From: Eledone cirrhosa
Lineage: Eukaryota
Length of the DNA stretch: 64,000 bases
NCBI GenBank assembly: GCA_964016885.1
Contig: OZ024741.1
Span: forward strand, 192,262,001 to 192,326,000
Reading direction: 5' to 3'
Under the pieces are notes generated by a model. The model made no database searches. It worked only from the letters and a program-made list of their open reading frames with translations, and was not told the origin of the DNA. Position 1 is the first letter of the stretch. The number at the start of each line of letters is the position of its first letter. Positions 1 through 64,000 of this stretch are shown here, in pieces. A program made the translations under genes and the position numbers.

Positions 1-748
1 ATTATCTCATTTTTTTTATCATCACTTCTTTCTTTGGTACAGGGAACTGAATGTGTTCCATCATGACACCAATACAGAGTTGTTTTGCCTATTGCAGACT
101 AAAAGGGATCTCTCCATGCCATGTAGTCTTTGATCTTTCACTACATTTTCTTTTAGCATCACAGTGCTACAGTCAGTAGGCACCTCTTAACCCAATGTAC
201 AACCCACCCCCACATCCTACCATATCCTCCCTTTCCTGTTCTGTCCACTGTGTCGATGACAAAACAGTAAGGTGGCCACGTAGGAGACATGGTGAAAGGG
301 CTCCCAGTCCACACTGTAAATGTGGTTGGTGTTAGGAAGGGCACCCAGCTATAAAAAAAACCTGCCAGAGACTTCTGTGCGAGTGAGACACGGTATCCTG
401 ACCATTCCCGCATTAAATGGAACAAAACCGTCTAACCCATGCTAGTGTGGGAGATGGACATTAAACGATGATGATGATGATGATGATGATGATTGCTTGT
501 ACTGGTACTGGTGGGTAGGTCTTTTCTAGTATAGCAAGTCACCAGTCGACAGAATCTTATGTGTGTTAAGTATATATATCTATCATCATTTAACATCTGC
601 TTTTCCTGCTGTATATATATAAAGTTATATATACAGAGTGGGTAACAGAGACTGCACCAATATGTATATAAATATACATATATCTAATATGTAGGAATAT
701 AAATATGTTAGAAGATACGATTTTCCTTGTAAATTGAAAAAAATGATG

Positions 749-800
749 AACATCTTTAATCGATTTTTGGACCAAGGTGGGCCCTCATCAGAAGACATGT
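749..800 (-). ncRNA. Degenerate minimal type I hammerhead ribozyme motif
   Basis: Minus strand tctt-CTGATGA-gggcc cacctt ggtcc-AAAA-atcgat-TA-aaga. Stems I and II pair and stem III is palindromic, but GAAA reads AAAA. Confidence 0.55.
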
Positions 801-872
801 ATATCATCCAAACAACCACAAGGAAACATATTTCATGTGCTTATATACTCATTCACTTATAGTTTTATTCTG

Positions 873-904
<32 letters not shown>

Positions 905-1825
905 CATCATCATTATCATCATTGTTTAACGTCCACCTTCCACGCTGATAACAATTTGTTTCATTTATTTCATTACTCCTATATGTTATGTTATATGTAT
1001 ATTCCATATTTCATGATCTCCATTATATTCCCCTAATCCTTTTATTTTATTTTATTTTATTTTATTTTATTTTATTTTATTTTATTTTACTTCATTTTAT
1101 TTTAAAAAGGTTTTTCAATTTTTACAATTTTTCATTCATTTTTCTTTTTCTTTGTTTTCCTTTCTTTCTTTTTCATTTTTAATAACTTATATTTTATATA
1201 TTTGCTTGACACTGATTCCACCCTGACACCAGTTACTCATCCAGCTGTCATTGTCTCCACCATTGCCATTATCATATTTTATCACCCTTAGATGTTACAC
1301 TATAATTCATATTATTTATAATCTTATATTTCCATAATCTTCATTGTATTTAATTCCTTGATATTTTCATAACTTATATTTTACATATTTACTTGACACC
1401 GATATCACCCCACCATCACTTACTCCCTCGCCCGTCATAGTTTCCACCATCACCATTTTCATATATTTCATCTCCCTTAGATGTTACAGCTCTATTCTTC
1501 ATAACCCTATGTTCTATTGCCATTATCATATTTTATCACCCTTAGATATTACACTATAATTCATATTATTTATAATCTTATATTTCCATAATCTTCATTG
1601 TATCTAATTGTTTATATTTTCTCTATTCTCCATCTTTTAATTTTAAACAACATCACTTTATCACTATATTCTTTACTTATTTCCACAACGCCAACACTTC
1701 TGTCACTACCACCACTATCCCCTACCCTAGCTTCCATACACCCACCCATTATAGGTTGTCTTTACCCACTTATATTATCTGTATATATGAATGTAAGTAT
1801 TTCTATTTGTATATTTATATTTGTA

Positions 1826-2155
1826 CTAGCAGCAAGACTCAGCGTTGCACGGGGTAGGAAATGTGAAATAGCATCACGCATATGCAAAGATTGAGGAATA
1901 TAGCTGTGTACTTTTTGAATTTCCTTATTCTCAGGGAATGATTGTCCATCTACTGGAAACATAGAGCACCAGAAAGCCCGAATCATGAAACATCTGCACG
2001 CATGTGTAAAATCTGAAGAAAATCAGCTGGATACTCTTTAAGCGTACTAAATCTTAGAGTATGATTTTTTTTCCATTTGGAGAAAATCGATTAGGTACTT
2101 TTCGAGTTTTATAGATTCGCAGTCAGTCATCCGGACAGACATCATCAGTTATGTC
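1826..2155 (-). mobile_element. Non-autonomous Helitron-like element
   Basis: Minus-strand 3' end ...CTAG|T preceded by a degenerate GC hairpin (actcagcgttgcacggggt); cagt/caga micro-repeats at the far end. The 5' boundary is uncertain. Confidence 0.45.
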
Positions 2156-3270
2156 TATTGCACCTGCATGCATACTGTACAGAGTAAAGCCTGCAATGCT
2201 TGAGTAAGACATGTCATGTAACCACACAGCATGTTGGGCTTTCCCCAGAGGAGACCATAGCCTCTTCGTAAAGCTACCCAATCTGATATAGACCGAACTG
2301 TTATATAGGATGCCAAACGCTTCGGAGTTGCTATTGGGGTCACCATCAAAAATTCATTTAAGTAGGGATATTGAGATGACGAAATCAGCGTGGCAACGCA
2401 GCTGCAGCAGAAGGGGGTCATAGTGCAATTAGCACAAACGCTGGGCGGCACTGGTTGCACTGCGTTTACATAGCAACAAAGGTGCAACAAAAGGGGTCAC
2501 TGCGGTATTAGCACAAGCGCTGTTCGGCGTACTTGCGCAGGGCGTTCATACTGCGGTGTAGGTGCAACAAAAGGGGTCTTAGTAGAAGTAGCACAGACGT
2601 GAGTTTTACGGTGTAAATAATACGGCAGCGTACACAGGGCCCGGATTTGCGCGTGATGAAAGCACAAAGCGTCAACAGGGTGCCGACAAAAAATTTAAGG
2701 TCCTCCTCATTTCCTTTATCCCCCCAAAATGGTCCTGCTTAAAAGTAAGTAAGTGTTTTGTCCTCTGTTAAATAAACCAAATTTTTAACGAAATATTAAA
2801 CGCTACTTACGATGTTTAGGTAGCATTTATATTGAAAATGAAAATGGCATGTAATGCCCAATGCTAATTCGTAAATTTCCTAGAAACCATTAATGGAATT
2901 GGAAATTTTTTCATCCACAGCAATGCGAAGGGAATAACTTATGTGTGCTGCAAATTTTGAGGACATTGACTGGATTATCTTTAAGTTATGCCTAAAAAAA
3001 GCCAAAAAATACCTCAAAAATGCGTTTTTTTGCCTAATGCGGGCTCTATATATGTGTGTGAATTTTTATGTGTATCTATTATGTGTATCTATTATGTGTA
3101 TCTATCATCATCATCATCATCATCGATTATGGGTGCTGGGTGTTTTTTTTAAACATGCATATTTATATATATACATATATACACATATAGATACATACAC
3201 ATATACATACACACATACACACACACATACATAAGTATATAGAAGGATAGAGGGAAGAATATTACATACA

Positions 3271-3758
3271 CTAGCAGAAAAACCACCCTTCGGGTGGTTT
3301 TCTGCTTGCATGTGTAATGTGTATATTGATATTATACGCAAGTATATATACATGTAGATATGATACATCAAATAAAACCGTAATTGACAATATGTAATAC
3401 ACAGAAATTGAATGAAGACTGTGTTACACTGTCTTATGTAATCAGTAACATAATCCATGATACATTAAAAAAAGACGATATTATATATAAACTGCATTAG
3501 GAGAAAATTAGTGACAGAAATATATGAATATTTATTTAAATGATCGCTAACCGGAAGTGTTGACATTTGAAAATTTTAAAGAAGTGAGTCTTTAAATAAG
3601 TAATAAAATATATTTAATGAACAACCACGAAATTTAGTAGATAAATTATGTAATATTCATTCATTATTTATTCAAAGTAATCCAACTTATTTTACTAATG
3701 GGATAACAAATTATAAACTGTACGCAGTCCCACGCTTCTTACTTTATTATAGTTTAGA
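3271..3758 (-). mobile_element. Non-autonomous Helitron
   Basis: Minus strand starts TC and ends CTAG, with a subterminal hairpin (aaaaccacc cttcgg gtggtttt), inserted between A and T. The uninterrupted empty site is visible in the inverted paralog at about 7700-7800. Confidence 0.75.
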
Positions 3759-3899
3759 TACTACAAAAATACTGATAACAAAAATAAAAGATATATATAA
3801 ATAAATATAGAGACATACACACACGCAAGTGCATATATACATATATACACACATACACACATGTATTATACACACATATACATACGCACACACATACAT

Positions 3900-3968
<69 letters not shown>

Positions 3969-4000
3969 AAAGAATAGAGGTGTAACACACAAGTTATTAT

Positions 4001-4701
4001 ATATTGGTAAATGGAATAGAAAATGCTGACAAATTGTTCACAGTGAAAAATAGTTTAATTAGGAATAAGTGAGAATTAGTAATTGTATTGGTTAGTATTC
4101 AGTTTTGGTTTTAAGTATTACCGGTTACGCATTTCTAATGCTTTTCAAAAATAATTTTAAGATAGAGCGTCCGTGATGTTTGCTCTGATCTGATTAGTTT
4201 TGGGAATTCTACCTGTTTTTATGTTAAAAAAGTGGCTCCAGCGGTATTAAAATAGGTTTTGCGCCAATTCGTATTGCAAAAATTCTTGTGGTCAAAACAA
4301 TTTTCATTGGTCGGTAGAGGTCATGTGAATGTAAAAAATTAATTTTGCGCCAAATGTAGGTTTGTGTCGGCTGACTGAGAAATGACTCTTTCACAACAAA
4401 TACGTGTGTTTTGACCACAAGAATTTTTGCAACACGAACTGGCGCAAAACCTATTTTAATACCGCTGGAGCCACTTTTATAACATAAAAACAGGTAGAAT
4501 TCCCAAAACTAATCAGATCAGAGCAAACATCACGGACGCTCTATCTAAAAATTATTTTTGAAAAGCATTAGAAATGCGCAACCGGTAATACTTAAAACCA
4601 AAACTGAATACTAACCAATACAATTACTAATTCTCACTTATTCCTAATTAAACTATTTTTCACTGTGAACAATTTGTCAGCATTTTCTATTCCGTTTACC
4701 A

Positions 4702-4704
<3 letters not shown>
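4001..4704. repeat. Long inverted repeat (arms about 4001-4299 and 4407-4704, spacer about 107 bp)
   Basis: Arms are reverse complements with only scattered substitutions; bounded by TA-rich microsatellite. Confidence 0.95.
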
Positions 4705-4752
<48 letters not shown>

Positions 4753-5055
4753 CACACACATACATATATACACACACATATAAAAAGAAAATGTAATTAC
4801 ACAATTACGGAAAAGTTTTGTATAAAATTGCAATAATGAAAAATTACAGTAAATGCTTATATTATCATATAGGCACAAAATATATGAAAAAACCTTTGTA
4901 TGTTTATGTATACATACAGGTATAACACACAAGTACAGACATACACATACAGAGACACACCTGTATGTATACACATAGGTGCACATATACACACAGACAA
5001 TAAATCCGCTCACATAAGTATACACACACACATACATATATATACACTTACACAG

Positions 5056-5087
<32 letters not shown>

Positions 5088-5280
5088 TTATATATATATG
5101 GGGAGGGTCATATTGTTATAATATTGCCAGAAATAATAACAGAACACACTCACTGTTTGGTTTGGGCTGGTCTTCGCTACTGTATCTTTTATATCTCCAT
5201 AGTTCATTTATCTGACAATTAATGTTTATCATTGATTGACCAGCAGTTAAAAATACAGATATAAATATATATATATATAT

Positions 5281-5330
5281 AGTCTATCAAAGTTCTTTCG
5301 TCACACATCTGCGACATCATCAGTGGTACT
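5281..5330 (-). ncRNA. Minimal hammerhead ribozyme motif at the 3' end of a Penelope-like fragment
   Basis: Minus strand agtacca-CTGATGA-t-gtcgca gatg tgtgac-GAAA-gaactt-tgatagact. Core intact, 6-bp stem II, weak stem I. Confidence 0.65.
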
Positions 5331-6300
5331 ATTATGTTTCCTCCCATTGTATTGTAATGCTTACACCATTTTTATTTTATTTATTTATTTATTTATTTTT
5401 GTCTCCATCTTTGCGCATGCGTTTGCGTGTGTGTATAATGTTTGGTGTGTGTGTTTGCGTTTGAGTGTATGTGTTTTTGTTTTTATATTCTATCTTTGTT
5501 CACTAATGTGTGTTTATATGTGTTTGTTGTTATTGTATTTGTGTATATATTTATTTATTTATATTTCCCTCAAGTCAGGATTGTTTGTTTGGGTATGGTT
5601 GTTGTTGTTATTCCATTCCTTCTTACTGTTCAACTTTGGTTTTCTAAGCTCTATTTCACTTGCTTCTCTGATTTGCCTACCTGTTGAGTCATTTTTATGT
5701 TTAGATATTATTTTAATTTCTATGTTGTCTATATTACCGTCATGTTGTTGTCTGGCATGTTCGTATAGTACTGAACCGTTTTTTTTTTTGTCCTTTTAGT
5801 TCCCCCCAGTGTTGGTCTATTCTTTCTCCTATGCTTCGAGCTGTCTCATCTATGCATGTCATTGTCATGTTTCTGCGACTACCCTCTGTACATCTTATGC
5901 TATAGACTACATTTCTAGTTTTACAGTTTATCTGGGGGTTCATTTTACATATAACACATTTCTTATTAGTGGGTTTTCTTAAAGGGATATGTCTTGCTGA
6001 TTTTATGGTAGTTCCTGGCTTTTCTACCACATTCATCTTTAAGTGGGTCTTTCTTAGGGCTTTTCTACATTGGTTAGCTAATTTCCCTCTAGGGATAACA
6101 TCCACGTACATGACACTCTGGTATCTCTGGTTGTCATACCATGAAGTGTCTTTCCCTATCTTATGTTTAGTCCTAACTAAGCTATTCCATGATTTGCTCC
6201 TGTATAATGGGCAAATTCCTTTCATGTCCATATCTATGGGACACAGAACTCTGGATAAACACTGTAGACGAGAGGGCCCAAATTCTCCACTCACACTATG
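5281..6300 (-). mobile_element. Penelope-like element 3' fragment (GIY-YIG endonuclease), decayed
   Basis: ORF 5740-6294 reads CVIC...CKTRNVVYSIRC...CIDETARSIGERIDQH, a degenerate VVY...YIGET.R...R...H GIY-YIG signature; a hammerhead motif lies at the 3' end. Confidence 0.8.
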
Positions 6301-6712
6301 CTAAACCCATATATATATGCATACATACATATAGTCACCTACATATATACATATATGGGTGGGTTAAGATTCGAAAGTAAAAAGTTAAGAAAGGTAAAAG
6401 AGTGCATAATTGCATTTGTTTACCTTTCTTAACTTTTTACTTTTGTATTTATTGTCTGTGTGTAGATGTGCACCTGTGTGTATAGATACAGGTGTGTCTC
6501 TGTATGTGTATGTCTGTACTTGTGTGTTATACCTGTATGTACACATAAACATACAAAGGGTTTTTTCATATATTTTGTGCCCATATGATAATATAAGCGT
6601 TTACTGTAATTTTTCATTATTGCAACAATTTTATGCAAAACTTTACCGTAATTGTGTAATTACATTTTTTTTTTTATATGTATGTGTGTGTGTGTATATA
6701 TATGTGTATGTG

Positions 6713-6748
<36 letters not shown>

Positions 6749-6826
6749 AAGTACTTGAGTACTCTGGTGCATTATGGTTCACCTGGTTCCTTACCACACT
6801 TCCTTCATTATATATATATATATATG

Positions 6827-7122
6827 AAAGAAACAGTCCTTTTTTCTGAGGGGTCTCTTGATAAACCGAATCAACCTCACAGCAATGATGCACATTTATG
6901 ATGCAGAAATCAGTGCACACGGATCGGCGAAACTGCAGTCGGAACTTTGAAGAAAGAATAGGTATATTTTTGTCTATTATTTCCTCATATTCTTTCTTCA
7001 AAGTTCCGACTGAAGTTTCGCCGATCCATGTGCACTGATTTCTGCACAATAAAAGTGCATCATCGCTGTGAGGTTGATTCGGCTTATCAAGAGACCGCTC
7101 AAAAAAAAGGACCGTTTCTTTC
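6827..7122. repeat. Inverted repeat (about 134-bp arms, 27-bp spacer) with a hammerhead-like relic
   Basis: 6827-6960 is the reverse complement of 6988-7122. The arms contain ttgataa-(a/g)ccga...tcggc-GAAAC-t(g/t)ca-GTC. Confidence 0.9.
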
Positions 7123-8355
7123 GTAGCAAGTTAGAATTTCTCGAGAGACAGGGAGAGAGATAAACACATGATACAGTGGTTATAAATATGTATATATGTG
7201 TGTGTGTGTATGTATGTGTGTATATATACATGTGTGTATGTGCATATATATGTATATTTGCATGTGTGTGTGCGTATGTTTATATTTATTTATATCAACT
7301 AGAGATTGATTGACATATATATATATCTAAAATAAACACATGAAACAATCACAGGGGATAATTTGTAAAGTGTGTAAGCACACACAGCTAGGTAGGTAAC
7401 TAATTAAAGTTTAACTAGAACTTCAAATATAGATACCTTTTAAAATGATTAATCTTCCTTGTATATATTTCATTAAAGAAATATATTTCACCATTAATCC
7501 GTAAACACACAGTAGTCAAATCCCGGATTTTCAACAAAGGAGAAGATTTAACTATCTGTGTTTACACAGCGAATGCAAATCTGCAAATGACCAGTCGCAC
7601 GTGTTGCATTTTTAAAAACTACACACATCGTACCAGCGTCATCTCAGTGGCGCATGTCTCGGACATTACTCCCTTAATTTAATTTTGGTTATATATTTAT
7701 TTATATATATTTTTTATTTTTGTTATCAGTATTTTTGTATGTATGTAATATTATTGTGTGTTCTTTACTTTCTTCCCTCTATCCTTCTATATACTTATGT
7801 ATGTGTGTATGTATATGTATATGCATGTATATATGTATATATATATGTGTGTGTATATGTATATATGCATATTTCCATATGGTATTTTGATACATTAATT
7901 TTTTGGACGCACACGCGTATGTATCTATGCAGGTGTTGTGTGTGTGTGTGTGTGTATATGTACATGTTTATCTCATACTTATATGTGTGACTTGTATCGA
8001 ATTGTCTGACCGATAATTTTTATTTTTATTTTACATTTTTTTTTCTATATATATTTTTATACGTATGTAGGCGATTGTGTTTAGACGTATATATCTATTT
8101 CATATATATGTATGTGCATGCGCATTTGTCGTATATATATATATATATATATATTCTTTTTTACTGATATCTGAATGTGTGTATATGTATATGTGTATGT
8201 ATGTACACATGTGCTTCCTAATTTCTATAATTTTCTATATCATTTTTATATAATAATTTTTTATATACTTTCTTTCTTATGTATATTTTCCATTAATTTT
8301 CCAGCCTCACTTTCAATTTTAATAGATTTTCAATCTCATTTCGTATTTTCATTTC

Positions 8356-8437
8356 ATAACCCCTCTATCTGATGAGCGAACTAGACGTATGTTAATATTG
8401 TCTAGGGTCCTGAAACCTTTGCTAATGGAGTAGTTAT
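8356..8437 (+). ncRNA. Hammerhead-like motif with extended stem II
   Basis: ctctat-CTGATGA...ctagac/gtctag hairpin...GAAAC-ctttgcta-atggag; stem I is ctctat/atggag. Confidence 0.5.
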
Positions 8438-9217
8438 ATATTGTGTTGTTCACTTTCTAATTATATATATATACATATATATATATATATAAAATTGTAT
8501 ATATATACATATATCATCATTTCATCATTTCATCATTTCGTTTTAAGCCCACTTTTTCCCTGCTTGCAAGAGTGGGACGGGAACTGATTCTGGCTTGATT
8601 TCTACAGCTGGATGCCCTTCCTAACACCAACCTCATTTACAGTGAGTGCTGGGTGCTTTTTTGCCGTGGCACCTCCACGACCACTTTGCAGTGGAATGAT
8701 ATTGACCCCAGTCCTTATCATCTCATTTCTACAGCTGAGTAAACTGGAGCAATGTGAAATAAAGTGTCTTGCTCAAGGAAACAACACATCACCCGGTCTG
8801 AGGTGATGTATTAACCCACCACGTGGGTTCAGATAACGGTCAGTTCCTTAGCTTTGCATAGAACTAAATGCCTGTTGAAAAAGTGACTTCCTTGTTCGAT
8901 CATCATACCAAAAGCTTAACATTATTTGTTTAAGCAGACAGTACCTGATTTAGGAGTTGCAGAAACCCCATATTGGATTTTACCACCGTTTCCAGGGGTC
9001 CAGGTATAATTTTTCAATCATATTTTATTATTTGTTTGACCCGAATAGCTTGGTCGTTTCTATGGCTTTGCGGTTAATGGTTTAACCATCGTCTCAGTGT
9101 GTTTGGCCTTTTAACATATGTTGTTGCTCTAGTTCACTAGCTTCTATGGAGCGCTCGCCACACATCTCGGAAGTTGTTTTACACTAATTTCCAATAGCTG
9201 AAATGCGATTCTCGCTA

Positions 9218-9250
<33 letters not shown>

Positions 9251-9253
<3 letters not shown>

Positions 9254-9602
9254 TCATCATCATCATCATTTTACGTCCGCTTTTCCCTGCTTGCAAGGGT
9301 GGGACGGGAACTGATTCTGGCTTGATTTCTACAGCTGGATGCCCTTCCTAACACCAACCTCATTTACAGTGAGTGCTGGGTGCTTTTTTTGCCGTGGCAC
9401 CCACACGACCACTTTGCAGTGGAATGAAATGAGATGATAGGAACTGGGGTCCCTATCATCTCATTTCTACAGCTGAGTAAACTGGAGCAATGTGAAATAA
9501 AGTGTCTTGCTCAAGGAAACAACACATCACCTGGTCTGAGAATTGAACTCACAATCTTTCGATTGCAAGGCCTATGCTCTAACCACTAAGCCATGTGCCT
9601 CC
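9251..9602 (-). mobile_element. tRNA-headed SINE with RTE-type tail (5'-truncated sister copy at about 8515-8802)
   Basis: Minus strand A box TGGCTTAGTGG, B box GAGTTCAATTC, central CCTTGAGCAAGACACTT, and tail ...gcaagcagggaaaagcggacgtaaaa(tga)n identical to the RTE end at 12001-12047. Confidence 0.85.
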
Positions 9603-10259
9603 ATATATATATATATATATATTTGGCATAGAGAAGAAGATAAGTTGAAAAATTGTCAATTTCTTTCTTTCGATGTTTATTTATATATATATATAGATAT
9701 ATGTACTAATATCTGTTTGTATTAATATAGCTGTTTATATATGTGGGTTGTGTACGTATCTATATTCGTAATGGAAAATTGATCATATAGGATAACAGAG
9801 GCTAGGAAATCGCCATTTTCATCCTACCCACCCCCTTTCTATCACTTTCTATCACTTTCTGGTATAGCATGTTAAACCAAGTTCCGCTCAGCGCAGACAC
9901 GAGGCAGACGAAGGCTCTGTAAGCCGTAGCATAGGCAACCTGTTTAGGAGAGCTACCACTCCGAATAAATTGGTGAGGGGTGGAGAAGTCCCCTAAGTCC
10001 AGTAAGACAACCTCTCTAGTGCTGGTGGCACGAATAAAAGCACCCAGTCCATGCTGTAAAGTGATGTTGGTGTTAGGAAGGGCATCCTACCAGTATATAT
10101 TAATGCCAAAACTATGAGCACAACAAATGAGAATTGCAACAACTGCGTAAACAGCAATACCACTAACCATGTTAGGGCTGTGCACGGTAGTGGGGTGGCT
10201 GGTGCTGCCATGTGCGAGAACCCCCTGACCGTCATCAAGCAATCGCACAACAGGAAGAA

Positions 10260-10760
10260 GAACAAGAATATGAAGACTTCTCATCGCACAGTTGCCACAC
10301 TTAACAGGTAGATCTGGTGAGATAGTGGGGATGTTGGAGAGAAGGCATGTGGATGTTTGCTGCGTGCAAAAGGTGAGATGGAGAGGTGCCTCTGCAAGAC
10401 TAATCATAGGCAAACATCTTAGTTATAAGCTTTTTTGGGTGGGTAATGATGATGCGTTAGGTGGGGTAGTATAGTACTTGAAGTATGAGTCCATGCGCAT
10501 GGGAAGGCATGCTTTCTGTATTACTGCTTAACGCCAAAGATCTTGATCGAGCTGCAATTGTGAAAGGTCAGTTTTTATTACCGCATCCCAGGTCTTCCTA
10601 CTCCATAGCTTCCATCAATTTTGATTGTTCTGCACCTTTTTATACAGCTGTCATCCTTCATTCGCATCACATGACTATACCAACACAAATCTCCTCTCTC
10701 GTATACTGCATCAGATCCCTCTTATGCTTAATGTCTCTCACAGTTCATTTATGCTTTGTC
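10260..10760. mobile_element. Rearranged RTE LINE fragments
   Basis: The + strand reads an APE N-terminus (GRSGEIVGMLERRHVDVCCVQKVRWRG...YKLFWVG), followed by a decayed minus-strand RTE C-terminus. Confidence 0.7.
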
Positions 10761-11473
10761 GTTTGTGTATATATCTTTATTTATATATCATCATTTAGTA
10801 TGTATCTGAATGTATGTTTATTTCATGTTGCTCAAGTCCACTCAGTTGGCTAAATTGAGTTGTACCTGTAATACGAAGGGCCAGCCTTGTCACATTCTGT
10901 GTCACACTGAATCTCACCGAGAACTACATTAAGGATATGCATGTCTATGGAATGCTCAGCCACTTGCACGTTAATTTCACGGACAGGCTGTTCAGTTGAT
11001 TAGATGAGCCAGAACACTCATGGTGGTAACTGACAGAGTGCCAGATGTATGTATATTTATAAGTATGTGCATGTGTATGTATGTTTGTATATATATACAT
11101 ATGTATATGTATATTTGTTTGTACATATGTGATTATATATATTCCCTCTCTTGCTTTATTCTACCAAATTCCACCATTCTTTTTCTCCTCTGCTTCACTC
11201 CCCTACACACCCACCTTCATCATCATCACCTACTAGATCCTTGTCATATTTGTACCCTATAACCACTGATCTAATTCATCTTAAATATTTATTTCAACTT
11301 TAAAAACTAGTTGATGCCAATGTCCATTATCATCTTTTTCACACAGCTCTACTCCTCCCCCCACTGCCACTACCATCTTGTCTATTCTATCTTTTTCCCA
11401 CTAATTCACCTTCCCCAATTAACACTCTTCCCCCAGTCATCCCTTATTTGGACTGTCTCTGCTATTGTTTTAG

Positions 11474-11525
11474 CTCTTGCCTGATGACCCTGTGAGAAGC
11501 AGGCAAAACTCTTGAGTAACAAGAC
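11474..11525 (+). ncRNA. Degenerate minimal hammerhead motif
   Basis: tcttgc-CTGATGA-c-cctg tgagaag cagg-c-AAAAC-tcttga-GTA-acaaga. All three stems pair; G12 is replaced by A. Confidence 0.6.
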
Positions 11526-11713
11526 TCATTATTTAGCCTTAATAAAATGAGCACTTAAACTCTACCTCGGTATTGAAAACTCTTTTCTCTCGGCGGTCAA
11601 CTACATATGGATATATATCAAAGAAAACAAGTATATATTTCCATATAAAGTGTGAAACTGATAAGACTTTTTGTACCTCTGTTTTGTTGTTTCCTTGAAC
11701 TATATATATATAT

Positions 11714-12047
11714 GTGAACGACCAAGACGAATTGAGAAAGAAACTGGGTATAAGAGGGATAAGTTGTGGTGTGCAGGAGAGAAGGCTGAGATGGTACGGA
11801 CATGTGATGCGCATGGAGGATGACTGCTGGGTAAAGAAGTGCCAAGAAATCCCAGTAGAAGGAAGACACAGTAGAGGAAGACCACAAAAAACATGGGTGG
11901 AGGTGGCGAGAGCAGACTTCAGATCGGTGAAACTCACCGAGGAGATGACGAAGGACCGTGACAAGTGGGGAGATGCTGCCTGAATAGGACCCGTCCAACC
12001 CTTGCAAGCAGGGAAAAGCGGACGTAAAATGATGATGATGATGATGA
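11714..12047 (+). mobile_element. RTE-clade LINE, 5'-truncated 3' end
   Basis: RRLRWYGHVMRM...GRHSRGRPQKTW C-terminal motif and (ATG)n tail, inserted in (TA)n. Confidence 0.9.
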
Positions 12048-12997
12048 TATATATATATATGTGTGTAAATGATTTTTTTTTTAAAAGATGTGCCACACTG
12101 GTGAAAGTATAAGGAAAAGAAATTGAAAACGTAACTGGAGTTTTTTAAGAATATTTATTTATTTACTTTACTGGTTTCACAGTTTTTATTATTTTCAAGA
12201 GTAAAATTGGGATGGAGCGTTTTTATGTTTCTATTGCGGTTTGTCACGGATTTGGTTCGTGTTCGAAAGTTCTTTCTGTTTTATAGGAAAAAAGTGGCTC
12301 AGATTGCTATTTCTTTAAAATGTAATTTGGCTGGTTGATGACTGTCACATGATTAAGCACATTAAATTTTGTGTCATTTCATGTTCAGAAGTTCTTATTG
12401 TATTTGCTATTTTATTTGTTGGTGACTGTCATGTGATTAGGCATAATAATATAGGCACACAAATGGGTGGTTAATCATAGAAAGTTTTGTGCCAAAAGGA
12501 TGGTCAAGAAATGGGAGAGGAAGAATTAGTTCTGCTTCAGTGAGTATAGCTGATGTGCTTTACATGTCAAAATTCAGATATTCTACTAAAATAAATTGAA
12601 TGTTTGTGTTGATAGTGATGGCAGCAGCGATGGTGATGGCATAGTAGAAAAGAAAAACATTTTTTTTAGCTGTTTATCATCTTAATAATAGAAATAAAAT
12701 TGATTCCATTAGTAGAAATAGAGAAGAGTGGTATGTATGTGGAGGGGATAGCTAGCATGTTAAGATGTTGTGTGCATGCCCATATACATGTGTAAACAGA
12801 CATACATCTGCCTATATATATGTGGAGTCGTGGGGACACACACACACCGGTGCGTGCCCCCCCCCCCCCTGCATACACCCATGTACAACTATATGTGTAC
12901 ATATACACACACATACACTCACACACACATATAGTTGTTTTCTTTTATTTCTCTGCTAGAAATGAATTCATTTTTGTTATTGCCTTTGATATTTCAG

Positions 12998-13226
12998 GGT
13001 AAACGTTTATGGAACATCAAGCTTCCTGCCAGTGTAATGACCATGGAACTGTTGGATTACACAGTGAAAGGAGTTTCAGCAGTTTTGGTTGCACTAAGTA
13101 ACTGTACAGTCCATATGTACCAGGATAGATATCTTATTGATGTCATAGAAACACCAGATGTTGTGAATGCTATGAAGTTTGGTCGTTTTGGAAGAGAAGA
13201 AGGGAACCTTATTCTCACCACAAGAA
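12998..13226 (+). CDS. BBS1: BBS1 internal coding exon (229 nt)
   Basis: tttcag| acceptor and |gtaagt donor. Translates GKRLWNIKLPASVMTMELLDYTVKGVSAVLVALSNCTVHMYQDRYLIDVIETPDVVNAMKFGRFGREEGNLILTTR, matching recalled human BBS1 GKKLWTVQMPAAILTM...FGRYGREDNTLIMTTR. Confidence 0.95.
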
Positions 13227-13538
13227 GTAAGTTTAAGTGAGATTTTGGGTTATGGTTGGAGATGTTTTATGTTATTTTTTTATTACTTTATATCATAATG
13301 TTTTGTTTTGGTTTGATTTATGTTTTTTCAAATATGAGGCCCGGTGGCTGTAAAGTTAAGGTGGCAGACCTCATGTTTATGAGGTTAGATTTTACTGCTG
13401 CAATTATATTCTATTTTTGCTTAACATCATCCAGTTTTTTACAAATATAAGACGTGCTCCATCATCCACTTTTCTCTGAAAACATTTTTTCCGATTCCGC
13501 CCTGCCTGTCCCTTCAATCTTTCTAATTTCTCATTCTT

Positions 13539-13574
13539 TCTTCTGATGAAGGACTAGCATCCAAAACGTTAAGA
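13539..13574 (+). ncRNA. Degenerate minimal hammerhead motif
   Basis: tctt-CTGATGA-a-gga ctagca tcc-AAAACGTT-aaga. Penelope-type layout with an AACGTT palindrome in place of stem III; G12 is replaced by A. Confidence 0.6.
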
Positions 13575-13654
13575 CCCTCTTCCTGCTATTTCAAGCGTTA
13601 ACCTAATATATTCCTTCCATATACTGTACCGATTGTGTTGTTATTTCTGTTTAC

Positions 13655-13756
<102 letters not shown>

Positions 13757-13759
13757 AAA

Positions 13760-15530
13760 TCATCATTGTTTAACATCTATCTTCCATGCTAGCATGGGTT
13801 GGACAGGTTTGTCCCACTTGAGGCAAGATTGGTCGGGTGACCATGTCTCGCTTGTACAGAACTGTTTCTGGCAGGTTTTCTATGGCTGGATGCCCTTCCT
13901 AACACCAACCACATTTACAGTGTGGACTGGGGGCCTTTTTACCGTGTCTCCTACATGACCACTTTACAGTGTGGATGGGTGCTTTTTGTTGTGTTCCCTA
14001 CATGACCACTTTACAGTGGACGGAAGTGGGGGGATGGAGTAGGGCGTGTGTGTTGTATATTGGGTTAAGAAGTGCCTACTGACTGTAGGTTTTAGTTCAT
14101 ATGTAAGGGAAGGCGGGTTTTCTGTATAAATGCATAGCCTCAAAGATCTCGATTCAGGGTCTTAGAGAGGTGTAAGTGAGCAAGGTCAGTTTTTATCACC
14201 TTGTCCCAGGTTTTTCTCGGTTTACGTTCTCCGTAGCTTCCATCAATTTTGATCGCTCTGCACTTTTTTATACAGCTATTGTTCTTCACATCACATGTCT
14301 ATTCAACGCAATCTCCTCTCCTACACACAACATTTGAAACCTCTTATGCTTAGTCTCTCTCTCTCAATTTATCTTATGGTTAGTTTTGCTCTCATTTATG
14401 CTTTGCTGTTTGCGTACGTTACTATTACACATCCATCGGAACATGCAAGATTCGTTTCTTTCTAATCTACGCAAGTCTTCTGCACATAACACTCATGTCT
14501 CACTGCCATGTAACATTGCCATTCGTATACAAGCATCATACAATCTGACTTTCATTTTTAGAGAAAACCCTTTGTGGCCAATAGTGGTATTAGCTCTCTG
14601 AACTTTTTCCATCCCGTTCTAACTCTGGACACTGTACTTTCAGAACACCCTCCTCCACTCTTTTGTCTTTGTAACAGTTGACGATACTGCTACTTTGCCA
14701 GTCATTTGGTATGACCCCATTCTGTATTATTTGGTTTACTATCCTGGTGACCATAGCATGTCCCACCATTCCAGATGCCTTCAACATTTCAGCAACTATC
14801 TCCGAAAGCCCAGCTGCCTTGCCTGTCTTCATATCTTTGATTGTCATACTTACTATACTACCATCAACTTGGACAGCTGGTCCTTCTGTTGGCTCAATTT
14901 GGGGCAGATTATCTTTATCCTATTCATTCTCCTCATTTAGTAGTCTCTCGTAGTGACACTCCCAAGCTACCCTCTTATCAGTATCAGTGAGGGCAAGTAT
15001 ACCATCATCATTACGGATATTGTTCTCTACTACCCTCATTCTGCCATTCTTTCCAAGCCAGCTTTTTGCCCTTGATGGACTCCTACACCTTACTGTTCCA
15101 CCACCAAGTTATTCTCCTCCTACCTAAAGGTCTGCTCCAACCACAGATTTCATCAGTCACCTTCAGCAGGTTATCTTTCAGGAATTCCCTCTGTATTGTA
15201 TGTCTCTAATTGCTCTTCCTTACTGTCAAAAGCATCAATTAATCATCATCATCATTTTATGCCCGATTGTCCCTGGGTGGGAAGGGTCCTATTCTTTTTA
15301 ATTTGTTATTGGCTGTGGGGTTCTTCAACTTGCATAATCTTCTCCTCAAGGTATTCCTCTGTCATCAAGTACGTCTAGCCCTGACTATGAGGTTACTAAC
15401 TATTCGGTTATGTTTGGAGAGGCATTCTTCACGAGGGAGGGACTTAGTGTTTATAAGAGACACTCTGTCTCGTTTTCTGGTATGGATAAAATCTATCTGG
15501 CTGGTGTGCTTCCCTGATCTGTAGGTGATC
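13760..15530 (-). mobile_element. Internally deleted RTE LINE
   Basis: Minus-strand APE end (TYRSGKHTSQIDFI...H..IV), RT start (KTGKAAG.SEIVAEMLKA...IPNDW), C-terminal relic and 3' UTR shared with the copy at 38855-40100. Confidence 0.8.
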
Positions 15531-16496
15531 AAGTGATTGTCACATTTTTTTGAAGTATGTGTTACAGATATATACATGTATATATATATATAGAGAGAAA
15601 AGGTGAAATTGGAAATAGCACGGGAAATATATTTAAGGATCTGTTTTTCTTTTTTTTTCTTTCTTTGATTCGTCAAAGTGACATTATTGAAAAAATGAGA
15701 GGGACAATTCTTTTAAAAAATAATTTTATAATGTATATAAAATATATAAAGTATAACCAGTTTCGATGTATTAGTAAAATTCATCTTATCAAATGTTGAG
15801 TATTACAATTAAAAATAAAAAGAATTAATAAAAATTAAAAACTAAAAATTAAAGATTTAAAATTAAGTGTTGAGGCAAGTTTTTTTTTCATCTTCCTTGT
15901 TGAGAAGGAGACTGGAAAAATGGAATCTTGTGTATATAGAGAGAGGTGTAGTCACAGTAGTAGCAGAAGCAGCAGTGGTGGTAGTGTGTTTTTCACACAG
16001 AACAAAATTGTTTTTAGGGAGAGGGAGATTTTCTGTAAATATGTGTGTGTATCTCAATTGTGTTAATGGACTGATCAAGAGTTCAGATGGGGGTGGTGAA
16101 GAGGGGAAATGTAAGCTAGAGACAAATTCTATGGCTGAGGGAGGTAAATAGGAGTGGCAAAAGTAGGGTTGTAAAAGAAATTCTATTTTTGGAATATGGT
16201 TTTAGAGAGTATGTATGAGAGTGTATATATAAAAATACACGTGTGTGTGTGTGTGCTTCAGCCTGTCTGTCACAGGTCCCTTTGTGGTGGGAAATAAAAA
16301 AAAACACAGAGCAAAGTGTGAGTAGTGGCTTTCAATCAGGAAACATTTTGAAAATATGTGTATGAGCAATTTCTTTCTTATTTTGTGGCAAAACAGATCC
16401 TTAAATATACAGATCTTTAAATATATTTTCTGTGCTATTTCCAATTTCACCTTTTCTCTATAACCACTGTTTTGTATAGAATCTTACTTTCATTTT

Positions 16497-16529
<33 letters not shown>

Positions 16530-16532
<3 letters not shown>

Positions 16533-17018
16533 GAAGTTCTATTTAAATTGTTGGGATACAACAAGCAAATATTTTTATAACTGATATAAAGCACTCAACA
16601 AATTATTGGAGTAAAAATACGATATATTAACAAATGGAAACTATATTTATAAAACCATATTTATTTCTTTATACATATTTCAAGGACGCCAAGTTAAATT
16701 ATGGTGTGCTTTCATCAGATAAAATATAATATAGAGCAGTTTTATAAATAAATATTGACATACCCTTAAAGAATGCGACCATTTCTGTTGGAAGCTCCTG
16801 GATAGTCTATCCGGATAGACTATCCCGGATAGACTATCCGGGAGCTTCCAACAGAAATGGTCGCATTCTTTAAGGGTATGTCAATATTTATTTATAAAAC
16901 TGCTCTATATTATATTTTATCTGATGAAAGCACACCATAATTTAACTTGGCGTCCTTGAAATATGTATAATGAAATAAATATGGTTTTATAAATATAGTT
17001 TCCATTTGTTAATATATC

Positions 17019-17022
<4 letters not shown>
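16530..17022. mobile_element. Fold-back mini-element (about 198-bp arms) carrying hammerheads, inserted in (TA)n
   Basis: 16617-16814 is the reverse complement of 16825-17022 with two mismatches that I could find; the centre is CCGG with a 14-nt duplication (ccggatagactatc). Confidence 0.9.
16913..16977 (+). ncRNA. Minimal type I hammerhead ribozyme, intact core (mirror copy at 16662-16726, -)
   Basis: tattttat-CTGATGA-aagcacacca(taatttaact)tggcgtcctt-GAAA-tatgta-TA-atgaaata. 8-bp stem I, 8 of 10 pairs in stem II, AUA cleavage triplet. Confidence 0.75.
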
Positions 17023-17062
<40 letters not shown>

Positions 17063-17888
17063 GTATGTATGTGTGTGAATAGAGAGAGAGAGAGAGAGTG
17101 TGTGTATGTGGTAATGAAATGCTGGTCTTGGCTTGACTGAGAGATCAGTGGCTTTGCTTAAGTATGGGCATGATCTGTGATGACTTGTCCAACCTTTGCT
17201 ACCATGGAAAATCAATGTTAAATGAAGATGATAATTATATATATATATAAAATAAATAATTCAATTATATATATCAAATTAAAAAGGTAATATAAAAAGA
17301 AAATCATTCATATCTTTGAAATGAAAGCCAATTAACTTTTTATTCCTGTAGGAAATGAAATAATTTTAAGAAAATTTAGAGATTAAGAAAATTAAATTAG
17401 AAGCAAATACTTCTGCAAGATTTAGGTTAAATTCTTGAATAAAACTGATTTTCTTGAAATTCTTATAAATAAGAGATGTTACAGCCTTTTAAGATTAGCA
17501 TGGTATAACTGAAGTATTTATCTATGGTTATGTCTAGCTGATATTTGATCCATCCTCCTCCAAGTTGTATCTGGTTGCAGGTTGAAACCAATACTAGAAG
17601 ATAATGGAGCAATTGTTAATTATAAAGTAGTGGGTATTAATTATTGAGCCCCTATTTCTTTGGTAATCCAGTCTACAATTGTAATAACATGTTAACATGT
17701 CATGAAATGGTAACCAAATCTCCCTCATATCCTACCCTTATGTCTGAGAATAGGACACATTGGGTAATGTTGTTATGTGGTTCATTGTGTTTGGGGAAAA
17801 CATGGGATGGTTATGGCTGGAATGATTGTTGTCAAAACTAACATAGGATTAAACAACATCAGTAATAATCAGTTGCTAAATGCCTTAA

Positions 17889-18105
17889 CCCTTTAGCATT
17901 TAAACTGGCCATATCCAGCAAGACTTCTCTCACCTCTTTCTGTTCAAACTGGCCGTAACTGGCCACTCATACTGGTGTTAAGGTATTGTTCTCAAAATAA
18001 ATAATATCAAAATCTCATAGATTCGATATTATGTGAGATATGTGGGATAACGCCTTTACTGCGAAAATACAATAGTAAATATAGAGAAATGTAAATGCTA
18101 AAGGA
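17889..18105. mobile_element. piggyBac-like MITE
   Basis: TTAA|CCCTTTAGCATTTA ... TAAATGCTAAAGGA|TTAA terminal inverted repeats with TTAA duplication. Confidence 0.8.
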
Positions 18106-18135
18106 TTAAAAGGAGAATAGATTTTAGGTCTGTTG

Positions 18136-18418
18136 AATTAAGGCTGACTTCAGGCTACCCAATTGTTCAATTATAGCTGACCCAGTTGTTAAATTTAAGC
18201 TTAGCTGGGGCTACCAAGTTATTCAATTAAGGGTGACTTCAGGCTACCCAATTGTTGAATTAAGAGTGACTTCAGGCTACCCAATTGTTGAATTAAAGGT
18301 GACTTTAGGCTACCCAATTATTTAATTAAAGCTGACCTGGAGCTATCCAGTTGTTCAATTAAAGGTGGCTTGAAACTAACAAATTGTTCAGTTAAAGGTG
18401 ACTTCTGGTTACCCAATA
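18136..18418. repeat. 33-bp minisatellite, about 9 diverged units
   Basis: Consensus approximately AATTAAGGGTGACTTCAGGCTACCCAATTGTTG. Confidence 0.85.
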
Positions 18419-19581
18419 TAGACTTCAGTTTTTTGTGTTTCATTACATTGTATTGTTTGGGGAAATCTACTGTACACCTGTTCAAACAGGGTTTTGATTC
18501 CTAGTATTAACTATTTCATTTCACTTATCTTTCTAATACTATTTACTTGCTTCACATTCCCCCACTTGCAATATAGTTTTCTGAGGTTAAAAACACAGAA
18601 AATACAAAAGCACACTCCTATTTACCTTACAAAACCCTAATTGCAGGGAAAGGATTGTAGCAGTGAATTAGTAGGGTTGTAACAAAATGTGTTTTGGTAT
18701 TGTTTTACTATGTTCTAAGTTTAATTTCTGCCAATAGCAACTTCACCTTTCATCCTTTTAGTGGTCAATAAGGTAAAACGTCAGTCTAGAGTGGTGGATT
18801 GATGGTCAGTAAACTAAAACATTAGTATGGCATGGTGGATTGGAGGACCAGTAAACTAAAACATTAGCATAGAGTGGTGGATTGGCAGAATTGTTAGAGT
18901 ACTGAACAAGATGCCTTGCAATTTTTGTTCTGGCTTTTTGCATTCTGAGTACCTGGGTGGTAGACTTAATCTGTTGCTGGTTTAACATTATTATCGGGTC
19001 CTTAAAGGGTCAATAAAATAAAGTATCAGTAATGTACTGGGTAATTGCTGGCCTTGTGCCTAAAGTAGAAACAATTATCGGGTTCTTGGGTGCTTTTCAT
19101 AAAGTTCCCCCTATTTGCAAGTATTCAGTTCATGTTTTCAGCTGAAGGATAGCTTCCTTTCTTTCTCAGAGACCTTGAAAATAAAGGGTCATGGGCATTG
19201 CCCCCTCTCTTCTTCAATCAGTAGTAAAAATTCAATCCAATCTTCAGTGAAATAATAGTGCTAATAGAATAATGATTTATAATTTAAGCACAAAGCCTGC
19301 AGTTGGTTGGCATGGGAAAATCAATTTTACTGATTTCATTTTTTTACAGATATTTTATTTTATCAATCCCAAAGGGATGAGCGGCAAAGTTAACTGCAGT
19401 GGGATTTGAACTGGGAATGTAGTGCTGGAACAAATACTGCTAAGCATTTGTTTGGTGCTCTAATGGTTTCAGTTCATTGCCTTATAGTGGTATTAAAAAT
19501 AATAGTGTATTAAGATATTATGATCCTTTCATCCTCCTTCAGAAGTATGTGGTCAAAAGCCATTCTTTTGTTTTCTTTATA

Positions 19582-19974
19582 CGAGGGCAATCTCAAAAGT
19601 AAGGTCTCCTTCCGATATTGCAACTTTTCCATTAAAATCCTGAGGATGGTGCTTCGGGAAACCTCAGGAACCAAAATGCAGAGAGCATCCAGAGTGATCC
19701 GCCGATCTTTACACATGTTTTCCTCGGAAGGAGACCTTACTTTTGGGATTGTCCTCTATATAATAACTGCGCGAAATTCACACTTGGCAGTAGCGTTCAA
19801 CGGGAGCTCCATTCTCAACGGCTGCCAAGCCAAGATTGAGCATCCCAGCGAAGTGCGCGCATGCTTGTTTGGGAGTGAAGGAAGCACCAATCACAACAGT
19901 GTTGCCAACAGCCGTACGAACAGTTTCTCTGCGTCCCCATCGCTTTGGAGACCTTACTTTTGGGATTACCCTCG
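19582..19974 (-). mobile_element. Internally deleted mariner with three TIR copies
   Basis: TA|CGAGGGCAATCTCAAAAGTAAGGTCTCC at the left and its complement at about 19728-19757 and 19947-19974|TA. Minus-strand transposase scraps MELPLNATAKCEFRAVI and DRRITLDALC..VSRSTILRIL.EKLQYRK. Confidence 0.85.
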
Positions 19975-20886
19975 TATTTTGCAGAAATAGACACAATTCA
20001 GGAAGAATGGATATTAAAATCAAATCAGTTTGTTTTCTCCTCACCTCCACTAATATTTCATATTTTACCGAAGATATCTCTGAGAAGATCCACTTTATTG
20101 TACCAATAGACTTACTTCTGAAACTTGATGTTGTTGTTCTTGTTGCTATATAACCCCAGATTAACTCTGACTTCCTTTTAATATTCATTCTAAATTGTAT
20201 CTACTTCTGCAAAAAACAAAAAGGAAAAAACAATGGTAAAATAGTTTGTCACTGTATGATTCTCAAGAGGCTGAAAGGATCTTGATGTTTTAACACACTA
20301 GCGTTAGAGTTTTCATTTCACTGAAAAGTGGATGGTTCGATTAACTGTGCAACAATCTTTTTTTTTTTACACTTAGTGAAGAAGAGAAAGGCAGTGTCCA
20401 TGACCATTTATTTGGCACGCAGGTAGTTGATCAAATGATGAAGTAGCACCCACAAAACCAACTTCCCAGTTATACCATGTCTCTGCTTAACCATAATGCC
20501 CACTCTGATATACAGTAATGATTCATATGGAGTGTAGTGTGACAGTCTAGAATTATTGCTGGGTTTGTAATCACTATCCAATTATAGCCTATACTTGGTA
20601 ACATCCAGAACCTAACAGGTAGCAATGATCAATGTCAGCAAATGGTAATCCATAAAAGTTATTTATGAAAATAAAATTAGTGTGTTGATATGTTGTAAGG
20701 AGTGAAAATGTAATATTTTGGACAATTTGCCATTCTTTGATGTGAAAAAAGGTCTACTGTAACATGCATTTGTTTTTTTTCTCTCTCTTCCCTCAAAAAA
20801 GACAATTGTCAAAAAAAAAATTAACATTGCTTTCTTTTTATTCCTCTTTCATCTATAGACATTTGTGAATCTCTATATTTGTTTAG

Positions 20887-21045
20887 GTGGTGGTTTAATA
20901 GTGAAGATATTGAGAAGACATGCTGATTTAGATATCAAAGATATCGCATGTGGGTCCCCAGCGGCACAGAATGTGAAATTAAATATACCAAAGAAAACTA
21001 AGCTTTTTGTTAATCAATCAATAAGAGAAAGGGAAAATCCTATTG
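20887..21045 (+). CDS. BBS1: BBS1 internal coding exon (159 nt)
   Basis: gtttag| acceptor and |gtgagt donor; phase 1 joins the previous exon (A+GT=Ser). Translates GGLIVKILRRHADLDIKDIACGSPAAQNVKLNIPKKTKLFVNQSIRERENPI (cf. BBS1 GGLIIKILKR...[20 protein letters not shown]). Confidence 0.95.
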
Positions 21046-21055
21046 GTGAGTTGTT

Positions 21056-22900
21056 ATTGTTGATGTAGGTGGTCTTGTTGTGGTAGGCGGACTTGTTGTG
21101 GTAGGTGGGCTTGTTGATGTAGGTGGTCTTGTTGTGGTAGGTGGGCTTGTTGTGGTAGGTGGGCTTGTTGTGGTAGGTGGGCTTGTTGTGGTAGGTGGGC
21201 TTGTTGATGTAGGTGGTCTTGTTGTGGTAGGTGGGCTTGTTGTGGTAGGTGGGCTTGTTGATGTAGGTGGGCTTGTTGTGGTAGGTGGGCTTGTTGTGGT
21301 AGGTGGGCTTGTTGATGTAGGTGGTCTTGTTGTGGTAGGTGGGCTTGTTGATGTAGGTGGTCTTGTTGTGGTAGGTGGGCTTGTTGTGGTAGGTGGGCTT
21401 GTTGTGGTAGGTGGGCTTGTTGATGTAGGTGGTCTTGTTGTGGTAGGTGGGCTTGTTGATGTAGGTGGTCTTGTTGTGGTAGGTGGGCTTGTTGTGGTAG
21501 GTGGTCTTGTTGTAGGTGGGCTTGTTGTGGTAGGTGGGCTTGTTGTGGTAGGTGGGCTTGTTGATGTAGGTGGTCTTGTTGTGGTAGGTGGGCTTGTTGA
21601 TGTAGGTGGGCTTGTTGTGGTAGGTGGGCTTGTTGTGGTAGGTGGGCTTGTTGATGTAGGTGGTCTTGTTGTGGTAGGTGGGCTTGTTGTGGTAGGTGGG
21701 CTTGTTGATGTAGGTGGTCTTGTTGTGGTAGGTGGGCTTGTTGTGGTAGGTGGGCTTGTTGATGTAGGTGGGCTTGTTGTGGTAGGTGGTCTTGTTGTGG
21801 TAGGTGGTCTTGTTGTGGTAGGTGGGCTTGTTGATGTAGGTGGTCTTGTTGTGGTAGGTGGGCTTGTTGTGGTAGGTGGTCTTGTTGGGGTAGGTGGGCT
21901 TGTTGATGTAGGTGGGCTTGTTGTGGTAGGTGGGCTTGTTGTGGTAGGTGGGCTTGTTGATGTAGGTGGGCTTGTTGTGGTAGGTGGTCTTGTTGTGGTA
22001 GGTGGTCTTGTTGTGGTAGGTGGGCTTGTTGATGTAGGTGGGCTTGTTGTGGTAGGTGGGCTTGTTGGGGTAGGTGGGCTTGTTGATGTAGGTGGTCTTG
22101 TTGTGGTAGGTGGGCTTGTTGTGGTAGGTGGGCTTGTTGTGGTAGGTGGTCTTGTTGTGGTAGGTGGGCTTGTTGATGTAGGTGGTCTTGTTGTGGTAGG
22201 TGGGCTTGTTGTGGTAGGTGGGCTTGTTGTGGTAGGTGGGCTTGTTGTGGTAGGTGGGCTTGTTGTGGTAGGTGGGCTTGTTGTGGTTGGTGGGCTTGTT
22301 GTGGTAGGTGGGCTTGTTGTGGTAGGTGGGCTTGTTGTGGTAGGTGGTCTTGTTGGGGTAGGTGGGCTTGTTGATGTAGGTGGGCTTGTTGTGGTAGGTG
22401 GGCTTGTTGGGGTAGGTGGGCTTGTTGATGTAGGTGGTCTTGTTGTGGTAGGTGGGCTTGTTGTGGTAGGTGGGCTTGTGGTAGGTGGGCTTGTTGATGT
22501 AGGTGGTCTTGTTGTGGTAGGTGGGCTTGTTGATGTAGGTGGGCTTGTTGTGGTAGGTGGGCTTGTGGTAGGTGGGCTTGTTGATGTAGGTGGTCTTGTT
22601 GTGGTAGGTGGGCTTGTTGATGTAGGTGGGCTTGTTGTGGTTGGTGGGCTTGTGGTAGGTGGGCTTGTTGATGTAGGTGGTCTTGTTGTGGTAGGTGGGC
22701 TTGTTGATGTAGGTGGTCTTGTTGTGGTAGGTGGGCTTGTTGATGTAGGTGGGCTTGTTGATGTAGGTGGTCTTGTGGTAGGTGGGCTTGTTGTGGTAGG
22801 TGGTCTTGTTGTGGTAGGTGGGCTTGTTGTGGTAGGTGGGCTTGTTGTGGTAGGTGGGCTTGTTGTGGTAGGTGGGCTTGTTGTGGTAGGTGGGCTTGTT
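21056..22900. repeat. 18-bp G/T-rich minisatellite, about 100 units, at the start of a BBS1 intron
   Basis: Unit GTTGTGGTAGGTGGGCTT with variants GTG>GAT/GGG and GGG>GGT plus occasional 15-bp units; produces the (QQAHLP)n and (VVVGGL)n ORFs. Confidence 0.98.
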
Positions 22901-23247
22901 GAAGTTGTAGATGGTTGTGGAATGTGGTGGCTGTTGTTGTTGGTGTGATTGTTGGTATATACATTTTTGTTGTTATAGAGATTGTTGTGGTGTTGGTGTT
23001 GGTGGTGTTGGTTGTCATTATAAAGGTATATTACCTGTTAGTTTTGTTGTAGTGGTGATTTTTGCTGTAGCGGTAATTGTTGTTGTTAGTGGTGTTGTTG
23101 GTGGAGAGTGATTGCTGTTATAGTGATGATTGTTATGGTGCTGGTTGTTGTTGTTAGTGGTGGTTGTTGTTGTAGTTGCGGTGGTGGTTGTTTTTGTTGC
23201 TGTTGTGATTCAATAAGTATCATCATTTATTATGTTTCCATTAACAG

Positions 23248-23381
23248 CAATGTTTCGTACATTCCAACGAGACTTGAGACTTTTCCGTCTGAACACAGCT
23301 CGACAATTCCTATATGTCTTGGATAATAACAACACGCCTATCTCCTGCGATCCAAATGATCCATTGAAGATATCTGCCCAG
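23248..23381 (+). CDS. BBS1: BBS1 internal coding exon (134 nt)
   Basis: aacag| acceptor and |gtaaga donor, frame-compatible. Translates AMFRTFQRDLRLFRLNTARQFLYVLDNNNTPISCDPNDPLKISAQ (cf. AMHRAFQTDLYLLRLRAAR...EPLKLHAV). Confidence 0.95.
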
Positions 23382-24472
23382 GTAAGACACTGCTTGTTTT
23401 GTCTTTCTTCTTGATTCTTTCATTTACATTCATCAAGAATTTAACCCTTTTATGACCACCCTCATGCACTCAGTACACTCTGTAATATTATACTGTTTGG
23501 TACATCCTGTAATGTGGTTGCTGTTAGGAAAGACATCCAGCCATAGAAAATATGCTGAATTTGGAACTCATCTAGTCATGGACTGTGGTAACTTGTTCAA
23601 CTTATAAAAACATAGAAAGTAAATGTCAAATGATGATGAGGATTATCATCATCATCATTGTTTAGTGTCTATTTTCTAAGCTTATATGGGTTAGATGGGT
23701 TGTCACGTTATGAGACAAGTCAGGTCAGCCTGCTATGTCTTGCTCATATGGAACTGTTTCTGGCTTGATTTCTATGGCTGGATGCCCTTCCTAACACCAA
23801 CCATATTATAGTGTGGACTGGCTGCTTTTTGGCTTGGCACCAAAATGACCATCTGACAGGGTGGACTGGGTACTTTTTTATCATGTCACCAGAACGACCA
23901 ACTTACAAGGTGGACTGGGTGTTTTTTGCTGTGTCACCAGCACGACCACCTTTCAGGATAGATTGAGTGCTTTTTGTTGTATCATCAGCACAACCACCTC
24001 ATATGATAGCCTAAGTGCTTTTTGTCATGGTGGCTGGACTATAGGAGAGCAGGTGTTGAGCGTATCCATCTTTCTATGCTTGCATGCATTAGTTGGTGTA
24101 TCATAGGTGTGTGGATGGCAGGGGTTGGGAGAGTGGAGTGAAAGAGTATGCAGGAACACGATAAGGAAAGTGTGTGAGTGAGGTTTAAGGTAGGATATGT
24201 AGCTGGTGAGGGGTATGAGTATTAAGATGGAGGAGGGTGCATGGGTGGGGGTGGAGAGAGGAGATTGGTGCAAACTTATGTCCTCTTGATATTTGCTTCA
24301 TCCTGTGCACATGGGAAGGCAGGTGGGTCTTCTGCAGTACAGCATATTGTTCAGGTCTCAATCCTGTGTCACCACCTTTGAGATGATTAATTGTGCAACA
24401 TCAGCTTTCATCATTTTCATCCTAAGCTTATTTATATTGTATTAAAAAATCAGCCCTATCTTTTTTCTATTA

Positions 24473-24643
24473 GTGGATTGGCAGTATCGGTAGAGGGTCG
24501 GACGCCATGCTTACGTCCCTTTACGATCTGAGTTCAAATCCCGCTGAGGTTGACTTTGCCTTTCATCCTTATGGGGTCGATAAAATAAAGTACCAGTAAT
24601 GAACTGGGTAATTGCTGGCCTTGTGCCTAAAGTAGAAACAATT
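24473..24643 (+). mobile_element. tRNA-headed SINE with Meta/MESC-like core
   Basis: GGATTGGCAGTATCGGTAGAG...GAGTTCAAATCCC...GCCTTTCATCCTT..GGGGTCGATAAAATAAAGTACCAG...GAAACAATT. Family name assigned from memory of the core motif. Confidence 0.8.
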
Positions 24644-24735
24644 ATGACAGAGCCCATAGATCTTCCCAATTGTCTCTTGAATTAAGTAAAATGTGTCTAT
24701 TTATTTTCTATTTAAAATTGTTTTTCTCCATTTAG

Positions 24736-24870
24736 GTTCAAGGAATTGGTCCTGTATTTAAACTGAATATAACTTTACAGAATACTTCATTAACAAACCC
24801 GTCTACCAATCTCTGCCTTACTTTTGATTTTAACCCTAGACTTTATTCCTTAAGGAAGTCTCGCATACCT
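24736..24870 (+). CDS. BBS1: BBS1 internal coding exon (135 nt)
   Basis: tttag| acceptor and |gtaagt donor. Translates VQGIGPVFKLNITLQNTSLTNPSTNLCLTFDFNPRLYSLRKSRIP (cf. VQGLGPTFKLTLHLQNTS). Not in the ORF track. Confidence 0.95.
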
Positions 24871-25198
24871 GTAAGTTTCTTTTACTCTACTATCATTATG
24901 TTCTCATTTCAAATCATGCTGCCATTCACTTTACTTTGTTATTTTTCTAGGTTCAATAAAATACGTACTATCAGATATATATATTGGGGAGGGATTTCTT
25001 ACTGTTGTTTTTTGTATTATGTAGTCATCTGACTTAGAGCATGATGATCTGTCCAACCCATGCTGGCAGAGAACAGTGAGGATGATGATAATTCTGTGGC
25101 ACCATTTTAGCTTAGAGATTTGTTTTGTTCTATTTTTGTAGCTGTTTGTATTAGTTTTCCTTTATTCTTTACTAGATATTTTTGTAGCCCTTCAGTGA

Positions 25199-25250
25199 AT
25201 ATTTTAAAATAGTTTCCTAGATGTATTAACACCATCATCAGTAAATATGT
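25199..25250 (-). ncRNA. Degenerate hammerhead-like motif
   Basis: Minus strand atattta-CTGATGA-t-ggtgt taat acatc-tag-GAAAC-tatttt-aaaatat. Confidence 0.45.
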
Positions 25251-25524
25251 CAGATTTTGGATTGTGTATTTCAAATGCCATCATTGATTTTCTTGGGTTT
25301 TTTCTGTCTAGTCTTGGTAGTTCATTGGATGTCTAATTAAAAATATTATAACTGTAACAAATTACTGGGACAGCGCGTATATTTATTGTACACTGTCTAC
25401 TACATTGATTCTTAAATGTGTTTATGTATGTGTGTGTGTTTCTCTCTCCCTCTTTTTCTTTCTTTCTCACTCTCTCTCTCTCTCTCCCTCTCTCCCCCCT
25501 CTCTCTCTCTCTCTCTCCCTCTCT

Positions 25525-25581
<57 letters not shown>

Positions 25582-25583
<2 letters not shown>

Positions 25584-26371
25584 GGAAAGTTATATTTAAA
25601 ATTGTTGGGTTACAACTAGTAAATATTTATAACTGATATAAAAGCACTCGACAAATATTTGGAGTATATTTACAATATTAAATAAATGGAAACTATATTT
25701 ATAAAACCATATTTATTTCATTATATATATTTCGGGGATATCATATTAACAATATGCTATGCCTTCCTCAGACAAAATACAATATAAACAGTTTTACGCC
25801 TCGAATATATCTGGCTATTTTAAAATTTTTTTTCTCTCGCTATTTTTTCCTCTCTCTATATTTTTTCTCTCTCTATATATCTCCCTTACATTAATACTTG
25901 AGCTAAATAAATAAATAAATAAATAAATGTATCATTGATACATTTACTCAAAATGACCTCCCACTACCTAAATTTTTTATATATATATGTATCTATCTCT
26001 ATTTCCTCTCTCTATATATATATATATCTCTTTCTGTTTCTTTACATGAAGTTCTTCGCTTTATCTATCTTTCCATCTCTCTATTTTGTTCCATGCATTT
26101 CTTCTTTTTCTTCCTTTTCTTCGTTTTCTGTCTTTCTTTCTTTTTTCTCTCTTTCTTTCTCTCTGTGTAAAATTTTTTCACTGCCAGCTTAAACCTCTTC
26201 AAATGGAAGTCGGTGTTATAACGGTATGTCGAATCTATTTATCTATAAAACTGTTTATATTGTATTTTGTCTGAGGAAGGCATAGCATATTGTTAATATG
26301 ATATCCCCGAAATATATATAATGAAATAAATATGGTTTTATAAATATAGTTTCCATTTATTTAATATTGTA
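25582..26371. mobile_element. Second copy of the hammerhead fold-back family (126-bp perfect arms, about 450-bp spacer), in (TA)n
   Basis: 25671-25796 is the exact reverse complement of 26246-26371; the left part is homologous to 16530-16760. Confidence 0.9.
26263..26328 (+). ncRNA. Minimal type I hammerhead ribozyme, intact core (mirror copy at 25714-25779, -)
   Basis: tattttgt-CTGAGGA-aggcatagcatatt(gtt)aatatgatatcccc-GAAA-tatata-TA-atgaaata. 8-bp stem I, long stem II, palindromic stem III. Confidence 0.75.
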
Positions 26372-26959
26372 TATATATATATATATATTCATAGAATAAT
26401 GAGAAAAACTCAATGCAAGAATAGCTGTTAAAACAGCAAAATGCCATCAATGACAGCGATGGGTAAAATTTACCTCACTGGCTAGAAGTGTGTTGGCCAG
26501 CAGAAGTGATAGGAAGAAAGGAGAAAAGGAAGAAAATGGACGAGACAAGATCACACAAACATCTTTTAACCTCTTCAGCTCTCAGACCGGCTGTGGTTTC
26601 GCACAATTTAATTTGAGAGGACCACATAAAATTGCCGGCTCGTGCAACAGAAAAATAAATATTTCTGCTGGTATAAAGTTTGTGTGATAAAACGTACAAA
26701 TTAGTACCAAGTCACTGGTAGAAAGGACAACAAAAGCCCTAGTGCTGCGGAAATGGCAGCAAGTGGAAGTGACAAGCAAGAGCCACGAGTAGGAGAAGGG
26801 GTAAAAGAAGAAAAGTAGCAGCAAGAAGAGAAGAGTAGGAGAGAGAGAGAGAGAAAGAACAAAAGAAGGGGGAACCTGCCGTTCTTGCTTTCACTTCAGC
26901 TCGCTGCCACTTCCGCTGCACCAGAGCTTTTGTTATCCTTTCTAGCTGGCTTCCACCAG

Positions 26960-27298
26960 TTCATGCAGTTGTTAGTCCTGCATGAGGTCGATTTTCATGG
27001 CTGTAGTCTCTGGCACTGCATTCAGACATAGTGAGTGTCCCAAATACATTGTTAATGTGGTGACTTGATGCTGTTGCACTTAGGTTAGATTTGAAGTCAT
27101 AAAATATACAGCAATGGATAAAAAACTTGGATAGATCCATGGTGTTTCTCCTTTGACAGCGTAACAGAAAATGAGCAATACACATAATAACGTCACTTCT
27201 TATATGTGTGTGTGTGTGTGCAATCTTTAACATTTCCAGAAAACTCTACCAAAATACTTCCTTTTGAAAAAGGGCAGGCACTTTTAATCCAACCCAAT
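26960..27298 (-). mobile_element. mariner 5' relic
   Basis: Minus-strand TIR-like ATTGGGTTGGATTAAAAGT and N-terminus MDLSKFFIHCCIFYDFKSNLSATASSHHINNVFG. Confidence 0.65.
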
Positions 27299-27960
27299 CT
27301 CTCTCTATATAAAATTCTTTGTCTCCCTATCTCAGTCTGTCTGTTTCCTTAGGCATTCTCAAACGGCTCAACCAAATCAAATTTTACAAGGTATTAGACC
27401 CAGGGATTAACATGTAATTTTTATTTCATTTGGATTAAAACAATATAACATTTTATCTAAAATAATCTTTCTATGCTCAACTATAGTAAACAACATTTTA
27501 TAACGCCACAATGACGACGTCACATTTTGTATATGAGTGTGTATGTGTATGTGACTGTGTGTGTGCGTGTGCGTTGATTACATACGTTCGGGCTCAGTAA
27601 GTTGCATACACATTATCTTTGCACACAGAGAATTAAACACACACACGCATCTACGCATACATATACATATGTGATGAATGACAAGCATATCAAAGTATCA
27701 GTTGAATGTTTAACAATATTGCATTAGCTTTTATAAAGCGTACATTTGTATATGTATATATGTGTATGTATGTATATATGTATGTGTGTATGTGTGCATA
27801 CTTACATTTATCAGCTGTGCTAGGGCAAGAAACAAAATTCTAATTTTATTTTTAATATTCAGCAAGGCCAGCCATAACTCGCTTGGGGTGCAAATGAAGC
27901 TCCTCAGCCAATGTGTACTTAAGAAAATACCAAAATTTTGAACCGTTCAACAGATTGGCA

Positions 27961-28015
27961 GAGGTATACAGTCCTGATGAAGGGTAATGACCCAGAAACC
28001 TATTGATTGTTCCTC
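27961..28015 (+). ncRNA. Minimal hammerhead motif
   Basis: gagg..acagtc-CTGATGA-a-gggt aatg accc-a-GAAAC-ctatt-gattgt.cctc. Stems I and II pair; stem III is imperfect. Confidence 0.6.
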
Positions 28016-28161
28016 AAAGCCAGTGTTGAACAAACAGGGGACGATCGGTCACCAGCACAGCACAGCTTCAAATTGGGCCGTTTGTTTACAAACAAAAGTA
28101 ACATTATTATTAATGTTCGATATAACCCATACGTACATATGTATATGTATATATGTGTATG

Positions 28162-28194
<33 letters not shown>

Positions 28195-29049
28195 TATGTC
28201 AGGTCACCAGTTGGTGCTACTGGTAACATGTATCCCAGTACAATCGGTCTCATGGTCGGGTCGTTGGCGACTAAACTGGCAACCCCACCAAGGTTTCTTG
28301 GTGAGGAGGGTGACTTTGGACATCCTGCAGGACTAAAAACAAAACCTGTCAAAGGGCAAAGGAGCTCTTAAGAGTCAATGGCCATCCAAAATCACCGGGA
28401 GAGATGACCCCTTAGCCTTTGTCAAGGCAGAATTCTAGGAGAAGGAAAACTCTGATATAACACCTGCAACTCTGATGGTATCCAATGATGTTGACTTGTT
28501 CTTCTTTTTGGTAAATATCATCTTGGGTAAGAGAGTGGGACTGGCTTTTTCTCACTATAAAAGCTTCACGGCACAGGCATTGCTTTATATCTGGAGATCT
28601 CTCTGCACTTGTCGTCACATGGTACCATGGGCCCAGCACTATGTGTCAATAATTGTCACAAGTGTAGTGTTTGTACCAGAGTTTTCAAGTTGCTGGCTGG
28701 ACTAAAAAGTCACACTCGTTCAGCGCATCGGTAGGAGTTCTCCTACATGGATATAAAGTAGTGGCCGTACTTGAAAACAAGTTGGCAGCCACCATGTGTG
28801 TGTGTAAGTGTGCATACTTACATTTATGTATCAGCTGTGCTAGGGTGAGAAATAAAATTCTAATTTTATTTTTTTTATAAAGTCATTTTACACCTGTCTT
28901 TGATTTTACAGAACACACAAAAAATTGATACTAATTGAAATTAATCTACGGTGTATATTAATTTAGCTTTTTGAGGATAGTGTCATGTTATTATTGACCT
29001 AATTCAGAATATGAGATAGGAAACAGAAAAGTTTAGATAGCAACTATCC

Positions 29050-29104
<55 letters not shown>

Positions 29105-29167
29105 GGGTGTAATGAGTGTGTTTGTGTGTTGTAAATTTCTGCAGTTTGAATTATTGTTATATTACAG

Positions 29168-29254
29168 ATCCCCTTCCTCGTCCCTGGTTTAGACTATGTC
29201 TTTGACATTTTTGTTGACTGTAAGAGTGAGAAAGGAATCTCCGATGACATAAAG
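29168..29254 (+). CDS. BBS1: BBS1 internal coding exon (87 nt)
   Basis: ttacag| acceptor and |gtatgt donor. Translates IPFLVPGLDYVFDIFVDCKSEKGISDDIK (cf. VPLLVPGLNY...KGISDIIK). Confidence 0.95.
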
Positions 29255-30301
29255 GTATGTATTAACTATACATTATATTAGTACATTAATACACTACATT
29301 GTACACTATTATACTGTATCAGTACACTAATACACTACACTGGATATAACCTCCAAATATGGTTGAGCAGTGTCTCTTTGAGCCATGGTGAGCATTCTGC
29401 TTAGTGATGGTGTCAGAATAAAAATATCCATGAGAAGGAAAACCCCAACAAACCCAAATTATGGAATGAACTCTGGTTTGTTTCTGGGCAGTCTTGTAAC
29501 TCCTCTCTTTCCATTTGCTCATTTAGTCTTCACCTTGCAAACAAGCTTGTCTCAGTTTTAGGGCATGCTCTGGCTTGATGATTCTGACTTAAGTAGGATA
29601 ACTGACCCCATCACACAGTAGTATTTCTCTTTCAATAAGCATCAAACTGTTTCTCTAATCATCAATGGCTCCTGTTGTTACCATATTTCTAATGAGAAAC
29701 ATTGTCTATAATTTTTAATTAATTATTAAATAATCAAGAATTTGGAGGATGTATTAACACAACTAACTTTCCCATTATTCAGCTTGTGCTTGGAACATAA
29801 CTTAACAAAGATTCTTACATAAAATTATGATGGAAGGTTTTTAAATAGATAGATATATTTTATAACAAAAAGTTTTATATTGTAAAACCATGGGGTTAAA
29901 CATTCCCAATTGAATGGACCTTCATTGGTTTTGATGAGTGTTCCAGTTGGTTGATAAATGGAACATCTTGCTCATGAAATTAACACGTAAGTACGTAAGT
30001 CTACCACAGTCACATGTACTCTTAACGTAATTCTCAGGGAGATTCAATGTAATGCAGTGTAGGACAAGGCTGGTCCATTGAATTAGATGTATAATCCATC
30101 CATCAGGCTTCCACACAGTTTCAGTCTCTCTAGTTTTTCTCACAAGGCATGGGTGAACCCCTGGCTATGGTAAATGACATTTGCCCAAGATGACACACAG
30201 TGGAATTGAACCCATTCCACCATGATGCATCCACACATTTTTAATTTGATGGATATAAAATATGTTACATTTAAACTTATTTCCATTTTTTCTGTTTGTA
30301 G

Positions 30302-30388
30302 GTGTTGCTCTACCGAACTGGTCATCAATTTCCATTACTTACAGCTGTCATTAGTATGCCAGTTAGTGAGGCGATACAAACAGACTGA
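30302..30388 (+). CDS. BBS1: BBS1 last coding exon (87 nt including TGA)
   Basis: Pyrimidine tract then gtag| acceptor. Translates VLLYRTGHQFPLLTAVISMPVSEAIQTD* (cf. [23 protein letters not shown]). Confidence 0.93.
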   Translation: MLLYRTGHQFPLLTAVISMPVSEAIQTD

Positions 30389-31247
30389 GCAGTGCTGACT
30401 TGAAGATATTTTATTGGGTCAGCAACCAACGTGGATATATATCAGTTTCTCATGTTTTGTCAGCAAGACCGATTATACATCATAGTTGTATTAAATTCTT
30501 TTATCCCTTCCTCCCCAAGCAAATATCATATAGCCTGCCCCCTTCTCATTTGTACACTCCCCACTCCCATTAATGCCTTCCCAGCCTGACCAAGGATGCA
30601 CTGAACACCCTAGTGTTGTAATGAGGCACAGCTAATGCCATGATAAAAAGCCACCATTACTCTCTGTAAGGTGCTAGAACTAATGCCACGTTAAAAAGTA
30701 CTTGGTTCTCTTTGCAAGGTGGTAGTGCCGGAATAACAATAAAATGCTCCCAGTACACGCTACTAAGTGGTTGGCATTAGGAAAGCCATAGAAACCAAAC
30801 AAAATGTAGTCACCTGACCAGTGTAGTTTCAGTACATGGCAGCTCGTCTAACCCATGCAAGCATGGAAAATATACATAAAATGATGAGGATGATGATTTT
30901 ATTGGTTTCAGTTATTAGACTGCGACCATACTGGGGGCACTGTCTTTTGATCATATTGACCCCGGTATTTATTTTTTTCAAGATTGGTACTTATGTTATC
31001 AATCTCTTTTTGTCGAGCTGTTAAAAAACAGAACATAAACAAAAGTCAATGTAAACACTGATATGAACACACATACACGTGCACATACACACACACAGAC
31101 AGGCTTCCACAGTTTCTGTTTACAAAATTTCACTCACTAGAGTGACTAAAGATGAAACTATGTTATTGTGAGGTAAATTGTAGTTTTAAAAAATCTTTGA
31201 TTTGATATAAATATCACCATTATGATTATCATCATCATCACCATCAA

Positions 31248-31440
31248 GGCTGTGATGGATTGGCAGAATCGGTAGAGCGTCAGACACTATGCTTTGCAGC
31301 ATAGAGTTATGGCTCTTTACATTCTGAGTTCAAATCCCACTGAGGTTAACTTTGCCTTTCATCCTTACGGGGTCGATAAAATAAAGCACCAGTAATGAAC
31401 TGGGGTAATTGCTGGCCTTGTGCCAAAACTAGAAACAATT
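31248..31440 (+). mobile_element. Same Meta-like SINE family
   Basis: Same head, core and tail as 24473-24643. Further copies at about 18880-19078 (+), 19290-19480 (-), 37125-37260 (-) and 41195-41395 (+). Confidence 0.8.
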
Positions 31441-31800
31441 ATAATTATCATCATCATCACCATCATTCTCATCACTACAATTCTCATCATCATCATCATC
31501 ATTTGCATTATTATAATCATGTGTATCCAGTTTAGAATAGTTACCCTGTGTCCCTGAATGCCATGAGAAGTGACTAAAAGGAAGAGCATTCAGTTGTAAA
31601 TCATTGTCAAACAGAGCCATCCAACACATACCAGCTGAAAATGTGGACATAGAAACGATGATGATGATGATTATCATTATTATGTTTTATTTACTCAGTT
31701 CTGCAACAATATGAAATCTAATAAACAATTATTGCAAAACAAATGATTTTGTGTTAAAGTTCCTATGAGACTATTAAATATCTCCTTAAAACATTTAAGA

Positions 31801-34030
31801 TATTGACAATAGGGTCATGACATCTGTAACATTGACAATAGGGTCCTGACATCGGTGGTATTACCAATAGTGTCTTGCCATCTGTGGTTTTCACAATAGG
31901 GTCCTCATAGCTATGGTATTAAAAATAGGGTCCTCACATCTGTGGTTTTGACAATAGGGCCCTTGTAGCTATGGCATTGGCAATAGGGTCCTGGCATCTG
32001 TGGTATTGACAATAAGGTTCTGATATTTGTGGTATTGGCAATATGGTCCTGACATCAATGATATTGACAATAGGGTCCTGACATCTAGAGTATTGACACT
32101 ATGCTCCTGACATCTGTAGCGATGGTAATTGGGTCCTGACATCTTTGGTATTGACAATATGGTTCTGACATCTGGAGTATTACAATATGGTACTGACACC
32201 TGTAGTATTAACAATAGGCTCCTGACATCTGTAGTTTTGATAATAGGGTCCTGGTATCTGTGGTATTGACAATAGGGGCTGGCTATCTGTGGTATTGAAA
32301 ATAGGGTCCTGACATCTGTGACATTGGCAATTGGGTCCTGACATCTGGAGTATTGATATTATGGTCCTGAGATCTGTGGTATTAACAATAGGGTCCTGAA
32401 ATTTCTGGAATTGGCAATATGGTCTTGACATCTGGAGTATTGACATTTGGTCCTGACATCTGGGGTAATAACAAAAGGGTCCTCACATCTGGTGTATTGA
32501 AAAAAGGGCCCTGACATCTGTGGTGTTGACATTAGCGTCCTGACATCTGTGGTATTGGCAATAGAGTCTTGACATCTGTGGTATTGACAATAGCGTCCTG
32601 ACATCTGGGTAATAGGGTCCTGACATCTATGGTATTGACAATAGGGTACTGACATCTGTAGCGCTGGTAATTGGGTCCTGACATCTTTAGTATTGAGTAT
32701 ATGGTGCTGACATCTGTGGTATTGGCAATTGGGTCATGACATCTGTGGTATTGATGATAGTGTCCTGACATCTGTGGTATTGGCAATACGGTCCTGACAT
32801 CTGTGGTATTAACAATAGGGTCCTGACATCTGTAGTATTGACAATAGGGTCCTGACATCTGTAATATTGATAATAGGGTCTTGGTAACCGTGGTATTGAC
32901 AATAGGGACCATGTATCATTGGTTTTGAAAATAGGGTCTTGACATCTGTAGCATTAGCAATTGGGTCCTGACACCTGGAGTATTGACATTATGGTCCTGA
33001 GATTTTTAGTATTGACAATAGTGTCCTGACATCTGTGGTATTGGCAATAGTGTCCTGACATCTGTTTTATTGACAATAGGGTCCTGACATCTGTGGTATT
33101 GGAAATAGAGTTGTGGCACCTGTTTTGTTGGGAATAGGGTCCTGACATTTGTGCTATTGACAATAGGGTCCTGGCACCGGTGTAATTGGCAATAGGGTCC
33201 TCACATTTGCGGTATTGACAAAAGTGTCTGACATCTGACGCATTGAAAATAGGACCCTGATATCTGTGGTATTGACATTAGGGTCATAATATCTGTGGTA
33301 TTGACAATAGGGTTCTGACATCTGTGGTATTGGTAATAGAGTCCTGGCATCTGTGGTATTGACAATATGGTCCTGATCTCTGGCGTATTCATAATAGGGT
33401 CCTGACATCTGGAGTATTGACATTATGGTCCTGAGATCTGTAGTATTGACAATAGGGTCTTGAAATCTCTAATATTGTCAATATAGTCCTGACATCTGGA
33501 TTATTGACAATAGGGTCCAGATATCTGGGGTATTGGCAATTCGGTACTGGTATGCATGGTAATGAGAATAGGTTCATGATATTTTTAGTATTAACAATAT
33601 GGTGCTGACATCTGTGGTATTGGCAATAGGGTCATGACATCTGTGATATTGACAATATGGTCCTGACATCTGTGGTATTGGTAATAGGGTCATGACATCT
33701 GTGATATTGACAATATGGTCCTGACATCTGTGGTATTGGCAATAGGGTCATGACATCTGTGATATTGACAATATGGTCCTGACATCTGTGGTATTGGCAA
33801 TAGGGTCATGACATCTGTGATATTGACAATATGGTCCTGACATCTGTGGTATTGGTTATAGGGTCCTGACATCTGTGGTGTTGACAATAGGGTCCCGACA
33901 TCTGTGGTATCGACAATAGGGTCCTGACATCTGTGACATTTTCAATAGGCTCTTGAATCTCTGGTATGGACAATAGGGTTCTGACATCTGTAGTATTGAC
34001 AATAGGGTCCTGACATCTGTGCTATTAACA
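31801..34030. repeat. 29-bp tandem repeat, about 75 units
   Basis: Consensus TATTGACAATAGGGTCCTGACATCTGTGG; a homogeneous 58-bp dimer at about 33590-33860. Confidence 0.97.
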
Positions 34031-34569
34031 TTTGGTATTTTGCTGTGGGAAATATCAACAAAACACCAGCTGCACATAAGATAAAAAAAAACATTTTTGC
34101 AGACCTTTGATGAAAAACGTATTTACCTTTATTGTCTCATCTTTTTGTGTATCTATGAAAACCTGGTCCAATATATCTTTCTGTTTTATTTTTTTATTTT
34201 TTAAGATGCTGGTAAAATGTAGTCTTAGAGAAATTTGGCTGCTATTTCAAGCAGATGTGGCTAGGTAAAGGCTAAGTTGCTTGATTTCAGCAAGTGTTAG
34301 CAAAATTCAATTTGTAAAGATGTGATTATAATTAATAAGAGTCTTTAACTCCTAGATATTTTGTGCAAAAATTGCACCACCCACAGAGACCTATCTTTCA
34401 GCCTAACAAATGATATCCAGTCCATAACATTCTGACAGCTGGGGGCTTGTGAGTATCACGACACCTGTCTGTGCAGTCATTTCTAGTGCCACACCTGAGT
34501 AGTGGAGTTTCCATCCTCCATCCAAATCTACAGTACCAGGGCCACAGAACATTGTTGAGGAAATCCGAA

Positions 34570-37030
34570 CTATATCTAGCCGGTAGCATCTAACCTCCTC
34601 TACTAGTTCCTGCTCCTTACCTGTAAGTGTTGTGAGGTTCTACTTGTCAAGCTTTGCTCCCGTCTAAACTCCCTTTGGGGTCTCGGGAGTCCAAATAAAG
34701 ATCCTTCCTTGATGAAGTCACAGCAGTGTTAGATGTAGTTAAGACTGAGTTATATATCCTAATGGGAGACTTCAATGCACATGTTGGCACTGACTACCTG
34801 GCATGGAAAGGAGTGATTGGAAGGAATGGTGATCCTGATCTAAATACGAATGGAGAGGCCTTATTAGTCCTTTTATCTAGGAATGGACTCTCTATCATAA
34901 ACACTTTCCAGTACAGAGACATCCACGAATATACATGGTATGTGGGGAATCAGGGACAGAGATCAATAATTGATTTTGTTATTTTCTCTGATCTCTTCGA
35001 TTCTGTGCTGGATGTTCATATTAAGAGAGGGGCTGAGCTGTCAACTGATCCCCATCTAGTTATCTGCAACTTGAGACTACCTAAAGCCAAAGAAGCACAC
35101 ACAACTAGCAGATCCAGGGCAACCAACATGATAAAGTGGGAAACATTGGTGGATAAGTAAGCCAGGGCCAGATATGCTGATACTATTGCAAATTCAGAGA
35201 ACTCCCTGAGCAAATTGAAGATGTTGAAGTGGTCTGGAGATTGTTAAGTTCAGCAGTTTCTGCTTCAGCTGTTAATTAAATACTATAGGTGAAAGAAGCT
35301 TGGTGTGGGTCCAGATGGCAGGAGGACCCCATAGTTCAATCAAGGGGTCAAAGATGCCATCCAAGCAAAGAAAGATGCCTACAAAGCTTGGCTTGGTAAT
35401 AAGCCCTCCTTCTTGTACTTGTGGTGCAAGTAGGCATGAAGAATAACAGCAGACAGTAAAGGTGTCCAAAGTTAAGACACAAAAGAACTTAGGGGGTTAA
35501 GGTGGAATATGACTTCAGATCAGCAAATAAATTGTTTTGGCAGATCATCTGCTGACTTCATAATAAGAAGTCCTCCACACCTGCTATCCCTAGGTGCATC
35601 CTCATTGTGTGGAGAGAATACTTTGCTGATTTCCTAGACCTGATCACAACAGCATCTGATGTACATGAAGTGCATCTGGGAGTGATGACTAATCTCTTGG
35701 AGGCTGAGGTTAGAAGAGCAATTAAAGCGCTCAAATGTGGCAATGCCAGTGAGAGGATGAAATTTGACTTGTGATGTTAAAAGCCTTAAATAGAGAAGGT
35801 AATCTCTGGCTGACTCGTGTGTGCTGGGTGGCCTGGATCTCTGGAAAGGCACATAATCAATGTCAATTGGGAGTGATAATCCCAATTTTCAAAAAGGGAG
35901 ACAAGAGAGATTGCTCCAATTATAGAGGGATCTCCTTGTTAAGCCTCCCCAGTAAAGTCTATGTTACGTATCTGGCAAAGAGATGTAGGGAGTTTGTTGA
36001 GTCCAAGCTAGATGATGAACAGTGTGATTTTTGCCTTGGACACAGTACAGACAACCAAATATTCACACTGTAGCAGGTCTTTGAGAAGTTGTGGGAATAT
36101 TGCCAAGAGGTGTATTCTTGCTTTGTAGACCCTGAAAAAGCATATGGCCATGTTCCACGGGCTCTAGGTTTTGCAGGAGTATGGGATTGATTGACAACTC
36201 CTTGTTGCTCTGATGTCTTGACTGGAATTTTCAGATGACATGGTGTTACTTAACTCAACTGTAGGTGATCTCCAACTTGCTCTTGATAGGTTTGATGCTG
36301 GGTATTGCATGGCTGGAATGGAAATCAGTGCTGTAAAAACTGAGACACACATCCTATCAAGGAAGCCTGTGCAGTACACTCTACATGTGAATGGGGTACC
36401 ACTGAAGCAGGTAGAGAAGTTCAAGTTCATGAGTGATGGAAGCAGGAGGCTGAATTAAATGCAAAAATTGCAGGAGCTGGTACAGTAATGCTCCAGCTTC
36501 AACATTCTGTAATCAGAATAGGTGTAAAAGCCCAGATTTCTATTTTCAATTGCCAACCCTTATCTATGGTCAAGAATCTTGGGTAATGGTTGAAAGAATA
36601 CAATTTCGAATACAAGTGGTTGAAATGGTGTTCCTCCAAAGGGTCTTTGGAGTAACGTTACTTGGTAGAGTGCATAGCTCAGAGATGAGAGTGTCGCTCC
36701 AGGTAGAGCCGCTACTTCTCTGAATTGAGAGATCACAGCTCTAATACTATGGGCATGTGGTTAGAATGTCTCAGGAAAGAATTGCTTGACAAGTTTTACA
36801 GGCAAAACTAACTGGCAGGAGACCCAGGGGTAAACCCTGAGCAAGCTGGCTGGATAACATCCATCAGCTTAGCTGGTCTTGCTTGGGGATCCAGCCAGAT
36901 CAGTTGGAAAGGTTGCTTCTGACAGGACCCACTGGAAGGAGTGTTTGAGGACTCTGTCCCCACGACCCTCTCAGGAAAAGTGGGTAGGGAAGAGGAACTC
37001 CTAAATGAAGCAATAGGGACACCGTCCTGG
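34570..37030 (+). mobile_element. Decayed RTE-clade LINE (Expander/Rex3-like), APE plus RT
   Basis: LMGDFNAHVG...GVIGRNG.PDLN.NG, IIDFV...STDPHLV, IPIFKKGDKRDCSNYRGISLLS and C-terminal YGHVVRM...RRPRG.P, with many stops and frameshifts. Confidence 0.88.
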
Positions 37031-37364
37031 CACACAATGTGCTATTGACATTTGAAACCTGGTGGAGTTCATCCTTCTCCAATTTCTCCCGAAGAGAGAG
37101 AGAGAGAGAGAGAGAGGGAGGTGAATTGACCACAGTACTGAACTGGTACTTTACTTAGTGACCCCCAAGAGGAAAAAGTTGACCTTGGTGGGATTTGAAC
37201 TCTGAGTGCAGTGAGCTGGAATAAATACAGAAGTATTTTTTAATCCACTGCTCTATTCACCACTTAAAGACATGTCTACTGTAGTGTAATCCTGCTGTTT
37301 AGTACTGTGTAGTATAGTGTAGTGCAATGTAGTCATGTGTAGTATGATGTAGTTATGTGTAGTA

Positions 37365-37885
37365 CTAGGGGGCTTCAAAATGTTTGTGGTTAAAGTACAT
37401 AGCTAAAGATTATATGCAGAGATTTGATCTCAATGCACATGTATGTTCTCTTACTAACATATAATATGTTCTAACATGAACCCTTAAATGCATGCTGCAA
37501 TGCAACGCCGCCAGTCAGAAGTCAGTATCTGCTCGAGCAGTGTGTCCTCCATCAAAAAATCAAATCTATGGTGAAGCTAGGTTGGAAGAACAGCCAAATC
37601 ATTGACGCTCTGGGGTAAGTTTATGGGGACAATATCCCAAAGAAATCAACGACCTACAAATGGATAAGTTGTTTTAGAAGTGAAAAAGATGAGGCTGAAG
37701 ATGTAAAAAAAGCTGCTTTGATATGGTTTAAATCGCATGGCCCTCAGTTTCACACATACTTAAAGGCTGGTATCAACGCTTGCAGAAGTGTATTGATCTA
37801 GATGGAGCATATATTAAAAAAAAATCATAACTTAAACCGTTTTTCCCAACTGTCCTTTTCCCACAAACCTTTTCAAGCCCACTTG
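37365..37885 (+). mobile_element. Internally deleted irritans-subfamily (Hsmar2-like) mariner
   Basis: TA-flanked degenerate TIRs; IKSMVKLGWKNSQIIDALG*VYGDNIPKKSTTYKWI at the N-terminus and WYQRLQKCIDLDGAYIKK at the C-terminus. Confidence 0.85.
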
Positions 37886-38854
37886 TAGAATGTAATCATA
37901 TGTAGTATTTTAGTGTTGCATATTACTATAGTACAGTATAATACTGTGTACTATTCTTGTGTAGCACTGTGTAGTACTCTGTGTAGTTGTTTTGTCTTGA
38001 TCAAATCCTTTATTGTGTCTTTTTTTAAAAAAGATTTTTGAAGGCCACAGTTTTCATGCCTTTTTTTGTCACTTTATTTCATTGAATATGACAAGTCTCC
38101 CTCTTCCACAAGTCCCATCCATTTCAAATGCTCAACCCTTTTTAATACCACTCTCCTGCTTCTTACACATCACATGATCATACCAGTGCACTTGTCTCTC
38201 TTGCATGTTACATTCAATTCCTCTTATACTCAGCTTTTCTTTCTGTTTAATTGTGCTCCGTGCACATACATTCACATCACATATCCAGCCTAGCTTCTGC
38301 AGCAGGGCTCATGTCTTGCTGCCATGCAGCATTGCAGTTTGAACACAGGCATCATATAATCCTCCATTCATTCTGAAATCTAGGGGGTAAACCACAAGCA
38401 AGGTTGTTGAATAACATCAATAAGCTTGGTGGTCTCCATTAAGGCTCTAGCCAGATCCTCTAGAGATGATTGCTTCTGATAGGATCCTCCAGAAATTTGT
38501 TCTCATGACACTCTCAGGAATAGGTGAGTGAAGAAGAAAAAGCAGCAGCAGCAGTAGCAGCCTTGAACAGAGTGAAAAATAAGACGCAATAAACTAACTC
38601 TTTTAGAATCTGAAATAGAATCAACACCATCTCTCTCAGAGTACCTATGTATAAATTTGAGCGACTTTCGTCCGTCCGTCCGTCCAACACACTTTGTGTG
38701 TGTTTGTTTGTGTGAATGTATGTGTGTGTAAAAGGAAGGAAGGAAGGGGATGGTGAAAAACTCTAGCAAAACAGCAGCTGGCGTTTCCATTTGCTATGAT
38801 GTGTGTGAATGTATGTGTAAGTGTGTGTTTGTGTAAATGTATGTGTGTGTGTCA

Positions 38855-40100
38855 TCATCATCGTCATCATCGTTTAACGTCTATCTTCCATGCTAGCATG
38901 GGTTTAGATGGGAATTGTCCCACGTGAGGAAAGACTGGTTGTCTTGCCCATATAGGACTGTCTGGCAGGTTTTCTACGGCTGGATGCCCTTCCTAACACC
39001 AACCACGTTTACAGTGTGGACTGGGAGGTTAGTACCGTGTTACCTACACGGTCACATTTCAGCGTGGACTGTGTGTTTTTTTGTTGTGACACCTACACAA
39101 CCTCATTTATTTAGGACTGGATGTTGTGGCACCAACATAACTTTACATAGGAGGGGGTGGTGTGGATGGGGGTGGGGGTAGGTGTAGTGGTATGGGGGTG
39201 TATTTTTGATTAGGAGGTGCCTACTGACTGTAGGTTTCGCTTTGTATTTAGGCAAGGCGGGTCTTCTGTATTACTGCGCAGCGCCAAAGATCTCAGTCCA
39301 GTGACATTGTCTTGGAGAGGTGTAAGTGTGTAAGGTCGGAATTTATCAAATCGTCCCAGGTTTTTCTGGGTCTGCCTACTCCATAGCTTCCATCTATTTT
39401 GATCGCCCTGCACTTTTTTATACAGCTGTCGTCTTTCATGTGCATCACGTGACCATACCAACAAAGTCTTCTCTCGAGTAAACAGCATCTGATCCCTCTT
39501 ATTCCTAATTTCTCACTTAGTTCGTTTATGCTTTGCCGTTCACGTATATTACTATTACACATCCAACAGTGCATGCAAGCTTCGTTCCTCTCCAGTCTGC
39601 GCAGATCCTCTGCACACAATGCCCTTGTCTCACTGCCATGTAACATTGCTGTTCGTATGCAGGCATCATACAGCCTGCCTTTCATTTTTAGAGAGAACCC
39701 TTTAGCAGCCAATAGTGGTATAAGTTCTCTGAACTTTTTCCATCCCGTTCTAACTCTGGCTACTGTACTTTCAGAGCACCCTCCACCACTGCTGATTTTG
39801 TCACCCAGGTAATGGAAGGTGTCCACTATTTCTATAGAACCATCTGGGCAATAGAAGGAGCTAGTATTCTGTGGGCACTTGCTACTTATTGCACCTGAGC
39901 GCCGGCCACATATAAAATCTATGTTCTTAGTTAGTTTACCTGTGATCCCACTACATCTTTTATGTACCCATACTTTGCATTTGGGACATAAAATGGAGTT
40001 TCTGCCTACTCCTTTCCTACACACTGAGCATGGCCATTTCCCAGAGGGGACAAGTGCCCTATTTTCCTTCCTACATACTAGAACTTTAGTCTTAGACAAG
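38855..40100 (-). mobile_element. 5'-truncated RTE LINE with PHD-like finger
   Basis: INLSKTKVL...PCSVCRKGVGRNSILCPKCKVWVHKRC...FHYLG...RRLCWYGHVMHM...GRPRKTW; 3' UTR and (ATG)n tail. Confidence 0.9.
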
Positions 40101-40529
40101 TTAATGTGTGTTTGTGTGAATGTATGTGCGTGTGTGTGTTTGTGTAAATGTATGTGTGTGTGTGTTTGTGTGAAGGTATGTGTGTATTTGTGTGAATGTA
40201 TGTCTGTGAGTGTGTATTTTTGTAAGTGTGTCTGTGTTTGCATGTTTATATTTATATACTTATACACATAAAGGTATGCATATGCACATACACACACGCA
40301 CACACATTTACACATATGCGTCAGTGAGTTGAAAAAAATCCTAGTACATAGAAACTGGAGCACATTGTCAAAACTGCAAGCCTGTATTCAAGTAAATCAA
40401 AGAGATGCTACATATGCTTCACACAGAAATATAAGAATATGATCCAATATGTTAAACAGGATATTTGAAATATTGTTCACATGCAGTTAAATTTCTCCTG
40501 AGAAATATTTTCACTTGCAGATTGGCTAA

Positions 40530-40716
40530 TCATTCCTTCCAATATCTGCACTGGCTAAACCCATCAAAATCACACAGTAATAATTCCCCTTTCATAGGAG
40601 TATCTCCTGCTTCTGTACAAGTGATAGGTAGACAGCCCTTTCTACATAAAATCTCCCCTATCTCCTCAGCAGCTTGAGAGACACACGTTTCTGGTTGCTT
40701 TATAATTTGAACAAAA
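40530..40716 (-). CDS. Candidate terminal coding exon of an unidentified gene convergent with BBS1
   Basis: Minus strand ttttcataaatcag| acceptor, then 1 nt plus 61 open codons FVQIIKQPETCVSQAAEEIGEILCRKGCLPITCTEAGDTPMKGELLLCDFDGFSQCRYWKE and TGA. Non-repetitive, more GC-rich than its flanks; no family recognised. Confidence 0.45.
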
Positions 40717-41486
40717 CTGATTTATGAAAATTGAATATTTTAACCGTTACTCTGTGACCCCAAAGATCCTCTATTCATTTATTTTATTATTCAAAGGCTT
40801 GTCATTAGCAAGAAACTTTGAGTAATAATGGAGTGAATCTTCAGTTTTAAATGAATATATACACTCTGCTTCATGCACTGAATACTTTTTCCACCATTTA
40901 TATATCCAAACAATTACATACATCTATAAATATAAAATTTGTATTTGTAATTATTAGACAATTATAAAAATTGGATATAGTTATGGATGTCTGTGTATTA
41001 ACATCATTATATTTACTTGATACCTTTCAAATTTAAACAACTGGCATTCATAAACAATGATTAATGATAGATATTTCCACAATAATCACCCAGATGTTAA
41101 AGACAAAAGTTACCAATAGTTTGATAATCTTCCTAAACGAAGCTTATTATCCAGCCTCCTACACATTTCCATAACTATAATCTCATGGAATTATATTGGC
41201 AGAATTGCTAGGGTGTCAGAAAATGCTTTGTAGCATTTAGTTATGTCTTTACATTTTTCATTCAAACCTTATTGGTTTCATATTTAGTGGTCATCCTTCT
41301 GGGGTTGATAGAATAAAGTACCAGTCAAGTACTGGTGTCAATTCAATTGACATTCCTCTTCACCTAAATTGCTGGCCTTGTGCTTAAATCTAAACTATAA
41401 TAAAGGAAGGTCTGTGTGGACTGCATATGGTTTATTTCTTTTAATCCAGTTAGTAAAATAAGTTGGATTACTTTGAATAAATAATT

Positions 41487-41652
41487 GTTTCTACATTTGG
41501 CACAAGGCCAGCAATTAGCCAGTACATTACTGGTACTTTATTTTATCGACCCCGTAAGGATGAAAGGCAAAGTTAACCTCGGCAGGATTTGAACTAAGGG
41601 GACATAACTATGCTGGTAAGCATGTCCGACCCTCTACCGATACTGCCAATTC
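41487..41652 (-). mobile_element. Meta-like SINE copy
   Basis: Reverse complement of the 45285-45480 family. Confidence 0.8.
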
Positions 41653-41933
41653 AATAATGAATGAATATTACATAATTTATGTACTAAACTTCGTAAACAA
41701 AAATAAATAATGAATGATAATTTTGTAAAAATAAATAATTTCAAATTGACTTCTTTTCAAAGTTGCACTTCCGGTATATCATCACCACCACCACCACTAC
41801 CATATATATAGAAAGAGAAAGTCTGTGATGAGAGAGATAGAGAGATTATGATTTTCTACACGCTGACGTGTATGAGTGTGCACATACATACATCTATATG
41901 TATGAGTATATAACTTATATATATATATATATA

Positions 41934-44900
41934 TTTTTTTTTTTTCTAGTATATTTAATATTTATGAGATGAAAGAATGGTATTTAACTAATGTATTGGT
42001 ACGCGATGGGGCCTACCCACAGCCCCGGCGGACAGAATGGAGAAGGCATTTCCCCGGAAGACGGCAAGGGAGACGCGCTGGAAAAGCCACTCCAACTCGC
42101 GGGGCTCACAACTACGGCTGGCCAGCTCAGCACCTATGGTGGTGAGTAAGGAGGTAGCCCTGGGGCCGAGGACACCAGAAGTTTCCACTGCCAGGGGTAC
42201 AACCGCAAACCTGTCGGAGAGCGACCGGTATTTGAGGAGTTTGGCCCCCTCAGCCCGACGTGCAGCAGAACCTGGGTCAGTCGCAGACTGCACCAGGTTG
42301 TGGCAGCACAAAGTGTTGGTGCAAGTGGCATCCCAGATGAGGGGTTTGCCACCGTGGAATGGGAAGATGGTCATGCCATCTGGCCTTTTGCCGTCCCCTC
42401 GATCCAGCCCCACCGGCTTGAGTTTAGAAGGGAAGCCTGCAGTGTCCAAGCCATGCTTAATGACCTCGTTGAGGGCAGTATGGCGTGGAATGCGGCCGGC
42501 ACTGTGGCGACAGGAAAGCGGGTGGAGGCCGAAAGAGCCCACAGTGGAACCGCAGCGACATTGGTGTGGCTGGCAGATCCGGAGGCCGAGCCTCAGGGAA
42601 ACGGCGATTCGCAGGCTATGGTTGTCTAGCTGTGTGCCATTGGAGAAGAAGGGCAGAGCATGGAGCCAGGCACCACTGTGGGGTTTGGAGGCCGCACGAA
42701 AACAAGCAAGGCGGTGCTGGTCGAGCTGGCGTGTGAGCCTGTCTGAAGCCAGGCTGCACTGGATGGCATCCCATGTGTGTTGGGGGGGACTTGACGTCAA
42801 CAGGGGGGGAAGGAGGAGGGACGTCTACTAGGCTAAGTCCCAGCCGGTCCCACATTTCACAGGCGGACTCACGTTCTCTGAACATAGAGGGTTCTGTTGT
42901 GTTTGAAGAACCCTGCTGACGAGGATGCGGCACGAGGTTACCGATGAAAGATACGCCGGCAAAGCTAGTGAAATCGGGGACCAGAGGCCTAGGCCGCCAT
43001 ACCTGACCGGTAAAGTGGCCTGTTACCACCCTATGTCGTCAAACTTGACGTTGCATATCCCCTCGGCTGCTGCTCGGATACAAGTATCGAGGTCAGCGAG
43101 GAGAGATGTCTGGGTGTAGCATGGAGCGCTGCGGAGTGTATAGAGGAGCTTCGGCATGGCGAAGCAGTTTCTCAGCAGAAAGAGAGCTGGGTAGCCGTCA
43201 ATAAAGCCCAGTCGGCTCGCAAGAGTCTGGAGTTGTTAAAGCCTGGACCTGATGGTGGAGCGGATGGCCGGCAGGTGGATCGGTGACCCGAGGATGAGGA
43301 CATCCTCTTTGGGGGTCACCTGAACCTGGCGGAGAATGGACCGCACGTCCAAGACGGAGGCTGCAAAGCTCACAGCATCGAGGCTGACGTTCACCACCTC
43401 TGACTTGGCCCAATTGACCTGGAGGCCGATTCCCGCCAGGGCAGGAATCACCGACTGAAGGTCTTGGCAGACCGTCCGTACGGGCCCGCCCAACGTAGCA
43501 TCATCCAGATACCAAACGTTGAGAGGAGCCGTGATACTCTGGGCGATGTGGTCAATACCAAGGGCAAACAGGAGGGGTCCCAAAGGGTCGCCCTGTTGGA
43601 CCACAGTAGCCGAGGGTATGACCGTAGCAGCAGCTAGGGGCAGGCTCCGGGCTCCATATGACAGGTAGGCCAGCGGGTAGGCAGAGGAGGCTCGGCTGAG
43701 GCAGGCCTCGAGCAGATGATCCCGGCGTAAAGAGTTAAAGGCATTCCTCATGTCAAGCTTGACAATGAGGTGCCTGGAGTCCCTGGGTGCCGGTACCGAT
43801 GGGCAGCTGCTGAAGAACTGCCTGATTGCATGAGAGGCTCCCTCATAACCACCAGACACGTTGACACCCAGTTGCACCGGACTAAACTCCTCACCCAGTT
43901 CATGTGTGACGGACTTGCAGATCACCTTGGCAGCCAGCCTCCGGAAGACATTGCCCACAGCAATGGGGCGTATGCCACCCTCTTTCTTCCTGAGAGCGGT
44001 GAGGCTGGCCGAAAAAAAGAGGCCTCGGGCGTAAGGGTCGAGGGCACCATGAAAGAGCCTATTGGTGAGCGCCACAATTGCACTCAGAAGGCGGCGCCCG
44101 GCCTCAGCGGAGAGGGGGGATGTCAACTCCTTGAGGTGGCCTGGTCGGAGACCATCAACACCTCCGCAGCTGCTAGCTGGGAAGGACCTGATGGCGGATA
44201 TCTGCATCAGTAGCCACAAGGAGCAGGTGGGGGTCGGGTGGGGGTATGGGTCTGAGATCAGTGGGTGGCTCAGGGTGTTTGAGCCGCAGAGCAGCCAGGA
44301 TCTCCTCGGTAGGTTGGAGGACAGTGTCCTCTGAGGCAACAACTCTGACTGCGGCCGAGACATCACCCATGATAAGCTTTGCGTTTACCTGGTCATGCAA
44401 ATGCTTGGCGCTGGCCTCGGGGGTGGAGGATAGGGGGTACCTGAGGGTGGGGTGTGTGGCGTCCCTGGGCACGCTTGGAATGGGCGCTCGCCCAAATGAC
44501 GAGACATTGGCCGTGACGAAGGCTGCTGCTGACCGGCCGCCCCGGTCAGCGCCAGAGCTGGGGATCCCGAGGGAGAGTGGGGCGAAATAGAACAGCCGCT
44601 CCCAGTCATTGGCTCGATTGGAGTCCAGGGCGCTCTCAATCGAGGAAGCGAGGGCATCGGCCACCGGCACCCGTGCTGCTCTCGGGATCCTGAGTGGGAT
44701 CTTCCGGAGCCGCCTGAGCCGAGCGGCATCAGAGATGGGTGGCTGGTGTGTGTGGTTGGAAGGGAAAGTGCTGGTAAGAGGGCAGCATAGTTCACCTATA
44801 TATATGGAGGTGCCAGAAAACGAGAGCGAAAAGGGGCTGCATGAAGGGGGAGACACAGGAAGGTAGAATGGCAGTAAATGAATGAGTGAATGGATGGATG

Positions 44901-45000
44901 TACACAAAAAAGGGGAGGGGGGGGGGGAACAAGGGGTTGTTCCCAGCGGAAAGACCCAGAATTCAGCACGCACACATGCGAGCAACTGAGCAGTTTGTCA
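41934..45000 (-). mobile_element. CRE-clade non-LTR retrotransposon (RT plus restriction-like endonuclease), lightly disrupted
   Basis: GGIRPIAVGNVFRRLAAK, KLDMRNAFNSLRR, QQGDPLGPLLF, WYLDD; C-terminal C.CG...HPLSC knuckle, RH...N, KRPDG...IWD...KY...VETSG. 12-nt poly(A) abutting (TA)n. The ORF is split by a few frameshifts and stops; the 5' boundary is uncertain. Confidence 0.88.
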
Positions 45001-45284
45001 AAGACGATATTCTCAATGGACGCGCTTACAATATTTGAATATAACTGAACCGTCGTGTCATTTAATTTGAAAAGTGGAGCAAAGTAAAAGGAGAATAGTG
45101 AATTTGGAGTGTCAATCCCTTGTGATTTTTTTTTTCTTTTTCAATACCGGACTTACAGTTTTCCAGGATTTATACTCATTTTTTTTTTCCTTCAAAAGGA
45201 TGGAGGCGTTTTATCTCCTTATGAAACTAACATTACTTAATGATGTTCGTCATCTATGGCTTATTCATATGTATTATTTCATAA

Positions 45285-45524
45285 GGGCGGTGGATTGGCA
45301 GTATCGGTAGAGGGTCGGACGCCATGCTTTCCAGCATAGTTACCTCCCTTTACGATCTGAGTTCAACTCCCGCCGAGGTTAACTTTGCCTTTCATCCTTA
45401 CGGGGTCGATAAAATAAAGTGCCAGTAATGAACTGGGTAATTGCTGGCCTTGTGTAAAGTGCCTAAAGTAGAAACAATTATTTCATAAGGGCGGTGGATT
45501 GGCAGTATCGGTAGAGGGTCGGAC
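45285..45524 (+). mobile_element. Meta-like SINE followed by a second SINE head cut by the Tx1 array
   Basis: ttatttcataagggcggtggattggcagtatcggtagagggtcggac occurs twice (about 45274 and 45478); the second copy runs directly into Tx1 ORF2 sequence. Confidence 0.8.
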
Positions 45525-46538
45525 GGTCAAGCAAAGACCGAGGAAAATGGGCGACTGGCACATCGAATGTGCTCAGGCACTCACACCCCTCTGGCAGGCG
45601 GACGCGGCGATTAGTGGAGACTCCACTTCGTCATTCTATAGAGGGTTGGTCCGCAGCAAGTGCGACGATGCGCTCGGAGAAACTCTAGGCGTAGAGGAAG
45701 ACGAACTGGCCAGTCTGTTCGATATGACCTTCCGCCCGGGGACCGATGGACAACATCCAAAAGTCCCTGGCCTGTCTGTGCTACCGAGGAGCTCTACCAG
45801 TTCGAGACAAGCTCTACAGACATGGCACCCGGGCAGGAACCCTTCGAAAAAGATCTGTCCGAGATGCGTGCGAGACGAAGAAACCGTCACGCACGCACTC
45901 ATACACTGCTCGGGCGTTACCGACCTGTGGGGCTATGTAGAACGACTATTGTCGCGGGTGGGACCAATCCGGTTGACCACAGAGTCCATTGTCATGATCA
46001 AACCGCCACCCTCCTTCAAAAATGAAGGAGAGGCGGTTTTCCTTTGTGTGATAGCTATGGCGAAAGAGGTTGTATGGTGGACGAGGTTAAAAGTGTTGAG
46101 GTCAGACACCTTTTCCCTCCGGCTAACAACTGATTCTTTTTTTCAAATACCACCTTGGAAGAAGAATCAGGATGGAGTGAGAGGTGCTGTACCCCAGCAA
46201 GTTTTATGAAAGGTGGGTGAAAGTGGCGAGAATGGCCCGAGTGAATGGGCCTTATCTCTATATCATCCTGTAGGTTGAGGAAAAAGAGGAAGAGAGGAGG
46301 GGGGTACTCACTCTTCGTACTCCTGGAGATGAGGGTTGCACATTTTTTTTCGGCGGTATGTGTTACCCATATAAACTGTCTCCCTCTATTGGGGAAAATC
46401 GACTAACTTTTTAAATCCCATTTGTGATAACATTTTACACGTTTTTATTGTATGTAAACTTCCCCCTTTGTATTTGTCCCCTTCTTTTGTGCCCCTGTGG
46501 CTAATAAAGAAATATATCTATCTATCTATATACCTATC
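45525..46538 (+). mobile_element. Tx1-clade LINE copy 1 (5'-truncated)
   Basis: ORF2 C-terminus with CPRC...ETVTHALIHC finger, 3' UTR, AATAAA and (TATC)n. Confidence 0.88.
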
Positions 46539-46826
46539 TTTGTGAACTATTATTTTTATACCAATTTGTAGAGGGGCTGACAGGTCAAATTTTGGTCTGG
46601 TCAGCCTCCAAAAATATCGTGCCCCTCAGAGCAAAAACATCCAACATATTTTCGAAAATTTTTGCCAAACACTTCACTTTAAAAAAAATGGCCGAACCAA
46701 AGGCACTTTCTTCCTTGTCAATACAAGAAGATGGGAAGGGAAAGCCATGCCTATTTGACCAGCAGATAGTAGCAGACAAGAACAAAAGAATGCCAACATT
46801 ATCGCCTCAATATTTAGAAGAGGAAC

Positions 46827-47007
46827 GGTGGATTGGCAGTATCGGTAGAGGGTCGGACGCCATGCTTTCCAGCATAGTTACGTCCCTTTTCGATCTGAGT
46901 TCAAATCCCGCCGAGGTTGACTTTGCCTTTCATCCTTGCGGGGTCGATAAAATAAAGTACCAGTAATGTACTGGATAATTGCTGGCCTTGTGCCAAAGGT
47001 AGAAACA
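46827..47007 (+). mobile_element. SINE inserted in Tx1 ORF1
   Basis: 18-bp TSD aatatttagaagaggaac at 46809-46826 and 47008-47025. Confidence 0.92.
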
Positions 47008-47475
47008 AATATTTAGAAGAGGAACAAGCTTCAGTGAAACTGAACACGCCTGACGTCACAAACGTCACATGTATCCACACACAGAAGGAAGAATGTGTAG
47101 CAAATACTAACACCACCACAAGCAACAACAACAACAACAACAACACAATAAATGGGAACAACAACAACAAAAGGAATCAGCGACAACACAACGAATGAGA
47201 CACCACCACCAACAACAATAACAACATTTAATTTGCCGCAACCGTTGCTAAGCAACAGGATTTTAAATATTACCCCATGGACATTTCGCAAAAGTCCCAA
47301 TATTTGGAAGAAGCTTCCAACTATGTGACGTTTGAAGGAGAGATCCCACACATACACATACCACCACAAATAAGAGAGATGACGCCAAAAAAAAAAGAAA
47401 CTGATTTACAGAACACTTGACATTACTACAAAAAAACCCGTAACACTTCCAACAAGCATTATTAAAGCTGCATTA

Positions 47476-47596
47476 GGATGAAAGGCAAAGTTAATCCCGC
47501 CGAGGTTAACTTTGCCTTTCATCCTTACGGGGTCGATAAAATAAAGTACCAGTAATACACTGGGTAATTGCTGGCCTTGTGCCTAAAATAGAAACA
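47476..47596 (+). mobile_element. 5'-truncated SINE with inverted duplication, in Tx1 ORF1
   Basis: 18-bp TSD attattaaagctgcatta at 47458-47475 and 47597-47614. Confidence 0.9.
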
Positions 47597-50500
47597 ATTA
47601 TTAAAGCTGCATTAAAAGACATCATGCCAGACGTGGCATACCTTCAAAGAGCTAAGCAGTATGGAAGTGTGTCAGTGCTCTTTAAGAGTGAAACTCTGGC
47701 TCAAAAACATTCAGTGCACACAATAAAAACGGGTCAACACATCTTCTTCCCCACATACACGGGAAGAAGAACCTACAAAAAAAAAAAAATAACCAGGATC
47801 CCAGCAGAGGTCTACATATGGTGGATCCTACGCTGATCCCGAAGAAGGATGAGGACACCCTCCTATCTGTAGACAGGACAGACCGGAATAATTGGTTTGG
47901 AACCTGCATCGAGGTTCTGGTACAAATGAAGCCAGAGAGAGTAGAAAAAATCTAAAACAAAATCATCCTCGAAGATGTTATCTCCATTTTAGTGGAGAGG
48001 AAAAGACCTCAGTGCCATAAGTGTGGGAAAACCACACACTTGAAGGACTTTTGCCCTCTCTTAAACAAACCAAGGACAAACAAGGTGCTACCACCAACAC
48101 CAAAACCCCAACATCAACACCCCAAACCAAACACAACACAAACACTTGCAACATACACTCCCACAACACCACAGACCAGAGACAAACACACACACACCAT
48201 CCCACTGAAAAACCCTCCCTTGCCTCCTCCCTCTCTGTCATATACTTCCACAAACACCTGCACAAACGCTCCACCACACAACATATCCTCTCATCTACCC
48301 CTGATTCAGAAGTCTCAGACACGAGAACCTCTACATCTCCAAGTAAGGATGAAGAGGAACCCCAAAAATCCCCAAAACAAAAAAGAGACAAAAAAACCCC
48401 CACAAAAGCAAAAACATCTACAGAAAACACGCACACTCCCAACCTCACCATAAACATACCACCACAAATGACAAACACACCAACAACCCAATCACCACCA
48501 ACACAACCAAACACTTCACCAACAAAACAAACACCCACACTACCACAATCACAAACCCAACCACAAAAAGAAAACTACAAACAGAAACAGTACACATAAA
48601 AAACAAAACACATTACACATACATAAAAACAACAAACAAAGAAGTGGTAGAAACTGTCTGAAAGGATCCCACTATCCAAACGAAAGGGAAAACCTTCCCC
48701 ATCAACGACCCACCCCAAACCTTAAACTAATCAGGGTAACAACCCTACAACATGAAACATTAAAAGGGAACTTCCCACACGATGTGGGCCCCCCTTGCCA
48801 AAAACCCCTTAACTGTGTCCTGCTAAAATGATTCCCTCCCTCCCCAAACACCCCCAATCTGGACATGGAGATTGAACAACCCGACCTCCAGGAAACTAAA
48901 AGGGAAGTGTTCCTGCCTTTTCTATCCCTAACTCTTCTTCACCAACATGGCCACTATACAAGTTGGATGTTTGAATGTACATGGCCTGAGCATGCCCTGG
49001 AAACAGGGCCAGTTTTTAAATGATCTGAGGTCATATTGTATAGATGTGATAGCCATCACCGAGTCCAGGATTCACGACAAGCAGCAGCTAACCCCCATGT
49101 TCGATGATTTTGAGATCTACGCATCTCTCTGTCAGCCAGGAGGTGGAGGGGAGTTGCTGTTCTGTTTCGAAAAAACCTGGATCTCAAAGTACAGACGATT
49201 CACTTGGACCCGGAGGGCAGCCTGGTGGTCCTGGACGTGAATGGTAGTGAAGGTGGAGCTTTCAGACTGGTGGCCGTATATGCCCCAACTGGGACATCGC
49301 TACCACAGTTCTTCAAGCGTCTGGAGCCATTCCTGGGAACATATTGCTCCTAAGTGTTAGCGGGGGACTGGAATGGCATGTTAGACGCACGTTGGGACTA
49401 CGTAGGAGTTTGTGATAATAGAGGGGGGTGGGTGGGTAATAGCCTAAAACTTCTCATCAGCCAATTCCAACTGGCTGATAGATATCGACTAGACTTCCCA
49501 AGTGAACCACTGTGGACGTGGAGCAACCGCACTGGATCTTCTAGATCGTATTTAGATAGATTTCTAATTAGACAGAATGATAAGGAAACATTAAGCTGTC
49601 CACAAATGCACATGGTTGCCTTATTCAGACCACAAATTAGTCACCTGCATAGTCAACCTTGATAGAACACATAGACAGGGACCCGGATACTGGAAGCTAA
49701 ACATGTCGCTCCCGGCGCGTAAGGCCTACAGTAAACGGATTAGCACCTTAGTTAAGAGCCAGTTGACGGGGGCCATCGTCAACAACAGGTGGTGGAGCTC
49801 TCTCAAGAGAGCAATTAGAATAGAATCGATAGCATTTAGCAAGGAAGTAGCTTTAGAAACAAACAAAACTGAAAAGGAGCTGGTAACTAAAGTAGAAGAG
49901 GCACTTAGGAATGGCGAGAACGGCACTAGACCAGTTTTTCAACGTGAAACATGAAGTTTGTATTGTCAGAAGTGGAACACGTGCTCTAAGAAACGAGGGT
50001 GCCAAAGCTGTTAGCTGGGCCCGAGTGGTAGAGGCGAAAAGAGGCAACAAATCCACAATTCGCTCTTTGCAAGACAAAGATGGACGCATTCTACTTGAAT
50101 CCAAGCAGATGTGCACGGCCTTCCAGCAGCATTTTTTACAACTGTTGGGGTAAAGCGGTACGTCGGGTGAAGTGATGGACTTCAGTTCCTACCTCGACGG
50201 CGTACCACGACTCTCGAGCATGGATGCAGAGAGCTGCGAAAGACCGATCACAGCGGGCGAAATAGAAGACGCCCTAGGCCGCTGTGGGAAACACAAATCA
50301 CCTGGTTTAGATGCTCTACTCTATGAGTTTTACATAGGCATGCCAGGCTTGCTCTCTGGCGTCCTCGAAGCGGTCTACTGCAACTGGCAGCAGAACGGGA
50401 GGATCCCCAGTTCTGTAGGCAGAGGCGTAGTAACGCTGATCAGGAAAGATGAGAACAAGGGGGATGAGATAAGCAATTTCAGGCCCATAACTCTGCTCAA

Positions 50501-52616
50501 CACAGAGTTAAAGATTTTGGCCAAGGTGTTAGCAACGAGGCTGGCACTTGTCGTTGAGAACCTGGTAGGGGAAGCACAAACGTGTGCAATCCCGACCAGG
50601 TCCATACACGACAACCTTCACCTCATGCGATACATCATAGAGAGAGTAGGGTGTAAACCTGGCTTCGGTAGGGCTCTGATCAATTTAGATCAGTCTAAGG
50701 CATTTGATAGGGTCGACCATCAATACTTGGAAGGGGTTCTCAAGGCGGCCGGCTTCGGTCGCGTCTTCGGTCCCATATTCAGAGGCTGGATCGCTGCCAT
50801 GCACACCAGCCTCTGCTCGGCAGTCAAGGTGAATGGCTACCTATCGGAGCCATTCGAAATCATGCGTTCCATCCGTCAGTTATGCCCTCTCTCCTCCATT
50901 CTGTATGTACTGACTCTTGAGCCATTACTGCGGAATTTGGAGCTGTTGCAGGGTATCCCAATCGAACCAGGATTGTAGAAAGCAGCGTCGGCCTATGCTG
51001 ATGACGTAACCGTAATGGTGTCGAAAACCTCGGAAATCGGGGTAATCGGCAACCTATTACAGGAATACGAAACGTTGACAGGAGCAAGACTAAACCCAAA
51101 CAAGTCTGTCGGTTTGCAACTCGGCACATGGACAGGTAAACGCATGCCTTCCGACATTGTCGTTGGACGCTGGACGGAAGGACCGGTGAAATTGCTCGGG
51201 GCCTGGCTTGGTCCAGACCTCTAGGTGGACAAGAACTGGAATGAGGTCACGGCGAGAAGTGGGCTGAGTGCAAACTCTCATTGAAAGGTCGAGCGGAGGT
51301 GGCGAACACTTACATAGCGTCCGTCATGAACTACCGCTTGACAGTCGTGCCTTGTCCCCGCGAATACCTCACCAAAATGGAACGCCTACTCTTCAAGTTC
51401 CTCTCGAAGAAACAGGCTCCATTGGTGAGGAAATCCATCTGTTGTCAACACCCTTCTAATGGAGGGCTGGGCATGCCGTGGCTGATGATGCGCAAACAGG
51501 CGCTGAGACTACGCCATCTCCAGGTATTCCTGACCGGCGAGCCGGTGTGGCTGTCGTTTGTGAGACGAGCTCTTCCACAACTCGTCTCACTAACAGAGCT
51601 GCAGTCCTGGGTCAAGCGAAGACCGAAAATGGGCGCCTGGCACCTCGAGTGCCTTTAGGCGCTCACAGCCCTCCACCAGGCGGAAACAGCAATCAGCGGA
51701 GACTCCACTTCGACATTCTACAGGGGATTAGTGGAGGATAAGTGCGACGATGTTCTCGGGGAAATTCTAGGCATCGAGGAGGACGAACTGACCAGTCTGT
51801 TCGGGAGGACTTTCCGTCCAGGGCCTATGGATAGCTTCCAGAGGTTTCTGGCCTGGCAGTGCTACCGAGGAGCTCTACGAGTTCGAGACAAAATTTACAG
51901 GCACAGACGCCCTGGCAGAGATCCTGCCAAAAGGACCTATCCAAGATGCGAGCAGGACATCGAAACCGTTCTGCACGCAATTGTTCAGTGACCAGGGGTG
52001 ACCGACCTGTGGAATTATGTCAAACAGCTACTGTCACGTGTGGGACACATCCAGTTGTCAACCGAGTCCATTGTGAGGATCACCCCGCCGCCTTCATTTA
52101 AGAATGAAGGAGAGGCGCTTTTTCTCTGTCTGGTGGCTATGGCGAAAGAGGTAATATGGTGGACGAGGTTAAAAGGACTGAGGACAAACACCTTTCTCTG
52201 CGGACAACAACTCATCCCCTTCTTTAAGTACCATTTCAGAAGGAAGGAGAGAGTGGAAAGAGAGATGCTACACCCCAGTAAATTCGTTGAAAGGTGGGTG
52301 AATGCGGCGAAAATGGCCCGAGTGAATGGGCCTTCTCTGTATATAAACCTGTAGGTTGGGGAAGATAAACAGAGGGAAGACGGGAACACCTACAAAACGT
52401 GTTCCTGGTGTTGTGGATTGTTCTATCCACGGGATGTAAAACGACCCCGCAGTAGCGTTAACCCCCTATTGGGGATTTCAATTGTTTTATTTTTATATAG
52501 TTTATTGTTATTTATCATTGTTAAGATTTTATGTAAAACCCCCACTGTCACGTCTTGTAATGTCCCATTTTTGTGCGCCCTTGTGGCAAATAAAGAAAGA
52601 TATCTATCTATCTATC

Positions 52617-53820
52617 TTTAAGATGGAACGCATGCTCTTCCAGTTTCTGTGGAAGAGGCAGGCTCCGCTGGTGAGGAGATCTGTCTGCTGTCAGCACCCT
52701 TCCAACGGAGGGCTGGGAATGCCGTGGCTGATGATGCGCAAACATGCGCTGAGGCTGCAGCATCTGCAGGTGTTCCTCACCAAACCCAACCGGTGTGGGC
52801 ACCGTTTGTGAGACAGGCTTTCCCGCAGCTCGCCTCGCTGACGGAGCTGTAGTGTTGGGTCAAGAAAAGACCGGAAACGATGGGCGCCTGGCACATTGAA
52901 TGCGCTCAGACGCTCACAGTCCTCTTTCAAGCGGGCACAGCAATCAGTGGAGACTCCACTTCGACATTCTATAGAGGGATTGTACATTACAAGAGCGACG
53001 ACGTGCTCGGAGAGACTCTGGGCGTCGAAGACGATGAGCTCACCAGTCTGTTTAGTAGGACTTTCCGCTCGGGACCTATGGACAACTTCCAGAGATCCCT
53101 GGCCTGGCAGTGCTACTGAGGAGCTCTACCAGTTCGAGACAAGATCTACAGGCACGGACGCCCCGGCAGGGATCCTTCCAAGAGGACGTGTCCAAGATGC
53201 GCGCAGAACATTGAAACCGTCCTGCACGCAATTGTACACTGCCCGGGCGTAACCGACCTGTGGAACTATGCAGAACAACTGCTGTCGCGTATGGGATAAA
53301 TCCAGTTGACTGCCGAGTCCATAGTAAGGATCAAACCGCCAGCCTCTTTCAAAAACGAAAGAGAGGCGGTAAAAGAGGTTATATGGTGGATGAGATTGAG
53401 AGGACTGAGGACAGATGCCTTTCTCTCCGGACAACAATTGATTCCCTTATTTAAGTATCACTTTAGAAGGAGAATCAGAGTGGAGAGAGAGGCACTGCAC
53501 CCCAGTAAATTTACTGAAAGGTGGGTGAATGTGGCAAAAATGGCCCGAGTGATTGGGCCTTCTCTGTTTATAAGCCTGTAGGTTGAGGAAGAGAGCAAAA
53601 GGAAGAAAGCAGCACTTACACAACACGCTCCTGAAGTTGAGGGTTGTTCTATCTACGGGGTATTAAACAACCCATTTGTGGGGCTTCCCCACTATTGGGG
53701 ATTTCGATTGTTATAATTGTTTGTTTTATATTTTTTACACGACTGTATGTAAAATCCCTGGCATGTCTTTGTATTGTCCCCTTTTCTTGTGCGCCCTTGT
53801 GGTAAATAAAGAAATCTATC
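52617..53820 (+). mobile_element. Tx1-clade LINE copy 3 (5'-truncated)
   Basis: Homologous to 51375-52616; ends AATAAAGAAATCTATC. Confidence 0.9.
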
Positions 53821-54753
53821 TTTATGGGTAGACGTGTGTTGGCTCGCTGGTGAGTTATTTGTTTAATTTTCTATTACATTTCATTTTATTTTACATTGTT
53901 TTAAAGATAAACCAACCACCTGAAATTTCAGGTGGCTGGTTTCTCTAAAAGCAAAAATTTGCTCTGAAATTTCGGAAAATTGAAAAAATATTATCTGTGA
54001 AATTTAAGTATGCCAGAAGGAACGTTACAGTCTCAGAAACTAGAGAACACTCCTGGACAAGAGAGTATGAAAGAAGACGTTATGTCTTCTACTGCTGTTA
54101 TATTGTATGTCGCCATGACAACAGTGTCAACAGGCAGTAGCATGAACACTTTTCGTGATGAAGAAATTACGAACAACTTAAATAGAAAAAACAACACAAA
54201 GACAAATGCCACAAACGAAAACAACAACATGAACACCAACAACAAAGATAATAACATCCAAAATGACAAAAACAATAAAACAATAGCACAAGTAAAAATC
54301 AAATACACGTGAACGAAACATTTGCAGCGACAGTTGCCAAGGAGACATAGATGTATCAAATAAAGCACAGTACCTGAAGGATGCTGCACAATATATAACT
54401 TTAGAGGGGAGTGGGTTTTGGATCAATACTCCACCAGAAACTAGGGCCGCAACACTAAAGAAAACTCTTTTCTATAGAATCAAGAAAAACTGCTTCTTTG
54501 CCTCAGAATACAGTTGAAGGTGTGTTGAGGGAGGCAATGCCAGAGGGCCAAGTAGTATGGGAGCATCTTAGTGCTCTTCAAAAGCGAGGCCCTCGCTCAA
54601 AGATATTCGGTGACTCTGATTAAAAATAGCCAATACATCTTTTTCCCTACATACTTGGGAAGAAGAACACACAAGATAAGGGTGTCCCAGATCCCACCGA
54701 ACACCAGCATTTGGTGCATCCTGGGTGGCCTTTTGGAGGAGGGTGAAGACACC

Positions 54754-57497
54754 TTTAGCAGTGTGGTAGAATCAGTGGTCGTTACTTTAACAGGGTAGAT
54801 GATTGAAGGTCGTTAGTTGCCAGTGTGGTAAGTGATAGTATCCTCGTTGGATTATCTTGTTGACATAGACGTGAGGGAAGGTCCCTCGATCTATTTACCA
54901 TCTTTGTATTTACAATATTCCTTTCATCAGGTCGCCAATTCCAGCAGCATGGATTATAGATTTTATTGAGACACGAGTAACATAATAATGATTTCAACAG
55001 CAGTAATTAGAGATGAAATGTATGTTTATTTATATGGTTGAAGTTACAGATAAAAAGAGGTTACAAAAGGGAATGTGCCATTGCGCCGTTAAGCCGACGA
55101 GGCTAGGGGGTGCAATATCTCACTGTTACATTATGCGTGTTGCTGGCTCGAAGTTTCTGGTACAAGAGAGAGATTCTTCAAATCTTCGCGGGGAATTTCT
55201 TCCTCAGGGCGCGTAGGGATACATCCTCTTCTACTGGCGCTGATTGGCTGAACTGAGCCAAATCACGCATAGAGAATGTATGTGAGCCCGCGGAATGTAG
55301 GTCACTACATCACTTCCGACCAGATTTTCAGCCGAAAATCGATAACCAAGAAACCAAGGACCCACATATTATTGAATCAGCAAGAACAAATGCTGAAAGA
55401 GCACATCAGTGAAAAAATAATTGAGCAGAAAGATTCATGCAAGAACAAAAAAAATTAGGCGCGACGGGCCGTGTTGAGCCGCTGTCAAATGACTAGCTGT
55501 TTTGTAGTTTAAACGAGACCCTCAAGGGCCTACCAGAAAACAGATAAAGTCTGACATGGGCGAAGTTGCTGTTCTTGCATTAAATGTTAATGGTAAGTGT
55601 TGTACCAGTAGCTGTGAACGAAGCTATTATGGTAGTTTACCAGTGCTGGCAAGAAAATGATGGCCCCCCAGATGTATTGTCGAATGTGCTGTGGAGCCAG
55701 GAAAAAATGGCTGGTTGCTTTGTAAAGAAAAAAAAAGGCAAGTTTAATCTGTAGGTGGGTTGCAGTGTAAATTCCATAATTAGGGCGAATCCACAGAAGT
55801 GGTGGAAATGCTGACAAGTCCAGTTCAATTTGTTGCTTTCCCAGCGAGTCGGGCAAAAACAACAAGACGGATGGCCGTCATGGACGATCAGTGTGCAACG
55901 AGATGCGAAGCTGTTTGAGTTCAGCTGCAATTAGTATTCTCGTGTTGCGGTGCCTGTTTGAATCCAGTGGATTAAGCTCTGGGAGCTGCTAGCACGTGAC
56001 AGCATCTCAACCAGGTGAAAAGGGACTCGCAGAATATTACGTTTGAAGAACATATATCAAGAACTACATGTTGGTGTGTGATAAAAAAATTGTGTGCATA
56101 TGCAGGCATGTAAAACAGCAAAGAATGTGAATGAACAAAAACCATTAGCAAGCAAATAGCAAAAGAGCACAAAACAAGTAAATGCATTCTACAAAGAAAT
56201 ATGTGAATGTAAGAAACTGATAATTCAAAGTCAATCTAAGGGAGCAGAGAAATTGCCCAATAAGTTCAAAGTTTTTCACAGTCAAATAGTTCACACATCA
56301 CCAGTGTACAGACACTAGTTCTATCTGAAAACTGAAAAAGAAGTTTGTTAATGCCGTTAGGGGTTAGATGTATGGTGTTTTTGTGAGATTTCGTGGCCAT
56401 TTTACCGTCCCGCCACACGGTTGTGTTGCTTATTGTTAAAGCAAAGTCAAAGAATCTTCTGTAGAGTAGGAGTCACCAAATATGGCAGCCACGTCTGACG
56501 CCATAATGGTGAGAAAACTACTGTCTCAATTTCTCGCGTCCCTGTGGTAACGAGACAGAAGGTATGGTGGTTGCGTCGGTAAAGTTACAAGCCGTTTTGA
56601 AATTTCCGATGTGTGGTGGTTGGCGTCGGTAAGGTTATGAAGCTGCCACTCACTGTTCCCTGTATTGGTCAGTGGTTAAACAACGCTGTCGCTGCTGCTG
56701 TCGTTGTTGTTGTCAAGTGTAGCCAGGACATTTCGGTAGCCATCTTGAAATTTTTTCGTGGCGAAAAAGTTTTTGAAATACTGCCAATTTTTCAAAAAAT
56801 TTTGAAAGGAATATATTTTATTTTCGCAAGCTGCGAAAAAGGTTGGCAACGTGGCAATAAAAGTTCAACTGAATGAATAAGAAGGGCTGCGTTAAATTCT
56901 TACGTCGGGGTCACCACTTTAGCAATGTGGTAGAATCAGTGGTCGTTACTTTAACAGGGTAGATGATTGAAGGTCGTTAGTTGCCAGTGTGGTAAGTGAT
57001 AGTATCCTCGTTGGATTATCTTGTTGACATAGACGTGAGGGAAGGTCCCTCGATCTATTTACCATCTATTTACAATATTCCTTTCATCAGGTCGCCAATT
57101 CCAGCAGCATGGATTATAGATGTTATTGAGACACGAGTAACATAATGATTTCAACAGCAGTAATTAGAGATGAAATGTATGTTTATTTTTGATGTAGCAC
57201 AAACAATGTTTGTTAACTTATATGGTTGAAGTTACAGATAAAAAGAGGTTACAAAAGGGAATGTGCCATTGCGCCGTTAAGCCGGCGAGGCTAGGGGGTG
57301 CAATATCTCACTGTTACATTATGCGTGTTGCTGGCTCGAAGTTTCTGGTACAAGAGAGAGATTCTTCAAATCTTCGCGGGGAATTTCTTCCTCAGGGCGC
57401 GTAGGGATACATCCTCTTCTACTGGCGCTGATTGGCTGAACTGAGCCAAATCACGCATAGAGAATGTATGTGAGCCCGCGGAATGTAGGTCACTACA
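54754..57497 (-). mobile_element. Non-autonomous LTR retrotransposon (Gypsy-like termini)
   Basis: LTRs 56918-57497 and 54754-55309 are near-identical direct repeats; 4-bp TSD CACC (54750-54753 and 57498-57501); PBS TGGTGACCCCGACGT; weak PPT; no gag/pol ORF inside. Confidence 0.92.
56902..56916 (-). other. Primer-binding site complementary to the tRNA-Trp 3' end
   Basis: The + strand reads ACGTCGGGGTCACCA, the 3' end of animal tRNA-Trp, 1 nt from the 5' LTR. Confidence 0.88.
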
Positions 57498-60400
57498 CAC
57501 CCTCCTCTCTGTAAATAAATCAACCAAGTATAATTGGAATGGGATCTCGGTGGAACTCCTGGTCCAAATGAAACCAGAAAGAGTTTTGAAGACCTAAAAG
57601 GGTACCTCTTGATAACAGCTATGTTATCAATATCAGTGGAGGGCAAAAAACCAGTGTTTTCGATGAGGCTAGGATACCCATATAAACACACTAAAACAAA
57701 AGAAGGTGTTGCTACCAACACCCAAACCCCAACAGCAACACCTGAAAACAAAAAGCACAACCCCCAAAAAACAGAACAAAAACCATCAACATCTACTCCT
57801 CCATCACAAACCAAATAAGACAACACACGAAAATTTCCCCTGAAGGACTCTCTCTTACCCCTTCCCCCTCTGTCTAACACTCCCACAAACACACACACAA
57901 ACACTCCACCACCACACAACATACCCCTCCCACATACCCCGATGATAACACCTCAGATGCGGCAACCACCTCCTATTCAACAAAAACGAGGCACCGCAAA
58001 AACACAAATACACAGACACCACCACAAACGACAACCACACTAACAACACAGACACCACCACAACCAAACCCATCTCCACCAGCAAAACAAACACTAACAC
58101 CACCACAAGCACAAATACTCACCACCAAAAGAAAACTAGAGAACAAACAACAAAGAGAAACATCACAGCAACAATTCAAACCACAATACACATACATTAA
58201 CACCACAAATAAAAACCTAATGGAGGCCACCACGAAAGACCCCACCATTCAGAAAGAAGGGAAAACCTTCACCAGCACAAGCACAACACCACACCTAAAA
58301 CTGATTCGAGTTCCAACACAAATTTACAGTTGTCTTTAGAAAAAACTTTCCCCACGATGTTGGACCCCCCGTGCCAACCCCCCCTCCCCAACAGTGTACT
58401 CCTGAAATGTTTCCCCCACCCCACCAAACACCCCACCACCACCAACATGGAGATCAAACAACCTGACCTCCAGGAAACTAAAAGGTAAGTGTTCCTTCCT
58501 TTTCTCTCCCTAACTCTTCTTCACCGACATGGCGACTGTACGAGTTGGATGTTTGAATGTGCATGGTTAGAGGATGTCCTGGAAACAGGACCAATTTTTA
58601 AATGACCTCAGATCACACCGTACAGATGTGATAGCCGTCAGTGAGTTCAAGATTCATGACAAGCAGCAGTTAACCCTAATGTTCGATGACTTTGATATCT
58701 ACGCATCTCTCTGTCAGCCAGGAGGTTAAGGGGGAGTTGCTGTTTTGTTTAAAAAAAACCTAGATCTCGAAATATGGACAATCTACTTGGACCCAGAGTG
58801 TTCTAGACGTGAATAGTGGTGAAAGTGGAGCTTTCAGACTGGTGGCCGTCTATGCCCCGACTTGGACATCGCGAGTTCTTTAAGTGTCTCGCTCTTTACT
58901 GTTAGGGGGAATTGGAATGGTATCTTGGATGCACATTGGGACTATGTAGGGACATGCAATAGTAGAAGTTGGTGTAACAGTCTCAGAAATCTCATTAGCC
59001 TATTCAAACTGGCAGATAGATATCGTCTAGATTTACCAAGTGCACCACTGTGGACGTGGAGCAACTGCACTGGGTCTTCTAGATCGTATTTAGATAGATT
59101 TCTAATTAGATAAAATGATAGAGGAACATTAAGCTGTTCACAAATGCACTTGGTTGCCTATTCAGACCACAAATTAGTGACCTGCATAGTCAACCTTTAT
59201 AGAACACAGACAGGGACCTGGAACTGGAAGCTAAACATGTCGTTACCGACGCGTAAAGCTTACAGTAAATAGATTAGCAGTTTAGTTAAACACCAGTTGA
59301 CGGGGGCCATCGTCAACAACAGGTGGTGGTATTCTCTCACGAGAGCAATTAGAATAGAATCAATAGCCTTTAGCAAGGAAGTAGCTTTAGAGAAGAACAA
59401 GACAGAGAAGGAATTGGTAGTCAAAGTAGAAGAGGCACTTAGGAGTGGCAATGCAGCTGGCGTGCTAGCAGCGAGAAAGGCACTTGACCAGTTCTTCAAT
59501 GCGAAACAAAAATGTTGTATTGTCAGAGGTAGAACACGTGCTCCGAGAAACGAAGGAGCGAAAGCTGTTAGCTGGGCCCGACTGGCAGAGATGAAAAATG
59601 GCAACAAATCCACAATTCGGTCTTTGATAGACGAAGACAGACGCGTGCTACTTGAATCCAGGCAGATGTGGACGGCCTTCTAGCAGCACTTTGCACAATT
59701 ATTCGGGCAGAGTAGTGTATCAGATGGGGTGATCGACTTCAGTTCCTACCTCGACTCTCGAACACGGATGCAGAGAGCTGTGAAAGGCCGATCACAGCTG
59801 CTGAAATACAAGACGCCCTAGTGAAAATCACCTGGTCTAGATGGCCTACCCTATGAGTTTTACATAGGCATGCCAGACTTCCTCTCTGATATCTACTGCA
59901 ATTGGGAGCAGAACGGGAGAATTCCAAGTTCTGTAAGCCGAGGCGTTGTAACGCTGATCAGGAAACACGAAAACAAAGGGGACAACATAAGCAATTTCCG
60001 GCCCATAACTCTGCTCAACACAGAGTTGAAAATTTTGGCCAAGGTAAAGGCCACGAGGCTGGCACTTGTCGTTGAGAGCCTGGTAGGGGAAGCACAAACG
60101 TGTGCAATCCCGACCAGGTTCATACACGACAACCTTCACCTCATGCGATACATCATAGAGAGGGTAGGGTGTAAACCTGGCATCGGTGGGGATCTGATCA
60201 ATTTAGATCAGTCTAAGGCATTTGATAGGGTCGACCATGATACTTGGAAGCGGTTTTCAAGGCGGCCAGTTTCAAACCCGTCTTCAGAGGCTGGATCGCT
60301 GCCATGCACAGCAACATCTGCTCGGCAGTCAAGGTGGATGACTACCTATCAGAACCATTCCAAATCACGCATTCCATCTGCTAGGGATGCCCTCTTTCCT

Positions 60401-62074
60401 CCATTCTGTATATACTGACTCTCAAGCGACTACTGCGGAAGTTGGAGCTGTTTCAGGGCAACCCTATGTAACTAGGATTAGGAATAACAGCGTCAGCTTA
60501 TGTCGACGACATGACTGTAATGGTGTTGAAAACCTCGGAAATCAGGGGGGATTGGCAACTTACTACAGGAATACGAAACGTTGACGGGAGCAAAACTGAA
60601 CGCATACAAGTCTGTCGGTTTGCAACTCGGCACTTGGAGAGGCAAACCGATGCTGTCCGACAGCGTTGTTGGACGCTGGACAGAAGGACTGGTGAAATTG
60701 CTTGGGGTCTGGTTCGGTCCAGACTTCCAGGTGGAGAAAAACAGGGACGAGGTCACGGCGAAGTTATTTGCACTCATCCAGAAGTGAGCTGAGTGAAAAC
60801 TCTCCTTAAAAAGTCGAGTGGAGGCGTTGAACACTTACATAGCATCCGTCATCTACTACCGCTTGACGGTCGTGCCTTGTTCCCGTGATCACCTCACCAA
60901 AATGGAACGCCTACTCTTCAAGTTTCTCTCCATTGGTGAGGAGATCCATCTGCTGCCAACACCCTTCCAACAGAAGGCTGGGCATGCCGTGGCTGATGAT
61001 GTGCAAACACACGCCGAGACTACGCCATCTCCACGTATTCCAAACACGTGAACCGGTGTGGTCATCGTTTGTGAGACAAGCTTTTCCACAACTCATCTCG
61101 CTAAAGGAGCTGCAGTCCTAGGTCAAGCGAAGACCAAACATTGGTGCCTGGCACCTCGGGTGCTCTATCAGGCGGACATGGCACTCAGCGGGGACTCCAC
61201 GTCAACATTCTATAGAGGGTTAGTGGCGATAAGTGCGACAACGTTCTCGGGGAAACTCTAGTTTTCGAAGAGGGCGAACTGGCCAGTCTGTTCGGGAGGA
61301 CTTTCCGTTCAGGACATATCGATAACTTCTAGAGGTCTCTGGCCTGGCAGTGCTACCGAGAAGCTCTACCAGTTTGAGACATGATCTACAGGCATGGATG
61401 CCCTGGCAGGGATCCTGGCAAAAAGATCAGTCCAAAATGCGAGCGGGACATTGAAACCATTCTGCACGCAATTGTACAGTGCCCAGGGGTGGCTTACCTG
61501 TGGAACAATGTCGAACAGCTACTGTAACGTGTCGGACAAATCCAGTTCACAACGAAGCCCATCGTGAGGATCATGCCACTGCCTTCATTTAAAAATGAAG
61601 GAGAGGCGATTTTCCTCTGTCTGGTGGCTACGGTGACAGAGGTAATATTGTGGACAAGATTAAAAGGACTGAGGACAGACAACAACTCATTCCCTTCTTT
61701 AAATACCACTTCAGAAGGAAAATCAAAGTGGAGAGAGAGATGCTGCACCCCAGTAAATTCACTGAAAAGTGGGTGAATGTGGCGAAAATGGCCTGAGTGA
61801 TTGGGCTTTGTCTGTATATAAACCTGTAGATTGAAGAAGACAAAAGAGAGAAGACAGGAGCACTTACAAAACATGCTCCTGGAGTTGAGGGTTGTTATAT
61901 CAGTTGTTTACAGGGTGTAAAACAACCTATTTGTAACGTTCCCCCGATTGGGGATTTCGATTCTTATTTATTATTTTATAACTGCTAAAACCTTTTTTAC
62001 ACGCTTAAATGTAAAATCCCCGCCATACGTCCTGTAATGTCCAATTTCTTGTGCGCCCTATCTATCTATCTATC

Positions 62075-62254
62075 GACGGGGTATTAAACAACCCATTTGT
62101 GGAGCCTCCCCCCTATTGGGGATTTCGATTGTTGAAATTGTTTGTTTTTATATTTTTTACACGACTGTATGTAAAATCCCCGGCATGTCTTTGTATTGTC
62201 CCCTTTCTTGTTGCGCCCTTGTGGCTAATAAAGAAATCTATCTATCTATCTATC
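62075..62254 (+). mobile_element. Tx1-clade LINE copy 5 (3' UTR only)
   Basis: Closely matches the copy 3 3' UTR (53655-53820); ends AATAAAGAAATC(TATC)n. Confidence 0.88.
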
Positions 62255-62786
62255 AACACACACATGCATAACACATTTATATTTTTAAAACTAAGAGAGA
62301 CATTTTAATACAGAGGAAACAGACTTCATCAAGCCGCAATCATCATAATCATTATCATCATTATTATCATTATCATCATCCTTTTTGGATCAAAAATCTT
62401 TCCTAGGATGGCCTGGAAGATTGTTACCATAAAAATAACTACTTATTTGTAGTTATTTCCCTCCTTAAACACATCGTAGTTCCATGTCTCGTTTGTATTT
62501 TCTACTTTTGTACATATAATACATATGTACAAATATATGTATATAGACAAACATGTATATTGATTATATGCATATATATACATGCATACATTCATATACA
62601 TACATGCATGCACGCATACATACATACATACATACACATTCATACATACATTCATACATACATATGTACATACATACATACATGCATGTATACATACATA
62701 CATGCATGTATGCATATATACATACATATATACATATGTACATACATACATGCATACACAATACATACATACATACATACATTATT

Positions 62787-64000
62787 ATCAGAGCCATAGA
62801 GAGGCTGTCTTCTTCTTGGGCTACTATCCTAAAGTTAAAGACAGAGAAGGAGGACTCTATTTTCACTGATAAAATGAAATATCGCAGGGATATATTTCAG
62901 GGAGACAGTCTCTCTGTGATATTATTTATCCTGTCATTAAACCCCTTGTCCTTTCTGCTCAAGAAATGGGAAGGATGCATCATTGGCTCAAAGGAGGACA
63001 GAAATACGAACCTAACCCATAATTTCTTTCTGGATGATCTGAAACTCTATGCCAAGAACATAAATGGGAAGAAGAAAAATCTTGACCTGGTTACAACATT
63101 CTCAAAGGATATAGGAATGGAGTTTGGCCAAAATATATGACTGTAAAGTGGGGAAAAACAACAACCCGATCTAGCAACATTTTCATCAATGGCCTAATTG
63201 TTTCACCGATATCTGATGAGGACTGCTACAGATACCTGGGGATAGATGAGAGCATATCCTATAATGGTATCTGTAAAGAACGCGTAACCAGGAAATACTA
63301 CACCCGATTAAGAAAGATATGGTCATCGGAACTCTCAGCGCACAACAAAACAGTGGCTCACAATGTGTTTGCTGTGCCTGTCCTAACACCAACGTTTGGA
63401 ATACTCAATTGGACGATAGACAAAATCCGAGTAATTGATGGTAGAACTCGAAAAATACTGAACAACACCAGAAACTTCCACATCAACAGTGACATAGACC
63501 GCCTCTACTTGAATCGTAAGCAGGGAGGCAGAGGCCTAACATCAGTCCAGACAGCATTTGAATGTCGCATCATATCCCAATATCTATGAACCTCGAAGCG
63601 TAGGAGCCCGTCTCTCGAGCAAGTCTATCTGCATGAAACAGATAAGATCATGAGAGTTGGGAAGGAACTCCTCGAAAGATATTCCGTGTGATAATCAAAA
63701 ACTCACACCCAGGGAAGTCGCTCAGCAGTATCGCAGTGAATCCATGGATGAAAAACTGCATTCTTATCATCAAAAAAATCATGCATGGATATGTTGCCAG
63801 GAAGCTCCAGAGTGAGAGTAATATAGATAAATAAGGAAGTCTATCTTGGACCAATAACCGCTATATTGGCTCCCACTTTGAAGGATACGTTTTTGCAATC
63901 CAAGAACAGGAAATCAACACAAAATACCTGATTCACAAAAGAGATAGGGATGCAGGCAAAACACCTAGATGTGATAACAAGTGCAGACTCTGCAGAATTA
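62787..64000 (+). mobile_element. R4/Dong-clade non-LTR retrotransposon, 5'-truncated, runs off the window
   Basis: IFQGDSLS, FLDDLKLYA, FSKDIGMEFG, YRYLG, SDIDRLYLNRKQGGRGL, EGYVFAIQEQEINTK and the start of a CRLC finger; preceded by (TACA)n. Confidence 0.87.

What the first reader, a model, noticed from the sequence alone, without database searches (positions are those of the whole stretch)
25582..26371. Second family member keeps the ribozyme structure while stem II sequence turns over
Seen: the same flanking sequence as the 16.5 kb element, with perfect 126-bp inverted arms around a CT-rich spacer. Stem II has a largely different sequence (aggcatagcatatt/aatatgatatcccc versus aagcacacca/tggcgtcctt) but still pairs. 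Both copies keep the core, stem I and a C-C mismatch at stem II position 4. Inference: structure-preserving divergence argues that the ribozyme was selected in the master elements. An independent insertion with a different inversion point argues that fold-back is part of the integration mechanism.
Basis: partly seen in the sequence, partly recalled or inferred. Interest (0 to 1): 0.75.

Follow-up and report, generated by a model that had tools for sequence, protein, structure and literature searches.

The report
Penelope retrotransposon copied from both ends
This is a truncated, back-to-back copy of an abundant Penelope-type jumping gene that keeps a hammerhead-ribozyme motif intact across its subfamilies, and its two arms end at two different fixed points, which likely means one RNA was copied from both sides of the cut DNA rather than by a DNA fold-back.

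Summary
In detail: 126-bp perfect arms, each carrying a minimal type I hammerhead (HHR). The element is a 5'-truncated, inverted copy of a Hydra-like Penelope-like retrotransposon (PLE), with 22,492 exact hits of one 37-mer in the genome. Full-length copies (3,889-bp unit, 736-aa RT plus GIY-YIG ORF) carry the identical HHR. The 'CT-rich spacer' is element sequence (pLTR). Selection on the HHR is supported: 0 of 10 core columns vary between subfamilies, while N7 takes all four bases. Covariation is real but thin (3 pairs, about 3-4 events); stem II is partly broken, not 'largely different'. Simple fold-back is not supported. In 70 of 71 inverted insertions exactly one arm carries a 92-nt tail, on the shorter or longer arm about equally; some inverted arms are tail only; arms share source alleles; both end sites sit beside a duplicated hairpin. 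Best reading: twin target-priming at two start sites of one RNA. HHRs in pLTRs, inverted copies and one-sided tails are published. The scan already noted this twin-start footprint in other families of this genome.

The parts
25562..25582 (.). (TA)n target, left flank (next to a (TC)n tract)
25583..25796 (-). Short inverted arm: 80 nt upstream of the anchor 29-mer, HHR, then through the inner end site to the outer (tail) end
   Evidence: 2 mismatches in 214 bp against full-length copy L082
25583..25670 (-). Tail, on this arm only (92 nt between the two end sites in the L082 unit)
25636..25665 (-). Predicted hairpin motif just downstream of the inner end site; a homologous motif follows the outer end site in full-length copies
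25708..25786 (-). Minimal type I hammerhead, left copy (predicted cut after 25722)
25792..25796 (.). Head-to-head junction with 5-bp microhomology TTTTA
25792..26371 (+). Long arm: pLTR from 548 nt upstream of the anchor, through the HHR, to the inner end site; no tail
25797..26179 (+). CT-rich pLTR / 3' UTR segment, inferred promoter region
   Evidence: homology to L035 and L082; promoter role inferred from the truncation hot spot at 26180
26180..26180 (+). Family 5'-truncation hot spot, inferred capped transcription start
   Evidence: 20 of 104 arms end at this base or the next; extra G in 24 of 42 non-native junctions
26256..26334 (+). Minimal type I hammerhead, right copy: stem I 26256-26270/26321-26334, core CUGAGGA 26271-26277, stem II 26278-26308, GAAA 26309-26312, palindromic AUAUAUAU 26312-26319, predicted cut after 26320
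26370..26389 (.). (TA)n target, right flank; TA at 26370-26371 is shared between element and target
16530..17020 (.). Second insertion of the family (another subfamily): tail on the left arm, none on the right, palindromic centre

Best explanation
This is a truncated, inverted insertion of a Penelope-like retrotransposon with Hydra-clade motifs whose hammerhead core is invariant across subfamilies, and the inversion was likely made by twin priming of one RNA from both ends of the cut DNA. Shown: element identity, two fixed 3' end sites 92 nt apart, one used by each arm, arms drawn from the same source, (TA)n flanks. Inferred steps: the RT/GIY-YIG protein cuts both strands of (TA)n. One DNA end primes reverse transcription at the outer site and the other at the inner site, each marked by a copy of a small hairpin. 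The upstream-moving enzyme would displace the other cDNA and recopy the same RNA, which duplicates the HHR region. The two cDNA 3' ends are joined head to head through microhomology (TTTTA here) or short fill-in. The template is likely the uncleaved RNA, so the ribozyme is kept by selection on source elements for another step, perhaps protein-assisted or dimeric processing of read-through RNA. Individual copies decay neutrally. Identity about 0.95, selection on the HHR about 0.85, twin priming about 0.7.
For: Identity: copies L082 and L083 read (TA)n, inverted arm, pLTR, 736-aa ORF, pLTR, (TA)n, and carry this HHR. The model (pLDDT 90.2) matches telomerase RT best, E 2e-9. Motifs RWR, DKT, YRDD, CxCX5C, VY..YVG, CxxC-E-N-CxH match the Hydra description and Hydra-1_Obim by eye. 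HHR: core 0 of 10 columns with a variant shared by 4 or more of 71 insertions, against 15 of 31 in stem II/loop and 23 of 54 in flanks (Fisher p 0.007 and 0.010). Tree changes on clades of 3 or more: core 0, N7 7, stem II/loop 25 in 30 columns, downstream flank 15 in 17. 96.1% of cells paired against 35-52% when slid. Twin priming: 70 of 71 scorable inverted insertions have one tailed and one tail-less end, binomial p 6e-20. Among 52 pairs of this clade the tailed arm is longer in 17, shorter in 14, equal in 21. Six insertions have an inverted arm made only of tail, absent from the partner arm (L040:3962, L097, L138, L015:1508, L007, L039:1059). Arms differ by 0.65 per 174 nt within an insertion and 3.79 between, 26 pairs, permutation p 5e-5. 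A homologous hairpin follows each end site. In vitro, anole Poseidon extends both target strands from two start sites that bound the tail, on uncleaved RNA (PMC11167929).
Against: No cleavage, expression or insertion was assayed. Only 3 pairs change on both sides, which 377 of 500 shuffles reach; on the tree they are about 3-4 events. Core against the downstream flank alone is not significant (p 0.12), and the upstream flank count is inflated by indels and truncated copies. The active fold is not the predicted ground state: -1.4 against -9.7 kcal/mol for this copy, and RNAalifold pairs stem I with the GAAA core. Stem II pair 8 is broken in 14 of 47 haplotypes and pair 1 in 6 of 47. Five pairs have near-equal arms away from the hot spot (82/82 twice, 94/94, 468/468, 65/66), as snap-back predicts. 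One insertion (L038) has tails on both ends. Shared alleles could also come from two RNAs of one locus or from later gene conversion. Loci were the first listed on contig C1 plus pairs I picked, not a random sample. Hairpin energies are weak (about -3 to -4 kcal/mol).
Confidence: 0.7

Rival explanations
1. Fold-back with endonuclease trimming: one cDNA snaps back and copies itself into a hairpin with two tailed ends, and the endonuclease then trims one end at the inner site during integration.
For: Explains identical arms and near-equal arm lengths. Craig et al. ascribe the tail to EN-mediated resolution. D. virilis EN needs the tail DNA for recognition, as cited in PMC11167929.
Against: In 14 of 52 pairs, including this one, and in six tail-only cases, the first-made long arm would have to lose its target-linked tail exactly at the inner site. 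Non-inverted copies end at either site. Both sites carry the same downstream motif. Two RT start sites are shown in vitro for another PLE.
Confidence: 0.15
2. Hybrid: both DNA ends prime at the two sites, but one cDNA folds back and its sense copy anneals to the other cDNA; or two RNAs from one source locus are used.
For: Keeps the one-tail rule and explains equal arms around short palindromes such as CTGCCAG and TATA.
Against: Not needed for tail-only arms or for pairs of very unequal length. The hot spot is explained as the RNA 5' end.
Confidence: 0.12
3. Inversions arose after insertion (recombination, gene conversion, assembly artefact) and the HHR conservation is drift.
For: Young family; few independent covarying events.
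Against: The one-tail rule, varied junctions with fill-in, inverted junctions also in independent short-read contigs, and N7 free while its neighbours are fixed.
Confidence: 0.03

Closest known systems
Hydra clade of Penelope-like elements, including Hydra-1_Obim (Craig et al. 2021, PMC8557442; passages, section 11, supplement part 2 and supplement search hits read)
   Same: C-terminal EN, RW(K/R), DKT, CxCX5C, CxxC/E/N/CxH, sense HHR near the 3' end, (TA)n targets, inverted 5'-truncated copies, tail often at one end only. Hydra HHRs also have a loose position between core and stem II, where this copy has A x C.
   Different: A different family from Hydra-1_Obim (HHR and ORF sequences differ on reading). 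Unit 3,889 bp against under 3 kb; tail 92 nt against 30-40; longer stems I and II with a fixed C x C mismatch; at least 22,492 copies of the 37-mer.
Minimal type I hammerheads of metazoan PLEs (Cervera and de la Pena 2014, PMC4209133; parts 1-2 of 4 read)
   Same: Short palindromic helix III, long helix II, high within-genome variability with compensatory changes, and pairs of HHRs 100-700 bp apart on opposite strands.
   Different: Closing pair is A-U or A x C (or a slipped G-C) rather than a fixed G10.1-C11.1; helix I is long.
Anole Poseidon PAc (Frangieh et al. 2024, PMC11167929; parts 1-2 of 4 and passages read)
   Same: Two internal RT start sites bounding the tail, both target strands extended, AT-rich target, HHR cleavage not needed for insertion.
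   Different: Other clade. In what I read, the paper reports no difference in start site between strands and does not link the two sites to inverted copies or to a one-of-each rule.
L1 twin priming (recalled from memory; paper not held)
   Same: Two target ends prime one RNA at two places and the cDNAs are joined head to head by microhomology.
   Different: Here the second site is fixed, 92 nt from the first, and the 3' region is usually duplicated in both arms.
Animal non-LTR retrozymes (bioRxiv 10.64898/2026.07.22.740005; part 1 of 5 read)
   Same: Type I HHR, PLE-related.
   Different: This is a fragment of a coding element, not a tandem non-coding unit.

Membership tests
Penelope-like elements (C-terminal EN+) | Single ORF with telomerase-like RT | tested here: met
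   736-aa ORF in L082/L083; best fold match TERT 3du5, E 2e-9. Pfam and PDB sequence searches gave nothing.
Penelope-like elements (C-terminal EN+) | C-terminal GIY-YIG endonuclease | tested here: met
   Motif level only: VY616-617, YVG630-632, R641, E700, N712; Y617, Y630, G632, R641, E700, N712 invariant in 56 aligned sequences. No nuclease among the listed fold hits.
Penelope-like elements (C-terminal EN+) | pLTRs as partial tandems, inverted 5'-truncated copies, optional tail | tested here: met
   L081-L084; 72 inverted insertions
Penelope-like elements (C-terminal EN+) | Sense HHR in the pLTR | tested here: met
Hydra clade | RWK and DKT motifs | tested here: met
   RWR37-39 (K in 29, R in 21 of 56 sequences) and DKT118-120
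Hydra clade | CxCX5C linker; CxxC and CxH around conserved E and N | tested here: met
   CNCRDRSKC596, CDLCAEE694, N712, CKH721
Hydra clade | CCHH motif absent from EN | not tested
   No alignment to CCHH-bearing PLEs was made
Hydra clade | (TA)n insertion preference | tested here: met
   End sequences
Hydra clade | Generally under 3 kb (descriptive) | tested here: not met
   3,889-bp unit with long 3' UTR
Hydra clade | Placement in the Hydra clade of the RT tree | not testable with these tools
   Reference proteins could only be read in the supplement, not loaded
Type I minimal hammerhead ribozyme | Core CUGANGA, GAAA, UH with helices I and II | tested here: met
   Rfam gave no match at gathering scores
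Type I minimal hammerhead ribozyme | Palindromic helix III allowing a dimer | tested here: met
   AUAUAUAU self-duplex -3.2 kcal/mol; the AUAUGUAU variant is weaker
Type I minimal hammerhead ribozyme | G10.1-C11.1 closing pair | tested here: inconclusive
   A-U in 41 of 47 haplotypes; A x C in this copy, where a slipped G-C is possible
Type I minimal hammerhead ribozyme | Self-cleavage | not testable with these tools
   No assay; no excess of copies starting at the cut site (20 against 18 at a control site)
Non-LTR retrozyme | Non-coding tandem HHR units | tested here: not met
   Sequence belongs to a coding element

The most novel reading that the evidence does not exclude
Penelope-like elements insert by programmed twin priming: a duplicated RNA hairpin sets two start sites on one uncleaved, capped RNA, each end of the cut (TA)n target takes exactly one, and displacement synthesis on the shared template yields the inverted copies and the one-sided tail. 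That would explain with one mechanism the inverted/tail architecture that Craig et al. list as unresolved.
Probability: 0.6. Interest if true: 0.65.

Novelty: new member of a known kind. Interest (0 to 1): 0.42.

Why it matters
How PLEs make inverted copies and one-sided tails is named as an open problem (PMC8557442). This young, very large family gives a countable rule (one tail per inverted insertion in 70 of 71), tail-only arms, a candidate RNA signal and a candidate transcription start, which together define a direct in vitro test. It also gives a natural series of minimal hammerheads in which the core is fixed although cleavage leaves no mark on inserted copies. The family type, the HHR and the inverted layout are not new.

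Tried and rejected
DNA search of the own genome with the 214-bp arm returned nothing; exact patterns worked. Rfam: no match. Pfam and PDB sequence searches: nothing useful. RNA runs: no RNA holder listed; no bearing on expression. Contigs of two public runs did not span the locus, so an empty allele could not be tested. HHR cut site as an RNA 5' end used for insertion: no excess, 20 against 18 copies; this tests only copies joined directly to (TA)n. Hot spot as a splice acceptor: rejected, arms start 7-8 nt before the AG. Arms limited to the 5' pLTR of one unit: rejected, both arms exceed pLTR length in L036, L086, L087, L089, L090, L085. Searches were superseded by merged-region versions; the arm comparison failed on an offset and was redone. 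HHR-like hits at 27974 (not examined) and 50998 (inside a YADD-coding RT stretch) were not counted. Literature searches for a published twin-priming model of PLE inversions (listings only unless named) found none; subscription papers are not covered, and the supplements of PMC11167929 and PMC4209133 were not read. R-scape was not available. No complex prediction was run. A look-up of earlier findings by sequence returned nothing.

Full report
Observation. The arms at 25671-25796 and 26246-26371 are perfectly complementary over 126 bp, and each carries a minimal type I hammerhead pointing outward (6 pattern hits, 0.78 expected). The 16.5-kb element is 82-84% identical.

Identity. A 37-mer downstream of the HHR has 22,492 exact hits in the 3.0-Gb genome, none for the reversed control. 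The exact 42-nt HHR of this copy has 863. Copies L082 and L083 show the whole element: (TA)n, inverted arm, pLTR, 736-aa ORF, 3' UTR, pLTR, (TA)n, unit 3,889 bp. The protein has 150 homologues at about 30-42% identity among the 120 listed, three of them named from Argonauta; the host is probably an octopod (inference). The model is confident (pLDDT 90.2) and its best fold match is telomerase RT. RWR, DKT, CxCX5C, VY..YVG and CxxC-E-N-CxH are the Hydra-clade features of Craig et al., and the ORF follows Hydra-1_Obim motif by motif on reading. No tree with their references could be made, and the unit is longer than the usual 3 kb.

Selection on the ribozyme. I used 71 insertions not chosen on the HHR core or stem II (73 found; two duplicates dropped). 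Most were found through the downstream 37-mer, so those 37 columns, which include U16.1, H17 and the 3' strand of stem I, are left out of the test. None of 10 core columns has a variant shared by four or more insertions; N7 reads T 43, G 12, A 11, C 5; stem II/loop has 15 of 31 such columns and the flanks 23 of 54 (p 0.007 and 0.010, but 0.12 against the downstream flank alone). On a tree, changes on clades of three or more are 0 in the core, 7 at N7, 25 in 30 stem II/loop columns and 15 in 17 downstream columns. Rare variants hit the core at 0.7% and the downstream flank at 1.0%, so single copies decay. On 47 haplotypes (four with deletions or a duplication dropped), 96.1% of cells pair and three stem II pairs change on both sides; cells exceed all shuffles but the number of pairs does not (377 of 500), and they are about 3-4 events. 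Pair 8 is broken in this clade. The active fold is not the predicted ground state, in line with low activity and protein or dimer dependence reported for such HHRs. Within-genome variable HHRs with compensatory changes, and opposite-strand pairs 100-700 bp apart, are published.

Two fixed ends. Copies end at an inner site 44 nt past the anchor or an outer site 92 nt further, both joined to (TA)n. Of 72 inverted insertions, 71 could be scored; 70 have one end of each kind and one (L038) has two tails (outermost copies used for L037, L082, L083). In 52 pairs of this clade the tailed arm is longer in 17, shorter in 14 and within 15 nt in 21; junctions overlap by 1-12 nt in 25, are blunt in 2 and have fill-in or unassigned bases in 25 (long arms of L005, L009, L039 map poorly). 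Among copies with a single anchor, six have an inverted arm made only of tail and four more reach at most about 11 nt past the inner site; short inverted inner-site arms were not found, but that search was less sensitive. Arms of one insertion share alleles: 0.65 differences within against 3.79 between, 26 pairs. After a lead from earlier scan notes I checked the sequence after each end site: both carry RCTC-CA..TG-TY-GAGY-GCTTT, a weak predicted hairpin, A-U closed at the first and G-C at the second.

Mechanism. A single fold-back needs one arm to be a copy of the other. That fails for this copy, for 14 of 52 pairs and for the tail-only arms, unless an endonuclease trims the first arm. Twin priming of one RNA at two sites explains all of these and agrees with the in vitro behaviour of anole Poseidon. 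Displacement synthesis, the hairpin role and a single RNA molecule are inferred. Near-equal arms away from the hot spot keep a fold-back step possible.

RNA 5' end. Twenty of 104 arms stop at one of two adjacent bases, window 26180-26181. Genome-wide, 42 copies have a non-native base before this A against 123 with the native C, and 24 of the 42 have G (p 9e-6 against 0.25, 0.001 against one third). An extra G is what copying a cap leaves (established for LINEs; recalled), although some Gs may come from the opposite arm. This suggests a capped transcript starting 140 nt before the HHR cut site, with the CT-rich segment as promoter. Copies starting at the HHR cut site are not enriched (20 against 18 at a control site), so cleaved RNA is not a visible template.

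Verdict. A real feature and a new family of a known kind. The one-tail rule and tail-only arms are the part of interest; I found no paper stating them, but the scan has noted the same footprint in other families of this genome. Sampling was from contig C1 listings and picked pairs, and nothing was assayed.

Noticed in passing
window 3961-4708: 302-bp inverted arms in (TA)n with a one-sided extension of about 37 bp and no HHR by a relaxed scan; probably another PLE family
   Followed up: partly
window 6823-7125: 138-bp inverted arms, 92% complementary, left end in (TA)n, no HHR by a relaxed scan
   Followed up: partly
window 16530-17020: Both arms share a pair-breaking T>C in stem II seen in no other sampled insertion; the centre is three copies of a 13-bp near-palindrome
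   Followed up: partly
L119:3560-4170: The transcription-start hot spot is joined directly to ORF sequence about 160 nt past the ATG, giving a permuted copy; suggests a template jump from the RNA 5' end, or a circle. Single case.
   Followed up: no
L082:5420 and window 25792: Two insertions break within 5 nt of each other at the pLTR start (553 and 548 nt upstream of the anchor); a possible second hot spot
   Followed up: no
L029, L049, window 26308: The U>C change before GAAA (A-U to A x C, or slip to G-C) arose in two clades, 6 and 4 tips
   Followed up: partly
L040:741, L015:1813, L116:4022: Older sister subfamilies with different stem II and G/A swaps in stem I that keep pairing
   Followed up: partly
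window 50998-51044: HHR-like pattern hit lies in a YADD-coding reverse transcriptase stretch; chance match
   Followed up: yes
window 21057-22901: 103 copies of an 18-bp unit with four frames open for over 630 codons; possibly coding
   Followed up: no
window 31801-34030: 29-bp minisatellite, 77 copies
   Followed up: no
window 24528-24645, 41478-41598, 46895-47015, 47493-47602: Dispersed 110-120-bp repeat in several copies; resembles a SINE (recalled)
   Followed up: no
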